Source: Nitrospirales bacterium
GTDB taxonomy: Bacteria > Nitrospirota > Nitrospiria > Nitrospirales > UBA8639
Direction of reading: 5' to 3'
Assembly: GCA_963555755.3 (NCBI GenBank)
Contig: OY820905.2
Span: 928,001 to 992,000, forward strand
DNA length: 64,000 nt
Under the pieces are notes generated by a model that saw only the letters and a list, made by a program, of their open reading frames with translations, was not told where the DNA came from and did not search any database. Position 1 is the stretch's first letter, and each line of letters starts with the position of its first letter. This document shows positions 1-64,000 of the stretch, one piece after another. The position numbers and the translations under genes were made by a program.

Positions 1-2
1 AC

Positions 3-461
3 TTGTCAACCGCCACTACCGACGGCCAACCATATATCCAGCACCGTGGCGGCCCGAAAGGCTTTCTCAAAGTGCTCGATGACCACACGTTGGCCTTCGC
101 CGACTTCGCAGGGAATCGACAGTACATCACCGCCGGCAACCTCGCCGAGAACAATAAAGCGTTCATCTTTTTGATGGATTACGCCAACCGCCAACGGATC
201 AAAATTTGGGGCACGGCGGAAGTGTTAAAAAACGATCCAACACTCTTGAATACATGGAATGATCCCAACTACAAAGGCCAACCCGAACGGGTGATCCGCT
301 TCCACGTGGAAGCCTGGGACGTCAATTGTCCACAACACATCAAACCGAGATACGATGAAGAGGAAGTGTCAGAGATGTTGCAGAAATTGAATGCTCGTAT
401 TGCAGAACTTGAAGCTGTGAATGATACCTTAACAAATAAGATTTTGGCTGAAACCATATAG
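3..461 (+). CDS. Pyridoxamine 5'-phosphate oxidase-like FMN-binding protein (5' end outside window)
   Basis: PYIQHRGGPKGFL...FADFAGNRQYIT and EAWDVNCPQHI motifs; coiled-coil C-terminus. Confidence 0.85.
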   Translation: MSTATTDGQPYIQHRGGPKGFLKVLDDHTLAFADFAGNRQYITAGNLAENNKAFIFLMDYANRQRIKIWGTAEVLKNDPTLLNTWNDPNYKGQPERVIRFHVEAWDVNCPQHIKPRYDEEEVSEMLQKLNARIAELEAVNDTLTNKILAETI

Positions 462-486
462 CCCTAAATGTCGTAGAGTTTTGTTA

Positions 487-627
487 GGGCACCTCTAAAA
501 ACCGTCCTTTTCCGTGATGGCGGCGTCAGCCGCGTGCTCACATCCTCATGTATTCGCCCATACACTCCGGTTTTCCGCGCGCGGCTTCCTTGCCCTCACA
601 AAAAATGCCGGGTTTTTAGAGGTACCA
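487..627. mobile_element. MITE family A (141 bp), copy 1
   Basis: TIR GGGCACCTCTAAAAACC, slightly degenerate right end; GTTA duplicated on both flanks; copies at 1428 and 35143. Confidence 0.85.
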
Positions 628-695
628 GTTAGTTATTGCCATTGCAAAAGGAGACATAATTTTGTACACTTCGTGTATTAACAAAAGAGGGCCTC

Positions 696-962
696 ATGAA
701 CAAAACCATTCCTTTAAAAGAAGCTCGCCAAAATTTTTCCACATTAGTCGATCGCGTAGATCGGCTCTCTGAACGATTTGTGGTCACAAAAAATGGTACT
801 CCCAGAGCAGTTTTGATGAGTGCGGAAGAATTTGAGAGTTGGGTTGAAACGCTTGAAATCATGTCCAACCCGAAAACGGTCAAAGCCCTAAACCAAGGAA
901 TAAAAGAAGCCAAAGCGAAAAAACTTTCCTCCTTTAAGGACGTGTTTGGCGAAGGGCAGTGA
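696..962 (+). CDS. Phd/YefM-family antitoxin
   Basis: EARQNFSTLV...VTKNGTPRAVLMS motif; overlaps downstream toxin by 4 nt. Confidence 0.9.
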   Translation: MNKTIPLKEARQNFSTLVDRVDRLSERFVVTKNGTPRAVLMSAEEFESWVETLEIMSNPKTVKALNQGIKEAKAKKLSSFKDVFGEGQ

Positions 963-1213
963 AAAAAATTCGCCTCACACCTCAGGCTCAAAAAGACCTT
1001 AAAACATTCGAGCCAAACACCATCACAAAAATCAAAGAAGCCCTCCGTCACCTGGCCCATTACCCGATCGACGGCAAGCCCCTCAAAGGAAAGTACAAAA
1101 AAGAAAAGGTACGGTCTTACCGGATCTGGCCCTACCGAATTCTGTACCGTCTTGTCGGCGCTGAATGGCTCGATGTGTTGGCCATTGAACACCGGAAAGA
1201 CGTGTATCGCTAA
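959..1213 (+). CDS. RelE/ParE-family toxin
   Basis: Basic 84-aa protein with GKPLKG, YRILY and C-terminal HRKDVYR. Confidence 0.9.
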   Translation: MKKIRLTPQAQKDLKTFEPNTITKIKEALRHLAHYPIDGKPLKGKYKKEKVRSYRIWPYRILYRLVGAEWLDVLAIEHRKDVYR

Positions 1214-1427
1214 CTCTACTTCCGAATCCCCCCCCTCCAAGCATGAAAGTACTCGATGACCGCACACTGGCCTTTGCTGACTTCGTAGGCAATCGACAAT
1301 GTATCACCGCCGGCAACTTCGCCGAGAACGATAAAGCGTTTATCTTTTTGATGGATTGCCCGAATCGCCAGCGGACCAAAATCTGAGGCAGAGCGGAAGT
1401 CGTGGAAAATGAACCGGAATTATTAAA

Positions 1428-1568
1428 GGGCACCTCTAAAAACCAGGCATTTTTTGTGAGGGCAAGGAAGCCGCGCGTGGAAAACCGGAGTGTATGGGCG
1501 AATACATGAGGATGTGAGCACGCGGCTGACGCCGCCATCACGGAAAAGGACGGTTTTTAGAGGTGCCC
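1428..1568. mobile_element. MITE family A, copy 2 (inverted)
   Basis: TIRs GGGCACCTCTAAAAACC; 4-bp TSD TAAA. Confidence 0.9.
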
Positions 1569-1708
1569 TAAATCTAGATATTCCCCCTAGCTCTGCTACG
1601 CGGGTATCATTATAGAAAATGCGATCAACTTTCATCTGAATGCCCCGCTGCTTGCGGCGAGGATCTTTATTGAAATAAACCTAGAAACAGCAGTTGGATC
1701 ACATCTCA

Positions 1709-1971
1709 GGGCCCGTCACGAAATAACCGGGACAATTGGCCGAGACGATTTTGGAGCGAGCCAAGGAGCGAAGAGCGCGCATACCGGGAGTATGGAAGCG
1801 ATGAGCGACGCCGGCGCAGCCCAAAAGCGTCCGGCCCTCCGGGGAGGCCCATCTTTGGCCCGGGGCAGCGTTGCTCCTCGGTCACAGAGCCCCGCTAGGC
1901 TCCCTCGTCGCGCCTTGCCCCAATCACAAATCTGGGCCTCCCAATTGTCCCGGTTATTTCGTGACGGACCC
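1709..1971. mobile_element. MITE family D
   Basis: ~31-bp TIR GGG(C/T)CCGTCACGAAATAACCGGGACAATTGG; TCA/TAA flanks. Confidence 0.85.
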
Positions 1972-2013
1972 TAAGCGCACCTGGCAAAAGAAAAAATGTC
2001 TCATCACCACTAA

Positions 2014-2170
2014 GGGTTCGTGCAACAATAACTTTCCCTGTTTGGGTGCTGAGACACCTGTCTGGCAAGGCGCGAGGACTGCGCATACTCCTCGTATGGA
2101 AAGGACGAGCAACGCCGCCAGACGGGATGGATCGACGCCCAAACAGGGAAAGTTATTGTTGCACGAGCCC
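2014..2170. mobile_element. MITE family B (157 bp)
   Basis: Long TIR GGG(T/C)TCGTGCAACAATAACTTTCCCTGTTTGGG; TAA TSD; five copies in window. Confidence 0.9.
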
Positions 2171-2617
2171 TAAGGTGACCACGACTTTTTGTATTTCACC
2201 ATGCACACCAATATCTTACACGTCTTTTTTGCGTCCAACTGCCGTTTCTAGGTTAAACATCCGAGCTACAAAGGTAGACCCGAACGCGTTATTCGATTCC
2301 AGCAAAAGGCTGGAATGTCAATTATCCACAACACATCAAACCGAGATACCATGAAGAGGATGTGGCTCAGGTTGTTCAGAAGTTTAAAAATCGCATTGCT
2401 GAACTTGAAACAGAAAACGAAGCGCTATGCAGAGAGGCTCAAGGTGTTTCCCTTCCAGGGGTCAAATGAGGTCAGACCGGGTTGGTCCCGGTCTGACCGA
2501 CATCGTGAAAGGTATACAACTCAGGAAGGCGGTGCGCCGTGAGACTGAGGGTGTCCGTCATATGGCTCTCTACCCGCATTCGCAGAGGATCCCGGGCTTT
2601 CCATTTTTTTCAATTTT

Positions 2618-3883
2618 CTAATGCCGTACGGCAATGCCGTGGGGATCGGCTGTTTCTTTTCCCTTCTTCATATTAGAAACTTTAACTATGCCGGCGATTT
2701 CTCCGTTCCGACCGCCATGGGTCACCTTTATCACCATAATCCCCGGTGTTGATCCCTTCGCGTTGTTCACTCCCTTATTATTTCCAGTCAACGGGTGAAT
2801 TCCTCGCATATTCGTGAATACGTAGCTATTGTCGAGAGACACCCCAATGAGATCAGGGGCAGGGTCCTGACTATGAGAGCCTACGAGGTTGATCAATCCC
2901 ACACTCAAATTTGTCACCGTATCAATTATTTCAATTTTGTTTCCTGCACGGTCCACGACCCACAGATATTCCCCAACCCCCACCATACCGTGGGAGTCTG
3001 CAAACATGGTATCCCGTGTACTGACCAATTTGGCGGATACTGATCCTGGCAGTCCACTCATATTGATTGCGTACACGTCATACGCTAGCGGAGCCACTGG
3101 CCACCCACCTCCTGAATTAACGTACATGGTATCGCCAACTTGAGTGCCTCCACAGCCCCCGGGATTTATTTGTCTGTTGGTTAATGAGGCAACCACTTTC
3201 ATGGGAGTTTCTTTGACATTCACTACCAAGAGCCCACCACCACGCAATGTGACAAAGGCATAAGTACTGGTGCTTTCAGTAATTGGACAGATGGGGGCGT
3301 TGTCTGGACGCTCGCCTGTTTGCATTGCTTTGAGGTTTAACACGTCATGTTGCTTGTCAAAACCAAATTTTTTCGAAGAATAATCCGTCCAAATCCGTAC
3401 AAAGGTTTTCTCCTTGATATTTGCGGCAATAGCCATTTTCTGATCAGGGGTCGGCCAGGCCGCGTGCACGTTCTTCCCTACCGAGATACATCCTATCGGT
3501 GTTTTGGAAGCAGTATCCATAAACAGCACCTGCCCTGTCAGGAAGGAAATGACGGCATAGTGTTGGTCTTTGGTAAAAAAGACCATGTGAGGGCGTCGAA
3601 CCGCTTTTCCCGTTTCCTTCTTGCAAAAGGCATTGATCGCGCCGCTCAAGTCAATTTTATGGGTGGGCTGGGATTGTCCTACGTTGCTGGCTAATTGGGC
3701 TCCATCGAAGACGTAAAGATACCCACCACTTTTTTCCGCGGTATCCGATTGGTCTGTCAGCCAGACCTCATAGGCGTGTACTGGGGAGAAGCATAGAGTC
3801 ATGCCTAGAAAGATGAAGAGAAGATGAAGGTGCAAATTTTTTAATCCACGATTCGAGCTAACAAGTTTTACGCTGTTTTTCAT
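2618..3883 (-). CDS. Secreted beta-propeller (YncE-like) protein
   Basis: Signal peptide ending VHA; repeated His-containing blades (RRPHM, NVHAAW, DSHGM, DPHGIAVR). Confidence 0.6.
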   Translation of the reverse strand: MKNSVKLVSSNRGLKNLHLHLLFIFLGMTLCFSPVHAYEVWLTDQSDTAEKSGGYLYVFDGAQLASNVGQSQPTHKIDLSGAINAFCKKETGKAVRRPHMVFFTKDQHYAVISFLTGQVLFMDTASKTPIGCISVGKNVHAAWPTPDQKMAIAANIKEKTFVRIWTDYSSKKFGFDKQHDVLNLKAMQTGERPDNAPICPITESTSTYAFVTLRGGGLLVVNVKETPMKVVASLTNRQINPGGCGGTQVGDTMYVNSGGGWPVAPLAYDVYAINMSGLPGSVSAKLVSTRDTMFADSHGMVGVGEYLWVVDRAGNKIEIIDTVTNLSVGLINLVGSHSQDPAPDLIGVSLDNSYVFTNMRGIHPLTGNNKGVNNAKGSTPGIMVIKVTHGGRNGEIAGIVKVSNMKKGKETADPHGIAVRH

Positions 3884-4054
3884 ACTGACCTCCTTATTAT
3901 TTATCTCTCCTCAAACTGCACTCAGCAGGTTTGCAGTTGAGTTCACCCTGGGTTAACCTTATCAAGCAAGACCTCAACACTACAATGGGGTCTCAGCCAT
4001 AACCTTCTTGCCAATTGTGCGCCCCTTCACGGTGTTGGTCAAACCAGGGCCTCC

Positions 4055-4636
4055 TCAGTTGGGAGCTAATCGTTGGCAGAACACCTCCACAGTTTTTTTA
4101 AAAAGAAATAAGGCCGTATCTTGTGGTGAAGCTGCGACAGCATGTTCTGCGGCATCCTGAATTTCTGAAACGGTCACGACAAATTTATTAGCAACAAATT
4201 CAGCATCGCCTAAATCTTGGTCAGTCCCCCGCCGCAGTTTGGCAATGACAAAATCCCCCGGTCCTAAGAGGCGCAAAGTTAGGCCTGGCTCCTGATGAAA
4301 AACAGTTGTCCTCTCCCGGTATCCAGGGGGCATCGCCACGACGGACCAACCTGACATATTTTCTCCAAGATCTGCTGGCACATGCCGTTTTTGGAGAAAC
4401 GTCACAAGAGGATTTAACTCACCGACCAATTCCCCATCGACATCTATCGTCACCCGATCAGTAAATCCATACGCCTGAAGGGCCAGTCCGCCCACGAGAA
4501 TGAGGTCAACAGGGGCTCCAGTTTCCTGAACGTATTGAGTTAACTCTTGGATGATCTGATTAACTGTGAGGGGCGACAAAACGAAGAGCCTCCGCAAACG
4601 TCCGATATTCTCGAAAGTCAATGGGACCGGCATCAT
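4055..4636 (-). CDS. DUF6036-like nucleotidyltransferase (true start probably near 4579)
   Basis: LVGGLAL...RVTIDVD nucleotidyltransferase motif; KLRRG..QDLGD. Confidence 0.7.
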   Translation of the reverse strand: MMPVPLTFENIGRLRRLFVLSPLTVNQIIQELTQYVQETGAPVDLILVGGLALQAYGFTDRVTIDVDGELVGELNPLVTFLQKRHVPADLGENMSGWSVVAMPPGYRERTTVFHQEPGLTLRLLGPGDFVIAKLRRGTDQDLGDAEFVANKFVVTVSEIQDAAEHAVAASPQDTALFLFKKTVEVFCQRLAPN

Positions 4637-4898
4637 GGGGGAGAGGAGTTCGAGAGAGCATGGCGTTCAGAACACTGCGGTAAGTGGTATACCACCGACA
4701 GGCTTTGGAATAGGCTTCTTGCACTTCAGGTCGATCTTTCCACACCGTGAGATCCAATTGCTCGTTGACTAGAATTTCTAGCCACAGCAATCGAGCAGCC
4801 CTAGGGACTTGAAGCGCTTCCTCAATGGTTTCCACGCCGGCATACGCGGAAAGCAGTGTCAATTTCGATGATGAGACGCGATCTGTTTGATTGTTCAT
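4560..4898 (-). CDS. Small hypothetical partner of the nucleotidyltransferase (putative TA pair)
   Basis: 112-aa ORF directly upstream of and overlapping the nucleotidyltransferase. Confidence 0.55.
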   Translation of the reverse strand: MNNQTDRVSSSKLTLLSAYAGVETIEEALQVPRAARLLWLEILVNEQLDLTVWKDRPEVQEAYSKACRWYTTYRSVLNAMLSRTPLPHDAGPIDFREYRTFAEALRFVAPHS

Positions 4899-4957
4899 AA
4901 GGAAAGTGTAGGGAATCCTCGCCATCGAAGCAAGGCAACGATTGTTCAAAGATTGAC

Positions 4958-5977
4958 CTATATTCTTCTCGCTAAATACAATTCCACGGTTTTCCGAATG
5001 CCGGTCTCGAACTCATGGGTTGGCTGCCAACCCAATTCATTCTGAATTTTTCGTGAATCGATGGCGTAACGCCAGTCATGGCCTGGTCGATCGGTGACGA
5101 AACTGATCAACTGCAAAAACTTCTCTTCTTTTTTCGCTGTCAAGTCAGCCACCGTTCGACACAGTATTTTTGCAATCTCAAGGTTACTCCAGTTATTCGT
5201 GCCCCCAATATTGTAGGTCTCCCCGATTCTCCCGTTTTCAATAACCTTCCAGACCCCGACACAATGATCTTCGACATACAGCCAATCGCGCACATTCGAT
5301 CCATCCCCGTACACGGGAATCGGTTGGCCATTGAGACACGAACGTATCACGGTAGGAATAAATTTCTCTTGGTGTTGATACGGGCCGTAATTGTTTGAAC
5401 AGTTGGTCGTCGTCGTGGGCAATTGATAGGTATGTTGATAGGCACGCACTAAATGATCAGCGGCCGCTTTACTTGCGGAATACGGTGAGTTCGGCGCATA
5501 GGGTGTGGTCTCAGTAAACGGTGGATCATCAGGCCCCAGCGTTCCATAGACCTCGTCGGTTGAAATGTGATGAAATCGACAACGAGCGTCATCCCAACGT
5601 TTTTCGTCTAACCAAAACTTACGCGCTTCCTCTAATAAGGTAAATGTTCCCTGGACGTTGGTTTGAATAAAAACTCCAGGACCAGCAATCGCCCGATCCA
5701 CATGCGATTCCGCGGCAAAATGAACCATCGTGTCAATTTCGTATTTCCGCAAAAGCGACTGCACCAAATCCTGATCACAAATATCCCCTTGCACAAAGAC
5801 ATGCCGATCAGAATCCCAGACGTCTTCAAGATTGTTCCGCGACCCGGCGTAGGTTAAGGCATCGAGATTGATGACGTTCACCGATGAATCGGCTTGTAAC
5901 GCATAGCGAACGAAGTGGGAGCCGATGAATCCAGCTCCTCCCGTGACTAAGATGGAGTGTGGAGTAAACCGGGACAT
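4958..5977 (-). CDS. rmlB: dTDP-glucose 4,6-dehydratase
   Basis: GGAGFIGS, HFAAESHVDR, STDEVYG, YSASK motifs; start trimmed to MSRF. Confidence 0.95.
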   Translation of the reverse strand: MSRFTPHSILVTGGAGFIGSHFVRYALQADSSVNVINLDALTYAGSRNNLEDVWDSDRHVFVQGDICDQDLVQSLLRKYEIDTMVHFAAESHVDRAIAGPGVFIQTNVQGTFTLLEEARKFWLDEKRWDDARCRFHHISTDEVYGTLGPDDPPFTETTPYAPNSPYSASKAAADHLVRAYQHTYQLPTTTTNCSNNYGPYQHQEKFIPTVIRSCLNGQPIPVYGDGSNVRDWLYVEDHCVGVWKVIENGRIGETYNIGGTNNWSNLEIAKILCRTVADLTAKKEEKFLQLISFVTDRPGHDWRYAIDSRKIQNELGWQPTHEFETGIRKTVELYLARRI

Positions 5978-6852
5978 GCCAAAAGCTCCTTGAGGCATTG
6001 CTGCATACTGTCTTGCCATTGAGGCGTCTGGAGACCAAAAGATTGTTGAATTTTTGAACAATCAAGAACGGAATAGGCGGGCCGCTTAGCCAAGGTGGGA
6101 TAGTCCTCAGTACGAATAGGGATAACGCCTTCAACCCGGAATGTCGAAATTTCTTGAGCCTCCTTGATAATGGCTTGCGCAAATCCATACCAGGTGGTTT
6201 CGCCGGCTCCACAGAAATGATAGGTCCCCCACGGAATCTCTTTGTCATCGCGGATCTTTTGCACGATGACAACCAAAGCTGAGGCGACGTCTTTCGCCCA
6301 CGTGGGGCACCCCCATTGATCATTGACAATTCGCAATGCCTGAGTCTCCTTGGCTTTTGTCAAAATCGTCTTCAAAAAGTTTCGCCCATAGAGGCTATAC
6401 AACCACGCAGTACGAATTATGACATGTTGAGGGTGGCATTGCCTGATCAACTCTTCTCCCTCCCACTTGCTTTGTCCGTACACGCCAAGGGGCAAAGCTC
6501 GATCGTCTTCTCGATACGGGCGAGGGCTTTTCCCATCAAACACAAAGTCGGTTGAGAGGTGTATGAAAGAAATGCCAAGACGATGGGCATTTTCACCAAG
6601 GCATTTCACCCCATCCCGATTCGTCGCAAAGGCCTGCTCAGGATCGGATTCGGCGTGGTCAACGGCCGTATACGCGGCAGCATTGATGATCACCGACGGT
6701 TGATCATGAAGAAGGACTTCCCGAATCGTGTCGGGTTTGCACAAATCGATTTCAGGACGACCTTTGCACACCACATCAAACCCGGCTGTACGGAAGCATC
6801 CGTATAACTCCTGAGCAAGCATGCCCTGTTTGCCGATGACGAGGATCTTCAC
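5947..6852 (-). CDS. rmlD: dTDP-4-dehydrorhamnose reductase
   Basis: NAAAYTAVD, STDFVFDG, YGQSK motifs. Confidence 0.95.
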   Translation of the reverse strand: MKILVIGKQGMLAQELYGCFRTAGFDVVCKGRPEIDLCKPDTIREVLLHDQPSVIINAAAYTAVDHAESDPEQAFATNRDGVKCLGENAHRLGISFIHLSTDFVFDGKSPRPYREDDRALPLGVYGQSKWEGEELIRQCHPQHVIIRTAWLYSLYGRNFLKTILTKAKETQALRIVNDQWGCPTWAKDVASALVVIVQKIRDDKEIPWGTYHFCGAGETTWYGFAQAIIKEAQEISTFRVEGVIPIRTEDYPTLAKRPAYSVLDCSKIQQSFGLQTPQWQDSMQQCLKELLACPGLLHTPS

Positions 6853-7412
6853 AAAGAAACTTCAAACAGCGGGAGATTGGTTTTGGAGACATCGCTGAGA
6901 CTTGGCAAGGCTTGATCTTTTTCCGAAACCGTGGGATCAGATATTGGCCATGCAATATGTACCGTCTCATCATCCCATCGAATGCCGTATTCATCGTTGG
7001 GTTCATAAAAGTCCGTACACAAATACTGCACATCGGCGATTTCGGACAGCACACCATAGCCGTGAGCAAAACCTGGAGGGGTGTACAGTTGCCAATGGTT
7101 ATCCTCTGACAACACTTCGCCAATCCATTGTCCAAAGGTTGGTGAACCCACCCGAAGATCCACCACCACATCGAAGATTTGGCCCCTGGTCACCCAGATC
7201 AATTTTCCTTGCGGGTGCTTCAGTTGATAATGCAACCCGCGCACCACACCGTGTTGTGACTGAGCAAAATTTGACTGAACAAACGGACCGGGAATATCAG
7301 CTTTTTGATAGCGGTTCGCCTGCCATGTTTCGATAAACATCCCACGTGCATCACCAAACACCCGTGGCTCAATACGCATCACTCCAGGCAACGCGGTTTC
7401 AACAATCTTCAT
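6849..7412 (-). CDS. rmlC: dTDP-4-dehydrorhamnose 3,5-epimerase
   Basis: FGDARG, RGLHYQ, PGFAHG motifs. Confidence 0.95.
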
Positions 7413-8293
7413 GGCCCCTCAGCACCTTTCGAAGGTATCAGGCGCCACACATATTCACCATAACTATTCCGTCCTATGTCATGCGCTAATCGATTCAGCT
7501 GCTCGGCATCAATGAAGCCCATGCGATACGCCACCTCTTCAACACAGGCAATTTTCAGTCCCTGCCGACTCTCTATCACTTCGATAAAATTTGCCGCCTC
7601 AAGCAACGACTCTGGCGTCCCCATATCCAACCAGGCCACACCGCGGCCCCAGAGTATCACCCGCAATAGACCCTGCTCTAAATATGTTCGGTTGACATCC
7701 GTAATTTCCAACTCTCCTCTCGCCGAAGGTTGTAACCCCGCCGCGATATCGACCACGTGATTATCATAAAAATACAAACCGGTCACCGCATAATTGGACT
7801 TAGGGTGAAGTGGCTTTTCCTCTAACCCAACGGCTCGACCTTCGGCATCCAATTCCACGGTCCCATACCGTTCAGGATCTTTCACCAAATATCCAAACAC
7901 CGTGGCGCCTTCTTTTTCTTGCGCTTCTTGTTGGAGGATTGATGATAAGCCATGACCATAGAAAATGTTGTCGCCCAAGATGAGTGAGACACTATCCTGC
8001 CCAATGAACTCTTTACCGATGATAAACGCCTGCGCCAACCCTTCCGGATGGGGCTGTTCAGCATACGAAAGGTCCAAGCCCCACTGCTGGCCATCTTTCA
8101 ACAACTGACGAAACAACGGCAAATGTTCGGGGGTACCAATAATCAAAATTTCGCGAATACCCGCAAGCATCAAGGTCGAAAGCGGGTAATAGATCATCGG
8201 CTTGTCATACACCGGCAAGATCTGTTTACTGATTGCGCTAGTGAGCGGATAGAGACGACTCCCAGACCCACCAGCGAGAATAATGCCTTTCAT
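7409..8293 (-). CDS. rmlA: Glucose-1-phosphate thymidylyltransferase
   Basis: [24 protein letters not shown] motifs. Confidence 0.95.
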
Positions 8294-8387
8294 TTTTCTA
8301 TTCTCCGCCTACAGCCTCCGGATGGCAACAAGTGTAGATCTACCCATCGGATGGGTTTTGATTCTATGAAAGGGGTCATCACCATCT

Positions 8388-10037
8388 TTATAATTTGCTC
8401 GCACGAGCCAACACGATTTTTCGTTTCCCCCGGTTGAAGTGGCGTAATCGCTCTACATGAAACTCCAAGTGAGCCTCTTCGAATTTGGCGAACTGTTTAG
8501 GTGTCAAAAAAAACACAACCTCCCCTTTTTGGTCAACCAGGTCCCGAAGATCTTTTGAAGCCTGATCAAAGTCTTTTTGCCATCCAATAATACCAGCCCC
8601 GGAATGCCGATACTGCCAATAATACAAATCCTCGTCACCCCGCCAACCCCAATGCTGAAACGCCAGAATGGGTTCATCAGGATTGGGCAGCAACGCTCTC
8701 GTTTCCTGAAACATCGCCCTGGGAGAAGCCGCAACATCCATGGCCGGCAATAGAAATCCAATAACACCAAACATCCATCCAGCCGCAAGAACCCCTAATC
8801 CCTTCACCGCCATGTGGATGCGGGAAGACACAACTTGCCAGAAGAGCCACGCACTTAACGCGATCATCACTCCAGTATAGAGTAAAGGGAACACATCCGT
8901 TGATACGCCCCGCAGCCACTCTAATAAATAGGGGCCGCCAATGAGGCCCACCACATTCACCACACAAAACACCCCGAGCAACACCTTCAACAATCGTTCC
9001 CATGGAATGTTTCGCCCAGATGTCGAAAAGATAGAATGATAAAAATATCCAATCGCCAAACCCATCGGCGGAACGATCGGCAACAAATACCGTTCGGTTT
9101 TTCCATGTGCCAGACTAAAGGCAACAAAGTAGGCCAGAATCCAAACCAACAGAAACAGTTCTTTGGATCTTGGACCAAAGGGCCTTACAGACCACAACAA
9201 CACCAGGCTAGAAGGAATCAACACTGACCAAGGGAAAAAATCAAACCACATGACAATCACATAATAGTAAAACGGTTGATTCCCAACCGAAGGTTCAGCT
9301 ATTACTCGCTCTAAACTTTCCTTCAAGAAAAAATGCTCGCGAAACTCCGGACCTAACGCCCAATAATACGGCACAACCATGGACAGAAACACCACCAGCC
9401 CGAGGTAGAATGGCCATCGTCGAAACACACTCCAATCCCGCTGAAACCCGGAAAACACCAGAAGAACCAAACATGGTAACAAGAGTGCATGGATCGCTTT
9501 AAACATGCTCCCGATAGCCAGGCACATAAACCCCGCCACATACCACCCCGACTGCTTCTCAAGAAAAGTCGCCCGTGCCCAGCAATACAATCCCGCCGTC
9601 ATAAAAAAAGTCAGGCCAGGATCCATCAACACGAGACGCCCATACCAGTAAAAGAGATATGTGGTCGCCACGACCACGCCCGCCCAAAACCCAGCTAACG
9701 GGGAAAACAAGATCACACCCAAATGATAGGTCAGTAGCAGCGTCCCCAAACTGAACAACGACCCAGGAATCCGCAACGCCACTTCGAGGCTTCCGACAAC
9801 CGGAGCAAGATAGGTTGACGCCAGAGATTCCATCCAGAAAAACAACGGAGGTTTATTCAGATAGGTGTGGCCATATAAATTTAAGTGAAAGGGATTCTCT
9901 TGCGTAAACGTCTGGTCTATAATCGCGGCATACAACCCCTCATCTTCCACGAATAATGACACATCAAGATGTGCACATACGCCGAATAGGCCCAAAAGAA
10001 GAACCACGCAAAACTGGAGACCAACTTTATTTGCCAT
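8388..10037 (-). CDS. ArnT/PMT-family (GT-C) membrane glycosyltransferase
   Basis: DEGLY, KPPLFFW, RYLLP motifs; many transmembrane segments. Confidence 0.85.
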   Translation of the reverse strand: MANKVGLQFCVVLLLGLFGVCAHLDVSLFVEDEGLYAAIIDQTFTQENPFHLNLYGHTYLNKPPLFFWMESLASTYLAPVVGSLEVALRIPGSLFSLGTLLLTYHLGVILFSPLAGFWAGVVVATTYLFYWYGRLVLMDPGLTFFMTAGLYCWARATFLEKQSGWYVAGFMCLAIGSMFKAIHALLLPCLVLLVFSGFQRDWSVFRRWPFYLGLVVFLSMVVPYYWALGPEFREHFFLKESLERVIAEPSVGNQPFYYYVIVMWFDFFPWSVLIPSSLVLLWSVRPFGPRSKELFLLVWILAYFVAFSLAHGKTERYLLPIVPPMGLAIGYFYHSIFSTSGRNIPWERLLKVLLGVFCVVNVVGLIGGPYLLEWLRGVSTDVFPLLYTGVMIALSAWLFWQVVSSRIHMAVKGLGVLAAGWMFGVIGFLLPAMDVAASPRAMFQETRALLPNPDEPILAFQHWGWRGDEDLYYWQYRHSGAGIIGWQKDFDQASKDLRDLVDQKGEVVFFLTPKQFAKFEEAHLEFHVERLRHFNRGKRKIVLARASKL

Positions 10038-10104
10038 ATAAACAGACAGCCGTAATCAGTAAACCACAAACAGATAACATCTCGTCACAAGAAGAAAGCC
10101 TTCA

Positions 10105-10318
10105 GGGTCTGTTGAATATTTCGGGTCAAGGACCCATAGATGCTCCAGAAAAGACGGCTCACATCAGTGGGAGGGAATGTTCAAAAAAGCATGCCCTGAG
10201 TCTTTCCGAAGGGTCTATCCAGCAAGGCCGCAGCCCTTTTGACGCGCGGAGCGTACTCTCAGTACGTGAGCACGACAAAAGGGCGAGAACGCCGCTGGCG
10301 GCTTTTTTCAACATTCCC
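10105..10318. mobile_element. Composite MITE family C (214 bp)
   Basis: Ends GGGTCTGTTGAA / TTCAACATTCCC; second internal left end at 10173; 5-bp TSD CTTCA; same-length copy at 51942. Confidence 0.8.
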
Positions 10319-10556
10319 CTTCAGGGTCGGCACTGTAGCATATTGTCCTTTAGACATCACGGGTACAATGGTTTAAAAATAGGACAGACGGACAAACACA
10401 CTTTTGAGTTGAAATGAGGAACAAAAGAAGTGACAATCCCTACAGATACACCATCCAGGTCGCAACATTCAATCATGAAGCAATATGGATGTTCGTATGA
10501 AAAGGGGTCTTCCGGCTTTCATGAGGCTAGGGGGCCCCGATTTACGACAACAAACA

Positions 10557-11264
10557 ATGAGACATAGAAAAAACACGAACCCTACTTTCAGACTGATTAT
10601 TTTCCTTACCGCATTCCTCTTTCCGGGTTGCGCTATCATTGAAACCGCATTCGATATTGCCAAGGGAACTGTCAAGGGCGGCTACTATGTTGTCAAAGGT
10701 GCATACCATCTCACCGCCGGCACGACCAAGGTGGTCTACCACATTGGTAAATTTACCTTTGAAGTCTTGCGTGCCCCAAAGGAATGGCCACTCACGAATG
10801 AAGATATTGAAACCATCGATGGGTTACCGGTCAAAGAAGCCATTCGCCAAGGTCGCGTGAAAAGAGCACCCTACGTAGTCAAGGGAAAACGTTATGTCCC
10901 CATGAGCGTAAAGAGAGCCCAACAGTATGAAGAAACCGGCGTTGCCTCATGGTACGGAGAAGAAACTCGACGACAAAAAGGCGGCCACATGACCGCCAAC
11001 GGAGAAGCCTTCAATCCCAAAGGCCTCACGGCCGCCCACAAATATCTTCCGCTGCCCATCAACGTGAAAGTCACGAACCTAGAAAATGGCCGATCAATCA
11101 TTGTGAGAGTAAACGACCGAGGCCCCTTCCCCAGCGTCAACAATTCAAAATCTGGAAAACGAATAATCGACCTCAGCTACGGCGCCGCCAAACGTCTCGG
11201 CTTCCACAAAAAAGGCTTAGCTAAAGTCCGTGTGAAAGTGATCCGCGTAAAAGTGGAAACGTGA
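10557..11264 (+). CDS. rlpA: Septal ring lytic transglycosylase RlpA-family lipoprotein
   Basis: GVASWYG, TANGE, TAAHK, RVNDRGP, IIDLS motifs; lipobox-like FPGC. Confidence 0.9.
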   Translation: MRHRKNTNPTFRLIIFLTAFLFPGCAIIETAFDIAKGTVKGGYYVVKGAYHLTAGTTKVVYHIGKFTFEVLRAPKEWPLTNEDIETIDGLPVKEAIRQGRVKRAPYVVKGKRYVPMSVKRAQQYEETGVASWYGEETRRQKGGHMTANGEAFNPKGLTAAHKYLPLPINVKVTNLENGRSIIVRVNDRGPFPSVNNSKSGKRIIDLSYGAAKRLGFHKKGLAKVRVKVIRVKVET

Positions 11265-11297
11265 GCCCCAGAAAGGGAAATTTGGAATTTTTTTAGA

Positions 11298-11489
11298 TGC
11301 AGGGTTTCGCCCCTGCAGACGAGGCCCTTTTGTTTCGGCAAAAGGACCCAAAACCATTTCTGCCCGTGCGCGGCCCCAAGGGGGTTCCTCCGCCTCCGCC
11401 CCGAATAAGATGGCGAGGGAACTCGCTCTGCTCAAACAGCCCTCGCCTAAAAGTCGATTCGGGCCTGCGGCTCCGCCGCACCCAACGCG
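11298..11489 (+). repeat. Directional structured repeat family H, copy 1
   Basis: Homologous to 14632-14848, 15765-15982 and 44034-44247; several hairpins, no TIR. Confidence 0.8.
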
Positions 11490-11915
11490 AGAACCATATC
11501 GGCCAGAAAAGGAAAAAGAAGGTTCCTGGCACCTTTTCTTTTCCCGTTTCTTTTCCATGCAATCCCCTAGGAATATTTCCCAATTTCAAAAACCCTCCTA
11601 ATTTTCATACACGCACCATTAGATTTTCCAAACACTTAGGAGTACCGTATAAGGGGGTTCAAAAATAAATGAATTTCGTTTTCTTAATAGCATGGGCAGG
11701 GTTGTTACTGTATTTCTCGATCAAAGAGGAATTTAATGCAAAGGATACAAGTATTGTTTTTCTGATATATTACCTAATCCCCCTCTTTATTCTTTTGTTG
11801 TTAAATGATTTCTCTCTCAACAAAATATTCTCGGGTGGCGTACCTGATTATATAGATGAGTGTTGCGTCCGCTACTAGGATACCAATAACAAATATTTAT
11901 TATACCTACTTCACA

Positions 11916-12569
11916 ATGAATGAGATGGTACCGCAAGACAAGCTTCTGTCTCTCGCTCACCGAGGCTTGAACTCTCAGGAACCTTTGGAAACCGTCGCCA
12001 AAGACCACGGTGTATCGGAGGCGGATCTAAAACGTACGGTGCGCGAATATAAAAAGACCATAGAAAAGTTACAACGGGAAGAAGAGCGTAAGGGCCAACT
12101 GGCGGACTTGGTTCCAGGCCTTTTGAAAATGGCAGTGGACTTTCGTATTAATGGACGTAGCCTTAGAGCCAAAGCTGAATACAGGTTCAAATTTCCAGAA
12201 CTGTGCGATGGCGACACACATAAAAAGGGACCGACCAAGTTCTATAGACCAGACGTGGTTTGGTTTAACGGAGAACCTTCGGAAGAAACTGCATCTGTGA
12301 TTTTTGAAATCGAGAATGGAACTAGCCCAAAACACCAGATGGGCGGACTCGCTTTCGCAAATATTCTTGCGCTCAAATACACAAAGACCATTATGGTTCT
12401 TTGCAATTGTACGCGAGGGATCGGAGATTCTCTCGAACTCAATTGCATTATCCAAAGCATACCTTGGGCCAAAGTGGTCTCTAAACGCTTTCGTGGTCCA
12501 CGGTTTCCACCTTCCGTCAGTGGAGGAATCCGTGAGAACAGCGTTGCAACAGCAGGCGTGAAGCCATGA
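11916..12569 (+). pseudogene. Putative PD-(D/E)XK-like protein, apparently frameshifted near 12385
   Basis: RPDVVW...IFEIENG motif; protein-like continuation RPLWFFAIVR in another frame ending at 12561. Confidence 0.45.
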
Positions 12570-12873
12570 ATCAAAATAAGTTGTTTTTGAATGCCTGGGA
12601 AAGGGATGAAAATGCTCCCCAAAAACCACGCACCGTATCCTTCAAGCTACCATAGGATTTTGATGCCTTTTCTTTTGGGAATATACTGCGGGCTGATATT
12701 GGGATAGGCTGCCGAAATTGCAGTATATCTCTGTTCATGAAACCATAGGCTGGTTTGGTTAATGTATTGAATTATGGTGAAATAAGCATTCCTGGGGTTA
12801 ATTATAATGAGGGTGCTATCCCACTGTGGCAAGTTGCAGAATACATAATAGTTAGAAATACGAAGGACCAAAA

Positions 12874-13677
12874 ATGAAACCCGCACTAATCATCACTTTC
12901 CTAGCACTTTTAGCGCAGGGTTGCGCTAACCTGGGTCATGAGGAGTTTTACACCCAGCGTGCTCCTATTAAGTATCCCCCTACTAAGAAAATAATGGTTT
13001 TCGAATATGGTAACGTTGATCTTAAGGAAATCTATGAGATTCTTTTTTCTGATTTCTTGATCATCGGCCGATCCGCTTTCCACGGCCCGTACGAGGATCC
13101 AAAGGAATCAGTTTCCTTCGCCAAGTCAATAGGCGCGGATGTTTTCCTTGCCACTTCTCAATTTGAGGAAACAAGAACTTCATTTATAAACCTTTCAACC
13201 CCGGCATCAAGTACCACTGACTTTAGTGGGTATTCTGGAATTGGCTCATTCTATGGTACGGCGACAACTTACGGCACAAAGACGACCACCATTCCGATAA
13301 CGGTCAATCGGTACGATCAAAAGGGCCTCTATTTAAGGAACGTCAACAATATTGTATCGCTTTGGGAAAGGATCCAAGATCAATACAAGAGGACGGGATC
13401 AAGTGATCTTGAGGGGGGTTGGTTCAATGAAAACTACAAGCTTCGCCTATATCGTTCCGGCCAACAAATTGTCGCCTTCATTTCTGAGGAACCTAAAGAT
13501 CGCCCTGATTGGGGTAAAGGGCAATTGAAGTTCATTTTCGGTGTTGATTCAGGTGTTGGCATCTATCTCGCGGGAAATAAAACGCCTATGCCTTCGGAAT
13601 TCAAGCTAAATAAGTTTGGGCATCTTGAAGTAACGATCATCACAATAAAAGAAACATTTTCGTTTGCACGGGAATAG
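12874..13677 (+). CDS. Hypothetical lipoprotein (putative integron cassette ORF)
   Basis: Lipobox LLAQGC; followed by attC-like remnant. Confidence 0.7.
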   Translation: MKPALIITFLALLAQGCANLGHEEFYTQRAPIKYPPTKKIMVFEYGNVDLKEIYEILFSDFLIIGRSAFHGPYEDPKESVSFAKSIGADVFLATSQFEETRTSFINLSTPASSTTDFSGYSGIGSFYGTATTYGTKTTTIPITVNRYDQKGLYLRNVNNIVSLWERIQDQYKRTGSSDLEGGWFNENYKLRLYRSGQQIVAFISEEPKDRPDWGKGQLKFIFGVDSGVGIYLAGNKTPMPSEFKLNKFGHLEVTIITIKETFSFARE

Positions 13678-13745
13678 TATTTCGAACAATTCGCTGAACC
13701 CCAACTGCAAAAGCCGTGCGAAGCGCTGCCAGCCCGTTAGCTCTG
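13677..13745 (+). other. Degenerate attC-like site
   Basis: GTATTTCGAAC is 10/11 complementary to cassette start GTTAGAAATAC at 12851; TCGCTGAAC / GTTAGCT L-box-like pair; R' missing. Confidence 0.55.
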
Positions 13746-13771
13746 GAGCTATTTCTTGAACGAGATTCAGC

Positions 13772-14146
13772 ATGAATGAAAAGGCTTTAGCAGAGCAGAT
13801 CGCAGCCCAGGTTCTCAGAGACACCCAGTTTTGGATTGCACTCGTTGGAATATTCGGAGCTGTCGTTGGATCCCTGCTTACTTTCGTCGGAAACTTCCTC
13901 CTTCATTGGTTCCAAGATCGGAATCGAAAACTTCTCGATAGAGCAAGGAAGAAGCTTCTTAAAGGTATGCTGGACAAACAAGATTGGCGGAAACTTTCCA
14001 CGTTGTCCCGCGTAATCGGCGCAGACTATGATACCACCCGTCGCTTACTGTTCGAGCTAGACGCGCGTGGCTCGGAGGTAGCAAGAGAAGACAGCGAAGA
14101 GGTTTGGGGATTAATTTCAAAACATCCATTAGATCGGATCGAATAA
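13772..14146 (+). CDS. Hypothetical membrane-anchored protein (putative cassette ORF)
   Basis: One transmembrane segment; followed by attC-like site. Confidence 0.65.
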   Translation: MNEKALAEQIAAQVLRDTQFWIALVGIFGAVVGSLLTFVGNFLLHWFQDRNRKLLDRARKKLLKGMLDKQDWRKLSTLSRVIGADYDTTRRLLFELDARGSEVAREDSEEVWGLISKHPLDRIE

Positions 14147-14150
14147 TGCG

Positions 14151-14207
14151 GTCTAACAGTACCTCAAGGGGACGCGACAACCCGGACCGCTTAGGCCGAC
14201 TTTATCT
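14151..14207 (+). other. Degenerate attC-like site
   Basis: GTCTAAC (RYYYAAC) 5 nt after stop; CTCAAG / GCTTAGG L boxes; TTTATCT is one change from GTTATCT. Confidence 0.55.
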
Positions 14208-14360
14208 GAAGATACTGCAATTGTGCTCATTTTGTGCTCAACGCCACAACACTCCAGCCTATTCAGGCCTATTCCAGCCAAACTTCGGGATACGTGAAAA
14301 CTTTGGCTGGGGTAGGCTGGAATGAGTTCTGGTAGGCTCCAGTAGGGTGGTGTTTCCGCA

Positions 14361-14386
14361 TTCCTAAACCGCAGGTCGGACGTTCA
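14361..14386 (+). other. tRNA-Arg(CCT)-like fragment, possible att remnant
   Basis: TT-CCT-AA anticodon loop followed by ACCGCAGGTCGGACGTTCAA; no 5' half or acceptor stem. Confidence 0.5.
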
Positions 14387-14631
14387 AAATAGGAGACTGC
14401 CCTTCCCTAATAATCAATCCGCCCTTTCCCTTCAGCTCAAATTTCCTTCCAAGATAATCCCCCAACTTCAAATTGAATTAAGTTTTTCGAGGTCACGAAG
14501 ACCTACCCGGTCACGCTCTTGCCAGATCTTCTTTTAAACATCCGAAAAAGTAAGATTTGAAGTCAAGTCTATTGTTGATAGTTTCACAGCTTGACGACGA
14601 TTTCACCTTCTCATTTCTGCAATCTCCTCCC

Positions 14632-14848
14632 GCCTTGGGCGCGGCGGAGCCAGAGTCCCGAATCGACTTTTCGGCGAGGGCTGTTTGAGCGGAGCGAGTT
14701 CCCTCGCCATCTTATTCGGGACGGAGGCGGAGGCACCCCGGAGAGCCTGCTTCTGAGCAGAATCGGAGGGGCCGCGCACGGGCGAAAATGGTTTTGGGTA
14801 CTTTTGCCGAAACAAAAGTGCCTCGTCGCACGGGGACGAAACCCCGCA
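14632..14848 (-). repeat. Repeat family H, copy 2
   Basis: Homology to other H copies. Confidence 0.8.
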
Positions 14849-14905
14849 GTTGAAAGAAAGCCAAGCATGGGGATCGGGTTCTGTTAATTTGAACGAAAAC
14901 CCTCT

Positions 14906-15127
14906 CTACACTTCAAACTCACTTCGGGGAAGGCCAGACTGGCGGATGATGGATTGTAAGGTACCAATTCGAAGTTCGTCATGGTCCGGAACAGGAACAG
15001 TAGTTGTGACTTCAGAGGTTTTTTGTTGCATCACGATATGGCTGCCTCGCTTGCGAACTTCTACAAATCCGTGTTTCGATAGAATCTTACATGCCCCTTT
15101 ACCAGATAAGACTCGCAGCTTACCCAA
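14906..15127 (-). CDS. hicA: HicA-family toxin
   Basis: GF..VRKRGSH, VPDHDEL.IGTL.SI motifs. Confidence 0.9.
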   Translation of the reverse strand: MGKLRVLSGKGACKILSKHGFVEVRKRGSHIVMQQKTSEVTTTVPVPDHDELRIGTLQSIIRQSGLPRSEFEV

Positions 15128-15341
15128 GCGTCACCTCAAGTTGGGTGACATAGATTTCTCCGTGAAGTCGTGTTTTCACCTCTTCCTGCGAGGCACATTC
15201 AAAAAATAACTCCACGGCTTCGTGTAAGTTATCTTTGGCTTGTTCAACTGTCGCCCCTTGGCTGGCAACATCCAACTCCGGGCAAAGCGAAACATATCCG
15301 TCGCCTTCCCGTTCAATAATTGCTGTCAATTGATATTTCAT
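15120..15341 (-). CDS. hicB: HicB-family antitoxin
   Basis: GYVSLCPELDVASQG.T.E.A..NL.EA motif. Confidence 0.9.
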   Translation of the reverse strand: MKYQLTAIIEREGDGYVSLCPELDVASQGATVEQAKDNLHEAVELFFECASQEEVKTRLHGEIYVTQLEVTLG

Positions 15342-15428
15342 GGTTTCTCCTTCGTCTCAATAAGGGTAGTTCCTCCCATTCTAAGATTAAAGCAAATATT
15401 TTCCAATGGCTATTGTCGGATAGGTAAT

Positions 15429-15591
15429 CCTAGAAACAGCAGTTGGATCACAAAATTCCGCGCAAACTCTTGGCCCACCTGGAAAAATAAAAAAATGTCT
15501 TATCACCACCCAGGTGACGACGACTTTTTTTACTTCACCGTGCACACCAATACCTCACACGGCTTTTTTGCGCCCAACTGCTGTTTCTAAG
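15429..15591. mobile_element. MITE family E, diverged copy
   Basis: CCTAGAAACAGCAGTTGG...CCAACTGCTGTTTCTAAG ends. Confidence 0.8.
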
Positions 15592-15764
15592 TTAAACCCG
15601 GCGTGCTGATTTCCAGCACCGGGCTTTCCTGGATGCTTCACGTTAAGGGTTATACCATCTTCAACCCACCAGACACACCGCCATTGACAGCATGTGATCA
15701 AATCTTTTCTTGAGAGTTCCCAAAATTGACAATGCCCATGGTGCTTTCTTTTTGAAGCTAACCT

Positions 15765-15982
15765 GCGTTGGGCGCGGCGGAGCCTCCGCCCCGAATCGAC
15801 CCCTTCGGCGAGGGCTGTTTGAGCGGAGCGAGTTCCCTCGCCATCTTATTCGGGGCGGAGGCGGAGGCACCCCTCTGAGACTGCTTCTGAGCAGCCTCGG
15901 AGGGGCCGCGCACGGGCGAAAATGGTTTTGGGCACTTTTGCCGAAACAAAAGTGCCTCGCCGCGCGGGGACGAAACCCCGTA
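15765..15982 (-). repeat. Repeat family H, copy 3
   Basis: Begins a few nt after the pncB stop codon. Confidence 0.8.
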
Positions 15983-15986
15983 TAAA

Positions 15987-17330
15987 TTAGTGCATCGCAT
16001 CCACCACTTCAGCAAGTGTGCGCAATGCTTGAGACACTTGAACTTCCACAGTGGCACCCTCACGAAGCTGGCATAGGTCTTGTGGTAAATGGGTTAATTG
16101 AGTCGCAGCATGCTCACGGGATTGAGTGAGTGGAATAGGAGAACCAAGTCGCTTTCCAGACTCAATTACTTTGTGGATGAGCGGCTCTCCTTCTTGCGGG
16201 TCATCATCCGTCGTTATCACATCATGATCGATTCGCCCCTGTTGGGCAAACTGGCGATACACTTGTTTCGGACCTGGCCAGGTAGCCTTTCCTTCTGATT
16301 TTTTTCGTGTCGGCCTACCCGCGTATTCTTGCAACTTGTACACACAGTCCAAATACGGAACATCTGCGGAGGCTGTCAGCTTCGTGCCGACCGCGAGAAA
16401 GTCTATTGGTGCCTGAGCCGCCACCAGGGATTGAATGGCATACTCATCCAAATGACCACTGGCGGTTATTTGCACGTCATTGAGCCCACCTTCATCTAAA
16501 ATCTTTCGTACCTTGAACGCATGATCGACTAAGTCACCACTATCCAAGCGTACCCCTTTTATGGAAATACCTTTTTCTTTTAGACGCGGAGCTAAGGCGA
16601 CAACTTTCCTTGCTCCGTCTTCTGTGTTGTAGGTGTCGATCAACAGAACGACATTCTCTGGATGGGCGTCGGCGAAATGTTCGAAGGCTTCGCTTTCGAC
16701 TGTATGGGCTTGAATAAAACTATGCGCCATGGTGCCAAACACGGGCACTCCAAAAAGCGACTCAGCCAGAATCGTTGCCGAGCCTGAAAACCCTGCAAGA
16801 TAACTCGCCCGGGCTGCTAGCAAACCGGCTTCTGCCCCATGAGCACGCCGTAACCCAAAATCAATGAGAGGTTTTTCGGATGCCACGAGCACACACCGTG
16901 CAGCTTTGGATGCTACCAACGTTTGATATTGCAAGAGATTGATTAAACGAGTTTCGACCAGTTGTGCCTGTGGAAGAGGCGCCGTGATTCGCGCAATGGG
17001 CTCGTTGGCAAAAAAAATTGTGCCCTCGGGCATGGCATGAAGATCGCCGGAAAATTTCCATCGCTCTAAATAGTCCACAAAGGATTGGCTGAAGAGCCCG
17101 CTTGTAGCCACCCAAGCCAACTCTTCCGAAGTAAAACGGGCCTGTTCCAAAAACTCCACGAGTTGTTCAAGACCAGCGGCCATAAAAAAACCCCGCTGTG
17201 GGGGCATCGTGCGCACAAAGAATTCAAAAACCGCGGTCTCTTCCATGCCATGCTCCAAGTAGCCTTGAAGCATGGTCAGTTGATACAAATCTGTGTGGAG
17301 GATACTGGAGCGAATGTCCGGGTTAGGCAT
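15987..17330 (-). CDS. pncB: Nicotinate phosphoribosyltransferase
   Basis: TDLYQLTM, DFGLRRAHG, GTMAHS, LIDTY, VRLDSGD motifs. Confidence 0.95.
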   Translation of the reverse strand: MPNPDIRSSILHTDLYQLTMLQGYLEHGMEETAVFEFFVRTMPPQRGFFMAAGLEQLVEFLEQARFTSEELAWVATSGLFSQSFVDYLERWKFSGDLHAMPEGTIFFANEPIARITAPLPQAQLVETRLINLLQYQTLVASKAARCVLVASEKPLIDFGLRRAHGAEAGLLAARASYLAGFSGSATILAESLFGVPVFGTMAHSFIQAHTVESEAFEHFADAHPENVVLLIDTYNTEDGARKVVALAPRLKEKGISIKGVRLDSGDLVDHAFKVRKILDEGGLNDVQITASGHLDEYAIQSLVAAQAPIDFLAVGTKLTASADVPYLDCVYKLQEYAGRPTRKKSEGKATWPGPKQVYRQFAQQGRIDHDVITTDDDPQEGEPLIHKVIESGKRLGSPIPLTQSREHAATQLTHLPQDLCQLREGATVEVQVSQALRTLAEVVDAMH

Positions 17331-17415
17331 CTTTTAGGGCACTACCAACTTTCGGGTGGATTCGGAAGTATAGCAGAGTGGAGTTGATTCCCCTCCTTTG
17401 TAAGGAGGGGTAAGG

Positions 17416-19318
17416 CAGGGCCATTTCATTCTTTTTATAAGCAAGGGATTCCATGAGTTTTTTTTGATCACTTTTTCAGGGCAGAGCCATGCGGATGGCT
17501 ACATGGGGCTTGGCCCAGAGCCATCGAAACGCCTGCGCGATATTGGTTTGGCCTTTCACGCGTAAGAGACTGATGGCATAGCGTCGCAGACAGGTCATGA
17601 CCATCGGGCCATTGAGCCGTCGGATCTGACTCCGGTCTTCATCAAAGGTGACATCCAACACATAATGCTGCTTATTCTCCACACTCCAATGCTTCCGGTT
17701 TTGCGAGAGGATTTTCTTCGGCGAGGCCTTCGCTGGTGACTGACTTGTGACTCCGCATACGGTATCTACCGTCGTGATGCCCTTCTTGAGATGCGCGACT
17801 TCCCTCTCAATGCAGAAGACTTGCTGCACATGGGGAAAGGTGACAGAGGCATTCAGGGAGTCGTCGCACCAGATCCTGCGGATCGTGATTCGCCCATGGC
17901 CCTTATCGGTCGTCTCATCATCACATCGTTGTGCGGTCAAATCCAAGGCCTCAATGTCGTGCTTCAAGGTCGGCTGGTTCCCCTTGACGGTGAAGACGAA
18001 GTCGGCCCCGCGTTCTTGCACAAGGTAATTTGCGATCTCTTTCTGGGTGAGGAGCGCATCCGCCGTGATGACCTTCCCTTCGATCTCCAGCTCATCTAAT
18101 AAGGGACGCACGCAGGGGATCTCATTGGTCTTGGTGTCGACTTTTTTGGGGTGAGGTGGCGCCCCTCGTCATGGGTGACGGCGCTGAGGACATGGGTCTG
18201 TTCGCTCGGGACCTTCGAAGTCCCCCGCATGGTCTTGCCATCAATGGCGATGCCCTGATCCTCCCCCCCAAAGGTGTCCAGCCACCGGCCGAGCAGGGTG
18301 TCGACTTCCCAGGGGTCGACGGCCGAGATAAATCGGTAGAGTGTGCTGCGGCTCGGGACGAGGTAGCGGCCCCCTCGTTTGGTGCATCCCAGCCGCTTGC
18401 GCATCGTCTGAGATAACTGCTGGGCCCAGTCCGAGATCGCTTCATAGCCATCGGCGCCGCACAAGGTGGCACAGAACATGATCGCGGTGAGGGCGCGTCG
18501 GGTGTGTCGTTGCCCTTGCAAATTGCGTGGATCGGTCAATTGCACCACATAGGTAAACAGGGAGTTCGTCTGCTTGGCATTCAATCGCATCTGAGGTACC
18601 TCTCCTTTCTGATAGAGCGGCTCCAACATCGGGCGGGCCAGGATCGCTCGGGCTTGGGGATGCAGACTTCTGACCAGAATTCGTTTGGGGCGGTCATGCG
18701 GAACATACCGCGTATTGGCCTTGCGAAACCCTCGGGTCAGCCCGAGCTCCTGCCACCCGGCGGCTCGATAGCAGGTCCCGGTGAAGCGGGCAGGATCGAC
18801 GAAGGTTTCTAAGAGGAGCACGGGGTAGCCGTGGCACATTTGCCAATCAGCCGTGATCCGTTTCGTGCAGAGCGACAGGACTTTCGAGGCAAGGTTCTTT
18901 TGCGAACAGCCCGGCAGGATGAGAAACCGGGTGTTGTTGGCTAGTAAATGGAGGCGTTGCCAGTGAAAACAGGGGGGCCAGCCGATCCAGTGGTCGCGCG
19001 GTTTCGATTTGAGGGCCGCCGCCGCAAACACCAGCAAGGCCAGCCAGCGATCCTGCACACAGGCGAGGTATTGGATCGATGGGCCAATCAGCGGGGCAGA
19101 CCCGAGGTAGTGATGTCTGTCGAGCAGGGTCTTGAAGGTGTCCTTCTCGTCCCGGACAATTGGGCGAACCACCACTTGCCCCAGATCGATGTCCGGCTGT
19201 CCGCTTGGGGATTCGTCTGGCATGAAAAAGAGTATGCCTCAAACGAAAAGAAAAAGCCAGCCTAAATCGATTATTCCTTATTATTTATGAAGTTACACTC
19301 TAATATGAAATAGCCCTG
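17416..19318 (-). mobile_element. ISAs1-family IS with DUF4338/DruA-like domain, copy 1 (1903 bp)
   Basis: TIR CAGGGC(C/T)ATTTCAT; 10-bp TSD AGGGGTAAGG; inserted in a CCCCTCCT...AGGAGGGG palindrome. Confidence 0.92.
17476..19223 (-). CDS. DUF4338-ISAs1 transposase fusion (ORFs 18096-19223 and 17476-18111 joined by -1 frameshift)
   Basis: HHYLG, NNTRFLI, ETFVD, GTCYRAAGW; then AIDGKT, KTNEI, TADALLTQ, VKGNQ, HWSVEN, DVTFDED; slippery A_AAA_AAG at 18147-18141. Confidence 0.85.
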
Positions 19319-19403
19319 AGGGGTAAGGGGAGGAAAGTAGGACTCTTACCATCGACAACATAAGAACGCGTTAGCATACACACAATTATCTGAAGAACCT
19401 TGT

Positions 19404-19760
19404 TCAGAAAGATTTTGAGTCATTCGGTTGCTCAAGCGCTCGACAGGGGCCGAGTACGGTCATGAGGATAATCCCCTGGCGAAGATTCTGGGGGTGGGCT
19501 AAGCCCAATCGTCTTCTAATATTTTTTTGCCGAAACGTCCTGCTTCGATCAGTGGAAACGGGAGTTGGCGATTGCTGCTTCTGGCCCAGCACCAGGGTTT
19601 CTTCGGTTGGGCTCAACTCCAAGGCCGACCTGGAAGACCATTCAATCGGTGCCCCCTCGTACGACGCCTTGTCCATCTGTTCCTTCATCCACCGAGCGCC
19701 AACCGAGAGTCCCCAGACCATCAGGGCCAGACCGAAAAAAATAATGCTTTCCATACTCAT
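19404..19760 (-). CDS. Hypothetical membrane protein downstream of floA
   Basis: N-terminal transmembrane segment; [17 protein letters not shown]-terminal motif; overlaps floA stop. Confidence 0.65.
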
Positions 19761-20734
19761 GGCTTCTGCCCGCTCGGCGGATCGTCTTCACTGCCCGCAA
19801 TGGAGTCGCGCATCGCCGTATCAGCCTGAACATTCTTCATTCGATAATAATCCATTATCCCCATGTTCCCTTGACGGAATGCGTCGGCCATGGCCTTGGG
19901 AACTTCGGCTTCCGCTTCCACAACCCGTGCTCTCATCTCTTGTTCCAACGCGACAGCCATGGCACGTCGTTCCTCGGCTTTGGCTTGGGCAATTTGTTTA
20001 TCCGCATCCGCTTGATCAATTTGCAGTTTGGCCCCGATGTTGATTCCAACATCAATATCGGCAATATCAATAGACAAAATTTCAAACGCCGTTCCTGCAT
20101 CCAGTCCTTTACTCAATATATACTTGGAAATTTCATCAGGGTTTTCCAACACATGCTTATGCGTGGCCGACGATCCGATCGCACTGACCATCCCTTCCCC
20201 GACTCGGGCAATCACGGTTTCTTCCCCGGCCCCTCCGACTAAGCGATCGATATTGGTCCGAACCGTGACACGAGATACGGCAATGAGCTGGATGCCATCC
20301 TTGGCCACAGCGGTAATGCGCGGCGTCTCAATGACCTTGGGCAGAACCGACATTTTCACGGCCTCCAGGACATCCCGTCCCGCGAGGTCAATCGCCGCTG
20401 CTCGTTTGAACGAGATCGGAATATTGGCCTTATCCGCGGAGATCATGGCATTGACCACCCGCACCACGTCCCCACCAGCAAGAAAATGCGCTTCTAAATC
20501 ATTGATGTTAATATCGATGCCAGCTTTTACGGCCATAATCCGTACATTCACCACTGTTCCTGGTGGCACCCGGCGAAATCGCATACCAATCAACGTCATC
20601 AATCCCACATACGCATTGGAAGCCCATGCCGCAATCCACAGGGGAATGGGGACCAGAAATAATATAAATGCCAGCGCCGCTACCACAACAAGAAGAAGAG
20701 CGAGCGATCCAAATACTTGTGTTTCCGCTCCCAT
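19757..20734 (-). CDS. floA: Flotillin-like protein FloA/YqfA
   Basis: [34 protein letters not shown] motifs. Confidence 0.92.
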
Positions 20735-22140
20735 TAGGTTTCACCCCTTTCCGGTTGTTCCGTACACGGTCGGACAACCACTCTATTTCCATCCACGTGA
20801 ACCACCTCGATTAATTTCCCCGCTTGAATAAATTCTCCTTCAGACACGACATCGACTCGCTGCCCGTTGATATGGGCAATTCCCGCCGGACGAAGATCCG
20901 AGACGGCATCACCCTGTTTTCCAAGCCATTGACGATCTTTATCAGGTGTTGATTCGTAGCCTGCTTTCGCTCCAAGCTCGGTATCAAGAACCAGCCGTTT
21001 TCCAAATGGAAGACGCGGGAAGATTCGCAAGAGAACCAGCCCAATGACAATGGCGACAAACAAAGATATTGCCACTTGACCTACTGCTTCCAACATAACC
21101 TCCCACGTGGCTCCAGTGCCAACAAGACTTAATCCCAGACCAGCCAGGAGTGCCGCAAGTCCCAGGACGCCGAAGAGGCCAAACCCGGGAATAATAAACA
21201 CTTCGACACCAACCAGAATCAGACCAAGACCAACTAGCAGCACTTCCTCCAGACCAGCTAAACGAACAATCCCATGCCCCCAGAAAAACAACGCGAGACT
21301 GATAAGCCCCAGCGTACCCGGAATCCCAAACCCGGGCATTCGAATCTCGACAAAGATGCCCAAGATGCCGAGTGACATCAGCAACGAACTCACCGCGGGA
21401 TTCGTGAGAAACCGAACGAGGGTTTCGGCCCACGTCTCCGACACGTGACGAACGTCGGCATCCTCGAGATTGAGGGACTGTAACACAAGTTCGAGGGAAT
21501 TCGCTCGAAAATCCGCCACCTTGAGTTTCAGTGCTTCCTCTGTAGTCAGGGTAAGCAACTTTCCTTTGTCGATGACATCTTTAATTTCAACATCCGCATC
21601 GACCATAGCTTCTGCGACCAATCCCGGCCGCTTGCGCATTTCCGCGGTGGCCCGAAATTCTTTGCGCATGTACGACACAGTCTTTTCCGCAACGGGTTGG
21701 GCGGGGGCACCAGGCGCTCCTATTTGAACTGGCGTGGCCGCACCAATTGTGCTGCCATCAGCCATGACTATTGTTTCAGCAGCGAGACTAATCAACGCCC
21801 CCGCCGAAATCGCCCTTTTATTAATAAAGGCCACCGTGGGAACTTTGGAGTCGAGAAGCGCATCGCGAATCAAAACCGCCGCATCGACCCGTCCACCAAA
21901 TGTGTTCACTTCAAGCACCACAGCCCGAACACCCGCTTGTTCTGCTTCGTCCAGCACTCGCTGAATGAATGGAGCCAAGCCCAAATCAATCATCCCCTCC
22001 ACCGGAACAACAAACACAATAGGCCTTTGTGCCTGCACGAGCATTGTTCCCCAAAGGAAGATTGCCAATGCAACCATCAGCAACATTCTCGAATATCGCG
22101 TCTGCCAAGTTTGATTGATCACGATAATTCCTTTGGCCAT
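20734..22140 (-). CDS. nfeD: NfeD-family membrane-bound serine protease
   Basis: [17 protein letters not shown]-terminal LRPAG...DVVSEG; adjacent to floA. Confidence 0.9.
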
Positions 22141-22304
22141 GCCTCATGGAAATGACGATCGGGTAAACGTCCAGTGCGGAAGAACACAGACACCCTATGA
22201 AAATGGGATATGAATTCTCAAGGGAAGAATGAAAAGGAAAGGATTCTCTTTTTAACAGAACAACGTATGGTCAGTTGGCCACTCAACGCGATGGAAGAAA
22301 TTTG

Positions 22305-23960
22305 CTAATTTTCCGAAAGACCCTGCAACAACTCCACGCAATCCGGCTCTCGCAACTTGCGTAGCGCCACGGCTTCGATTTGGCGAATCCGTTCTCGGGT
22401 GACCCCAAAATCTTCGCTGATTTCTTCCAGCGTGTGGTCCTTTTCGAACCCGATGCCAAAGCGCTTTTTAATGATATATGCTTCACGATCAGTCAGCACG
22501 CCTAACGCGGAAGCAACTTTCTGCTGCGCATCATACCGTTCAGCGGCGGCATACGGTGGGTGGATATTCACATCCTCGATGAAATCACCGAGACGCATGT
22601 CTTCGCTGTCACCCACTGGCGAATCGAGGGACATCGGTTCCTTAATACAATTCGTAATGTCTCGCACCTTCTCATAGGTGAGATCCAGCTCAACCGCTAG
22701 CTCCTCGAGTTTCGGCTCTCGGCCTAATTGTTGAACCAATTGTCCCTTCACACGTTTGACCTTTTGCATGGCCTCATGCATGTGCACCGGAACCCGAATG
22801 GTATTGGCCTGATCGGCGAGGGCACGGGTAATGCGCTGCCTGATCCACCACGTGGCATAGGTGCTAAATTTATACCCACGTTGGTATTCAAATTTTCCCA
22901 CGGCTTTCATCAAGCCTAAATTTCCCTCTTGGACTAAATCCAAAAACTGTAAACCCCGACCCATGTACCGTTTAGCAATACTCACAACCAAACGAAGATT
23001 AGCACTCACTATGTCCGACGTCCCTCGTTCAATGTGAGCCTCGGCTTGTTCCAGTTCCTCAATAGCCTTCACAAACTGCTGCGTAGGCATGCGGACCACA
23101 TCTTCTTGGAGACGCTCAAGTTTGGTTTGCGCATCGATCATGCTGGCCATAAGGGATTCGGCCTGAATATTGGACAGTTTGGATATTCGTTGCTTGGAGA
23201 GCAAGCCGACCCAATTCGGACGCCGTTTGTTAAGATTCTTCTTGAACTCTTCTTCTCGCAAACCGAACTGCCGTGCGCCTTCCTGCAATACATAGAGGTA
23301 CGAACGCACGTTCCCGCCTTCGGCCTTCACGCGCGCTAGGCACTGTGCCTGAAAGCCAGTCGAAAGGTTTAGGTGTCGGATCTGGACTGCAATTTTTTGA
23401 TGAAGAAGTTCCCGACGTTTTTCAGTATCGGCCATCGTCTGTTTGGAAGATCCATGGCCATTCACAGCCTCTGGCAATGCCCTGAGGGTTTTCGCATGTC
23501 GGCGTACCGCGCTGAGGCATTGCAGGGTATGGGCTAACATCACCTCTTGGCTTTGAGAGTCCTCAATGCCCTTCCCATCATCCCCTTCTCCCGCCCCTTC
23601 AACAGTTACCACTTCGCGAAGAGGAATCTCCTCACGACGTAATAATTCATGAACGGTCCACAGATACTCTAAGATGATCGGCAGAGTAAACAAGACGGCC
23701 CATAGGTCGGCCTTGCCCTGTTCAATTTGTCGCGCCAGCCGAACCTCACCTTCTTGGGTCAGCAGAGGCACTTGCCCCATTTCTTTCAGGAACATATGGA
23801 CAGGGCTCTTGGACTCCCCCGCATATTCCTGACGAGGCTGGATCTTCAATGTATTCGTAAACTTCGTAGACATCACATGATTACCCATCCCAGCCCGCAC
23901 CCCTTCGAAGTCAGAGACGGCTTCCCCGCCTTGAACGAACATGTCAAATGATTTTCTCAT
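22305..23960 (-). CDS. RpoD-like sigma-70 factor
   Basis: [43 protein letters not shown] motifs. Confidence 0.92.
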
Positions 23961-24002
23961 AACCGTTTGTCTTTATTGTCCACTCAACGTTACGCAGCCT
24001 TA

Positions 24003-24159
24003 GGGCTCGCGCAAGAATAGCTTCCTCTGTGTGGGCGTCGATCCATCCCGCCTGGCGGCGTTGCTCGTCCTTTTCATACGAAGGGTATGCGCAGTCCTCG
24101 CGCCTTCTCAGACAGGTGTCTCAGCACCCACACAGAGGAAGTTATTCTTGCGCGAGCCC
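24003..24159. mobile_element. MITE family B
   Basis: TIRs; TTA TSD; overlaps the 3' end of ORF 24108-24347. Confidence 0.9.
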
Positions 24160-24347
24160 TTAGAACCGGGATGCGTTGATTTTTGTGGTAATGGGGTCTC
24201 GCCTTGAGCTTTGTTGAGATACGTTGTCCCCCCACAATTCAAGCACCGTAAAATCGCAATCTTTAAATAGGGTCCGTCCGGATCATACAACTGATCCCGC
24301 ACGACCAACCCTTGACATCTTGAGCATTTCATTTTTATCTCCCTCAC
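24108..24347 (-). CDS. Small zinc-ribbon protein with MITE-derived C-terminus
   Basis: CSRC...CLNC motifs. Confidence 0.6.
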   Translation of the reverse strand: MREIKMKCSRCQGLVVRDQLYDPDGPYLKIAILRCLNCGGTTYLNKAQGETPLPQKSTHPGSKGSRKNNFLCVGAETPV

Positions 24348-24456
24348 GGCTCCTGGCCGCTTTCAATAAACTTGTAAGCTGGGACTGTGGAAGAATTGAA
24401 ATATTTCCATTATACCATCCGCATGTAATTCATCTCATAAACCTCCAAGAGCAAGA

Positions 24457-24579
24457 GGGGATGTTCAAAAAGGTGCGCTCAGCAAGGCCGCAGGCACTTT
24501 GGCGCGCGGAGCGTACGGGTGAGTACGTGAGCACGACAAAGGGCCGAGAACGCCGCTGACGACCTTTTTCAACATTCCC
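24457..24579. mobile_element. MITE family C core copy
   Basis: GGGATGTTCAAAAAGG...CCTTTTTCAACATTCCC ends; shared core. Confidence 0.8.
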
Positions 24580-24794
24580 AAGCTGAAAATACCGGATACG
24601 TGAGATCTTTCGTGGTCGAAGACATTCACGCACTCTTCTTCTGATAATCAATGTTCTTCTTATTTCAAGTAGGCTTTCTCACATTTATGAAATTAATTTT
24701 CCCACAATCGAATCAAACCTCTTGTTTTTTCTCTTTTCTACTGGTTACTATAGGTATCTAATTACAAAAGTAAAGTAGGTACCGAAAAGTAACC

Positions 24795-25148
24795 ATGAAA
24801 TTACCGATTAGCCCTGCTGGCTGCCCACTCGATGCCCTTCTCCGCGTCCTTTCAGGTCCCTGGACCATTTATATCCTCTGTCGGCTGCATCAAAACGGAC
24901 CTACCCGATTTGGTCAACTCAAGCGCCAACTTGTGGGAATTTCATCAAAAATGTTGACGGAACGGTTACGAACCCTGGAAAAAGCCGAGATTGTATTCCG
25001 ACATCACAATCCAACGGTTCCCCCGCAAGTCACATATGGGTTGACTGAAGAAGGTCAGGAACTGACCACGGTCTTGGACCAACTCAATACCTTGGCTCAA
25101 CAATGGGGAGCCGAATCGCAAGGCTCAAACCACAAACTCGCCAGTTAA
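24795..25148 (+). CDS. HxlR-family transcriptional regulator
   Basis: CPL...GPWT, RFGQLKR..GISSKMLTERLR, PPQVTYGLT motifs. Confidence 0.9.
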   Translation: MKLPISPAGCPLDALLRVLSGPWTIYILCRLHQNGPTRFGQLKRQLVGISSKMLTERLRTLEKAEIVFRHHNPTVPPQVTYGLTEEGQELTTVLDQLNTLAQQWGAESQGSNHKLAS

Positions 25149-25342
25149 CACCCTCTATCCAACATTATTGATCCTAGGCCCGCACAGGGAGCCTTTTCTT
25201 ACCTCATTTCTGTATTCCACCGTTTTTCATCAGGTGAGTAAACCGAAAAACAGCAGGTGTCAATCTCGGGATCCTTTGACTGCTGCGGGAGCTGTGGCGC
25301 TCAGGGCGAACAGACTCTCACCCAACGGATGACGGCTACGCA

Positions 25343-25394
25343 ACCCCGTTCGGGTTGAGCCCTGAGCATGCCGAAGAGTCGAAGCATGAACGGG
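25343..25394. repeat. REP-like palindrome
   Basis: CCCGTTC...GCCCTGAGCATGCCGAAG...GAACGGG; related module embedded in C elements. Confidence 0.55.
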
Positions 25395-25573
25395 AGAATT
25401 GCCATGTCACTGCCATTCTCACGAAAAATTCTTGGCCACCTATAGCAAGGAATTGAGAGGGGGGGAAACGTGAAATTCTCCCTTGCCCCCCTTTAGAAAG
25501 GGGAGCAGGAAGGATTTTTTCAAAGAGGGACCCTTTGATGTCAATCAGGCCAAGGCCTCCAGAAGACACTAAA

Positions 25574-26935
25574 TTATCGGCTTGAGGAAGCAGGACGCGA
25601 AGATCGACGTGGTCGATTCGGCGCAAAATTTCCGGCCCGTTCTGTAGGCCTTTCTAAGCGATTGCCATTGGGACTATCACCCGATTGAGGTCGCGAAGAT
25701 CCATTCAAGGAACGCTGCCGAGCAGGTGTTCCTGCGGGTCTCGGGCCTGGTCGCCCCCCAACCGGTCGTGATCGCGGAGTGTCTCTGTTCGGCCGTTGAC
25801 GAGACGGAGGCCGGCTTCCTGGTGCACAGGGAACCGCATGACCAAGCAGTCGTTCAATGGCTTGCAACGATCGAAAATCTTCACCAGTAACAAAACTCGT
25901 GGCGGATCCGATAGCTTTCATCCGCGCGGTTCGGCCAATGCGATGGACATAGTCTTCCGGTACAGTGGGCAGATCATAGTTAATGACATGACCAATATTT
26001 GCGATATCCAGTCCACGAGCCGCAATATCCGTTGCAACCAAAATCCGAAACTGTCCACGACGAAATCCTTCAAGCGCGGCTCGTCGCTGCGTCAGACGAC
26101 GTCCTCCATGGAGTACCGCGACCCGATGCCCTCCTCGATCCAAGGTTTCTCCCAACCGATCAGCCCGGTGCTTCGTCCGAGTAAACACGAGCACGGACTC
26201 CCCTTTTTCTTGAAGAAGCGAAAGCAACAACTGCGTCTTATCTGATGAAGTTGTGTGATGCAGCATGTGCGTGATCCCTTCAGCAGGCGTCGCGGATTTG
26301 TCGACCATGGCACGCACAGGATCTTTTAAGGACATGCGAGCCAAATCACCTAAATCGCTCGGCAGAGTGGCGGAGAAAAGCAACGTTTGCCGTTCCTCGG
26401 GTACTGCATCGAGGATTTGATTCAACTGCGGTGCAAAGCCCATATCCAACATCCGATCCGCTTCGTCCAACACCACAATTTCCAAATGTGCTAACGAAAT
26501 GGTGCCTTGCCACATGTGGTCTAACAACCGCCCGGGCGTGGCCACCAAAATATCGGGGCGTTGTCGCAGGCCACGAATCTGAGCCTGCATATCACTCCCA
26601 CCGACGATCGGCGTGGCAAAAATTCGTCGCGAGCGTCCAAGTTTTTCAATCACCTCTTGAATTTGAAAGGCCAACTCCCGGGTAGGAGCCAAGACCAGTC
26701 CGCGCGGACGGCCTTTGGATCCAGCAGAAAGGCGCTCAATCATCGGGATGACAAACGCGGCGGTTTTTCCGGTACCGGTTTGGGCACAGCCCAGTACATC
26801 GCGCCCTTCCAAGGCAGGGGGAATAGCTTTAGTTTGAATGGGAGTGGGCTCAAGCAAGCCCGCCTTGGTCAGTGATTGCAATAAGGGGGCAGACACACCA
26901 AGAGCATCGAACGACTGAGAAACGGATTGAGACAT
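25574..26935 (-). CDS. DEAD-box RNA helicase (RhlE-like)
   Basis: AQTGTGKT, PTRELA, DEAD, SAT, HRIGRTAR motifs; basic tail. Confidence 0.95.
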   Translation of the reverse strand: MSQSVSQSFDALGVSAPLLQSLTKAGLLEPTPIQTKAIPPALEGRDVLGCAQTGTGKTAAFVIPMIERLSAGSKGRPRGLVLAPTRELAFQIQEVIEKLGRSRRIFATPIVGGSDMQAQIRGLRQRPDILVATPGRLLDHMWQGTISLAHLEIVVLDEADRMLDMGFAPQLNQILDAVPEERQTLLFSATLPSDLGDLARMSLKDPVRAMVDKSATPAEGITHMLHHTTSSDKTQLLLSLLQEKGESVLVFTRTKHRADRLGETLDRGGHRVAVLHGGRRLTQRRAALEGFRRGQFRILVATDIAARGLDIANIGHVINYDLPTVPEDYVHRIGRTARMKAIGSATSFVTGEDFRSLQAIERLLGHAVPCAPGSRPPSRQRPNRDTPRSRPVGGRPGPRPAGTPARQRSLNGSSRPQSGDSPNGNRLERPTERAGNFAPNRPRRSSRPASSSR

Positions 26936-27371
26936 TAAAGTATTTCCTTAATCCCAAGAAAAGATTAAACCAGCAGAATGCCGTTGGCGGTCTCTTGGGA
27001 AACCGATAGACTCGACACACCAGTGCATTTCGCACAGGAACCCCTGAGCATTTTCATGACGCCCATGAATCCCGCTCCCTGTTCCACAAGGAGATGAGGT
27101 GCTGACATTCTGTTAGTGGGATCGTATGTGTACGTGTTCAGAAAACCAAACGAGGCAGAATCAGGAGGGAGTCCGCTCCGAGCAGGATCTGGTCGCGATA
27201 CGATCGCGGGTCCGAGTTTCATCTTGCCTTGTTAGCAGCCGGACCGTTTCAGCCAACAATAATACATAGATACAGCAGAACCAGGGTTGTGTCAAATTTA
27301 GCGGTTTCGCTCTTGACGTATAAGGTGCATTCAAGCGCCACAGTCTATCGGTTGAAGAACGATTATCTTAA

Positions 27372-27551
27372 GGACCTGCGAGAAAATAACTTGATCAATA
27401 TCGCGCCAAGATTGGGGTCGGATTTGGACGGAACGATTGAGAAAAACTCGAGGCATAGCACAGCTATGGTGAGGGTGTTTCGATTGAGGCCCGTTCAAAG
27501 ATGGCCCGAAGATTGGATGCGAGATTGATCAAGTTATTTTCTCGCAGTTCC
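27372..27551. mobile_element. MITE family F (uninterrupted copy)
   Basis: TIR GGA(C/A)CTGCGAGAAAATAACTTGATCAAT; TAA/TTA flanks; homologous to outer element at 41464-42136. Confidence 0.85.
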
Positions 27552-27667
27552 TTAGAGAGTCCCAACATGGCCTTTTGTATTGTCACACTTCTCTTTCCCC
27601 TAGCTGAGTGAGATGAATTTTCCTCTTTGATCGATCACGACCACAATCTTCGTCAAGCGTCACACCG

Positions 27668-30600
27668 TCAATCTTTGATTTCCACCTCCCCCAGTACTTC
27701 CTGGAGCACAAGGACAAGATCATGACGGAGAATCGGTTTCATCAGAAATTTTCGAATCCCCAACTCCCGGGCTTTCTCCTCCGTCATCGTTTGGCTAAAG
27801 CCCGTACAGAGAACAATGGGGATGTCTGGCCGAATCCGCAGGATTTCACGAGCAAGGGCTTCGCCAGACAGGTTGGGCATGGTCTGATCGGTAATCACGA
27901 CGTCATAGCGGCTGGGGGCCGCCCGAAACGCCTCTAGGGCCTCCAGACTGCTGGTGCGCGTCGTCACCTCGTAGCCCAACTCTTCTAACACCTCCTTCCC
28001 CAATGCCACGAGCGGGGCTTCGTCATCCACCAACAACACTCGCCCCTGCCCCGGATGGAGTGACGCGGCCGAAGGGAGTTCTGCCTCGGCCTCAACGGTA
28101 TCAGTATCAGTATCAGTATCATCAGTATCAGTAGAAGCGGCAGCAAGCAGGGGAAAAACAATCGACACGGTGGTCCCCTCTCCCGGAGTGCTCGTCACGG
28201 TAATGGTGCCCTGATGATCGGCAATGATCCCGTGAACGACCGCAAGCCCCATCCCCGTCCCTTCCCCGGGCTTCTTCGTGGTGAAGAACGGGTCAAAGAT
28301 CCGGTCCAGAACTTCGGGGGCCATGCCGTGGCCCGTATCCTGCACGGTTAGGAGGAGATGCGGTCCGGGGATGAGTTCCAGGTGTGGCATCAGCCCGTCA
28401 GCCGCAACCTCCTCCACTGTCTCCAGCCGGAGGGACAAAACCCCGCCCCGGTCGCGCATCGCATATTCTGCATTGGTACAGAGGTTCATGAGCACTTGGT
28501 GTATTTGGGTGGCATCGGCCTGCACCAGATCCGAGGACGCAGACAGTTGCACCTGGATTTTAATGGTGCTCGGGAGCGTGGCCCGGATGAGCATGAGGAC
28601 TTCCTGGATTACCGGTTGAACATGTAACGGCTTTTTCTGGCCCTCCGTTTGGCGACTGAAGGTCAGAATCTGTTGCACCAACTCCTTGGCGCGTGACCCA
28701 GCCTTGAGCACTTCGGTTAAATACCTCTGCACGGTCTTCTCATAGGGAACCTTGTTGAGGATCAGTTCGGTGTACCCCATGAGGGCCGCCAGGATGTTGT
28801 TAAAGTCGTGCGCAATCCCCCCCGCAAGGGTGCCGAGGGCATTCATCTTCTGCGAGTGCCGTAGCTGCACCTCGGCGTGCCGTACCTGTTCCTCAGCCTG
28901 CCGGCGTTGGGTCACATCCGAATTCGACCCGAACATCCGGGTGGGTCGGCCCTGTTCGTCCCGGATACAAGCCCCCCGCGTAAGAATCCACACATAGCTT
29001 CCATCCTTATGCCGAAGGCGATACTCCAACTCATAGGGCCGAATCCAGCCAAAATGATCTTTGAGCGAGGCCATAACCCGGTCATAGTCCTCCGGATGAA
29101 TCCGGCTCGTCCATTCCTCATAGACATTCTGCACTTCATGGTCTTCATAGCCTAGCTGCTTTTTCCACCCGGGCGAATAATACACCCTCTCGGTGGCAAC
29201 CTCCCAGTCCCAGATGCCGTCGTTGATGGCACCCATGACCATGGCATAGCGTTCCTCACTAGCCTTCAGGTCTGCTTCCGCCTGCTTGCGCTCGGTGATG
29301 TCACGGATAATGCCACTATAAAATGTTTCCCCACTGCTGACCCACATTGCCAGAGTCAATTCGACGGGAAACTCCTCGCCATCTTTTCTAAGTCCATGTA
29401 AATCAATCGCTTGCCCCATGATCCGAGATTGGCCGGTCTTCCTCATTCGCTCAACCCCTGCACAATGGTCTTCGTGATAGCGTTCCGGCATCAAATGGGT
29501 AAGTGGCTGACCCAACACTTCTTCTTCACCATAGCCAAAGATCGTTTGCGCTCCTTTGTTCCAAAACACAATGTTTCCACTGCTGTCTGCTGAGACAATT
29601 GCATCGGAAGCAGACTGCGCTACGGCACGGAACCTCCTTTCTGATTCACCTAAAGCTTCTTCCGCCTGTTTGCGCTCGAGTTCGGCTCCGGCTCGGGCTG
29701 CAAAAATTCTTAGCAGGGACTCCGTTTGCGCATCAAACGTGACCGATTGTTGGCTCATTACGACTAAGTGACCAATGACCTTGCCCGAGGAGTCCTGAAG
29801 GGGAAGCCCGAGGTAACTCTGGACGCCTAGGTCAACAAGATCCGTATCTCGAGGAAAAAGACGCTGAATATCTTGGGGGTGGTAACAGACCTTCCCTGCG
29901 ATCACCTCTTCGCACGGGGTTCCCTCTAAGGCATACTCGACATTCTCAATAAACGTATCCTTGTTCAGAAACGCTAGGGTTCGGACTCTTGTATGTTTCG
30001 CATCCACACACTCAGCGATGAAGGCATAGGGAGCGTCGAGGGCCACTGTCAGATGCCGAAGGAGTGAGTGGAAAAAGTCAGCGCTGGTCACGGCTGCTGT
30101 CCCTTCGACAATAGCGCGAAGGGTGTCCTCCGCCTGTTTGCGTGCGGTGATATCCGTAGCCACACCCAGCACCTGATCGACCACTCCCTCATCGTTAAAC
30201 AGAGGGCGCTTGACCGTCTGTAGCCAATGGATTTGCCCGGCTGCATCCGTGATGGTTTCTTCAGCAAAGAATCGTTCTTGTTTTGAATCCATGACCTCGA
30301 GGTCTATCCGATGAAAGGCCTCCACCTCCACGACCTTGGAACTGAAATCCGATTCGGTTTTGCCAAGAAGGTCTTCTACAGTCGTCCCGTAGACATCGGC
30401 CACCGCTTGGTTGACCAACGTAAAACGTCCTTCTCGATTCTTGGCAAACACGAAGTTGGGGTTGATGTCAATGACTTGCCGTAAAAAACTCCTTTGTCGT
30501 TTGAGTTCCTTTTCCGCCCCTTGCCGTTCAATCTCCCCTTCCATCCAACGCGCAATCAGTTGTAGGAAAATCCTTGGCCCCTTCAGTAAACGTCCCTCGA

Positions 30601-33600
30601 TAGGGCTCAGGACCGGCAAAACAGAGTGTTCCATATTTCTCTCCGCCGACTACGATTTTGGTTCCTAGATATGCCTCCAGACCAGTAGTGGCACATCCCC
30701 GATGAGCGGCCCAGTCCGATGTGCTCGCGTGGCCAAAACAGATCGGTTCCTCCGCCTCCAAGGCAGCACTGCAGTACAATTCACACATAGCTATTCGACT
30801 ACCTTCGCTCACGAAATCTTCAACCATTTCCCCGGTTCGGATGAACATCATTTTGCAATGATCACCTTCACGGCGTGCGACCACCCCAATGGGAAGGTTA
30901 AACCGTTTGCATCCCAGTTCCAGTAGGGTATGAACCCGACTCTCAAAGGATATTTCTGGCGCTGAGGTGATTTCATAGAGCTCTCGAATGGCTTGTTCAC
31001 TTATCCAAAGGGCTTCCTCTATTCGTTTTCGCTCAATGGCCAAGGCCAACACGTTGGCCACGCCTTGCACAAAGTGGACGTCATCACTGGTGAATGTCCG
31101 CAGCTGTGTGGAGTGGACCTCCAAGACACCGTAGTGGTGTGGCTTTCCAGAGATAATCACACTCATTCCACTGATGACTCCCAGTTGATGGAGTAATGGA
31201 GGGCCGCTGAATCGTGTTTCAGTGCGTAGATCTTCCACAACCACGGGTTCATCGGACACCAAGGTATAGCCGGCCTGTGAATCTAACCCAGCCCCCACCG
31301 TGATATGGTTCACCGCATCGGCGGGACAGCCGAAAACAGCGCGAAGAATCATTTCTTTACCATCTGGTAACAGCTCAAGGACTTTACAGTACTCAACCTC
31401 TAACGTTTGCGCGATGAGGGAGACGGCATTGTGCATCAGGGTAGGTAGGTCGATCCCGGTTAAAGCTGATTGCCCTAACTCCGCTACTAACGCTTGTTGA
31501 TGTGCACCGGCCTGAAGCGCTTCCTCTGACCGCCTCCGTTCAATGGCAATCCCGGCCAGATACGTCGACACCCTCACAAGTTCCTGTTCTTTCGGATTGG
31601 GGTATCGCGGTTGGGTGTAATACATGGCAAAGGTGCCCAATACGAAACCTTCTGAAGAGCGAATTGGAGTTGACCAACAAGCTCGTAACCCATGAGTGAG
31701 GGCTAAATCCTTGTATGGTTCCCAAAGTGGGTCAGTTGCGATATCAGAGACGACGACCTGCTCCTTCCGACAGGCGGCTGTTCCACAGGAACCCACGGCG
31801 GGTCCAATCGTTATACCATCTATAGCCTGATTATAGGCATCGGGTAGGCTAGGTGCTGCCCCATGCCGAAGCTTGTCACCCTCAAGTAGCAGGATTGAAC
31901 AGACCATGCCCGCGGATTGGGCCTCAACTATCTGGCACAAGGAGTTGAGTATGTCAGAAAGGGGAATGCCTAAAGCGATTTGTTCAAGGATAGACTTCTG
32001 CCCAGCTAGCATGCTCTCGGCTTGTTTGAGTTCCGTGATGTCAGACAACATTCCGTTCCACACAATGCTGTTGTCTTCCTTCTGTTGGTCCGGAATCGAG
32101 CTCCCACGAAGCCATTTAACCTTCCCTGTTGCCGTACGAATCCGAAAATCATAGCTCCAAGGCCTCATGGTCTTGCCCGAAACTTGGATGCTGTCCCACA
32201 GGATCGGCTGGTCCGCAGGAAGAATACGGTCCCATACCCGACTGAAATCCTCTTGGGCTTCAGCTTGAGTTAACTCAAACAGCTCTTCCACACCACCACT
32301 GATAAATTGGAAGCTCTGCACGCCATCCTCGGTCAGCTTGTATTGATACACAGCCCCTGGGACAGCATCCGTGATCTGTTGAAGTTTCATCTCGCTTTCC
32401 CGTATCGCCTTTTGAGCAAGTTTCTGTTCTGTGGTATCCACCATGACCCCTTGCAACTTTCTTCGTTCCCCTTTGTCCCATACCACCGTCACCAGATCCC
32501 GAAGCCATACCACATCCCCATTAGCGGCTATCATGCGATATTCAAACTCGTAATAATCATTCTGGGCTGAGTGTTGGATACAATATTCTATAGCCCAGTC
32601 CCTATCCTCAGGGTGAATATGGTCCTGCCAGAAGGTGGGCTCCTCGATCCAGCGTGTACAAGGGTAGCCGAGCAATCGTTCAGCCTCTTGGCTGACCAAT
32701 GTAAATTGAAATGTCCGTAAATCAGCTTCCCAGACAATTCCCTTCACAGAGTTGACAAGTTGTTCATATTCCCTCTGTGTTTCTCCAAGCGCGATTTCCG
32801 ACCGCTTGCGTTCGGTGATGTCCGTGGAAATTCCACAGATGGCATAGGGCGTCCCATGGTGATTGCGAAGTGGAAACTTGTTAGAAATAAAGGTATGAAC
32901 CCCTTCCTCGTGAGGGATCACCTCTTCCGACACCAAGGGCATGCCAGCTCGGAGCACCTTCTGGTCGTTCTCCTGATGCGCCTCTGCGACCTCAGGTGGA
33001 AATAGGTCATAGTCTGTCTTCCCAGCAATCTCTTCTGTTTCGATATTACAGTACGTTTTATGTTTCTTGTTGCTGAGGATATATCGCCCTCGGAGGTCCT
33101 TGACATAGATAGCCGCTGGGCTTTCCTCGATGATCGCCTGGAGTCTTGCTTCCTCCTCCAACAGTTCTATCTCCACGTTGTGGCGTGCAATGTATTCCCC
33201 TAACACATTGGCGATCCCCTGGAGAAAATGAATGTCCTCTTGGTGGAAAGATTGGAGCTTGCGGGTACACACTCCCAACACGCCCAAGGGCTGTCCAGGG
33301 CCAGGTATAGTGACCCAAATGCCGCTCCGAATGTCTTGATCATCCAACAACGGCTCTATCTGAAACCGCTTTTCCGTGTGGAAGTCCTCCACGATCACTG
33401 GCTCATGAGAGCCTAGGGTATAGCCCGGGTAGAAACGGGATTCAGCATCTATTTTCGCAGAGCCCACGAGTCCCTCTCGCCACCCAATGCCTGCTTGTAA
33501 TAGAAACATATGGCTCTCAGGGATGTATTCCAGAACCTGACTGTATTCGGCCTCAAGGAGTCCGGCGATCAGGATGGCCGATTCTTTCATCAATCCAGAT

Positions 33601-34697
33601 ACTAGGGCTCCCCCCAGGGCCTCTGTCCCCAACGTGGCCACGCCGGCTTGTTGGCTCGCTCGTGTTCTCAGTTTCAGTTCCGCCTGCTTCTGTCTGTTGA
33701 TATCCAGCAAAACACCACTCACCTGCTGCAGACTGCCCTCTTCATTGAAATGCAGGACGCCTCTGTCGTGCATCCAGATATAGTTCCCATTCTGACGTTG
33801 GAAACGATACTCTACATCGAAAAGACGCCGTTCGGTTTGGGCCTGTGCAAATTCTTCCATGACTCTCTGGTAATCCTCAGGGTGGATTCTGGAAAGCCAA
33901 CTGGCTCTATTGGTTCCCATCTCCTCCACATTGTATCCCAGAAGTTTGACGTAGACGCCATTCCACCCAATGCGGTCCGCTGAGACATCGTAGTCATACA
34001 CGATCTCGCCTAAGGCCTGAACGAAGGATTCGTTTCGGCGAATCAAGTCATCCTTCAAGATTTCCAGCTGTTGATTCGCTCGCTTAAGCGCCATTTCCGC
34101 CTGCTTACGTTCGGTGATGTTCTCCATAGTGGCTACTATAAGTGTTGGCTTCCCTTCCCTATCACGGACCACGGAGGCAGCGACGTTGCACCATATGATG
34201 GTTTGAGATTTTGTGAGAAATCGGTTTTCAAATTGAAAGTTTGGAAGTCCACTCTTGAACACTCGGGTAGTCAGGTCCACCGATTGTTCGACATCATCAG
34301 GGTGGGTGATATCCTTGATGGTTCGCCTCTTGAGCGCCTGCTTGGTATATCCAAGCAGGTCACAGAAGGCGCGATTTACTTGGACGAGTTGAAGGTCAGG
34401 GTTGAGAGTGGCCATGGACACCGTTTCACCTTCCAACGCTACCCGAAATTTCGCCTCAGTATCCTCAATAGCCTCTTGGACTTTGCTTGTGCCGGATGGC
34501 GGATATTTCTTTCCTCGTACCGGCCCGGCTGTGGCCTTTTTTTTGTCCACCAATCCGGTGCGGTTTACCCTTGCAACCGCCGGAATGACCTTCTTGCCAT
34601 TTCCCTTTTCATAGCGTTTCTCCAGCTCGGCCACATGCGAATGGAGGCCTGATAATTCCTCAAGAAGCTGGGCTTTAGTTTTGGAAGTATTTTTCAT
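27668..34697 (-). CDS. Multi-PAS/GAF hybrid histidine kinase with receiver domain, split by a 1-nt frameshift near 30568
   Basis: Repeated PAS/PAC and GAF domains; [11 protein letters not shown]-box; DPFFTTK; receiver domain; GAF helix reads ...[12 protein letters not shown] across ORFs 30528-34697 and 27668-30634. Confidence 0.85.
28098..28132. repeat. (GTATCA)n in-frame tandem repeat encoding a DT linker
   Basis: GTATCAGTATCAGTATCAGTATCATCAGTATCAGT. Confidence 0.8.
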
Positions 34698-35001
34698 CGG
34701 ACTCTTCCCTTACGTCACGAAGTTTCTGAATTAGGCTGTGCCGTTATACGGGGAACCGGGCATTCAATTTTTTATCAGTTTTTGGGGTAGTGACTACTCC
34801 AGCCTCTTTCATTATTGGGATTTTTCGTTCAGAAAAACTCCCTGTGTCTTTTATGAGCGGTGACCCTTTACAATCCCTCGATAGACGACCAACCCGTACT
34901 CAGTGACAAAGCCAATGAAGATTTTTTACCATCCGACTTCTATCGTTCCATACTATCAATCCTGCCCCTGGACTGCCTATTTCCAGAAGTGAAGAACCTA
35001 A

Positions 35002-35306
35002 GGGTTCGCGCAAAAATAACTTCTTTATGTTGGGGTGTTGAGGCCCCGGTCTAGCAAGGCGCGAGGGCTGCACACACTCCTCGGTATGGAAAGGACGAGC
35101 AACGCCGCCAGACAGGATGGACCGACGCCCAAACAATAGGAAGGGCACCTCTAAAAACCGTCCTTTTCCGTGATGGCGGGGTCAGCCGCGTGTTCAAATC
35201 CTCATGTATTCGCCCATACACTCCGGTTTTCCGCGCGCGGCTTCCTTGCCCTCACAAAAAATGCCGGGTTTGTAGAGGTGCCCGGAAGTTATTTTTGCGC
35301 GAGCCC
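35002..35306. mobile_element. MITE B containing nested MITE A (35143-35283)
   Basis: B ends flanked by TAA; A inserted with 4-bp TSD GGAA. Confidence 0.88.
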
Positions 35307-35524
35307 TAAGCGGCAGGACCAACTCCACGGTCAGATACTTGAGAACGATAGACACACTAATAACGAGCGTGGCAAACATCCGTTCCCCACTCCCTAAGTG
35401 AAGGCCTCATCCATTAGGTCTCCTCATTTTATGAATCACCGAAGGGAAGTAACGGCCCTATCTTGATGGTTATGAATGGGGCAACACAAAACGGAATTTT
35501 ATACTCTAATTTTTTATACTCTAC

Positions 35525-36848
35525 CACTAGTGTCCGGTAAAAGTGACCAACACCCGCGCTAACTCCCTGTTCTAACAAAGGAAATCACGATTTAATGGGT
35601 GTTACCGATTTCGATTGTGAAAAATGCTGTGCTGAGGCACTCTCCGATATTTGGGGGGCACACCATGCACGAGGGGCAACTCATTTTTTCACAAGTCACC
35701 GATCATTTACCCCTGCACACCTTTCGTCGATCTGTTCAGCGTTATCAAGGCGAACGCTATGTGAAGCAGTTCCGTTGTCTCGATCAGTACCTGGTCATGG
35801 CGTTTGCACAGTTGACCTATCGCGAAAGTCTTCGCGATATCGAAGCCTGTCTTCGTGCTCACCAAACCAAACTCTATCATATGGGGATTCGCACCACGAT
35901 TTCCCGGAGCACCCTGGCCGAGGCCAACGAACAACGAGATTGGCGAATTTATGCCGACTTCGCTCAGGCCTTGATCCAGCTGGCCCGTCCCTTGTATGCC
36001 AAAGAGGACTTGGGGCTCGATCTCAACCATACCGTGTACGCGCTCGATGCCTCCACTATCGATCTCTGCCTGTCTCTTTTTCCCTGGGCACGGTTTCGTT
36101 CCACCAAGTCCGCCGTGAAACTCCATACCCTGCTCGATTTACGCGGCAATATTCCGACCTTTATCCATATCTCGGACGGCAAGCTTCACGACGTCAATGT
36201 TCTCGATATCCTTCTGCCAGAGCCTGGAGCATTCTATATCATGGATCGAGGGTATCTGGACTTCGAGCGACTGTTCACCCTCACGCAATCGGGAACATTT
36301 TTCGTCATTCGAGCCAAGAGCAATACGCAGTACAAACGGCAATACTCCCATGCCATCGACAAAGCTCATGGGTTGCGATGCGATCAGACAATCGTGCTGA
36401 CTGGAGCCAATACCAAGCACGCCTATCCTCAGCCATTGCGACGAGTCAAATACCACGACAGCAAGACCGACAAGACGTTCAACTTTCTCACCAACAACTT
36501 TGCCACGCCGGCACAAACCGTCGCCGATCTCTATCGCTATCGCTGGCAAGTGGAGCTCTTTTTTAAATGGATCAAACAGCATCTCAGAATCAAATCGTTT
36601 TTTGGCACCTCCGAGAATGCCGTCAAGAGCCAGATCTGGATCGCCATCTCGATCTATGTGCTGGTGGCAATCATCAAAAAACGACTCGATCTCAAGGCAG
36701 ACCTCTACACAATTTTACAGGTGTTGAGCCTGACCCTGTTTGAGAAAATTCCATTGAATCAACTCCTTACGGATAAGCGCTACAATGAGGCGGCCTATGC
36801 CATGTGCAACCAATTGAATTTGTTCGATAATTTAACCGGACAGTAGTG
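35525..36848 (+). mobile_element. IS4-family insertion sequence
   Basis: TIR CACTA(G/C)TGTCCGGT; 9-bp TSD ATACTCTAC. Confidence 0.92.
35665..36846 (+). CDS. IS4-family transposase (DUF4372-type N-terminus)
   Basis: AFAQLTYRESLRDIE, DASTI, MDRGY, YRYRWQVELFFKWIKQ motifs. Confidence 0.93.
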   Translation: MHEGQLIFSQVTDHLPLHTFRRSVQRYQGERYVKQFRCLDQYLVMAFAQLTYRESLRDIEACLRAHQTKLYHMGIRTTISRSTLAEANEQRDWRIYADFAQALIQLARPLYAKEDLGLDLNHTVYALDASTIDLCLSLFPWARFRSTKSAVKLHTLLDLRGNIPTFIHISDGKLHDVNVLDILLPEPGAFYIMDRGYLDFERLFTLTQSGTFFVIRAKSNTQYKRQYSHAIDKAHGLRCDQTIVLTGANTKHAYPQPLRRVKYHDSKTDKTFNFLTNNFATPAQTVADLYRYRWQVELFFKWIKQHLRIKSFFGTSENAVKSQIWIAISIYVLVAIIKKRLDLKADLYTILQVLSLTLFEKIPLNQLLTDKRYNEAAYAMCNQLNLFDNLTGQ

Positions 36849-37192
36849 ATACTCTACCTTAATTCTGGAAGAGTCAATCTCCCATGCATCTCTTTATTCT
36901 TCTGCGACATTGTCAAACGACCCTATCAGATAATCCACGGGAGCAATGGGGCTAGGAGCAGAGCAGAAGATTTTCCGATGTGTTGAGGCTTGCACGGAAA
37001 TCCACGGGTCATACACTCCTACTCAGGAATGCCTTTCTCTTCAGGAAAAAACGTGACGATCTTAAACTGGAATTCGGAGGTACAATAGGGAATGCCTCCC
37101 GATGTGTAGAATTTCCAGGAATGAGGCGAATTGACTCTGCAGTGGAGTGGAAGGAAGCGATCGTTCAATCATTTTAGGTGGGAGAAAACGCT

Positions 37193-37864
37193 CTACCCTT
37201 TGTCCTGACCCATTGCGTTGAGAAACGAATCAGCTTCTTTGATGGAAGCTTCCATGTCCTTGATAAGGGAAGCAATGTCATTCTCCACGGACACTAACTC
37301 TTGTTTTAACGAGGCAATGGCTTGCGCATTCAAGTTGTGTTTGAGAAAAAGCACTTGATCCTTGAACGCGGCGATTACAGGACCCATCTTCTTTTCTGCC
37401 CGTTTCATGGCCCTAATCAACTGGGAATATTGCTTGCGTGTTTGGTCTAACTTTTGTTGACTGACACGGCGAAGATTCTTATTGGAATACTGCCCCAACT
37501 CAATTTCCCATTCATTGAACAACGCTTCAGAGACATCCTCAACGGAGGCAATGCGATCATGAACAGCCTGCGCTTTGCTCTCGCTGCGTTCATACTCAGC
37601 ATTCAACTTCTCGTATGTGTCCTGCAGCGCCCCACCTTTGAAATTTAACACCGTGGAGAATTGTTCAAACGCCGTTTGAAATTGTTCTTTGGCTTCTTCC
37701 TGTGCATCCCGCGCTTTTTGCACATCAGACACCAAGAGGTCTCGCTTGTGATACCCCAACGTTTCCATCGCCCCGTAATACGCGGTGTGACAGCCGACCA
37801 AAACCATGACGAGCACAAACCCTAGAAGAACAAAATTCATTTTTCTCACCGAAAACTGATGCAT
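37193..37864 (-). CDS. DUF2959-family lipoprotein
   Basis: GC...YYGAMETLGYHKRD; DQVLFLKHNLNAQAI. Confidence 0.85.
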   Translation of the reverse strand: MHQFSVRKMNFVLLGFVLVMVLVGCHTAYYGAMETLGYHKRDLLVSDVQKARDAQEEAKEQFQTAFEQFSTVLNFKGGALQDTYEKLNAEYERSESKAQAVHDRIASVEDVSEALFNEWEIELGQYSNKNLRRVSQQKLDQTRKQYSQLIRAMKRAEKKMGPVIAAFKDQVLFLKHNLNAQAIASLKQELVSVENDIASLIKDMEASIKEADSFLNAMGQDKG

Positions 37865-38098
37865 ATTTGTCACTCCTCTAACCAGCCGCATGATGCCACA
37901 AACCTTACCCCTTAACCGCTCACTCCCTGGGCACCAATGACAATGGGATCTTCTCTGTTGAAAGTTCGCGCATCCTATCCTCTCGAACATATGCATTCAA
38001 GAAAAATTTCCATTTGTGTCGACCCGACACATAGACAAGAAGAAGGGCCAACTTCATAATACCAAGCTCGTGACATTTATTGTGGGGAGGAAACTGAA

Positions 38099-38428
38099 AT
38101 GACTATTCCCGTCTCACTTGGTTTGTTTGTCTTAGCCGGGCTGTGCGAAATTGGCGGCGGCTACTTGGTGTGGCAATGGATTCGCGAAGGAAAACCCTTG
38201 GGCATCGGTATACTCGGCGGCCTCTTACTCATGACCTACGGCGTCATTCCCACATTTCAACAGGCACACTTTGGGCGAGTCTATGCGGCGTACGGCGGCA
38301 TGTTTATCGTCCTGTCCCTACTATGGGGATGGGCACTCGATGGGACCCGCCCCGATCGATTCGATGTGGTCGGAGCGTTACTTTGCCTTGGCGGAGTCGC
38401 CATCATCATGTACAGCCCACGCCCATAA
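38099..38428 (+). CDS. YnfA-family small membrane protein
   Basis: [24 protein letters not shown] motifs. Confidence 0.9.
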
Positions 38429-38527
38429 AAAGAATGTGAACACCCATGATCATCTTTCATTCGCCGAAAGATTCAACAATAACCCTCTCATTTGTGCAGC
38501 TGAATGGTCACACCATTTAGAAACAAA

Positions 38528-38649
38528 GGGGCCTGTTCAAAATGGTCGTCCAGCAAGGCCGCAGGCCCTTTGGCACGCGGAGCGTACAGCAGTACGTGAG
38601 CATGACAAAGGGCCGAGAACGCCGCTGGCGAGCATTTTCAACAGGCCCC
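38528..38649. mobile_element. MITE family C variant
   Basis: GGGGCCTGTTCAAAATG...CATTTTCAACAGGCCCC ends; shared core. Confidence 0.8.
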
Positions 38650-38665
38650 CGGAAGGAGAAGATCC

Positions 38666-39409
38666 ATGATTAGTTGGTTGGCCGACCCACAAGCCTGGCT
38701 GGCACTCGGTACTTTAACAGCCCTTGAAATTGTACTGGGAATCGACAACATCATCTTTATTTCCATCCTGGCCTCGAAACTTCCTAAAGCCGAGCAGCCA
38801 CGTGCCAGGTTCTGGGGACTGACGGTCGCGATGGTCACACGATTGTTGCTTTTGTTTTCGTTATCGTGGCTGATGAGCCTGACCGCTCCACTCATCACGA
38901 TCTTCGCTTATGAAATATCCGGACGCGACATCATCCTGCTAGTCGGCGGCCTCTTTCTCTTGGGGAAAAGCACATTGGAGATTCACGACAAACTCGAAGG
39001 CGAAGAAGAACATACCTCGACACGGGGAGCGGCAACCTTTGGAGCCATCATTTTCCAGATTGCCCTTCTCGATATTGTGTTCTCTCTTGATTCCGTGATT
39101 ACGGCCATTGGAATGGCGGATCGCGTGAGCGTCATGGCCACCGCCATCGTCATTGCCGTGTTGGTAATGATGGCGGCCTCAGGAGCCATTAGCGAATTCA
39201 TCGACCAACGTCCGACAATCAAAATGCTCGCATTGAGCTTTTTGTTACTGGTAGGAGTCATGCTCATTGGTGAAGGGCTGCACTTCCATATCCCGAAAGG
39301 CTATGTCTATTTCGCCATGGCCTTCTCAGTCTTTGTGGAAATGCTCAATACGAAGATCCGTCGTCGTCGGATGCCACCACTCAAACTCAGGCAACGCTAT
39401 GTGGAATGA
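38666..39409 (+). CDS. TerC-family membrane protein
   Basis: LEIVLGIDNI, DIVFSLDSVITA motifs. Confidence 0.92.
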   Translation: MISWLADPQAWLALGTLTALEIVLGIDNIIFISILASKLPKAEQPRARFWGLTVAMVTRLLLLFSLSWLMSLTAPLITIFAYEISGRDIILLVGGLFLLGKSTLEIHDKLEGEEEHTSTRGAATFGAIIFQIALLDIVFSLDSVITAIGMADRVSVMATAIVIAVLVMMAASGAISEFIDQRPTIKMLALSFLLLVGVMLIGEGLHFHIPKGYVYFAMAFSVFVEMLNTKIRRRRMPPLKLRQRYVE

Positions 39410-39456
39410 TGCAGATGACTGGAATGCAATAGGTAGGGATGAAAAAAAAGGGCAAA

Positions 39457-40220
39457 TCACAATTCAGTCGTGGCTGCCTGGTCGTGACAATCAGGACAGA
39501 TGACATAGTGAATCGGCATAATAGGTTTAAGAAGGTTGTATTGCCAACCCAGTGTCACCCAATCCTTCCATCTTTGAGAGAAACCCTTGACTCGCAAACA
39601 CAAACTACACTGGCAAATTATTACTTGCTCAAGAGAAATCTCTTTTTCATGGCTGGGAGTAAAGGTTATTGGTCGTTCAACTAATAACCGGCCATCGAGA
39701 CACAACGCGTTATTGGGCAAAGCCGAAATACTTAAAACCAAATGGCGTTCGATTAAACCTAGAAACGGCAGTTGGGCGCAAAAAAGACGTGTAAGATATT
39801 GGTGTGCATGGTGAAATACAAAAAGTCGTGTCACCTCTCTGGTGATGAGACCTTTTTGTATTTTGCCAGGTGCGCCAAGGGCTTGCGCGGACTTTTGTGA
39901 TCCAACTGCCGTTTCTAGGTTAAAGGAGAATCACCTCTAAAGGCAACCTGCATATTTCGATGTTGGGTTCGCACGGACTCAAAAATCTGTTCATAAAAAG
40001 GTCTCGTCTCTGGGCCATAGATAAATTTCCACAGGGTTTGGCCAAGCACTGTTGTTTCGGTAAGATCAGGGGTTCCGTTGGCGACAGCAAAGTCAAGCCA
40101 ATCCTGATTCACGAAGGCAATGAAATCCGAAGCATCCAGATGATACAAATAGCGAGATGTGTAAGGAGCTTCCAAACCCTTACCCCCCAGTTCGGTATTG
40201 AGGAGAATTCCAAAATTCAA
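39457..40220 (-). pseudogene. PAS-like/Cys-motif hypothetical gene disrupted by MITE E
   Basis: Removing the MITE and one TSD joins ...FRGDSPL to IERHLVL...CSLC...CPDC in frame. Confidence 0.75.
39758..39919. mobile_element. MITE family E (162 bp)
   Basis: TIR CCTAGAAACGGCAGTTGG; 5-bp TSD TTAAA; appears identical to 44777-44938. Confidence 0.93.
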
Positions 40221-40461
40221 ACATTTTGAACCTGGAAAGAAAACAACCCCGGAACCGTTTCAGGCTAAGGGTTTTTGATGGGTGTAACCTGTGTAATCCA
40301 CAAGGAAAAAGGGAAAGGTGGGGAGACAGGATTATCAGAGACGGCGTATACTTCATACTTCTTTTCTCGGACAATTCAATCCCAAACCGTCCATCTCTAA
40401 TAGGAAGCAGAGTATGAGGGGATTCCAATATTCTTCCACAAGAAAATCCAGAGTTAGTTAA

Positions 40462-41463
<1,002 letters not shown>

Positions 41464-42136
41464 GGACCTGAGAGAAAATAACTTGAACAATTTCGCGCCA
41501 AGATTTGGGTTGGAGTTGGACAGAACGATTGAGAAAAACCCGAGGCATAGCACAGCTATGTTGAAGGTTTTTCGATTGAGGCCCGTTCAACCTAGAAACG
41601 GCAGTTGGGCACAAAAAAGACGTGTAAGATATTGGTGTGCATGGTGAAATAAAAAAAGTCGTGGTCACCTTAGGGCTCGCGCAACAATAACTTTCCCTGT
41701 TTGGGCGTCGATCCATCCCGTCTGGCGGCGTTGCTCGTCCTTTCCATACGAGGAGTATGCGCAGTCCTCGCGCCTTGCCAGACAGGTGTCTCAGCACCCA
41801 AACAGGGAAAGTTATTGTTGCGCGAACCCTCAGTGGTGATGAGACATTTTTTTATTTTGCCAGGTGCGCCTAGGAGCCTGTCCGAGATTAGGGATCGTTG
41901 CGAGGGGGTGCTGGTTTGAGTCAGATGTTTCGATCGTTTGAGGCGAATAGTAGTGCCTATTTAACGAAAAGGATCGGGAGATCTGGCCAAATCCAGCGCA
42001 CCCACAGTAGATCCGTCTAATCTTGGACAGGCTCCTTGAGCTTGCGCGGACTTTTGTGATCCAACTGCTGTTTCTAGGTTCAAAGATGGCCCGAAGATTG
42101 GATGCGAAATTGTTCAAGTTATTTTCTCTCAGGTCC
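41464..42136. mobile_element. Nested MITE stack: F containing E (41591-42078), which contains B (41673-41829) and G (41873-42035)
   Basis: F TSD TAA (left copy is the AKR stop codon); E TSD TTCAA; B flanks TTA/TCA; G TIR GGAGCCTGTCC(G/A)AGATTAG. Confidence 0.9.
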
Positions 42137-42236
42137 TAACTGAGCGCCCACTCACATGGGTGACATTGAGAGACAGAGGATTGAAAACACCAGGCTGGTT
42201 CCCTATCCTAAGAATTGAGGAGGAGATCCCAGGACC

Positions 42237-42551
42237 ATGACATTACGAGCCCATGCCGAAGCTCTCTACGAAGCCCTTCGCCCGATCTTGGGCGACCATG
42301 AGGCTTCCCAAGTGCAAACCAAACTCGAACGAGAGCTGCGTCATGTGGTTCCAAATTGGAATGAGGCAATTCCAGATTGCCCAGGATGGTATTGGTTCAA
42401 ACCACCGGGCATTAGTGAACCTCAGCTCTTGCTCGTGAGTCACGGACGGATAGACACCAAACTCATGGCCGACCTCGGACCGCCCAACAATTTGGTAGAT
42501 GTGCAACGAGTCAAAGGACAATGGGCAGGACCACTGCTCCCACCAACCTAA
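42237..42551 (+). CDS. Hypothetical protein
   Basis: SD-like AGGA before ATG; W...P..PGWYWF and WAGPL.PP motifs. Confidence 0.6.
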   Translation: MTLRAHAEALYEALRPILGDHEASQVQTKLERELRHVVPNWNEAIPDCPGWYWFKPPGISEPQLLLVSHGRIDTKLMADLGPPNNLVDVQRVKGQWAGPLLPPT

Positions 42552-42602
42552 AGATGAAGGAAGGCATTGACATCGTTTCGAAGCAGACAAAAGACATCAA
42601 CC

Positions 42603-43055
42603 ATGACGAGCACCAAAAGATGGATAACGATTTTGATTGTGGTCGCATGGAGTTTGGCTGGGCAGGTCGGCATCAACCAAGCGAAAAAACCGTCAAATAC
42701 ACTGACGATCCAAAACGATTCAGGCCAATTCGTCTTAGTCAAAATCGTGGGTCCCACCAGAGCTGTCATGAAGATCCCCCTTGACCGAAAAAAGAAAATC
42801 CATCTTGCCCCTGGCGAGTACTATATTCTCGTGAGGTTTGGGTTCGCACCCAAAGAATATATCTACACCAAAGGTGAACCCTTTACCCTGACCCAAGAGC
42901 AAGATCGATTTTCACACACCAGCATTACCCTACACCGGGTAATCCCCGGAATCGAGAATCCTTATGAGGCATCCGGAGAGGAATTTAAGAACTTTATACT
43001 TTCGAAAGGAAAGAAAAATTCACCATCACACGGAACACATGGAGCCGACGAATAA
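42603..43055 (+). CDS. Hypothetical exported protein
   Basis: Hydrophobic N-terminus; beta-rich body. Confidence 0.55.
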   Translation: MTSTKRWITILIVVAWSLAGQVGINQAKKPSNTLTIQNDSGQFVLVKIVGPTRAVMKIPLDRKKKIHLAPGEYYILVRFGFAPKEYIYTKGEPFTLTQEQDRFSHTSITLHRVIPGIENPYEASGEEFKNFILSKGKKNSPSHGTHGADE

Positions 43056-43069
43056 TTCCTCCCTGTTGG

Positions 43070-43858
43070 TTAGGTGGCGAGCACGACCAGCCCCATCAGC
43101 ATCATTCCTCCACCAGCCAAACGCCCGCCATACACCCCAAAAGGCAATACCTTTTCGAGAAACACAAAAACTGCAATCCCGGCAATCCAGAGCAGGTTCA
43201 TCACACCTCCGACAAAGAGCAAACCCATCAACGCCCAACAGCACCCAAGGCAAAACGCGCCATGTTCCACCCCCAATCGAAACGCCCCACCCACTCCTGG
43301 TCGCCAATGATGCGAAAAAAAATGCGCTGGCGAGCGGCAGTGATCTAAACATACATTTTTCCATGGGGTCAGTTGATAGAGCCCTGCGATTATTAGAAGC
43401 CCCCCTCCCAGCACGTGGCTCTTGGTCATCATCATTGGCGAAAGCAACGACGTTTCATGAAGTCCCCATTGCAACAGCGTCGCACCCACACTAAAGAGAC
43501 ACCACATCACCAAATAGCCGGAGACGAAGGCTGCGATTGGGGCCATCGGCGTTCCTTGCCGCTCGGCTTTGCGCACCATGCCCGCATACAAGAGCGTCAT
43601 AGGCGCGGCGCTCGGAACCATCATCCCCACCATCATGATCGCCCACATAAAAAACATGAACACGAAATCCGCCGGCATCCAGGGATGCATTTGCATCATA
43701 GAGTCTGCCGCCTTCATATCCATCGCCGGCATCCGTGCCCACAGATAAATCACATACGCCCACGCCAAGGCCGTCACCCCAGCCAGCGCCGCCAAAATCG
43801 CAATCCGATCACGTCGAGGAAGCGGATGAGGGGAAGTAGCGGGCAAAAGCAAATCCAT
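43070..43858 (-). CDS. DUF2182-family putative metal-binding membrane protein
   Basis: MWAIMMVGMMVPSAAP, YQLTPWK..CL.HCRSP, CLGCCW motifs. Confidence 0.9.
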   Translation of the reverse strand: MDLLLPATSPHPLPRRDRIAILAALAGVTALAWAYVIYLWARMPAMDMKAADSMMQMHPWMPADFVFMFFMWAIMMVGMMVPSAAPMTLLYAGMVRKAERQGTPMAPIAAFVSGYLVMWCLFSVGATLLQWGLHETSLLSPMMMTKSHVLGGGLLIIAGLYQLTPWKNVCLDHCRSPAHFFSHHWRPGVGGAFRLGVEHGAFCLGCCWALMGLLFVGGVMNLLWIAGIAVFVFLEKVLPFGVYGGRLAGGGMMLMGLVVLAT

Positions 43859-44033
43859 AAATGAAAAATATAAGGAGGGTCGAAGAAACCAGCAACTCAC
43901 CGAATCAATCCAATGCCACAAAAACCTGGATTCCCGCTGACAACCGCGGGAATGACGCGACTAAAATTGATGGACCGCATCTGGACCAACCGATCTCTAG
44001 AATTCTAAACGTGGAAAACGCATTTCCCCTAAT

Positions 44034-44247
44034 GCCTTGGGTGCGGCGGAGCCGCAGCCCCGAATTGACTTCTTTGGCGAGGGCTGTTTGAGCGCAGCGA
44101 GTTCCCGAGCCATCTTATTCGGGGCGGAGGCGGAGGGACCCGTAGAGCCTGCCCCCGCGGAGGCGGGGGGCCGCGCACGGGCAAAAATGGTTTTGGGCAC
44201 TTTTGCCGAAACAAAAGGGACTCGTCGCGCGGGGACGAAACCCCGCA
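44034..44247 (-). repeat. Repeat family H, copy 4
   Basis: Homology to other H copies. Confidence 0.8.
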
Positions 44248-44321
44248 TATCATTTTTTGTAGAAATTTAAATTGCTGAGTTAGGGAGGGAAAACCTAGAT
44301 TGAAAGCTTCGCTGAAAAAAA

Positions 44322-45124
44322 TCAGTCCCGAATCACCCCATCCTGATTCATGTGCAGAATATTAAACTGCCCGTAGCTATCGGTTAAATTCAACGTGACA
44401 CCAGCCTGAACCCGACTCGATCCATTGCCTATCTCGGCAACCGTGTATTCAAACCCATCCGGCAAATTAATGCGCGCACGGTAAGGACCGCCGGTAAATG
44501 GATTCGTAATCGGCATACCCTTAGACTCTACCAATCCCGGCACGGTGACCTTCGCCTGCCGTGCATCTACATCAATATCAGCCTCGATCGGCACATACTG
44601 AGGTTCTAGCACTTCCGACATCGTACTGTTGTAAACAAAAAAGTGCGTGGAACCAGGCTTCGTTGATTCCCCATGCAGAATCTTGCGCAGGGCTTCGCGT
44701 TGAGCCGCATCGGCCCGCTCATCAATCAAGATCTGTTGCTTGCCATTGCCTGCAGCAACCTCCCCTGGCCATTGAACCTAGAAACGGCAGTTGGGCGCAA
44801 AAAAGACGTGTAAGATATTGGTGTGCATGGTGAAATACAAAAAGTCGTGTCACCTCTCTGGTGATGAGACCTTTTTGTATTTTGCCAGGTGCGCCAAGGG
44901 CTTGCGCGGACTTTTGTGATCCAACTGCCGTTTCTAGGTTGAAGCAACATGACAAAGTTCAGCCCATCCAACCGCGTGTCATTGAAATAACCTTCCTCAA
45001 TATGCCCCGAGGCAACCGCCTCACAAAACCCATTCGTCGACGGCGCATTGAACTGACACCCACACCCATACGAACAATTGCAGTTCGAAAACTCGACTCC
45101 CCGAATCATCCATTGATCAGACAT
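44322..45124 (-). pseudogene. DUF1326-family gene disrupted by MITE E
   Basis: NCNC.YGCGCQF N-terminus; removing the insert restores ...MLLQWPGEVAAGNG...IDERAD; sits beside DUF2182. Confidence 0.88.
44777..44938. mobile_element. MITE family E (162 bp)
   Basis: TIRs; 5-bp TSD TTGAA. Confidence 0.93.
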
Positions 45125-45141
45125 CGGTTACCTCCCTCTTA

Positions 45142-45298
45142 GGGTTCGCGCAAGAATAACTTCCCCTGTTTGGGCGTCGATCCATCCCGCCTGGCGGCGT
45201 TGCTCGTCCTTTCCATACGAGGAGTATGCGCAGTCCTCGCGCCTTGCCAGACAGGCGTCTCAGCACCCAAACAGGGGAAGTTATTCTTGCGCGAACCC
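45142..45298. mobile_element. MITE family B
   Basis: TIRs; TTA/TAA flanks. Confidence 0.9.
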
Positions 45299-45454
45299 TA
45301 AGCCTGTGGTTATAAGCCGGAGCTATTCTTTTTCCTATCCTTCTACCACGACTTCCTAGACAATTTCCACAGTCAAGAGAGACAAAAAGTCTTGGTTTCA
45401 CCGTCATCCGGTTGGGTCTGGCCGACATACAAGCCTTTGACCTTAGGACTCACG

Positions 45455-45596
45455 AAAAAAGCTGTGTAAGATATTGGTGTGCCTCATGAAAGAGAAAATG
45501 TCGTGATTGCCTTGGTGGTGATGAGACATTTTTCTGTTTTGCGAAATGCCCCAAGAGCTTGCGGAACTGTTGTGATCCCACTGCGGTTTCTAGGTT
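45455..45596. mobile_element. Truncated, diverged MITE E
   Basis: E body and one end GTTTCTAGG. Confidence 0.7.
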
Positions 45597-45722
45597 TAGG
45601 AGAAAAACTGTTTTTCTACGCTTAACATCAGAATGGGTTTGGCCAAACCCTTGCAAAATGATGAATCTCCTGGTACCAACAACCAATCACAGAAACACAT
45701 TCACCCAAAAGGAGTAGCACTC

Positions 45723-45821
45723 ATGGCTAAAGGCCAAGACTCACGCAAAGAAGCCAAAAAACAACCTACCAAAACAACCAAGGAAAAACGCGCTGAAAAA
45801 AAGGCCAAGAAAAAGGGATAG
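45723..45821 (+). CDS. Small lysine-rich protein (32 aa)
   Basis: AAGGAG SD; MAKGQDSRKEAKKQPTKTTKEKRAEKKAKKKG. Confidence 0.65.
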   Translation: MAKGQDSRKEAKKQPTKTTKEKRAEKKAKKKG

Positions 45822-46142
45822 ATTTTTCATATTTCACTTTTTCATTCTCGGCTTCGTTCTGTCATTCCCGACGTGTTCAATCGGGCATCCATACCCTTTT
45901 TGTCACCCCCACTGTCTCTAGCACAACCCTGGAAGCCTCCGTCGATAGTCTTGCAGTACGTATTCACATGGATTGAATCCAGGAAAGAGTTTATACTGGA
46001 AGTATACCCGGGAACACATAAGGTACCTCCCGGCCACCACCGCTCTTCAAAGAGCGAAGACGCGTGGTCACTATAGCTTAACTTTCTGTTACCTGCGCCT
46101 CTCACCCCAACTTGCTCCGCAAAGGGAGGAGGGAGAATTAAG

Positions 46143-47024
46143 ATGTACGAGTTGAAAGTTAAAACCCCCTCTTCCAACCTTGGAAGCACTCCTCTCCGCG
46201 ATTCCGTGCGCAACATCGATCATGCAATTCCCGACCAATTAGCTATTGAGGAACCCTTAGAAATCCGTTTGGAGTATTGGGCGAACAACGAGCCCCAGCG
46301 CAAAAGTGTGTCCATCACAATGCGGACACCGGGGAACGATGCGGAATTGGCCACAGGGTTTCTGTTTACCGAAGGCATTATCACGGGTTGGGACGATATC
46401 AAACAGGTGCGCCCGTGCGGACCTAACGTGGATGGTCAAGACTTTCACAATATCGTGCGAGTGGAAGTGCATCCCACGGTCGCCGTAAAGACCGATTCGA
46501 TGGATCGAAATTTTTACACGACTTCCAGTTGTGGAATTTGTGGAAAAACCTCTCTCGAAGCGCTCAAGATCCATAACCGCTATGGGAACAATATTCAAAA
46601 CCTGCCTCACTCCACCATCCCTCGAAAAGTGCTACTAGGTCTCACAGATCAAATGAAGGCTTGCCAACAGCTCTTCCAGGAAACCGGGGGGTGCCATGCC
46701 TCGGCGTTGTTTGACGAACAGGGCAATCTTCTTTGCTTGCGCGAGGATGTGGGGCGGCACAATGCGTTGGATAAAGTAATCGGATGGGCGCTGAGTCAGA
46801 GATACCTGCCCTTGCACAATCATATGGTTCTGGTGAGTGGACGAGCGAGTTTCGAGTTGATGCAAAAGGCATCGATGGGAGGTATTCCTCTATTGGCCTC
46901 GGTAGGCGCGCCCTCCACTCTTGCGCTTCAAGTTGCTGAAGATTTGAATATGACGCTCGTGGGTTTCTTAAACCAGAAACGGTTTACCATTTACCACGAT
47001 CCTGGAAGAATTCAGGATCGGTAG
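46143..47024 (+). CDS. fdhD: Formate dehydrogenase accessory sulfurtransferase
   Basis: EEPLEI, MRTPG, SSCGICG, REDVGRHNALDK motifs. Confidence 0.93.
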   Translation: MYELKVKTPSSNLGSTPLRDSVRNIDHAIPDQLAIEEPLEIRLEYWANNEPQRKSVSITMRTPGNDAELATGFLFTEGIITGWDDIKQVRPCGPNVDGQDFHNIVRVEVHPTVAVKTDSMDRNFYTTSSCGICGKTSLEALKIHNRYGNNIQNLPHSTIPRKVLLGLTDQMKACQQLFQETGGCHASALFDEQGNLLCLREDVGRHNALDKVIGWALSQRYLPLHNHMVLVSGRASFELMQKASMGGIPLLASVGAPSTLALQVAEDLNMTLVGFLNQKRFTIYHDPGRIQDR

Positions 47025-47046
47025 TAGTCCCAACAGGGGAACCATT

Positions 47047-49401
47047 ATGGACGAAAAACCCAACCAACCATCCGAACCGTCCAAGCCCTCATGGGAAGTT
47101 CCGATCGAAGATCCACATGCGCTGAAGGTTGAGGCCCCATCCACCTGGGCCGGGGGCATTCCAGCCATCATGACTTCGCTCTCACACACCACGCATGAAA
47201 TGGGTATCATCCGAGGCGGGAAAGCGCTGCTCAAGATCAATCAGAAAGGTGGATTTGATTGTCCGGGATGTGGCTGGCCCGATCCGGACGACGACCGCGC
47301 CATCACCGAGTTTTGCGAAAATGGCGTAAAGGCTGTTGCGCATGAAGCCACCACCAAAGTCATCACCAAAGATTTTTTTCAACACTGGTCTATTGAGGCC
47401 TTAGGCCAACAATCCGACTACTGGCTGGGCCAACAAGGGCGTCTCACCCACCCCATGGTCAAGGAGGCGGCCAGTACCCACTACCGTTCCATTTCATGGG
47501 AAGAGGCCTTCACCAAAATGGCCACCCACCTCAATGCGCTGGAGGACCCCAACGAAGCCATCTTTTATACCTCGGGTCGAACCAGCAACGAAGCCGCCTT
47601 CCTCTATCAACTTTTCGCGCGATTGTATGGGACCAACAATTTGCCCGACTCCTCCAACATGTGCCACGAGTCTAGCAGCGTGGCCATGAAAGAAGTCATT
47701 GGCATTGGCAAGGCCACAGTCACGCTCGACGATTTCCAACATGCCGATGCCATCTTTATCTTGGGACAGAATCCCGGCACTAATCACCCACGCATGCTGG
47801 CTACGCTGCAAAAAGCTGCACGGCGGGGTTGTCAAATTGTCAGCATTAATCCCCTGCCCGAAGCCGGCACCACGCGGTTTATCCATCCGCAAGAATTCAC
47901 CACCTGGTTAGGTCAGGGGACTCCACTGGCCACACTATTTCTTCAAGTCAAAATTAATGGAGACGTGGCATTGCTCCAGGGAATGATGAAAGAACTATTG
48001 GAACGAGAAGCTCAGCATCCCGGCACCATCCTCGACAAGACGTTCATCCAACAATACACCGACGGATTCGAGAACTTCGGCGCAGCCTTACAACACGTCT
48101 CGTGGGACGACATAGTTGAAGGCAGCGGCATCTCAAAAGAAGACATTCAAAAAGCCGTAGACATCGTCGTACAGGCCAAGAGCATCATCTGCACCTGGGC
48201 CATGGGCATGACCCAACATAAAAACGCCGTGGCCAATATGCAGGAGATCATCAATTTCCTTTTGTTGCGCGGGAACATCGGTAGAAAAGGCGCAGGAGCA
48301 TGTCCCGTTCGTGGACATAGTAATGTGCAGGGCGATCGCACGATGGGGATTACCGAAAACCCCGCGCCAGAATTTTTGAATCGTTTAGAACTGGTCTTTG
48401 ACTTTCAGCCACCCACACAGCGCGGACATGACGCGGTGCGAGGCATCAAGGCCATGCACGAAGGACGTGCTAAAGTCTTCATCGCGCTCGGCGGTAATTT
48501 TCTATCGGCCACCCCGGATACTAGTTACACCGCCGAGGCCATATCGCGTTGCCGGTTAACAGTGCACATCTCCACCAAACTCAACCGTGCGCACCTAGTC
48601 ACAGGCAACGAAGCACTCATCCTGCCGGCCTTGGGACGAACCGATCAAGATCGCCAAGCCGGGCACCTCCAATATGTCACTACCGAAAACACCATGGGCG
48701 TGGTCCAAACCTCACAAGGGCAACTCGAACCCGTCTCTCCCGACATCAAAAGTGAAGTGAACATTGTGGGGAACCTGGCCAAGGCCACCTTCGCACATCG
48801 AGAAGAAGCGGGGCGGCACATCAACTGGGACACACTCATGGAAAACTATGATGAGATTCGACACCTCATCAACCAGGTGATTCCCGGGTTTGAAAACTAT
48901 ACGGCACGCGTTCAAAAGCCCGGAGGCTTTTACCTCTTCAATCCAGTCCGGGATGCCCGGCGATTTCCTACTTCGACGGGCAAAGCCAATTTCACCGTGC
49001 ATCCGTTGCCCAGAATTCCACTCCAGCCCGGGCAATTGCTCATGATGACTATTCGAAGTCACGATCAATACAACACCACCATTTACGGGTTGGATGATCG
49101 ATACCGTGGAGTGAAATCGGGCCGACGCGTCGTGTTCATGAATCAGACCGATATGGATGACCGAGGATTAGCCAAAGGTGACCCTGTAGACCTTGTCAGC
49201 CATTACCAGGGTCAAACGCGAAAAGCCGAACAATTTACAGTGATCCCCTACCCCATTCCCCGCACCTGTGTCGCCACCTATTTCCCCGAAGCCAACGTGC
49301 TCATCCCCATCGACAGCGTAGCCGACAAAAGCAACACCCCCACCTCCAAATCCGTCGTCGTCACCATCCATCCCTCTTCTACTCATTCCCGACATCCTTA
49401 A
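47047..49401 (+). CDS. FdhF/YdeP-family molybdopterin oxidoreductase
   Basis: GFDCPGCGWP, FCENG, YTSGR, SNMCHE, RGHSNVQG, RSHDQYNTTIYG motifs. Confidence 0.92.
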   Translation: MDEKPNQPSEPSKPSWEVPIEDPHALKVEAPSTWAGGIPAIMTSLSHTTHEMGIIRGGKALLKINQKGGFDCPGCGWPDPDDDRAITEFCENGVKAVAHEATTKVITKDFFQHWSIEALGQQSDYWLGQQGRLTHPMVKEAASTHYRSISWEEAFTKMATHLNALEDPNEAIFYTSGRTSNEAAFLYQLFARLYGTNNLPDSSNMCHESSSVAMKEVIGIGKATVTLDDFQHADAIFILGQNPGTNHPRMLATLQKAARRGCQIVSINPLPEAGTTRFIHPQEFTTWLGQGTPLATLFLQVKINGDVALLQGMMKELLEREAQHPGTILDKTFIQQYTDGFENFGAALQHVSWDDIVEGSGISKEDIQKAVDIVVQAKSIICTWAMGMTQHKNAVANMQEIINFLLLRGNIGRKGAGACPVRGHSNVQGDRTMGITENPAPEFLNRLELVFDFQPPTQRGHDAVRGIKAMHEGRAKVFIALGGNFLSATPDTSYTAEAISRCRLTVHISTKLNRAHLVTGNEALILPALGRTDQDRQAGHLQYVTTENTMGVVQTSQGQLEPVSPDIKSEVNIVGNLAKATFAHREEAGRHINWDTLMENYDEIRHLINQVIPGFENYTARVQKPGGFYLFNPVRDARRFPTSTGKANFTVHPLPRIPLQPGQLLMMTIRSHDQYNTTIYGLDDRYRGVKSGRRVVFMNQTDMDDRGLAKGDPVDLVSHYQGQTRKAEQFTVIPYPIPRTCVATYFPEANVLIPIDSVADKSNTPTSKSVVVTIHPSSTHSRHP

Positions 49402-49413
49402 TCGGGAATCTAT
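49383..49413. repeat. REP-like palindrome TCATTCCCG-N-CGGGAATC
   Basis: Related copies near 43927 (inverted), 45860, 50294, 53471 and 55135. Confidence 0.75.
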
Positions 49414-49547
49414 CTTCAACAGCCTGCCTTTTGTAAAATGGACAGTGCCAATTAAATACAAAATTCTATCTATACATTTTTCGAGGGTTTGGGTAGCATG
49501 GAAGTGAAGAAAACCAGGCAAGGAACACAGTTGGAAAGGAGCCGAAC

Positions 49548-49754
49548 ATGTCAGAAATAATTTTTTTGGTAGAAGAAGCACCAGAGGGAGGATACACGGC
49601 ACGAGCCTTAGGGGAATCTATTTTCACAGAAGCCGATACGTTTGCTGAACTCCACGACAAAGTTCGCGACGCGGTACGGTGTCATTTTGAAGAGAATAAC
49701 GTTCCCAAATTGATAAGGCTTCATCATGTCAAAGAAGAAGTCATTGCTGTATGA
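49548..49754 (+). CDS. HicB-like antitoxin
   Basis: EEAPEGGYTARA...IFTEADT..EL...VRDAV; coupled to HicA. Confidence 0.8.
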   Translation: MSEIIFLVEEAPEGGYTARALGESIFTEADTFAELHDKVRDAVRCHFEENNVPKLIRLHHVKEEVIAV

Positions 49755-49999
49755 GATTACCTCGTGACCTTTCGAGTGAAGAATTATTCCAAACCCTCAA
49801 AAGCTTGGGATATCGGATCACTCGACAGACCGGCAGCCACATCCGGTTAACGACTGACCAACATGGTGAACGTCACATCACTATTCCTCAGCACAACCCT
49901 CTCCGAATAGGCACCTTATCCACAATCTTGAATGATATTGCAGATCACTTTGAAATGAGCCGTGAGGCATTAGCCAAAAAACTTTTTGAAAAAAAATGA
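49751..49999 (+). CDS. hicA: HicA-family toxin
   Basis: GY...RQTGSHIRL, IPQHNPLRIGTL motifs. Confidence 0.9.
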   Translation: MRLPRDLSSEELFQTLKSLGYRITRQTGSHIRLTTDQHGERHITIPQHNPLRIGTLSTILNDIADHFEMSREALAKKLFEKK

Positions 50000-50069
50000 T
50001 TATAATGATGATGGCCTCATCAGGACATTATAACTTTATCACCCCCTACCGTGACTTTTGTGATGTTCT

Positions 50070-50285
50070 GCCAAAGGCGACCTCGTAGACCTCGTCAGCC
50101 ATCACCAAGGCCGCACGCGAAAAGCCGAACAATTTACAGTGATCCCCTACCCCATTCCCCGCACCTGCGTCGCCACCTATTTCCCCGAAGCCAACATACT
50201 CATCCCCATCGACAGCGTAGCCGACAAAAGCAACACCCCCACCTCAAAATCCATCGTCGTCACAATCCATCGCGCTAAAAATTAA
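50070..50285 (+). pseudogene. Orphan copy of the FdhF/YdeP gene 3' end (copy 2)
   Basis: Aligns with 49171-49375; frame intact; no start codon. Confidence 0.9.
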
Positions 50286-50557
50286 ACTTCTCGGTCATTC
50301 CCGACATCCTTAATCGGGAATCCATATTCATTCCTCCGTCCTCTAAAACCTACTCCGGTGAAAACGTTCCGTTGGACCGGTGACATTTCGTTGCAAAATT
50401 CTGCCCGCAAACTTCACCAAAGCAGTTAATGCATAAACACTCCTACGCCACGTTTCCAAAAACAGAATGAGTACGGGCTGCACACCAGCGGGCGAGGATG
50501 CTATGATAACGCGGCTCGACACGCCACATCTCTATACCCACATGCTGAGAGGAAACT

Positions 50558-50968
50558 ATGGCCACAAATCTAACACGCATTCTTATTGGAATCCCTTTTG
50601 GTCTCATGCTCTTCGTAGGAGCTGGACTTGCGGCAGAACCGGCTGAAGTGGAGAAGTTCGTAAACGCTCGCATTGAGATCGGCGAGATGATGACCGATTA
50701 TTTTTCTGGCGGAAGACAATTCGGGAGTGGACAACGACCCGCACCCGACCAAATGAAAAAAATGGGAGAGGATATCAACGCAAAACTCAGCACGCTTTTG
50801 GCAACACATGACCTGACGATCGAAGAGTATCGCCAACGCAGCCATGAGGTGTTCGCCGACGACGCGGCGGTGAAGGGCTATCTCAGCCAGCATCCCGATC
50901 TAAAGGAAAGATATGAGGCGCTTCCGTTCTCACGGATGGGACGCGGCGGCAGCGGGCGAGGATATTGA
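50558..50968 (+). CDS. Hypothetical exported protein
   Basis: Signal peptide; helical body. Confidence 0.65.
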   Translation: MATNLTRILIGIPFGLMLFVGAGLAAEPAEVEKFVNARIEIGEMMTDYFSGGRQFGSGQRPAPDQMKKMGEDINAKLSTLLATHDLTIEEYRQRSHEVFADDAAVKGYLSQHPDLKERYEALPFSRMGRGGSGRGY

Positions 50969-51012
50969 ACCGGAAGCGATAAAAAAAGCAGGAATGAGCC
51001 AGACTTGGACCA

Positions 51013-51690
51013 ATGAAGTATCGCTTACAAAAGACAGACAAGCACTGGCAATTGATCGATCAAGATGAGCCAGACATTGCGCCAGTTTTTATAGATTTTG
51101 TGTCCGGAAAAACCGCCTATCGAAGAAAGTATGGCCATGCGGGGGGCGAAGCCATCAGCAAGGCGATCGGCATAAAAAAAGGCAATCGCCCGAATGTAGT
51201 CGATGCCACCGCCGGTTGGGGGCGAGATGCCTTTGTACTAGCCACCATGGGCTGTCGCGTCCATATGATCGAACGATCGAAAGTCATTGCCACACTCCTT
51301 GAAGATGGCTTACGTCGTGCAGAGCAAGATGAAAAAATTGGCCCGTTGATAAAAGAAAAGATATCTCTCACCTGCGGGGAGAGTCACCAAGAATTACGCA
51401 ACATCCCATTTGAGCCTGAAGTCATTTATCTCGACCCCATGTATCCCCACAAAAAAAAATCCGCGTTAGTGAAGAAGGAGATGAGAATACTACAAGAAGT
51501 CGTGGGGCAAGACGATGACGCCGATGTGTTACTGAAAGTCGCACTGACCATTGCCACCAATCGTGTAGTCGTCAAACACCCGGACTATGCGGGCTTTCTT
51601 GGCGAGCTCAAACCAACCACCTCGATCAAAACAAAAAAACACCGATTTGATATTTATCTCATCAATGCCGAGGAGGCTGTCCGAGATTAG
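51013..51690 (+). CDS. rsmJ: 16S rRNA m2G1516 methyltransferase RsmJ-like
   Basis: IDFVSG, VDATAGWGRDAF, YLDPMYP, KSALVKKEM, HRFDIY motifs. Confidence 0.88.
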   Translation: MKYRLQKTDKHWQLIDQDEPDIAPVFIDFVSGKTAYRRKYGHAGGEAISKAIGIKKGNRPNVVDATAGWGRDAFVLATMGCRVHMIERSKVIATLLEDGLRRAEQDEKIGPLIKEKISLTCGESHQELRNIPFEPEVIYLDPMYPHKKKSALVKKEMRILQEVVGQDDDADVLLKVALTIATNRVVVKHPDYAGFLGELKPTTSIKTKKHRFDIYLINAEEAVRD

Positions 51691-51941
51691 TGATCGTTAC
51701 GAGTTTTGGTATTCAGCTTTCTTTTTTTCCTTTCAGACAACGGAGCCCGCGGATTGCCCCGGCTCCTTCTTTGGCACTTTTCTGATTCCCCAAAAACCCT
51801 GTATAAAATTCCCATTCACGACTGATTTAATGTTAATGTTGTATCTTAGAACGTTGAATGAAGGATCATGGTGCGCCTCATTGTAACCGTGTTGGAAAAT
51901 TGTCGATATTTTTTTTAAAAGCAGGTCTTCTCAACAATAAA

Positions 51942-52155
51942 GGGTCTGTTGAATATTTCATGCCAAGAGCCCACAAATGCCCCAGGACAGAAGACCAACA
52001 TCACGGAGAGGGAATGTTCAAAAAAGCATGCCCTGAGTCTTTCCGAAGGGTCCGTCCAGCAAGGCCGCAGCCCTTTTGACGCGCGGAGCGTACTCATAGT
52101 ACGTGAGCACGGCAAAAGGGCGAGAACGCCGCTGGCGGCTTTTTTCAACATTCCC
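51942..52155. mobile_element. Composite MITE family C (214 bp)
   Basis: Same layout as 10105-10318; 5-bp TSD ATAAA. Confidence 0.8.
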
Positions 52156-52173
52156 ATAAAGGTTTAAACATCC

Positions 52174-52578
52174 ATGCCCACACTTTCCAGAGTCATGAGC
52201 CGGTATCTCCAAAAAACTCAGGCTCAAACATCAGTCGTTGAGGTAGCACAAAAATTTCGTGATCATCGAGTAGGCGCACTACTCGTAGAATGGAATGGAG
52301 AAATTGTCGGAATAGTGACCGAATGGGATATCATTGGAAAAGTGGTGGCTCACGGAAAGGATTTCGCGACGACCACCGCAAAGGATGTGATGACCTCCCC
52401 TACCCATAGTATCGAGGTAACCAACAGCCTTCAGAATGCCCTCGAAATAATGAAAGATCTTGGGGTCCGTCATCTGGTTGTCCGTGAAGCAGGGAAAGTG
52501 ATCGGGATAGTCACCCTGCGTGACCTATTAGTGTACTTCGGTTGGTTTTACGAACAAAAAACTGCCCAAACTGGTTGA
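52174..52578 (+). CDS. CBS-domain protein
   Basis: Tandem CBS motifs GIVTEWDI and GIVTLRDL. Confidence 0.9.
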   Translation: MPTLSRVMSRYLQKTQAQTSVVEVAQKFRDHRVGALLVEWNGEIVGIVTEWDIIGKVVAHGKDFATTTAKDVMTSPTHSIEVTNSLQNALEIMKDLGVRHLVVREAGKVIGIVTLRDLLVYFGWFYEQKTAQTG

Positions 52579-52786
52579 TCTTTCCTCGCTATAATTAGTT
52601 GGAGGGTCAGGACTTATTTCATGCATGTAATTCCAGCGGAAATCTATCTCGGCATGAAGAGCGTACAATTTTAATCAATAAATTAATAAATAGGTTTGAC
52701 CCCTTTTTTGACCCCTTTTTCAGGAGCATTCATTGAAGTTCCTCTTCCTTGATTCTCTAGGCAAGAAAAATTGAAATAAAAGAATC

Positions 52787-53299
52787 ATGGACAAAGTCGC
52801 CATATTTGCAGACGTGCAGAACCTGTATTACACGGTGAAGCAACAGTATCAGTGCCATTTTGATTACGGAGCATTTTTGGAACATGCGACGGCAGGCAGA
52901 AATCTCGTCAAGGCCATCGCGTACGCGACAGACAAAGGGGACCGAAAACAAAAAGACTTTCAGCAGATCCTGGAGAGGATGGGATTTGAAATAAAACTCA
53001 CACCGTTTCTCCAAAGGCGTGATGGCTCCGCCAAGGGTGACTGGGACGTCGGGATTGCGCTGGACATGGTCGAGTACGCCAAACAGGTGGACACAATCGT
53101 TCTGGCATCAGGGGATGGGGACTTTACCGCAGTCGTGGACAAGATCAGACAGGAGCACAAGTTGGCGGTGGAAATCTACGGCGTACCGGACCTGACGGCT
53201 TCCTCATTGATCGAAGCGGCAACACGCTTTGTGCCCATTCAAGGGAACCTTTTGTTGTCGATTCCGACAACCTGGGGGCCTACCCTAAGGAGACAATAG
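52787..53299 (+). CDS. NYN (LabA/DUF88) domain protein
   Basis: FADVQNLYY, KGDWDVGI, SGDGDF motifs. Confidence 0.9.
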   Translation: MDKVAIFADVQNLYYTVKQQYQCHFDYGAFLEHATAGRNLVKAIAYATDKGDRKQKDFQQILERMGFEIKLTPFLQRRDGSAKGDWDVGIALDMVEYAKQVDTIVLASGDGDFTAVVDKIRQEHKLAVEIYGVPDLTASSLIEAATRFVPIQGNLLLSIPTTWGPTLRRQ

Positions 53300-53490
53300 G
53301 GCACACCCGCAAAGCCGAACAATTCACCGTGATCCCTTACCCGATTCCCCGTACTTGTGTCGCCACCTACTTCCCCGAAGCCAACGTCCTCGTCCCCATC
53401 GACACCGTCGCCGACCAAATCAACACCCCCGCTTCAAAATCCGTCGTCGTCACCGTCCATCCCGCTACTAGTCATTCCCGACATTTGTAA
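53299..53490 (+). pseudogene. Orphan copy of the FdhF/YdeP gene 3' end (copy 3)
   Basis: Encodes GHTRKAEQFTVIPYPIPRTCVATYFPEAN...HSRHL*; mostly synonymous differences. Confidence 0.9.
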
Positions 53491-53585
53491 TCGGGAATCT
53501 ATCCTTCCCTTTTTTCGGGCCTTTCTTTTTGTCTAGGGGTTGGTTAGCATGCGTGCGCAGTTCCAAAGCGTACACATAGTAGGCA

Positions 53586-54116
53586 ATGGCAAATACAAAG
53601 CAGAACAAAATCATGATTCTTGCTGGGCCGAATGGCGCTGGCAAAACAACATTTGCGCGGGAGTTTCTTCCCAAAGAAGCCGAATGCCCACGATTTATCA
53701 ATGTGGATCTCATTGCGGCCGGACTCTCTCCCTTCAAACCAGACGTAGCCGCATTTCAGGCTGGCCGGCTCATGGTTCAAGAGATGGCAACACTCGTGCG
53801 TCGTCGCGAAAGTTTCGCGTTTGAAACCACGTTAAGTGGATTGCGGTATGCTCTACTCATTCCGCAATGGAGGAAGAAGGGGTATTTTATCAAGCTCATT
53901 TTCCTCCAACTTCCTAACCCGGAAATGGCCATAGCGCGTGTGACAGCCCGAGTGACACAAGGGGGACATGCAGTAACGAAGGAAGTCATCCAAAGAAGAT
54001 TTATGGCAGAATGGCGAAACTTCCAACACACATATAAACCCCTTTTCGATGCATGGATTCTATATGATAATGCAGGAGATGTCCCAAGATATGTGGACTC
54101 AGGAGGGAAAAGTTAA
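53586..54116 (+). CDS. Zeta-toxin-like P-loop protein
   Basis: AGPNGAGKTT, SFAFETTLSG, RVTQGGH, YDN motifs. Confidence 0.85.
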   Translation: MANTKQNKIMILAGPNGAGKTTFAREFLPKEAECPRFINVDLIAAGLSPFKPDVAAFQAGRLMVQEMATLVRRRESFAFETTLSGLRYALLIPQWRKKGYFIKLIFLQLPNPEMAIARVTARVTQGGHAVTKEVIQRRFMAEWRNFQHTYKPLFDAWILYDNAGDVPRYVDSGGKS

Positions 54117-54373
54117 TGGCCAATAAACGGACGTCAATCAAAGACCCAGATCTTGCCAAAGTTGGAGTCGCGCTAAAGCGTGCCGCGTTAAAGGCCAGGC
54201 AATTAGGATTTGCCACGAACACCCCAGTGTACGTCTTTCGAGAGGGGAAAATTATCGATATCGTGGCAGAACACCGAGCGACACAATTACCTAAAAAGGC
54301 AAATACGAAAGGTTCAGGAACACAAAGGCAACGCCTTGGCCAAAAAACCGCAACCATAAAAAACAAGCGATAA
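54116..54373 (+). CDS. Small basic partner protein of the zeta-like gene
   Basis: Translationally coupled (TAATG); AL.RAA.KAR...TPVYV.REGKI. Confidence 0.65.
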   Translation: MANKRTSIKDPDLAKVGVALKRAALKARQLGFATNTPVYVFREGKIIDIVAEHRATQLPKKANTKGSGTQRQRLGQKTATIKNKR

Positions 54374-54407
54374 CAGGGGGTGTCTCGAAAAAGGGTTAGA
54401 AAGAGAC

Positions 54408-55097
54408 ATGATAAGGAACCACGATCTTTACCCAAGAAGAGGGCCGGCACCCACACAGCTTCCGGTTAAACTCACCACGCCATTAATAATTCTATGTCTC
54501 GCGATCATATTCCTCGTAGGGATCACGACCTGCACAGACATCAAACGATGGGCCTACGAAGGGTTTGACCGCGATGAATGGCAACACCCAGAGGAAGTCA
54601 TTAAGGCCCTGAAGATCCAGGCAGGAGACCAGGTCGCAGACCTCGGGGCGGGAAGTGGCTATTTTACGTTTCGATTGGCGGATGCTGTGGGACCCACCGG
54701 AAACGTATACGCCGTGGATATCGATGCGGAGATGAATGCCTACCTCGCCCAACGAGTACAGGACAAAGGATACCAGAACATTGAGGTCGTACTGGCGCGC
54801 CCGAACAACCCCGGCTTGCCGGACAACAGCATCGACCTCATTTTCTCAAGTAATACCTATCATCACCTCGAAGAAAGGGTAACGTACTTTGCCAACATCC
54901 GACAAGACCTTCAGCCCGATGGGAGCATTGCCATCATCGACTTCACTGGTGAGGGATGGTTCCAGCAACTTTTTGGCCACTACACCCCAAGCAAAATTAT
55001 CCAACGCGAATTACAAGAAGCGGGGTACACCCTCGAAGCAAAATTGGAATTTCTCCCAAAACAGGTGTTTCTTATTTTTATAAGAAATCGGCCGTAA
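54408..55097 (+). CDS. Class I SAM-dependent methyltransferase
   Basis: RDEWQHPE, VADLGAGSGYF, VYAVDI motifs. Confidence 0.88.
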   Translation: MIRNHDLYPRRGPAPTQLPVKLTTPLIILCLAIIFLVGITTCTDIKRWAYEGFDRDEWQHPEEVIKALKIQAGDQVADLGAGSGYFTFRLADAVGPTGNVYAVDIDAEMNAYLAQRVQDKGYQNIEVVLARPNNPGLPDNSIDLIFSSNTYHHLEERVTYFANIRQDLQPDGSIAIIDFTGEGWFQQLFGHYTPSKIIQRELQEAGYTLEAKLEFLPKQVFLIFIRNRP

Positions 55098-55350
55098 GAA
55101 CTCGACCCACGCGAACTTCACACTTACTTAATTTGTCATTCCCGACATTTTTAATCGGGAATCCATCTTTTCTTTAACCCCTTTCAATTCTCCCTATTTT
55201 TAAGTACATTCATATCCTAATGATAAATAAACCATAACAGCGGGCTCCCACCCATTTGAAGGCACGCCATGTTTTCAAACCCTCACCCCCGAAAATTCGA
55301 AACATGTTTCCCAAATTCAAAATTTAAATGTGGCATTGCAAGACCTGACC

Positions 55351-56819
55351 CAATACTGTTCACTTAGATATCTTCGGTGGTTTGATGGATGGTGTCCAGT
55401 CAATTTGCGCAACGGGCGGTCTCGGACGTTTGTACGGTGCGTATGGAGAGTTTCGGCGTTTCACCATCCTCGGCTTGATTTTTCCACGACTGGATTCACA
55501 CAACAGTTTCGCCGTCGCCTCAAACAGCAGCCGATACCATGTTTTTTGGCGCTCAGGGGGGAAGGGCCCCAGATTGGGGCAGGGTTCGACGCACTAACTG
55601 CACCGTGGCCGTAAAAGATACCGTGCGGTCAGGGATGTCTGCCTGGGTGGCCCCTTGATACATCAACCAGCGCACGGCGTAGTGGGCCATCACCCATCCG
55701 TAGAACTCTTGACGCACCAACTCTGGCGTTTTACTGCGCAGGACGCGACGACGTTGCCTCAGGTGCGTCTTCAGCTCATCAAACACCAATTCCACCTCCC
55801 AGCGCTCGTGATACAGTTGAGCCAGGTCCTGGGCGGGTGCGCCTTGGTCATCCAGCAGCGTGGTGACGAGACGGTACAGCGGTTCGCTATTGGGCCCCTG
55901 CGGTAAGACATACTCAATCACCCTGATGGCGATCCCATCAATTCGCTTTCTTCTGGCGCGTTCACTGGGATACAGATGGCTCAGGTACGAGCCATCGTCC
56001 AACAGCTTGTCAACTGGAAGGATCAAGCTCTTCGGCATGCGCCAGAGTAGTTGCGCTCCGGTCTGAAGGCCGGCCTGCCAATGGGCGTACCCGACAAAGC
56101 CGCGATCGGCCATGCAGAGCATGTCGGGCGTGAGGCGACGCACCAAGGGCGCGGCCACCTCCCATTCGGCCTGCTTATAGGCCCCTAGTTCGGCATCCAA
56201 AATGGCGTGACTGGCACATTCCGTCAAAATGGCGCACTGGGCTTGGGGGTAGCCGGCCTGCCCGGTTCGGCTCCCTGGGTACCCAAAGGCTTGCACATTG
56301 GCTTCCTCATCCGGGACCTCAAAGTTGGAGCCATCTATCGCGACGAGTCGGTAGCCTGCAAAAAAGGCGTGGGCATGCTCTGGACGAGCCAACGGGCGCA
56401 AGCAGCGCTGTCCAATGGCTTTCAGCGCCTTCCACGTCAGCCGTGAGCGGGCTTTGCTGATGGCTGATTTGACAACGGTCACGGGAGCAACGGGTTTGTG
56501 GTCTTTCCATGCCAGCCCTTGGGCCACAGCGGCAAACACCGCTTCGTACGCGGCCTCGCTGTATAAGCTCAACGCCATGGTGTAGTACACCACGGCAGAA
56601 GCGGGAAAGGTGCGGACACGTTCACTGTTACAATGATGTGCGTCAAGTTCTTCGTTGATGATGGCCACCGGAAAGGCACGAGCCAGTAATCCCGTGCTCA
56701 AATAATCCGCCAATCGAGCCCCCGCCCCCAAGCCGACTTTCTTTCTTGCCATGTTGCCTCCTCCCAGATTACGTGTGGAGGCGAAGTATAACAGATTTTC
56801 ATCTAAGTGAACAGTATTG
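55351..56819 (-). mobile_element. IS4-family insertion sequence
   Basis: 19-bp perfect TIR CAATACTGTTCACTTAGAT; 10-bp TSD AGACCTGACC. Confidence 0.93.
55553..56752 (-). CDS. IS4-family transposase (possible +1 extension to 55360)
   Basis: AIDGS, ADRGF, YHERWEVELVFDELK motifs; GGAGG SD before MARKK. Confidence 0.9.
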   Translation of the reverse strand: MARKKVGLGAGARLADYLSTGLLARAFPVAIINEELDAHHCNSERVRTFPASAVVYYTMALSLYSEAAYEAVFAAVAQGLAWKDHKPVAPVTVVKSAISKARSRLTWKALKAIGQRCLRPLARPEHAHAFFAGYRLVAIDGSNFEVPDEEANVQAFGYPGSRTGQAGYPQAQCAILTECASHAILDAELGAYKQAEWEVAAPLVRRLTPDMLCMADRGFVGYAHWQAGLQTGAQLLWRMPKSLILPVDKLLDDGSYLSHLYPSERARRKRIDGIAIRVIEYVLPQGPNSEPLYRLVTTLLDDQGAPAQDLAQLYHERWEVELVFDELKTHLRQRRRVLRSKTPELVRQEFYGWVMAHYAVRWLMYQGATQADIPDRTVSFTATVQLVRRTLPQSGALPP

Positions 56820-57077
56820 AGACCTGACCCCCAACCTGACCCCCAACCCCTCCCGGGATAGGAGTGAGGGGAGTATAGCCCAAATTGCACGTTCATGCGA
56901 CGCAATCAAGGTCACGCCATATCGGGCCTGTGAGGATTTTAGGAAACCCCGTGATTTCTACCTCACATCCGCAACACGCCTTCTTGCATAAGATGGGATA
57001 GCCAGCTAAAATCTAATTTTTTAGATGGCTATTTTAATAATTTTTTGCCATCTAATTTTCGATGATTTGGAGGCACA

Positions 57078-57272
57078 ATGAAAACGACACTTCACCTACC
57101 AGAACAGTTGCTTGAGGAAGCCATGCAGGTCACCAAGTGCTCGACCAAGAGTGAGACTGTACGGGTCGCGCTTGAAGAATTGATTCGGCACAAACGTCTC
57201 GAACAAGTGATCTCCTCGGCAGGCACCCTCTCGTTCTCTACTGATTGGGACAAAGCACGACATGCCCGATAA
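57078..57272 (+). CDS. vapB: VapB-family antitoxin
   Basis: MKTTL.L...LLEEAM...TKSETV..AL motif. Confidence 0.85.
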   Translation: MKTTLHLPEQLLEEAMQVTKCSTKSETVRVALEELIRHKRLEQVISSAGTLSFSTDWDKARHAR

Positions 57273-57681
57273 AGTTCTCATTGACACATCGATTTGGATT
57301 GAGTTTTTCAATGTAGCTCGTGGACACGTTTTCCAAGAAGTCACCCGGCTGTTACGAGAAGATCGCGCAGCATATTCAGGCATGGTGGCATTGGAGCTTA
57401 TTCGTGGAGCGAAGACCGCAAAAGAACTCAAGACGCTGGAACATTTGTTTCAGTCAATCACTCGATTTGATGAACACCCGACCTCCTATACCCAGGCGGG
57501 GCATCTTGGTTACAAACTTGCACGTAAGGGCATCACGATGGGAACAGTTGATTTGCTTATTGCCCAAATTGCCATTGACCATGCACTGGCCCTGTACACT
57601 CAGGATCATCACTTTCGCTCAATTGCGAAGCACTCGGCATTGACACTCCACCACTTCAAAGCCTCTGCATCGTCTTCCTAG
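57262..57681 (+). CDS. vapC: VapC PIN-domain toxin
   Basis: LIDTSIWI, ELIRG, DLLIA, YTQDHHF motifs. Confidence 0.9.
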   Translation: MPDKVLIDTSIWIEFFNVARGHVFQEVTRLLREDRAAYSGMVALELIRGAKTAKELKTLEHLFQSITRFDEHPTSYTQAGHLGYKLARKGITMGTVDLLIAQIAIDHALALYTQDHHFRSIAKHSALTLHHFKASASSS

Positions 57682-57700
57682 AAACGCATGTATCAAAGGT

Positions 57701-57906
57701 GAATGTTGAAAAAAGCCGCCAGCGGCGTCCTTTGTAGACGTGAAGCGTGAACCGTGAGGCGTGAAGCGTATACTGGGAAAGGTGAAGAGTGACGGGTAAA
57801 AACATTTCTTTACTCTTTACTCTTTACTCAACACCCATTACGCTTCACCCATTACGAATTTGGCCTTGCTGGATAGACCCTTCGAAAGACTCAGGCAACT
57901 GTTTTT
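57701..57906. repeat. C-family MITE derivative with heptamer-repeat core
   Basis: GAATGTTGAAAAAAGCCGCCAGCGGCGT end; CGTGAAG-like and TACTCTT tandem heptamers; GGCCTTGCTGG. Confidence 0.65.
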
Positions 57907-59417
57907 ATGCTAATAGGGGCAAAACACATTAATGATGTACATACTATTTTTACTTGAAATTTAAACATGATAATGATATTTTACCCTAAAAAATACACAA
58001 AAAATGTATCTGCTATACTTATATTTAACCTTATCATATAACCCTCAGGGCCATTTCATTCTTTTTATAAGCAAGGGATTCCATGAGGTTTTTTGTGCGC
58101 TCTTTTTCAGGGCAGGGCCATGCGGATGAATAAATGGGGCTTGCCCCAGAGCAGTCTACACGCCTGCGCGATATTGGTGTAGCCTTTCAGGCGTAAGAGA
58201 CTGATGGCATAGCGTCTCAGACAGGTCATGACCATTGGGCCATTGAGACTTCGTATCTGACTCCTGTCTTCATCAAAGGTGACGTCCAACACATAGTGCT
58301 GCTTATTCTCCACACTCCCATGCTTTCGGTTTTGCGAGAGGATGGTCTTCGGCCCGTCTTGTCTTTGGACTGACTCGTGACACCGCAGACCGCTTCGACG
58401 GTCGTGAGGCCCTGCTTGAGATGCGTCACTTCCCTCTCAATGCAGAAGACTTGCTGGACATGAGGAAAGTTGCCATAGGCATTCAGGGAGTCATCGCACC
58501 AGATCCTGCGGGTCGTGATCTGCCCATGGCCTTTCTCGGTGGTGGCATAATCACACCGGCGTGCTCGCAACGCCAAGGCCTCAATGTCGTGCTTCAAGGT
58601 GGGCTGGTTTCCCTTGACGGTGAAGACGAAGTCGGCGCCGCGTTCGTGCACCAGGTACTCGGCAATCTCTTTCTGGGTGAGGAGCGCATCCGCCGTGATC
58701 ACCTTCCCTGCGATCTCGAGCGCATCTAACAGGGGCCGCACGCAGGGGATCTCATTGGTCTTGGAGTGAACTTTTTTTGGGTGAGGTGGCGCCCGGCTTG
58801 ATGGGTGACGGCGCTGAGGACATGGGGCTGTTCGCTTGGGACCTTCGACGTCCCCCGCATGGTCTTCCCATCAATGGCAATGCCCTGATCCTCCCCGCCG
58901 AAGGTGTCCAGCCACCGGCCGAGCAGGGTATCGACTTCACAGGGGTCGACGGCCGTGATAAAGCGGTAAAGAGTGCTGCGGCTCGGGACGAGGTAGCGCC
59001 CCCCTCGCTGAGTACCGCCTAGCCGCTTGCGCATCGGCTGCGATAACGGCTGGGCCCAGTCCGAGATCGCTTCCTAGCCGCGCGCGCCGCACAAGGTGGC
59101 ACAGCACATGATCGCCGTGAGGGCGCGTCGGGTGTGCCGTTGCCCTTGCAAATGGCGGGGATCGGTCAGCTGCACCACATACGTAAAGAGGGAGTCCGTC
59201 TGCTTGGCATTCAATCGCATCTGAGGTACCGCTCCTTTCTGATAGGTCGGATCAAGCATGGGGTGTGCCAGGATCGCTCGGGCTTGGGGATGGAGACTCC
59301 TGACCAGGATACGTTTTGGGCGGTCATGCGGCACATACCGTCTCTTGGCCTTGCGAAACCCTCGGGTCAGCCCGAGCTCGTGCCAGCCGGCGGCTCGCTA
59401 GCAGGTCCCGGTGAAGC

Positions 59418-61320
59418 CAGGGCTATTTCATATTAAAGTGTAACTTTATAGATAATAAGGAATAATCGATTTAGGCTGGCTTTTTCTTTTCGTTTACGGC
59501 ATACTCTTTTGCATGCCAGACGAATCGCCAAGCGGACAGCCGGACATTGATCTGAGGCAAGTCGTGGTTCGCCCAATTGTCCGAGACGAAAAGGACGCCT
59601 TCAAGACCCTTCTCGACAGACACCACTACCTCGGTCATGCCCCGCTGATTGGCCAATCGATACAATATCTCGCCTGTGTGCAGGATCGCTGGCTGGCCTT
59701 GCTGGTGTTTGCGGCGGCGGCCCTCAAATCGAGACCGCGAGACCACTGGATCGGCTGGCCCCCCTGTTTTCAATGGCAACGACTCCATTTACTGGCCAAC
59801 AACACCCGGTTTCTCATGCTGCCGGGCTGTTCGCAAAAGAACCTCGCCTCGAAAGTCCTGTCGCTCTGCGCGAAACGGATCTCGGCCGATTGGCAACTGT
59901 ACCACGGCTACCCCTTGCTCCTCTTAGAGACCTTCGTCGATCCTGCCCGCTTCACCGGGACCTGCTATCGGGCCGCCGGGTGGCACGAGCTCGGTCTGAC
60001 ACGAGGGTTTCGCAAGTCGAACACGTGTTATGTTCAGCATGAGAGACCGAAGCGCATCCTAGTCGTGCGGCTGCATCCCCAAGCCCGAGAGATCCTTGCA
60101 CGCCCGATGCTTGATCAGCCCTATCAGAAAGGAGAAGCGCCTCAGATGAGATTGAATACAAAACAGACGGACTCCCTCTTTACGTATGTGGTGCAGCTGA
60201 CCGATCCCCGCCATTTGCAAGGGCAACGGCACACCCGACGCGCCCTCACGGCGATCATGTTCTGTGCCACCTTGTGCGGCGCGCGCGGCTATGAAGCGAT
60301 CTCGGACTGGGCCCAGCAGTTATCGCAGCCGATGCGCAAGCGGCTAGGCTGTACTCAGCGAGGGGGGCGCTACCTCGTCCCGAGCCGCAGCACTCTTTAC
60401 CGCTTTATCACGGCCGTCGACCCCTGTGAAGTCGATACCCTGCTCGGCCGGTGGCTGGACACCTTCGGCGGGGAGGATCAGGGCATTGCCATTGATGGGA
60501 AGACCATGCGGGGGACGTCGAAGGTCCCAAGCGAACAGACCCACGTCCTCAGCGCCGTCACCCATCAAGCCGGGCGCCACCTCACCCAAAAAAAGTTCAC
60601 TCCAAGACCAATGAGATCCCCTGCGTGCGGCCCCTGTTAGATGCGCTCGAGATCGCAGGGAAGGTGATCACGGCGGATGCGCTCCTCACCCAGAAAGAGA
60701 TTGCCGAGTACCTGGTGCACGAACGCGGCGCCGACTTCGTCTTCACCGTCAAGGGAAACCAGCCCACCTTGAAGCACGACATTGAGGCCTTAGCGTTGCG
60801 AGCACGCCGGTGCGATTATGCCACCACCGAGAAAGGCCATGGGCAGATCACGACCCGCAGGATCTGGTGCGATGACTCCCTGAATGCCTATGTCAACTTT
60901 CCTCATGTCCAGCAAGTCTTCTGCATTGAGAGGGAAGTGACGCATCTCAAGCAGGGCCTCACGACCGTCGAAGCGGTCTGCGGTGTCACGAGTCAGTCCA
61001 AAGACAAGGCGGGGCCGAAGACCATCCTCTCGCAAAACCGAAAGCATTGGAGTGTGGAGAATAAGCAGCATTATGTGTTGGACGTCACCTTTGATGAAGA
61101 CAGGAGTCAGATACGAAGTCTCAATGGCCCAATGGTCATGACCTGTCTGAGACGCTATGCCATCAGTCTCTTACGCCTGAAAGGCTACACCAATATCGCG
61201 CAGGCGTGTAGACTGCTCTGGGGCAAGCCCCATTTAGCCATCCGCATGGCCCTGCCCTGAAAAAGAGGGCACAAAAAACCTCATGGAATCCCTTGCTTAT
61301 AAAAAGAATGAAATGGCCCG
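59418..61320 (+). mobile_element. DUF4338-ISAs1 element, intact ORFs
   Basis: Begins CAGGGCTATTTCAT; right end has a 1-nt deletion (GGCCCG); flanked by CCGGTGAAGC. Confidence 0.92.
59513..61260 (+). CDS. DUF4338-ISAs1 transposase fusion (about 582 aa via -1 frameshift at 60589-60595)
   Basis: Same motifs as copy 1; A_AAA_AAG in ORF1 frame. Confidence 0.85.
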
Positions 61321-61330
61321 CCGGTGAAGC

Positions 61331-63234
61331 CAGGGCTATTTCATATTAAAGTGTAACTTTATAGATAATAAGGAATAATCGATTTAGGCTGGCTTTTTCT
61401 TTTCGTTTACGGCATACTCTTTTGCATGCCAGACGAATCGGCAAGCGGACAGCCGGACATTGATCTGAGGCAAGTCGTGGTTCGCCCAATTGTCCGAGAC
61501 GAAAAGGACGCCTTCAAGACCCTTCTCGACAGACACCACTACCTCGGTCATGCCCCGCTGATTGGCCAATCGATACAATATCTCGCCTGTGTGCAGGATC
61601 GCTGGCTGGCCTTGCTGGTGTTTGCGGCGGCGGCCCTCAAATCGAGACCGCGAGACCACTGGATCGGCTGGCCCCCCTGTTTTCAATGGCAACGACTCCA
61701 TTTACTGGCCAACAACACCCGGTTTCTCATGCTGCCGGGCTGTTCGCAAAAGAACCTCGCCTCGAAAGTCCTGTCGCTCTGCGCGAAACGGATCTCGGCC
61801 GATTGGCAACTGTACCACGGCTACCCCTTGCTCCTCTTAGAGACCTTCGTCGATCCTGCCCGCTTCACCGGGACCTGCTATCGGGCCGCCGGGTGGCACG
61901 AGCTCGGTCTGACACGAGGGTTTCGCAAGTCGAACACGTGTTATGTTCAGCATGAGAGACCGAAGCGCATCCTAGTCGTGCGGCTGCATCCCCAAGCCCG
62001 AGAGATCCTTGCACGCCCGATGCTTGATCAGCCCTATCAGAAAGGAGAAGCGCCTCAGATGAGATTGAATACAAAACAGACGGACTCCCTCTTTACGTAT
62101 GTGGTGCAGCTGACCGATCCCCGCCATTTGCAAGGGCAACGGCACACCCGACGCGCCCTCACGGCGATCATGTTCTGTGCCACCTTGTGCGGCGCGCGCG
62201 GCTATGAAGCGATCTCGGACTGGGCCCAGCAGTTATCGCAGCCGATGCGCAAGCGGCTAGGCTGTACTCAGCGAGGGGGGCGCTACCTCGTCCCGAGCCG
62301 CAGCACTCTTTACCGCTTTATCACGGCCGTCGACCCCTGTGAAGTCGATACCCTGCTCGGCCGGTGGCTGGACACCTTCGGCGGGGAGGATCAGGGCATT
62401 GCCATTGATGGGAAGACCATGCGGGGGACGTCGAAGGTCCCAAGCGAACAGACCCACGTCCTCAGCGCCGTCACCCATCAAGCCGGGCGCCACCTCACCC
62501 AAAAAAAGTTCACTCCAAGACCAATGAGATCCCCTGCGTGCGGCCCCTGTTAGATGCGCTCGAGATCGCAGGGAAGGTGATCACGGCGGATGCGCTCCTC
62601 ACCCAGAAAGAGATTGCCGAGTACCTGGTGCACGAACGCGGCGCCGACTTCGTCTTCACCGTCAAGGGAAACCAGCCCACCTTGAAGCACGACATTGAGG
62701 CCTTAGCGTTGCGAGCACGCCGGTGCGATTATGCCACCACCGAGAAAGGCCATGGGCAGATCACGACCCGCAGGATCTGGTGCGATGACTCCCTGAATGC
62801 CTATGTCAACTTTCCTCATGTCCAGCAAGTCTTCTGCATTGAGAGGGAAGTGACGCATCTCAAGCAGGGCCTCACGACCGTCGAAGCGGTCTGCGGTGTC
62901 ACGAGTCAGTCCAAAGACAAGGCGGGGCCGAAGACCATCCTCTCGCAAAACCGAAAGCATTGGAGTGTGGAGAATAAGCAGCATTATGTGTTGGACGTCA
63001 CCTTTGATGAAGACAGGAGTCAGATACGAAGTCTCAATGGCCCAATGGTCATGACCTGTCTGAGACGCTATGCCATCAGTCTCTTACGCCTGAAAGGCTA
63101 CACCAATATCGCGCAGGCGTGTAGACTGCTCTGGGGCAAGCCCCATTTAGCCATCCGCATGGCCCTGCCCTGAAAAAGAGGGCACAAAAAACCTCATGGA
63201 ATCCCTTGCTTATAAAAAGAATGAAATGGCCCTG
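61331..63234 (+). mobile_element. DUF4338-ISAs1 element, tandem copy
   Basis: Nearly identical to 59418-61320; flanked by CCGGTGAAGC. Confidence 0.92.
61426..63173 (+). CDS. DUF4338-ISAs1 transposase fusion (via -1 frameshift)
   Basis: ORFs 61426-62553 and 62538-63173; same slippery site. Confidence 0.85.
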
Positions 63235-64000
63235 CCGGTGAAGCGGGCAGGGTCGACGAACGTCTCTAAAAGGAGTAAGGGGTAGCCATGACACTGTTGC
63301 CAATCGGCCGCGATCCGTTTCGCGCAGAGCGCCAGGACTTTCGAGGCGAGGTTCTTTTGCGAGCAGTCCGGCAGGATGAGAAACCGGGTGTTGTTGGCCA
63401 GTCAATGGAGGCGGTGCCAGTGAAAACAGGGAGCCCAGCCGATCCAGTGGTCGCGCGGTTTCGATTTGAGGGCCGCCGCCGCAAACACCAGCAAGGCCAG
63501 CCAGCGATCCTGCACACAGGCGAGATATTGGATCGAGGGGCCAATCAACGGGGCCGGGCCGAGGTAGTGATGTCGGGCGAGGAGGGACTTGAAGGCGTCC
63601 TGCTCGTCCCGGACAATTGGGCGAACCACGACTTGCCTCAGATCAATGACCGGCTGTCCGCTGGGCGATTCGTCTGGCATGCAAAAGAGTATGCCGTAAA
63701 CGAAAAGAAAAAGCCAGCCTAAATCGATTATTCCTTATTATCTATAAAGTTACACTCTAATATGAATTAGCCCTGTATAACCCTATTGTCTGGCATACGA
63801 AAACCTTCAAATGGAGCCTATACCCTCATGCGCTTTCCCGCTTCGGCCCCTCAGCCGAGATTCGTACATCCCATGCTATTCAGATTTGCAAGGCCCGCCA
63901 CAGCAGCCCGTCATCGGCTTCGTCACCGAGCCACAATAGCGTTCAGCCTCTTACTATTGAGCTTGCTGCTGCCAGGGGGGCACGTGCTGGCTCGGGATCT

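What the first reader, a model, noticed from the sequence alone, without database searches (positions are those of the whole stretch)
17416..19318. Insertion sequence whose transposase is fused to a DruA/DUF4338-like, possibly DNA-modifying domain
Seen: all four ISAs1 copies encode about 210 aa (HHYLG...RDHWIGW...NNTRFL...LLETFVD...FTGTCYRAAGW..LG.TRG) in front of the ISAs1 transposase, inside the TIRs. The domain is intact in copies that have otherwise diverged. Knowledge: these motifs are those I associate with DUF4338, the family of Druantia anti-phage protein DruA; typical ISAs1 elements are shorter and encode only the transposase. Inference: the HYL...D...GTxYxAxxW pattern also resembles Mom-like GNAT DNA-modifying enzymes. 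The IS may carry an enzyme that modifies DNA to protect itself, regulate transposition or give anti-phage benefit. No other Druantia genes are in the window.
Basis: partly seen in the sequence, partly recalled or inferred. Interest (0 to 1): 0.8.

Follow-up and report, generated by a model that had tools for sequence, protein, structure and literature searches.

The report
Frameshifting transposon with Mom-like enzyme domain
This is a recently multiplied jumping gene whose transposase starts with a conserved domain predicted to fold like phage Mu's DNA-marking enzyme Mom and is likely completed by a one-base ribosome slip; the domain likely shields DNA from cutting enzymes (untested), and copies mutated at its most conserved arginine also multiplied.

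Summary
The element at 17416-19318 (-) is a 1,903-bp ISAs1-type insertion sequence with 14-bp inverted ends and a 10-bp target duplication; 39 full copies lie in this genome. OrfA (375 aa) fuses a Pfam DruA/DUF4338 domain to the transposase N-half. 'All four copies intact' is wrong: three are, the fourth is broken. The domain is a predicted GNAT fold closest to Mu Mom (Z 14.8, next 12.4), keeps most Mom active-site residues, is under purifying selection like the transposase, and also rides on IS4-, IS50- and IS66-type elements here. It is not Druantia. Against a required role in transposition: 9 of 39 copies carry R99W at an otherwise invariant, likely catalytic arginine, each with its own target duplication. 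Best reading: a Mom-like DNA-acylating passenger, selected during transfer between hosts (45%). This scan has noted the same element type on other DNA; no paper I could search describes it, but two key Aravind papers were unavailable.

The parts
17416..19318 (-). Copy A: intact ISAs1-type insertion sequence, 1,903 bp
   Evidence: three more copies at 99.9-100% elsewhere in the genome, one interrupted
19305..19318 (-). Left terminal inverted repeat (14 bp, starts CAGGG)
   Evidence: 13 of 14 bases match the right end
17416..17429 (+). Right terminal inverted repeat
19319..19328 (.). 10-bp target-site duplication, first copy
17406..17415 (.). 10-bp target-site duplication, second copy
18096..19223 (-). 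OrfA, 375 aa: Mom-like GNAT domain, helical ISAs1 N-terminal domain, first strands of the DDE core (DGK at 328), 14-aa tail after the slip site
18630..19184 (-). DruA/DUF4338-family GNAT domain, residues 14-198; H38, Y39, R99, N110, S113, D143, Y152 conserved
18279..18551 (-). DDE_Tnp_1_assoc domain (PF13808), residues 225-315; likely DNA-binding (inferred)
18141..18147 (-). A_AAA_AAG slippery heptamer in phase with OrfA (K360-K361); predicted -1 frameshift giving a 582-aa OrfAB
17476..18141 (-). OrfB, 221 aa in the -1 frame: C-terminal part of the DDE transposase
59418..61320 (+). Copy B, 89% identical to A, reading frames intact, right end one base short; in tandem with C
61331..63234 (+). 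Copy C, intact; B and C are bracketed by three copies of one 10-bp target
58046..63775 (-). Copy D, decayed: 5' part 63235-63775 and 3' part 58046-59417, stops in the GNAT domain, interrupted by B+C

Best explanation
This is a multi-copy ISAs1-type insertion sequence whose transposase is fused behind a predicted Mom-like GNAT domain that likely transfers an acyl group, probably glycine from charged tRNA, to adenines in DNA, and so would protect the element from restriction when it enters a new host. Shown: the element's ends, duplications and copy number; the fusion; the two-frame layout with an in-phase slippery heptamer; purifying selection; the same domain on three other IS families. Predicted: the GNAT fold and its closeness to Mom. 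Inferred: most ribosomes stop after OrfA, giving an abundant GNAT plus DNA-binding protein without a complete catalytic core, while a low-rate -1 slip gives the 582-aa transposase; the transposase's helical domain would replace the DNA-binding insertion that Mom needs and this domain lacks, steering the mark to the element. Inferred: the activity is not needed in cis for hops inside one genome (R99W copies spread), so selection on it acts in trans or during horizontal transfer.
For: Model pLDDT 91.6. Mom 8bv8 is the first hit in Foldseek (E 4e-8, TM 0.60) and in a search of 48,161 chains (Z 14.8, rmsd 3.5, 165 aligned; next 12.4). Mom residues named as active-site or needed for activity in PMC13219725 section 13 align as H58=H38, Y59=Y39, S124=S113, D149=D143, Y159=Y152; these are kept in 101-109 of 109 homologues and in 76-80 of 80 loci. 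An IS66-linked relative passes the Pfam Mom cut-off (29.4 against 27.1 bits, E 8e-7); PHROG Mom-like family E 0.011 for this domain and 8e-5 for the IS66 paralogue. dN/dS 0.22-0.34 in 14 of 15 pairs of six genome lineages, pooled 0.29 against 0.29 for OrfB. 74 PF14236 matches in the genome on four IS types. Heptamer in phase in 38 of 39 copies; -1 shift at this site in 60 of 80 GTDB loci and +1 shift at a second site (TTT CCC CCC-like) in 11; 27 of 149 representatives are unsplit fusions; five named ISAs1 elements without the domain match in one piece across both sites.
Against: No activity was measured. Mom leads other GNATs by a modest margin (E 4e-8 against 3e-7; Z 14.8 against 12.4). Profile-profile probability with Mom is only 12.5%, E 0.002, 0.4% with the single sequence, and PDB sequence searches do not find Mom. 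R99=R111 is my reading of an ungapped strand; MAFFT and hhalign both opened a gap there. Mom R151 aligns to A145, with R146 beside it and less conserved (101 of 149 representatives). Mom's essential HTH-like insertion and dimer residue W48 are absent. R99W is in 9 of 39 copies, 8 of them one haplotype. No conserved hairpin or Shine-Dalgarno stimulator at the slip site (mean z +0.19, 2 of 55 below -1.5). Mom is described as potentially lethal to the host (PMC7261163 passages), which fits poorly with 74 copies unless expression or targeting is tight.
Confidence: 0.45

Rival explanations
1. The GNAT domain is a brake on transposition: OrfA binds and marks the element's own ends, or acylates the transposase, so that hops are limited; R99W copies have lost the brake.
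For: OrfA keeps the likely DNA-binding domain without a full catalytic core, like IS1 InsA or IS3 OrfA (recalled). The R99W haplotype, 8 copies, is among the largest groups in the 30-copy lineage and is the assembled form in an independent run. The domain recurs on four IS types.
Against: Wild-type copies are still the majority (30 of 39). R99 is invariant in all homologues that cover it, so brake-less forms do not persist. In the IS66-type element the domain is a separate gene.
Confidence: 0.25
2. The domain is an active GNAT with a non-DNA target (a host protein or tRNA), for example to blunt a host defence or stress response or to act as a mild addiction factor.
For: 410 PDB chains match at E <= 0.001, nearly all small-molecule or protein acetyltransferases among those listed. 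PMC10853773 treats DUF4338 as a GNAT that might target proteins when fused to DndF (passages). PMC13219725 says Mom's substrates could not be predicted from structure (passage).
Against: The residues conserved are Mom's, including the HY pair; PMC7261163 says the arginine (its R101) is conserved in Mom homologues but not across GNATs. Fusion to a DNA-binding transposase suits a DNA target.
Confidence: 0.17
3. The domain is anti-phage cargo, a DruA-like defence protein that benefits the host.
For: Pfam DruA match above cut-off; shares the RDxWIGW segment with true DruA.
Against: Covers only positions 59-220 of 297 of the Pfam model. No PADLOC hit, while four stand-alone DruA proteins score 1e-82 to 1e-180. 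No DruE1 or DruD1 match in the genome (the DruD control rang nowhere). Neighbours are pncB and floA/nfeD. True DruA forms a separate long branch and lacks the Mom motifs in my alignment.
Confidence: 0.1
4. The domain is a relic with no current function, and the split is an inactivating mutation.
For: R99W in 9 of 39 copies; copy D is decayed.
Against: dN/dS about 0.25; invariant catalytic-type residues in distant homologues; the split lies at the same in-phase heptamer in 38 of 39 copies, 29 of which have fresh duplications, and in 59 of 80 distant loci.
Confidence: 0.03

Closest known systems
ISAs1 family insertion sequences (NCBIfam NF033564; ISKpn31, ISAs12, ISAsp2, ISPa60, ISCysp7)
   Same: CAGGG ends, 9-10 bp duplications, PF13808 plus DDE_Tnp_1 transposase.
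   Different: 1.9 kb with a 200-aa N-terminal GNAT domain and a transposase in two frames; the named elements match in one piece and lack the domain (2 of 72,556 plasmid records hold the domain against about 650 with an ISAs1 core).
Phage Mu Mom (PF25680, PDB 8bv8; PMC13219725, PMC7261163)
   Same: Nearest solved fold; H58, Y59, S124, D149, Y159 align, R111 likely.
   Different: 13-16% identity; no HTH-like insertion, W48 or W181; an added RDxWIGW helical segment; fused to a transposase; no match in 50,697 phage records; activity unknown.
DruA of Druantia type I (PF14236, PADLOC PDLC00001/2)
   Same: Same Pfam family; shared RDxWIGW segment.
   Different: True DruA is 370-410 aa, matches the whole Pfam model, sits with druD/druE or other defence genes and lacks the Mom motifs in my alignment.
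IS1 / IS3-family and dnaX -1 ribosomal frameshifting on A_AAA_AAG (PMC3711429)
   Same: Same heptamer, in phase, joining a short upstream product to the catalytic part.
   Different: In an ISAs1 element (the term ISAs1 does not occur in that paper, though DDE_Tnp_1 clusters do); the split falls inside the DDE core, after the first Asp; no conserved stimulator found.

Membership tests
ISAs1 family | Terminal inverted repeats starting CAGGG (feature recalled) | tested here: met
   38 of 39 copies start CAGGGCTA, one CAGGACTA; most end GCCCTG
ISAs1 family | Target duplication of 8-10 bp (feature recalled) | tested here: met
   9-10 bp duplication at 29 of 39 copies; 6 of the other 10 are composite pairs sharing outer duplications
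ISAs1 family | ISAs1-type DDE transposase | tested here: met
   NF033564: OrfB 155 bits (cut-off 70), OrfA part 56 bits, together model positions 3-314; PF13808 and PF01609
ISAs1 family | Single open reading frame, about 1.2-1.5 kb (typical, recalled) | tested here: not met
   1.9 kb, two frames, extra domain; a variant layout rather than another family
Mom family | GNAT fold closest to Mom | tested here: met
   (predicted model)
Mom family | Active-site residues H58, Y59, R111, S124, D149, R151, Y159 | tested here: inconclusive
   5 of 7 align directly; R111 by strand register only; R151 offset by one
Mom family | HTH-like insertion (about 175-209) needed for activity | tested here: not met
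   short hairpin in its place (requirement)
Mom family | Pfam PF25680 above cut-off | tested here: not met
   no hit at E 0.01 for the window protein; one IS66-linked relative passes
Mom family | Gly-tRNA-dependent modification of adenine N6 in dsDNA | not testable with these tools
   needs enzymology
Druantia type I | Full-length DruA | tested here: not met
   partial Pfam cover, no PADLOC hit, positive controls hit
Druantia type I | druB-E partner genes nearby | tested here: not met
   neighbours pncB, floA, nfeD; no DruE1 or DruD1 match in the genome; druB and druC not searched
Druantia type I | Anti-phage activity | not testable with these tools
   needs plating assays
Programmed -1 ribosomal frameshift | In-phase slippery heptamer conserved at the frame change | tested here: met
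   38 of 39 copies; 56 A_AAA_AAG plus 3 A_AAA_AAC among 60 loci with the -1 shift
Programmed -1 ribosomal frameshift | Conserved stimulator (hairpin or upstream SD) | tested here: not met
Programmed -1 ribosomal frameshift | Trans-frame protein detected | not testable with these tools
   needs reporter or proteomics; unsplit natural fusions exist

The most novel reading that the evidence does not exclude
Insertion sequences of at least four unrelated families carry their own Mom-type, tRNA-dependent DNA-acylating enzyme. In this ISAs1 group a programmed frameshift makes the marking enzyme abundant and the transposase rare, the transposase's DNA-binding domain aims the mark at the element, and enzyme-dead copies (R99W) spread as free riders on their neighbours. 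Much of the 'DruA' label in databases would then be transposon DNA-modification genes, and DruA a derived offshoot.
Probability: 0.35. Interest if true: 0.85.

Novelty: new variant of a known kind. Interest (0 to 1): 0.58.

Why it matters
If the domain is active, the smallest mobile elements encode a DNA hypermodification so far known from phages, and bacteria rich in these elements would carry an unrecognised modified base. It would reassign a widely used 'anti-phage DruA' annotation, extend programmed recoding to the ISAs1 family, and supply transposase-linked DNA-marking enzymes. This genome gives a ready test set: four IS types with the domain and a natural point mutant that has spread. 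If the domain proves inert or merely regulatory, the finding is a modest IS-classification result.

Tried and rejected
PDB sequence searches with two profiles found no Mom or GNAT match. hhalign with the single Mom sequence gave 0.4%. No phage record matched the domain. No conserved hairpin or SD at the slip site. Promoter scan: 1 site against 1.0 expected. Transcriptional slippage was considered for this lineage and ranked below ribosomal slippage: copy A has only six A's and the motif is always in phase; contigs of two RNA libraries showed no indel, which is no test. Raw reads of one DNA run did not cover the element, and RNA-library contigs cannot show expression. The Atlas look-up returned nothing usable. 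An IQ-TREE run on the transposase timed out; the FastTree substitute (52 rows from a star alignment, L053, L036, L149 and L152 dropped out, only 14 unsplit proteins used) groups the -1 forms with the window element (0.96) among +1 forms, but its deep branches are weak and I draw no order of events or count of gains and losses from it. A phylum-wide PF13808 search meant as an unbiased control gave only 6 other genomes of 120 and was not used. No strong target consensus beyond G/C at the last two positions. No complex prediction was run: the report claims no binding.

Full report
Observation. The stretch 17416-19318 is an insertion sequence on the minus strand, 1,903 bp, with 14-bp inverted ends (13 matches) and a 10-bp target duplication. 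It sits between the floA/nfeD genes and pncB, 86 bp upstream of the pncB start, not in a defence island. Three more copies lie in the window. B and C are in tandem, 99.9% identical to each other and 89% to A, and both are inserted in the middle of the DruA-like domain of a fourth copy, D, which also has stop codons at residues 93 and 152. So the domain is intact in three of four copies. Genome-wide, 39 of 50 blastn rows are full-length copies; 29 have a 9-10 bp duplication.

Gene layout. OrfA (18096-19223, 375 aa) carries Pfam DruA at 24-166 (E 2e-26) and the ISAs1 N-terminal domain PF13808 at 225-315; OrfB (17476-18141) carries the rest of the DDE core. OrfB is in the -1 frame. The join is an A_AAA_AAG heptamer in phase with OrfA; a -1 slip there gives 582 aa in 38 of 39 copies, the other having an upstream frameshift. 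The best 80 of 550 related GTDB loci (several come from the same genomes) show a -1 change at this site in 60 (56 A_AAA_AAG, 3 A_AAA_AAC, 1 without the run), a +1 change about 70 codons later at a TTT CCC CCC-like site in 11, and other or unclear patterns in 9; none was seen as one frame. Unsplit fusions exist: 27 of 149 representatives and 2 of 120 closer homologues. As a control, a natural unsplit homologue searched against plasmids matched 653 records; of 60 rows spread down the list, 56 of the 59 without the domain match in one piece (29 of them are the same element, and some cover only part), and five named ISAs1 elements span both sites in one piece. No conserved hairpin or Shine-Dalgarno stimulator was found, so the slip is probably inefficient. 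That ribosomes do slip here is inferred, from the known behaviour of this heptamer (PMC3711429, passages).

The extra domain. The model of residues 1-211 has mean pLDDT 91.6. Foldseek ranks phage Mu Mom (8bv8) first, E 4e-8, TM 0.60, with ordinary GNATs close behind; the wide VIA-align search gives Mom Z 14.8 (rmsd 3.5, 165 aligned) against 12.4 for the next; the full OrfA model gives the same first hit. Mom transfers glycine from Gly-tRNA to adenine N6 in double-stranded DNA; H58, Y59, R111, S124, D149, R151 and Y159 line its site (PMC13219725: abstract, introduction and section 13 read). With Mom fetched from the annotated Mu genome, H58, Y59, S124, D149 and Y159 align with H38, Y39, S113, D143 and Y152, along with N121, F147, G156, A161 and G168. 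R99 is invariant (109 of 109, 80 of 80, 142 of the 142 representatives that cover it) and lies in the strand 94-102; an ungapped reading of that strand puts it on R111, but both aligners opened a gap there, so this is my inference. R151 is offset by one. Mom's essential HTH-like insertion is missing. Sequence evidence is weak: hhalign 12.5%, PHROG Mom-like E 0.011, one IS66-linked relative above the Pfam Mom cut-off, nothing in PDB sequence searches.

Not Druantia. PADLOC finds nothing in the window proteins, whereas four stand-alone DruA proteins from the same phylum score 1e-82 to 1e-180, one of them beside druD and druE. The genome gives no DruE1 or DruD1 match (the DruD control rang nowhere, and druB, druC were not searched). 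In a 27-row alignment and tree the true DruA proteins share the RDxWIGW segment but lack the HY, NxxS, FxD and GxxYxA motifs and form a long separate branch; their C-terminal alignment is uncertain.

A transposon domain. PF14236 matches 74 places in this genome: 45 on ISAs1-type elements, 13 on an IS4-type fusion, 14 on a 2,413-bp IS66-type element where it is a separate gene, 2 on IS50-type remnants. In the phylum sample 14 of 151 genomes match; of the partial-cover loci I fetched, some lie with IS66 or Tn5-type transposases and two showed no transposase among the neighbours scanned. The family is large (3,481 clusters within one length band) but rare on sequenced plasmids (2 of 72,556) and not found in phages.

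Selection and the R99W copies. Among six lineages in the genome dN/dS of the domain is 0.22-0.34 in 14 of 15 pairs (0.66 in one near-identical pair), pooled 0.29, the same as OrfB (pairs are not independent and some copies are mosaic). Yet 9 of 39 copies carry R99W; 8 share one haplotype, and all 9 have their own duplication. The same two marker changes occur together in a contig of an independent public run (X10), so this is not an assembly error. The arginine is therefore not needed in cis for spread within this genome. Trans supply is possible: an A-type and a B-type copy bracket one 3,027-bp cargo found at two places, each with an outer duplication, so ends of both types are moved together. 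Gene conversion is not excluded.

Mechanism. Most likely (45%) the element makes an abundant OrfA, a Mom-like acyltransferase tethered to the transposase's helical domain, that marks adenines and so shields the element from restriction on entry to new hosts, while the rare frameshift product transposes. Rivals: a brake on transposition (25%), a GNAT with a protein or tRNA target (17%), anti-phage cargo (10%), a relic (3%). Every functional step is untested.

What is known. Ten full-text searches (listings and abstract starts seen) found no paper on DUF4338 or Mom domains in insertion sequences; only 4 papers mention DUF4338. PMC10853773 already calls DUF4338 a GNAT (passages). PMC7824862 notes momylation systems in phage and bacterial genomes (passages). 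The Phold preprint notes DruA-like folds in cyanophages (passages). PMC4738411, PMC13639185, PMC3417536, PMC6174562 and PMC7261163 were searched by term only; two supplements of PMC13219725 had no hit and one could not be read. Iyer et al. 2009 and 2013, the IS review and the Druantia discovery paper were not available; I recall, without a call, that the 2009 paper may mention Mom domains with transposases, which would lower novelty. This scan has described the same element type, with frameshift and Mom likeness, in at least five other genomes, and the IS4-type fusion in this one; these are unchecked AI notes, and my reading was set before I saw them. I did not see the R99W observation in the lines shown.

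Verdict. Real, active, a new variant of ISAs1 with a Mom-like domain and a programmed split; works like Mom by prediction but is not shown to be a Mom-family member; not Druantia. Interest 0.58.

Noticed in passing
window 59408-63244; G000:C1 89417-93234 and 1120295-1124112: Three tandem pairs of the element separated by exactly one 10-bp target copy; two pairs differ in haplotype, so a second copy appears to insert precisely at an existing copy's target.
   Followed up: partly
G000:C1 1083460-1090293 and 3535972-3542805 (cargo = L153): Composite transposon made of an A-type and a B-type copy around a 3,027-bp cargo, present twice with 1 difference, each with an outer 9-bp duplication; cargo ORFs of 142, 175 and 263 aa not identified.
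   Followed up: partly
G000:C1 4217014-4224008 (L154): Second apparent composite: two copies around 3.2 kb with ORFs of 352 and 564 aa; the shared 10-bp sequence lies at a left and a right flank of the pair and its arrangement was not checked.
   Followed up: no
L015 / G000:C1 996882-999294: IS66-type 2,413-bp element, 14 near-identical copies with 8-bp duplications in AT-rich sites; the GNAT protein (295 aa, extra helical N-terminal part) is a separate gene ahead of the transposase, which itself looks split in two frames.
   Followed up: partly
L001 / G000:C1 3276802-3279382: IS4-type element with an in-frame GNAT-transposase fusion, 11 near-identical full copies, inserted in G/C-rich and poly-G sites.
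   Followed up: partly
L036, L048, L052, L061, L074-L078, L096, L097, L101: A second recoding site in related ISAs1 elements: +1 frame change at TTT CCC CCC or TTT TCC CCC, often followed by TGA; mechanism not examined.
   Followed up: partly
L110 / G000:C1 2140890-2142451 and L103 / 85509-86513: A second, single-copy GNAT-ISAs1 lineage (47% identity, same QKK site) and one ISAs1 without the domain in a single open frame.
   Followed up: partly
L134, L135, L136: Full-length DruA beside HerA/NurA-like, GmrSD or Tmn-like genes rather than druD/druE.
   Followed up: no
window 35599-36846 and 55553-56905: Two other IS4-family transposases.
   Followed up: no
window, e.g. 1970-2258, 14629-14846, 41585-41874, 49171-49418: Several families of 150-290 bp dispersed repeats, MITE-like.
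   Followed up: no
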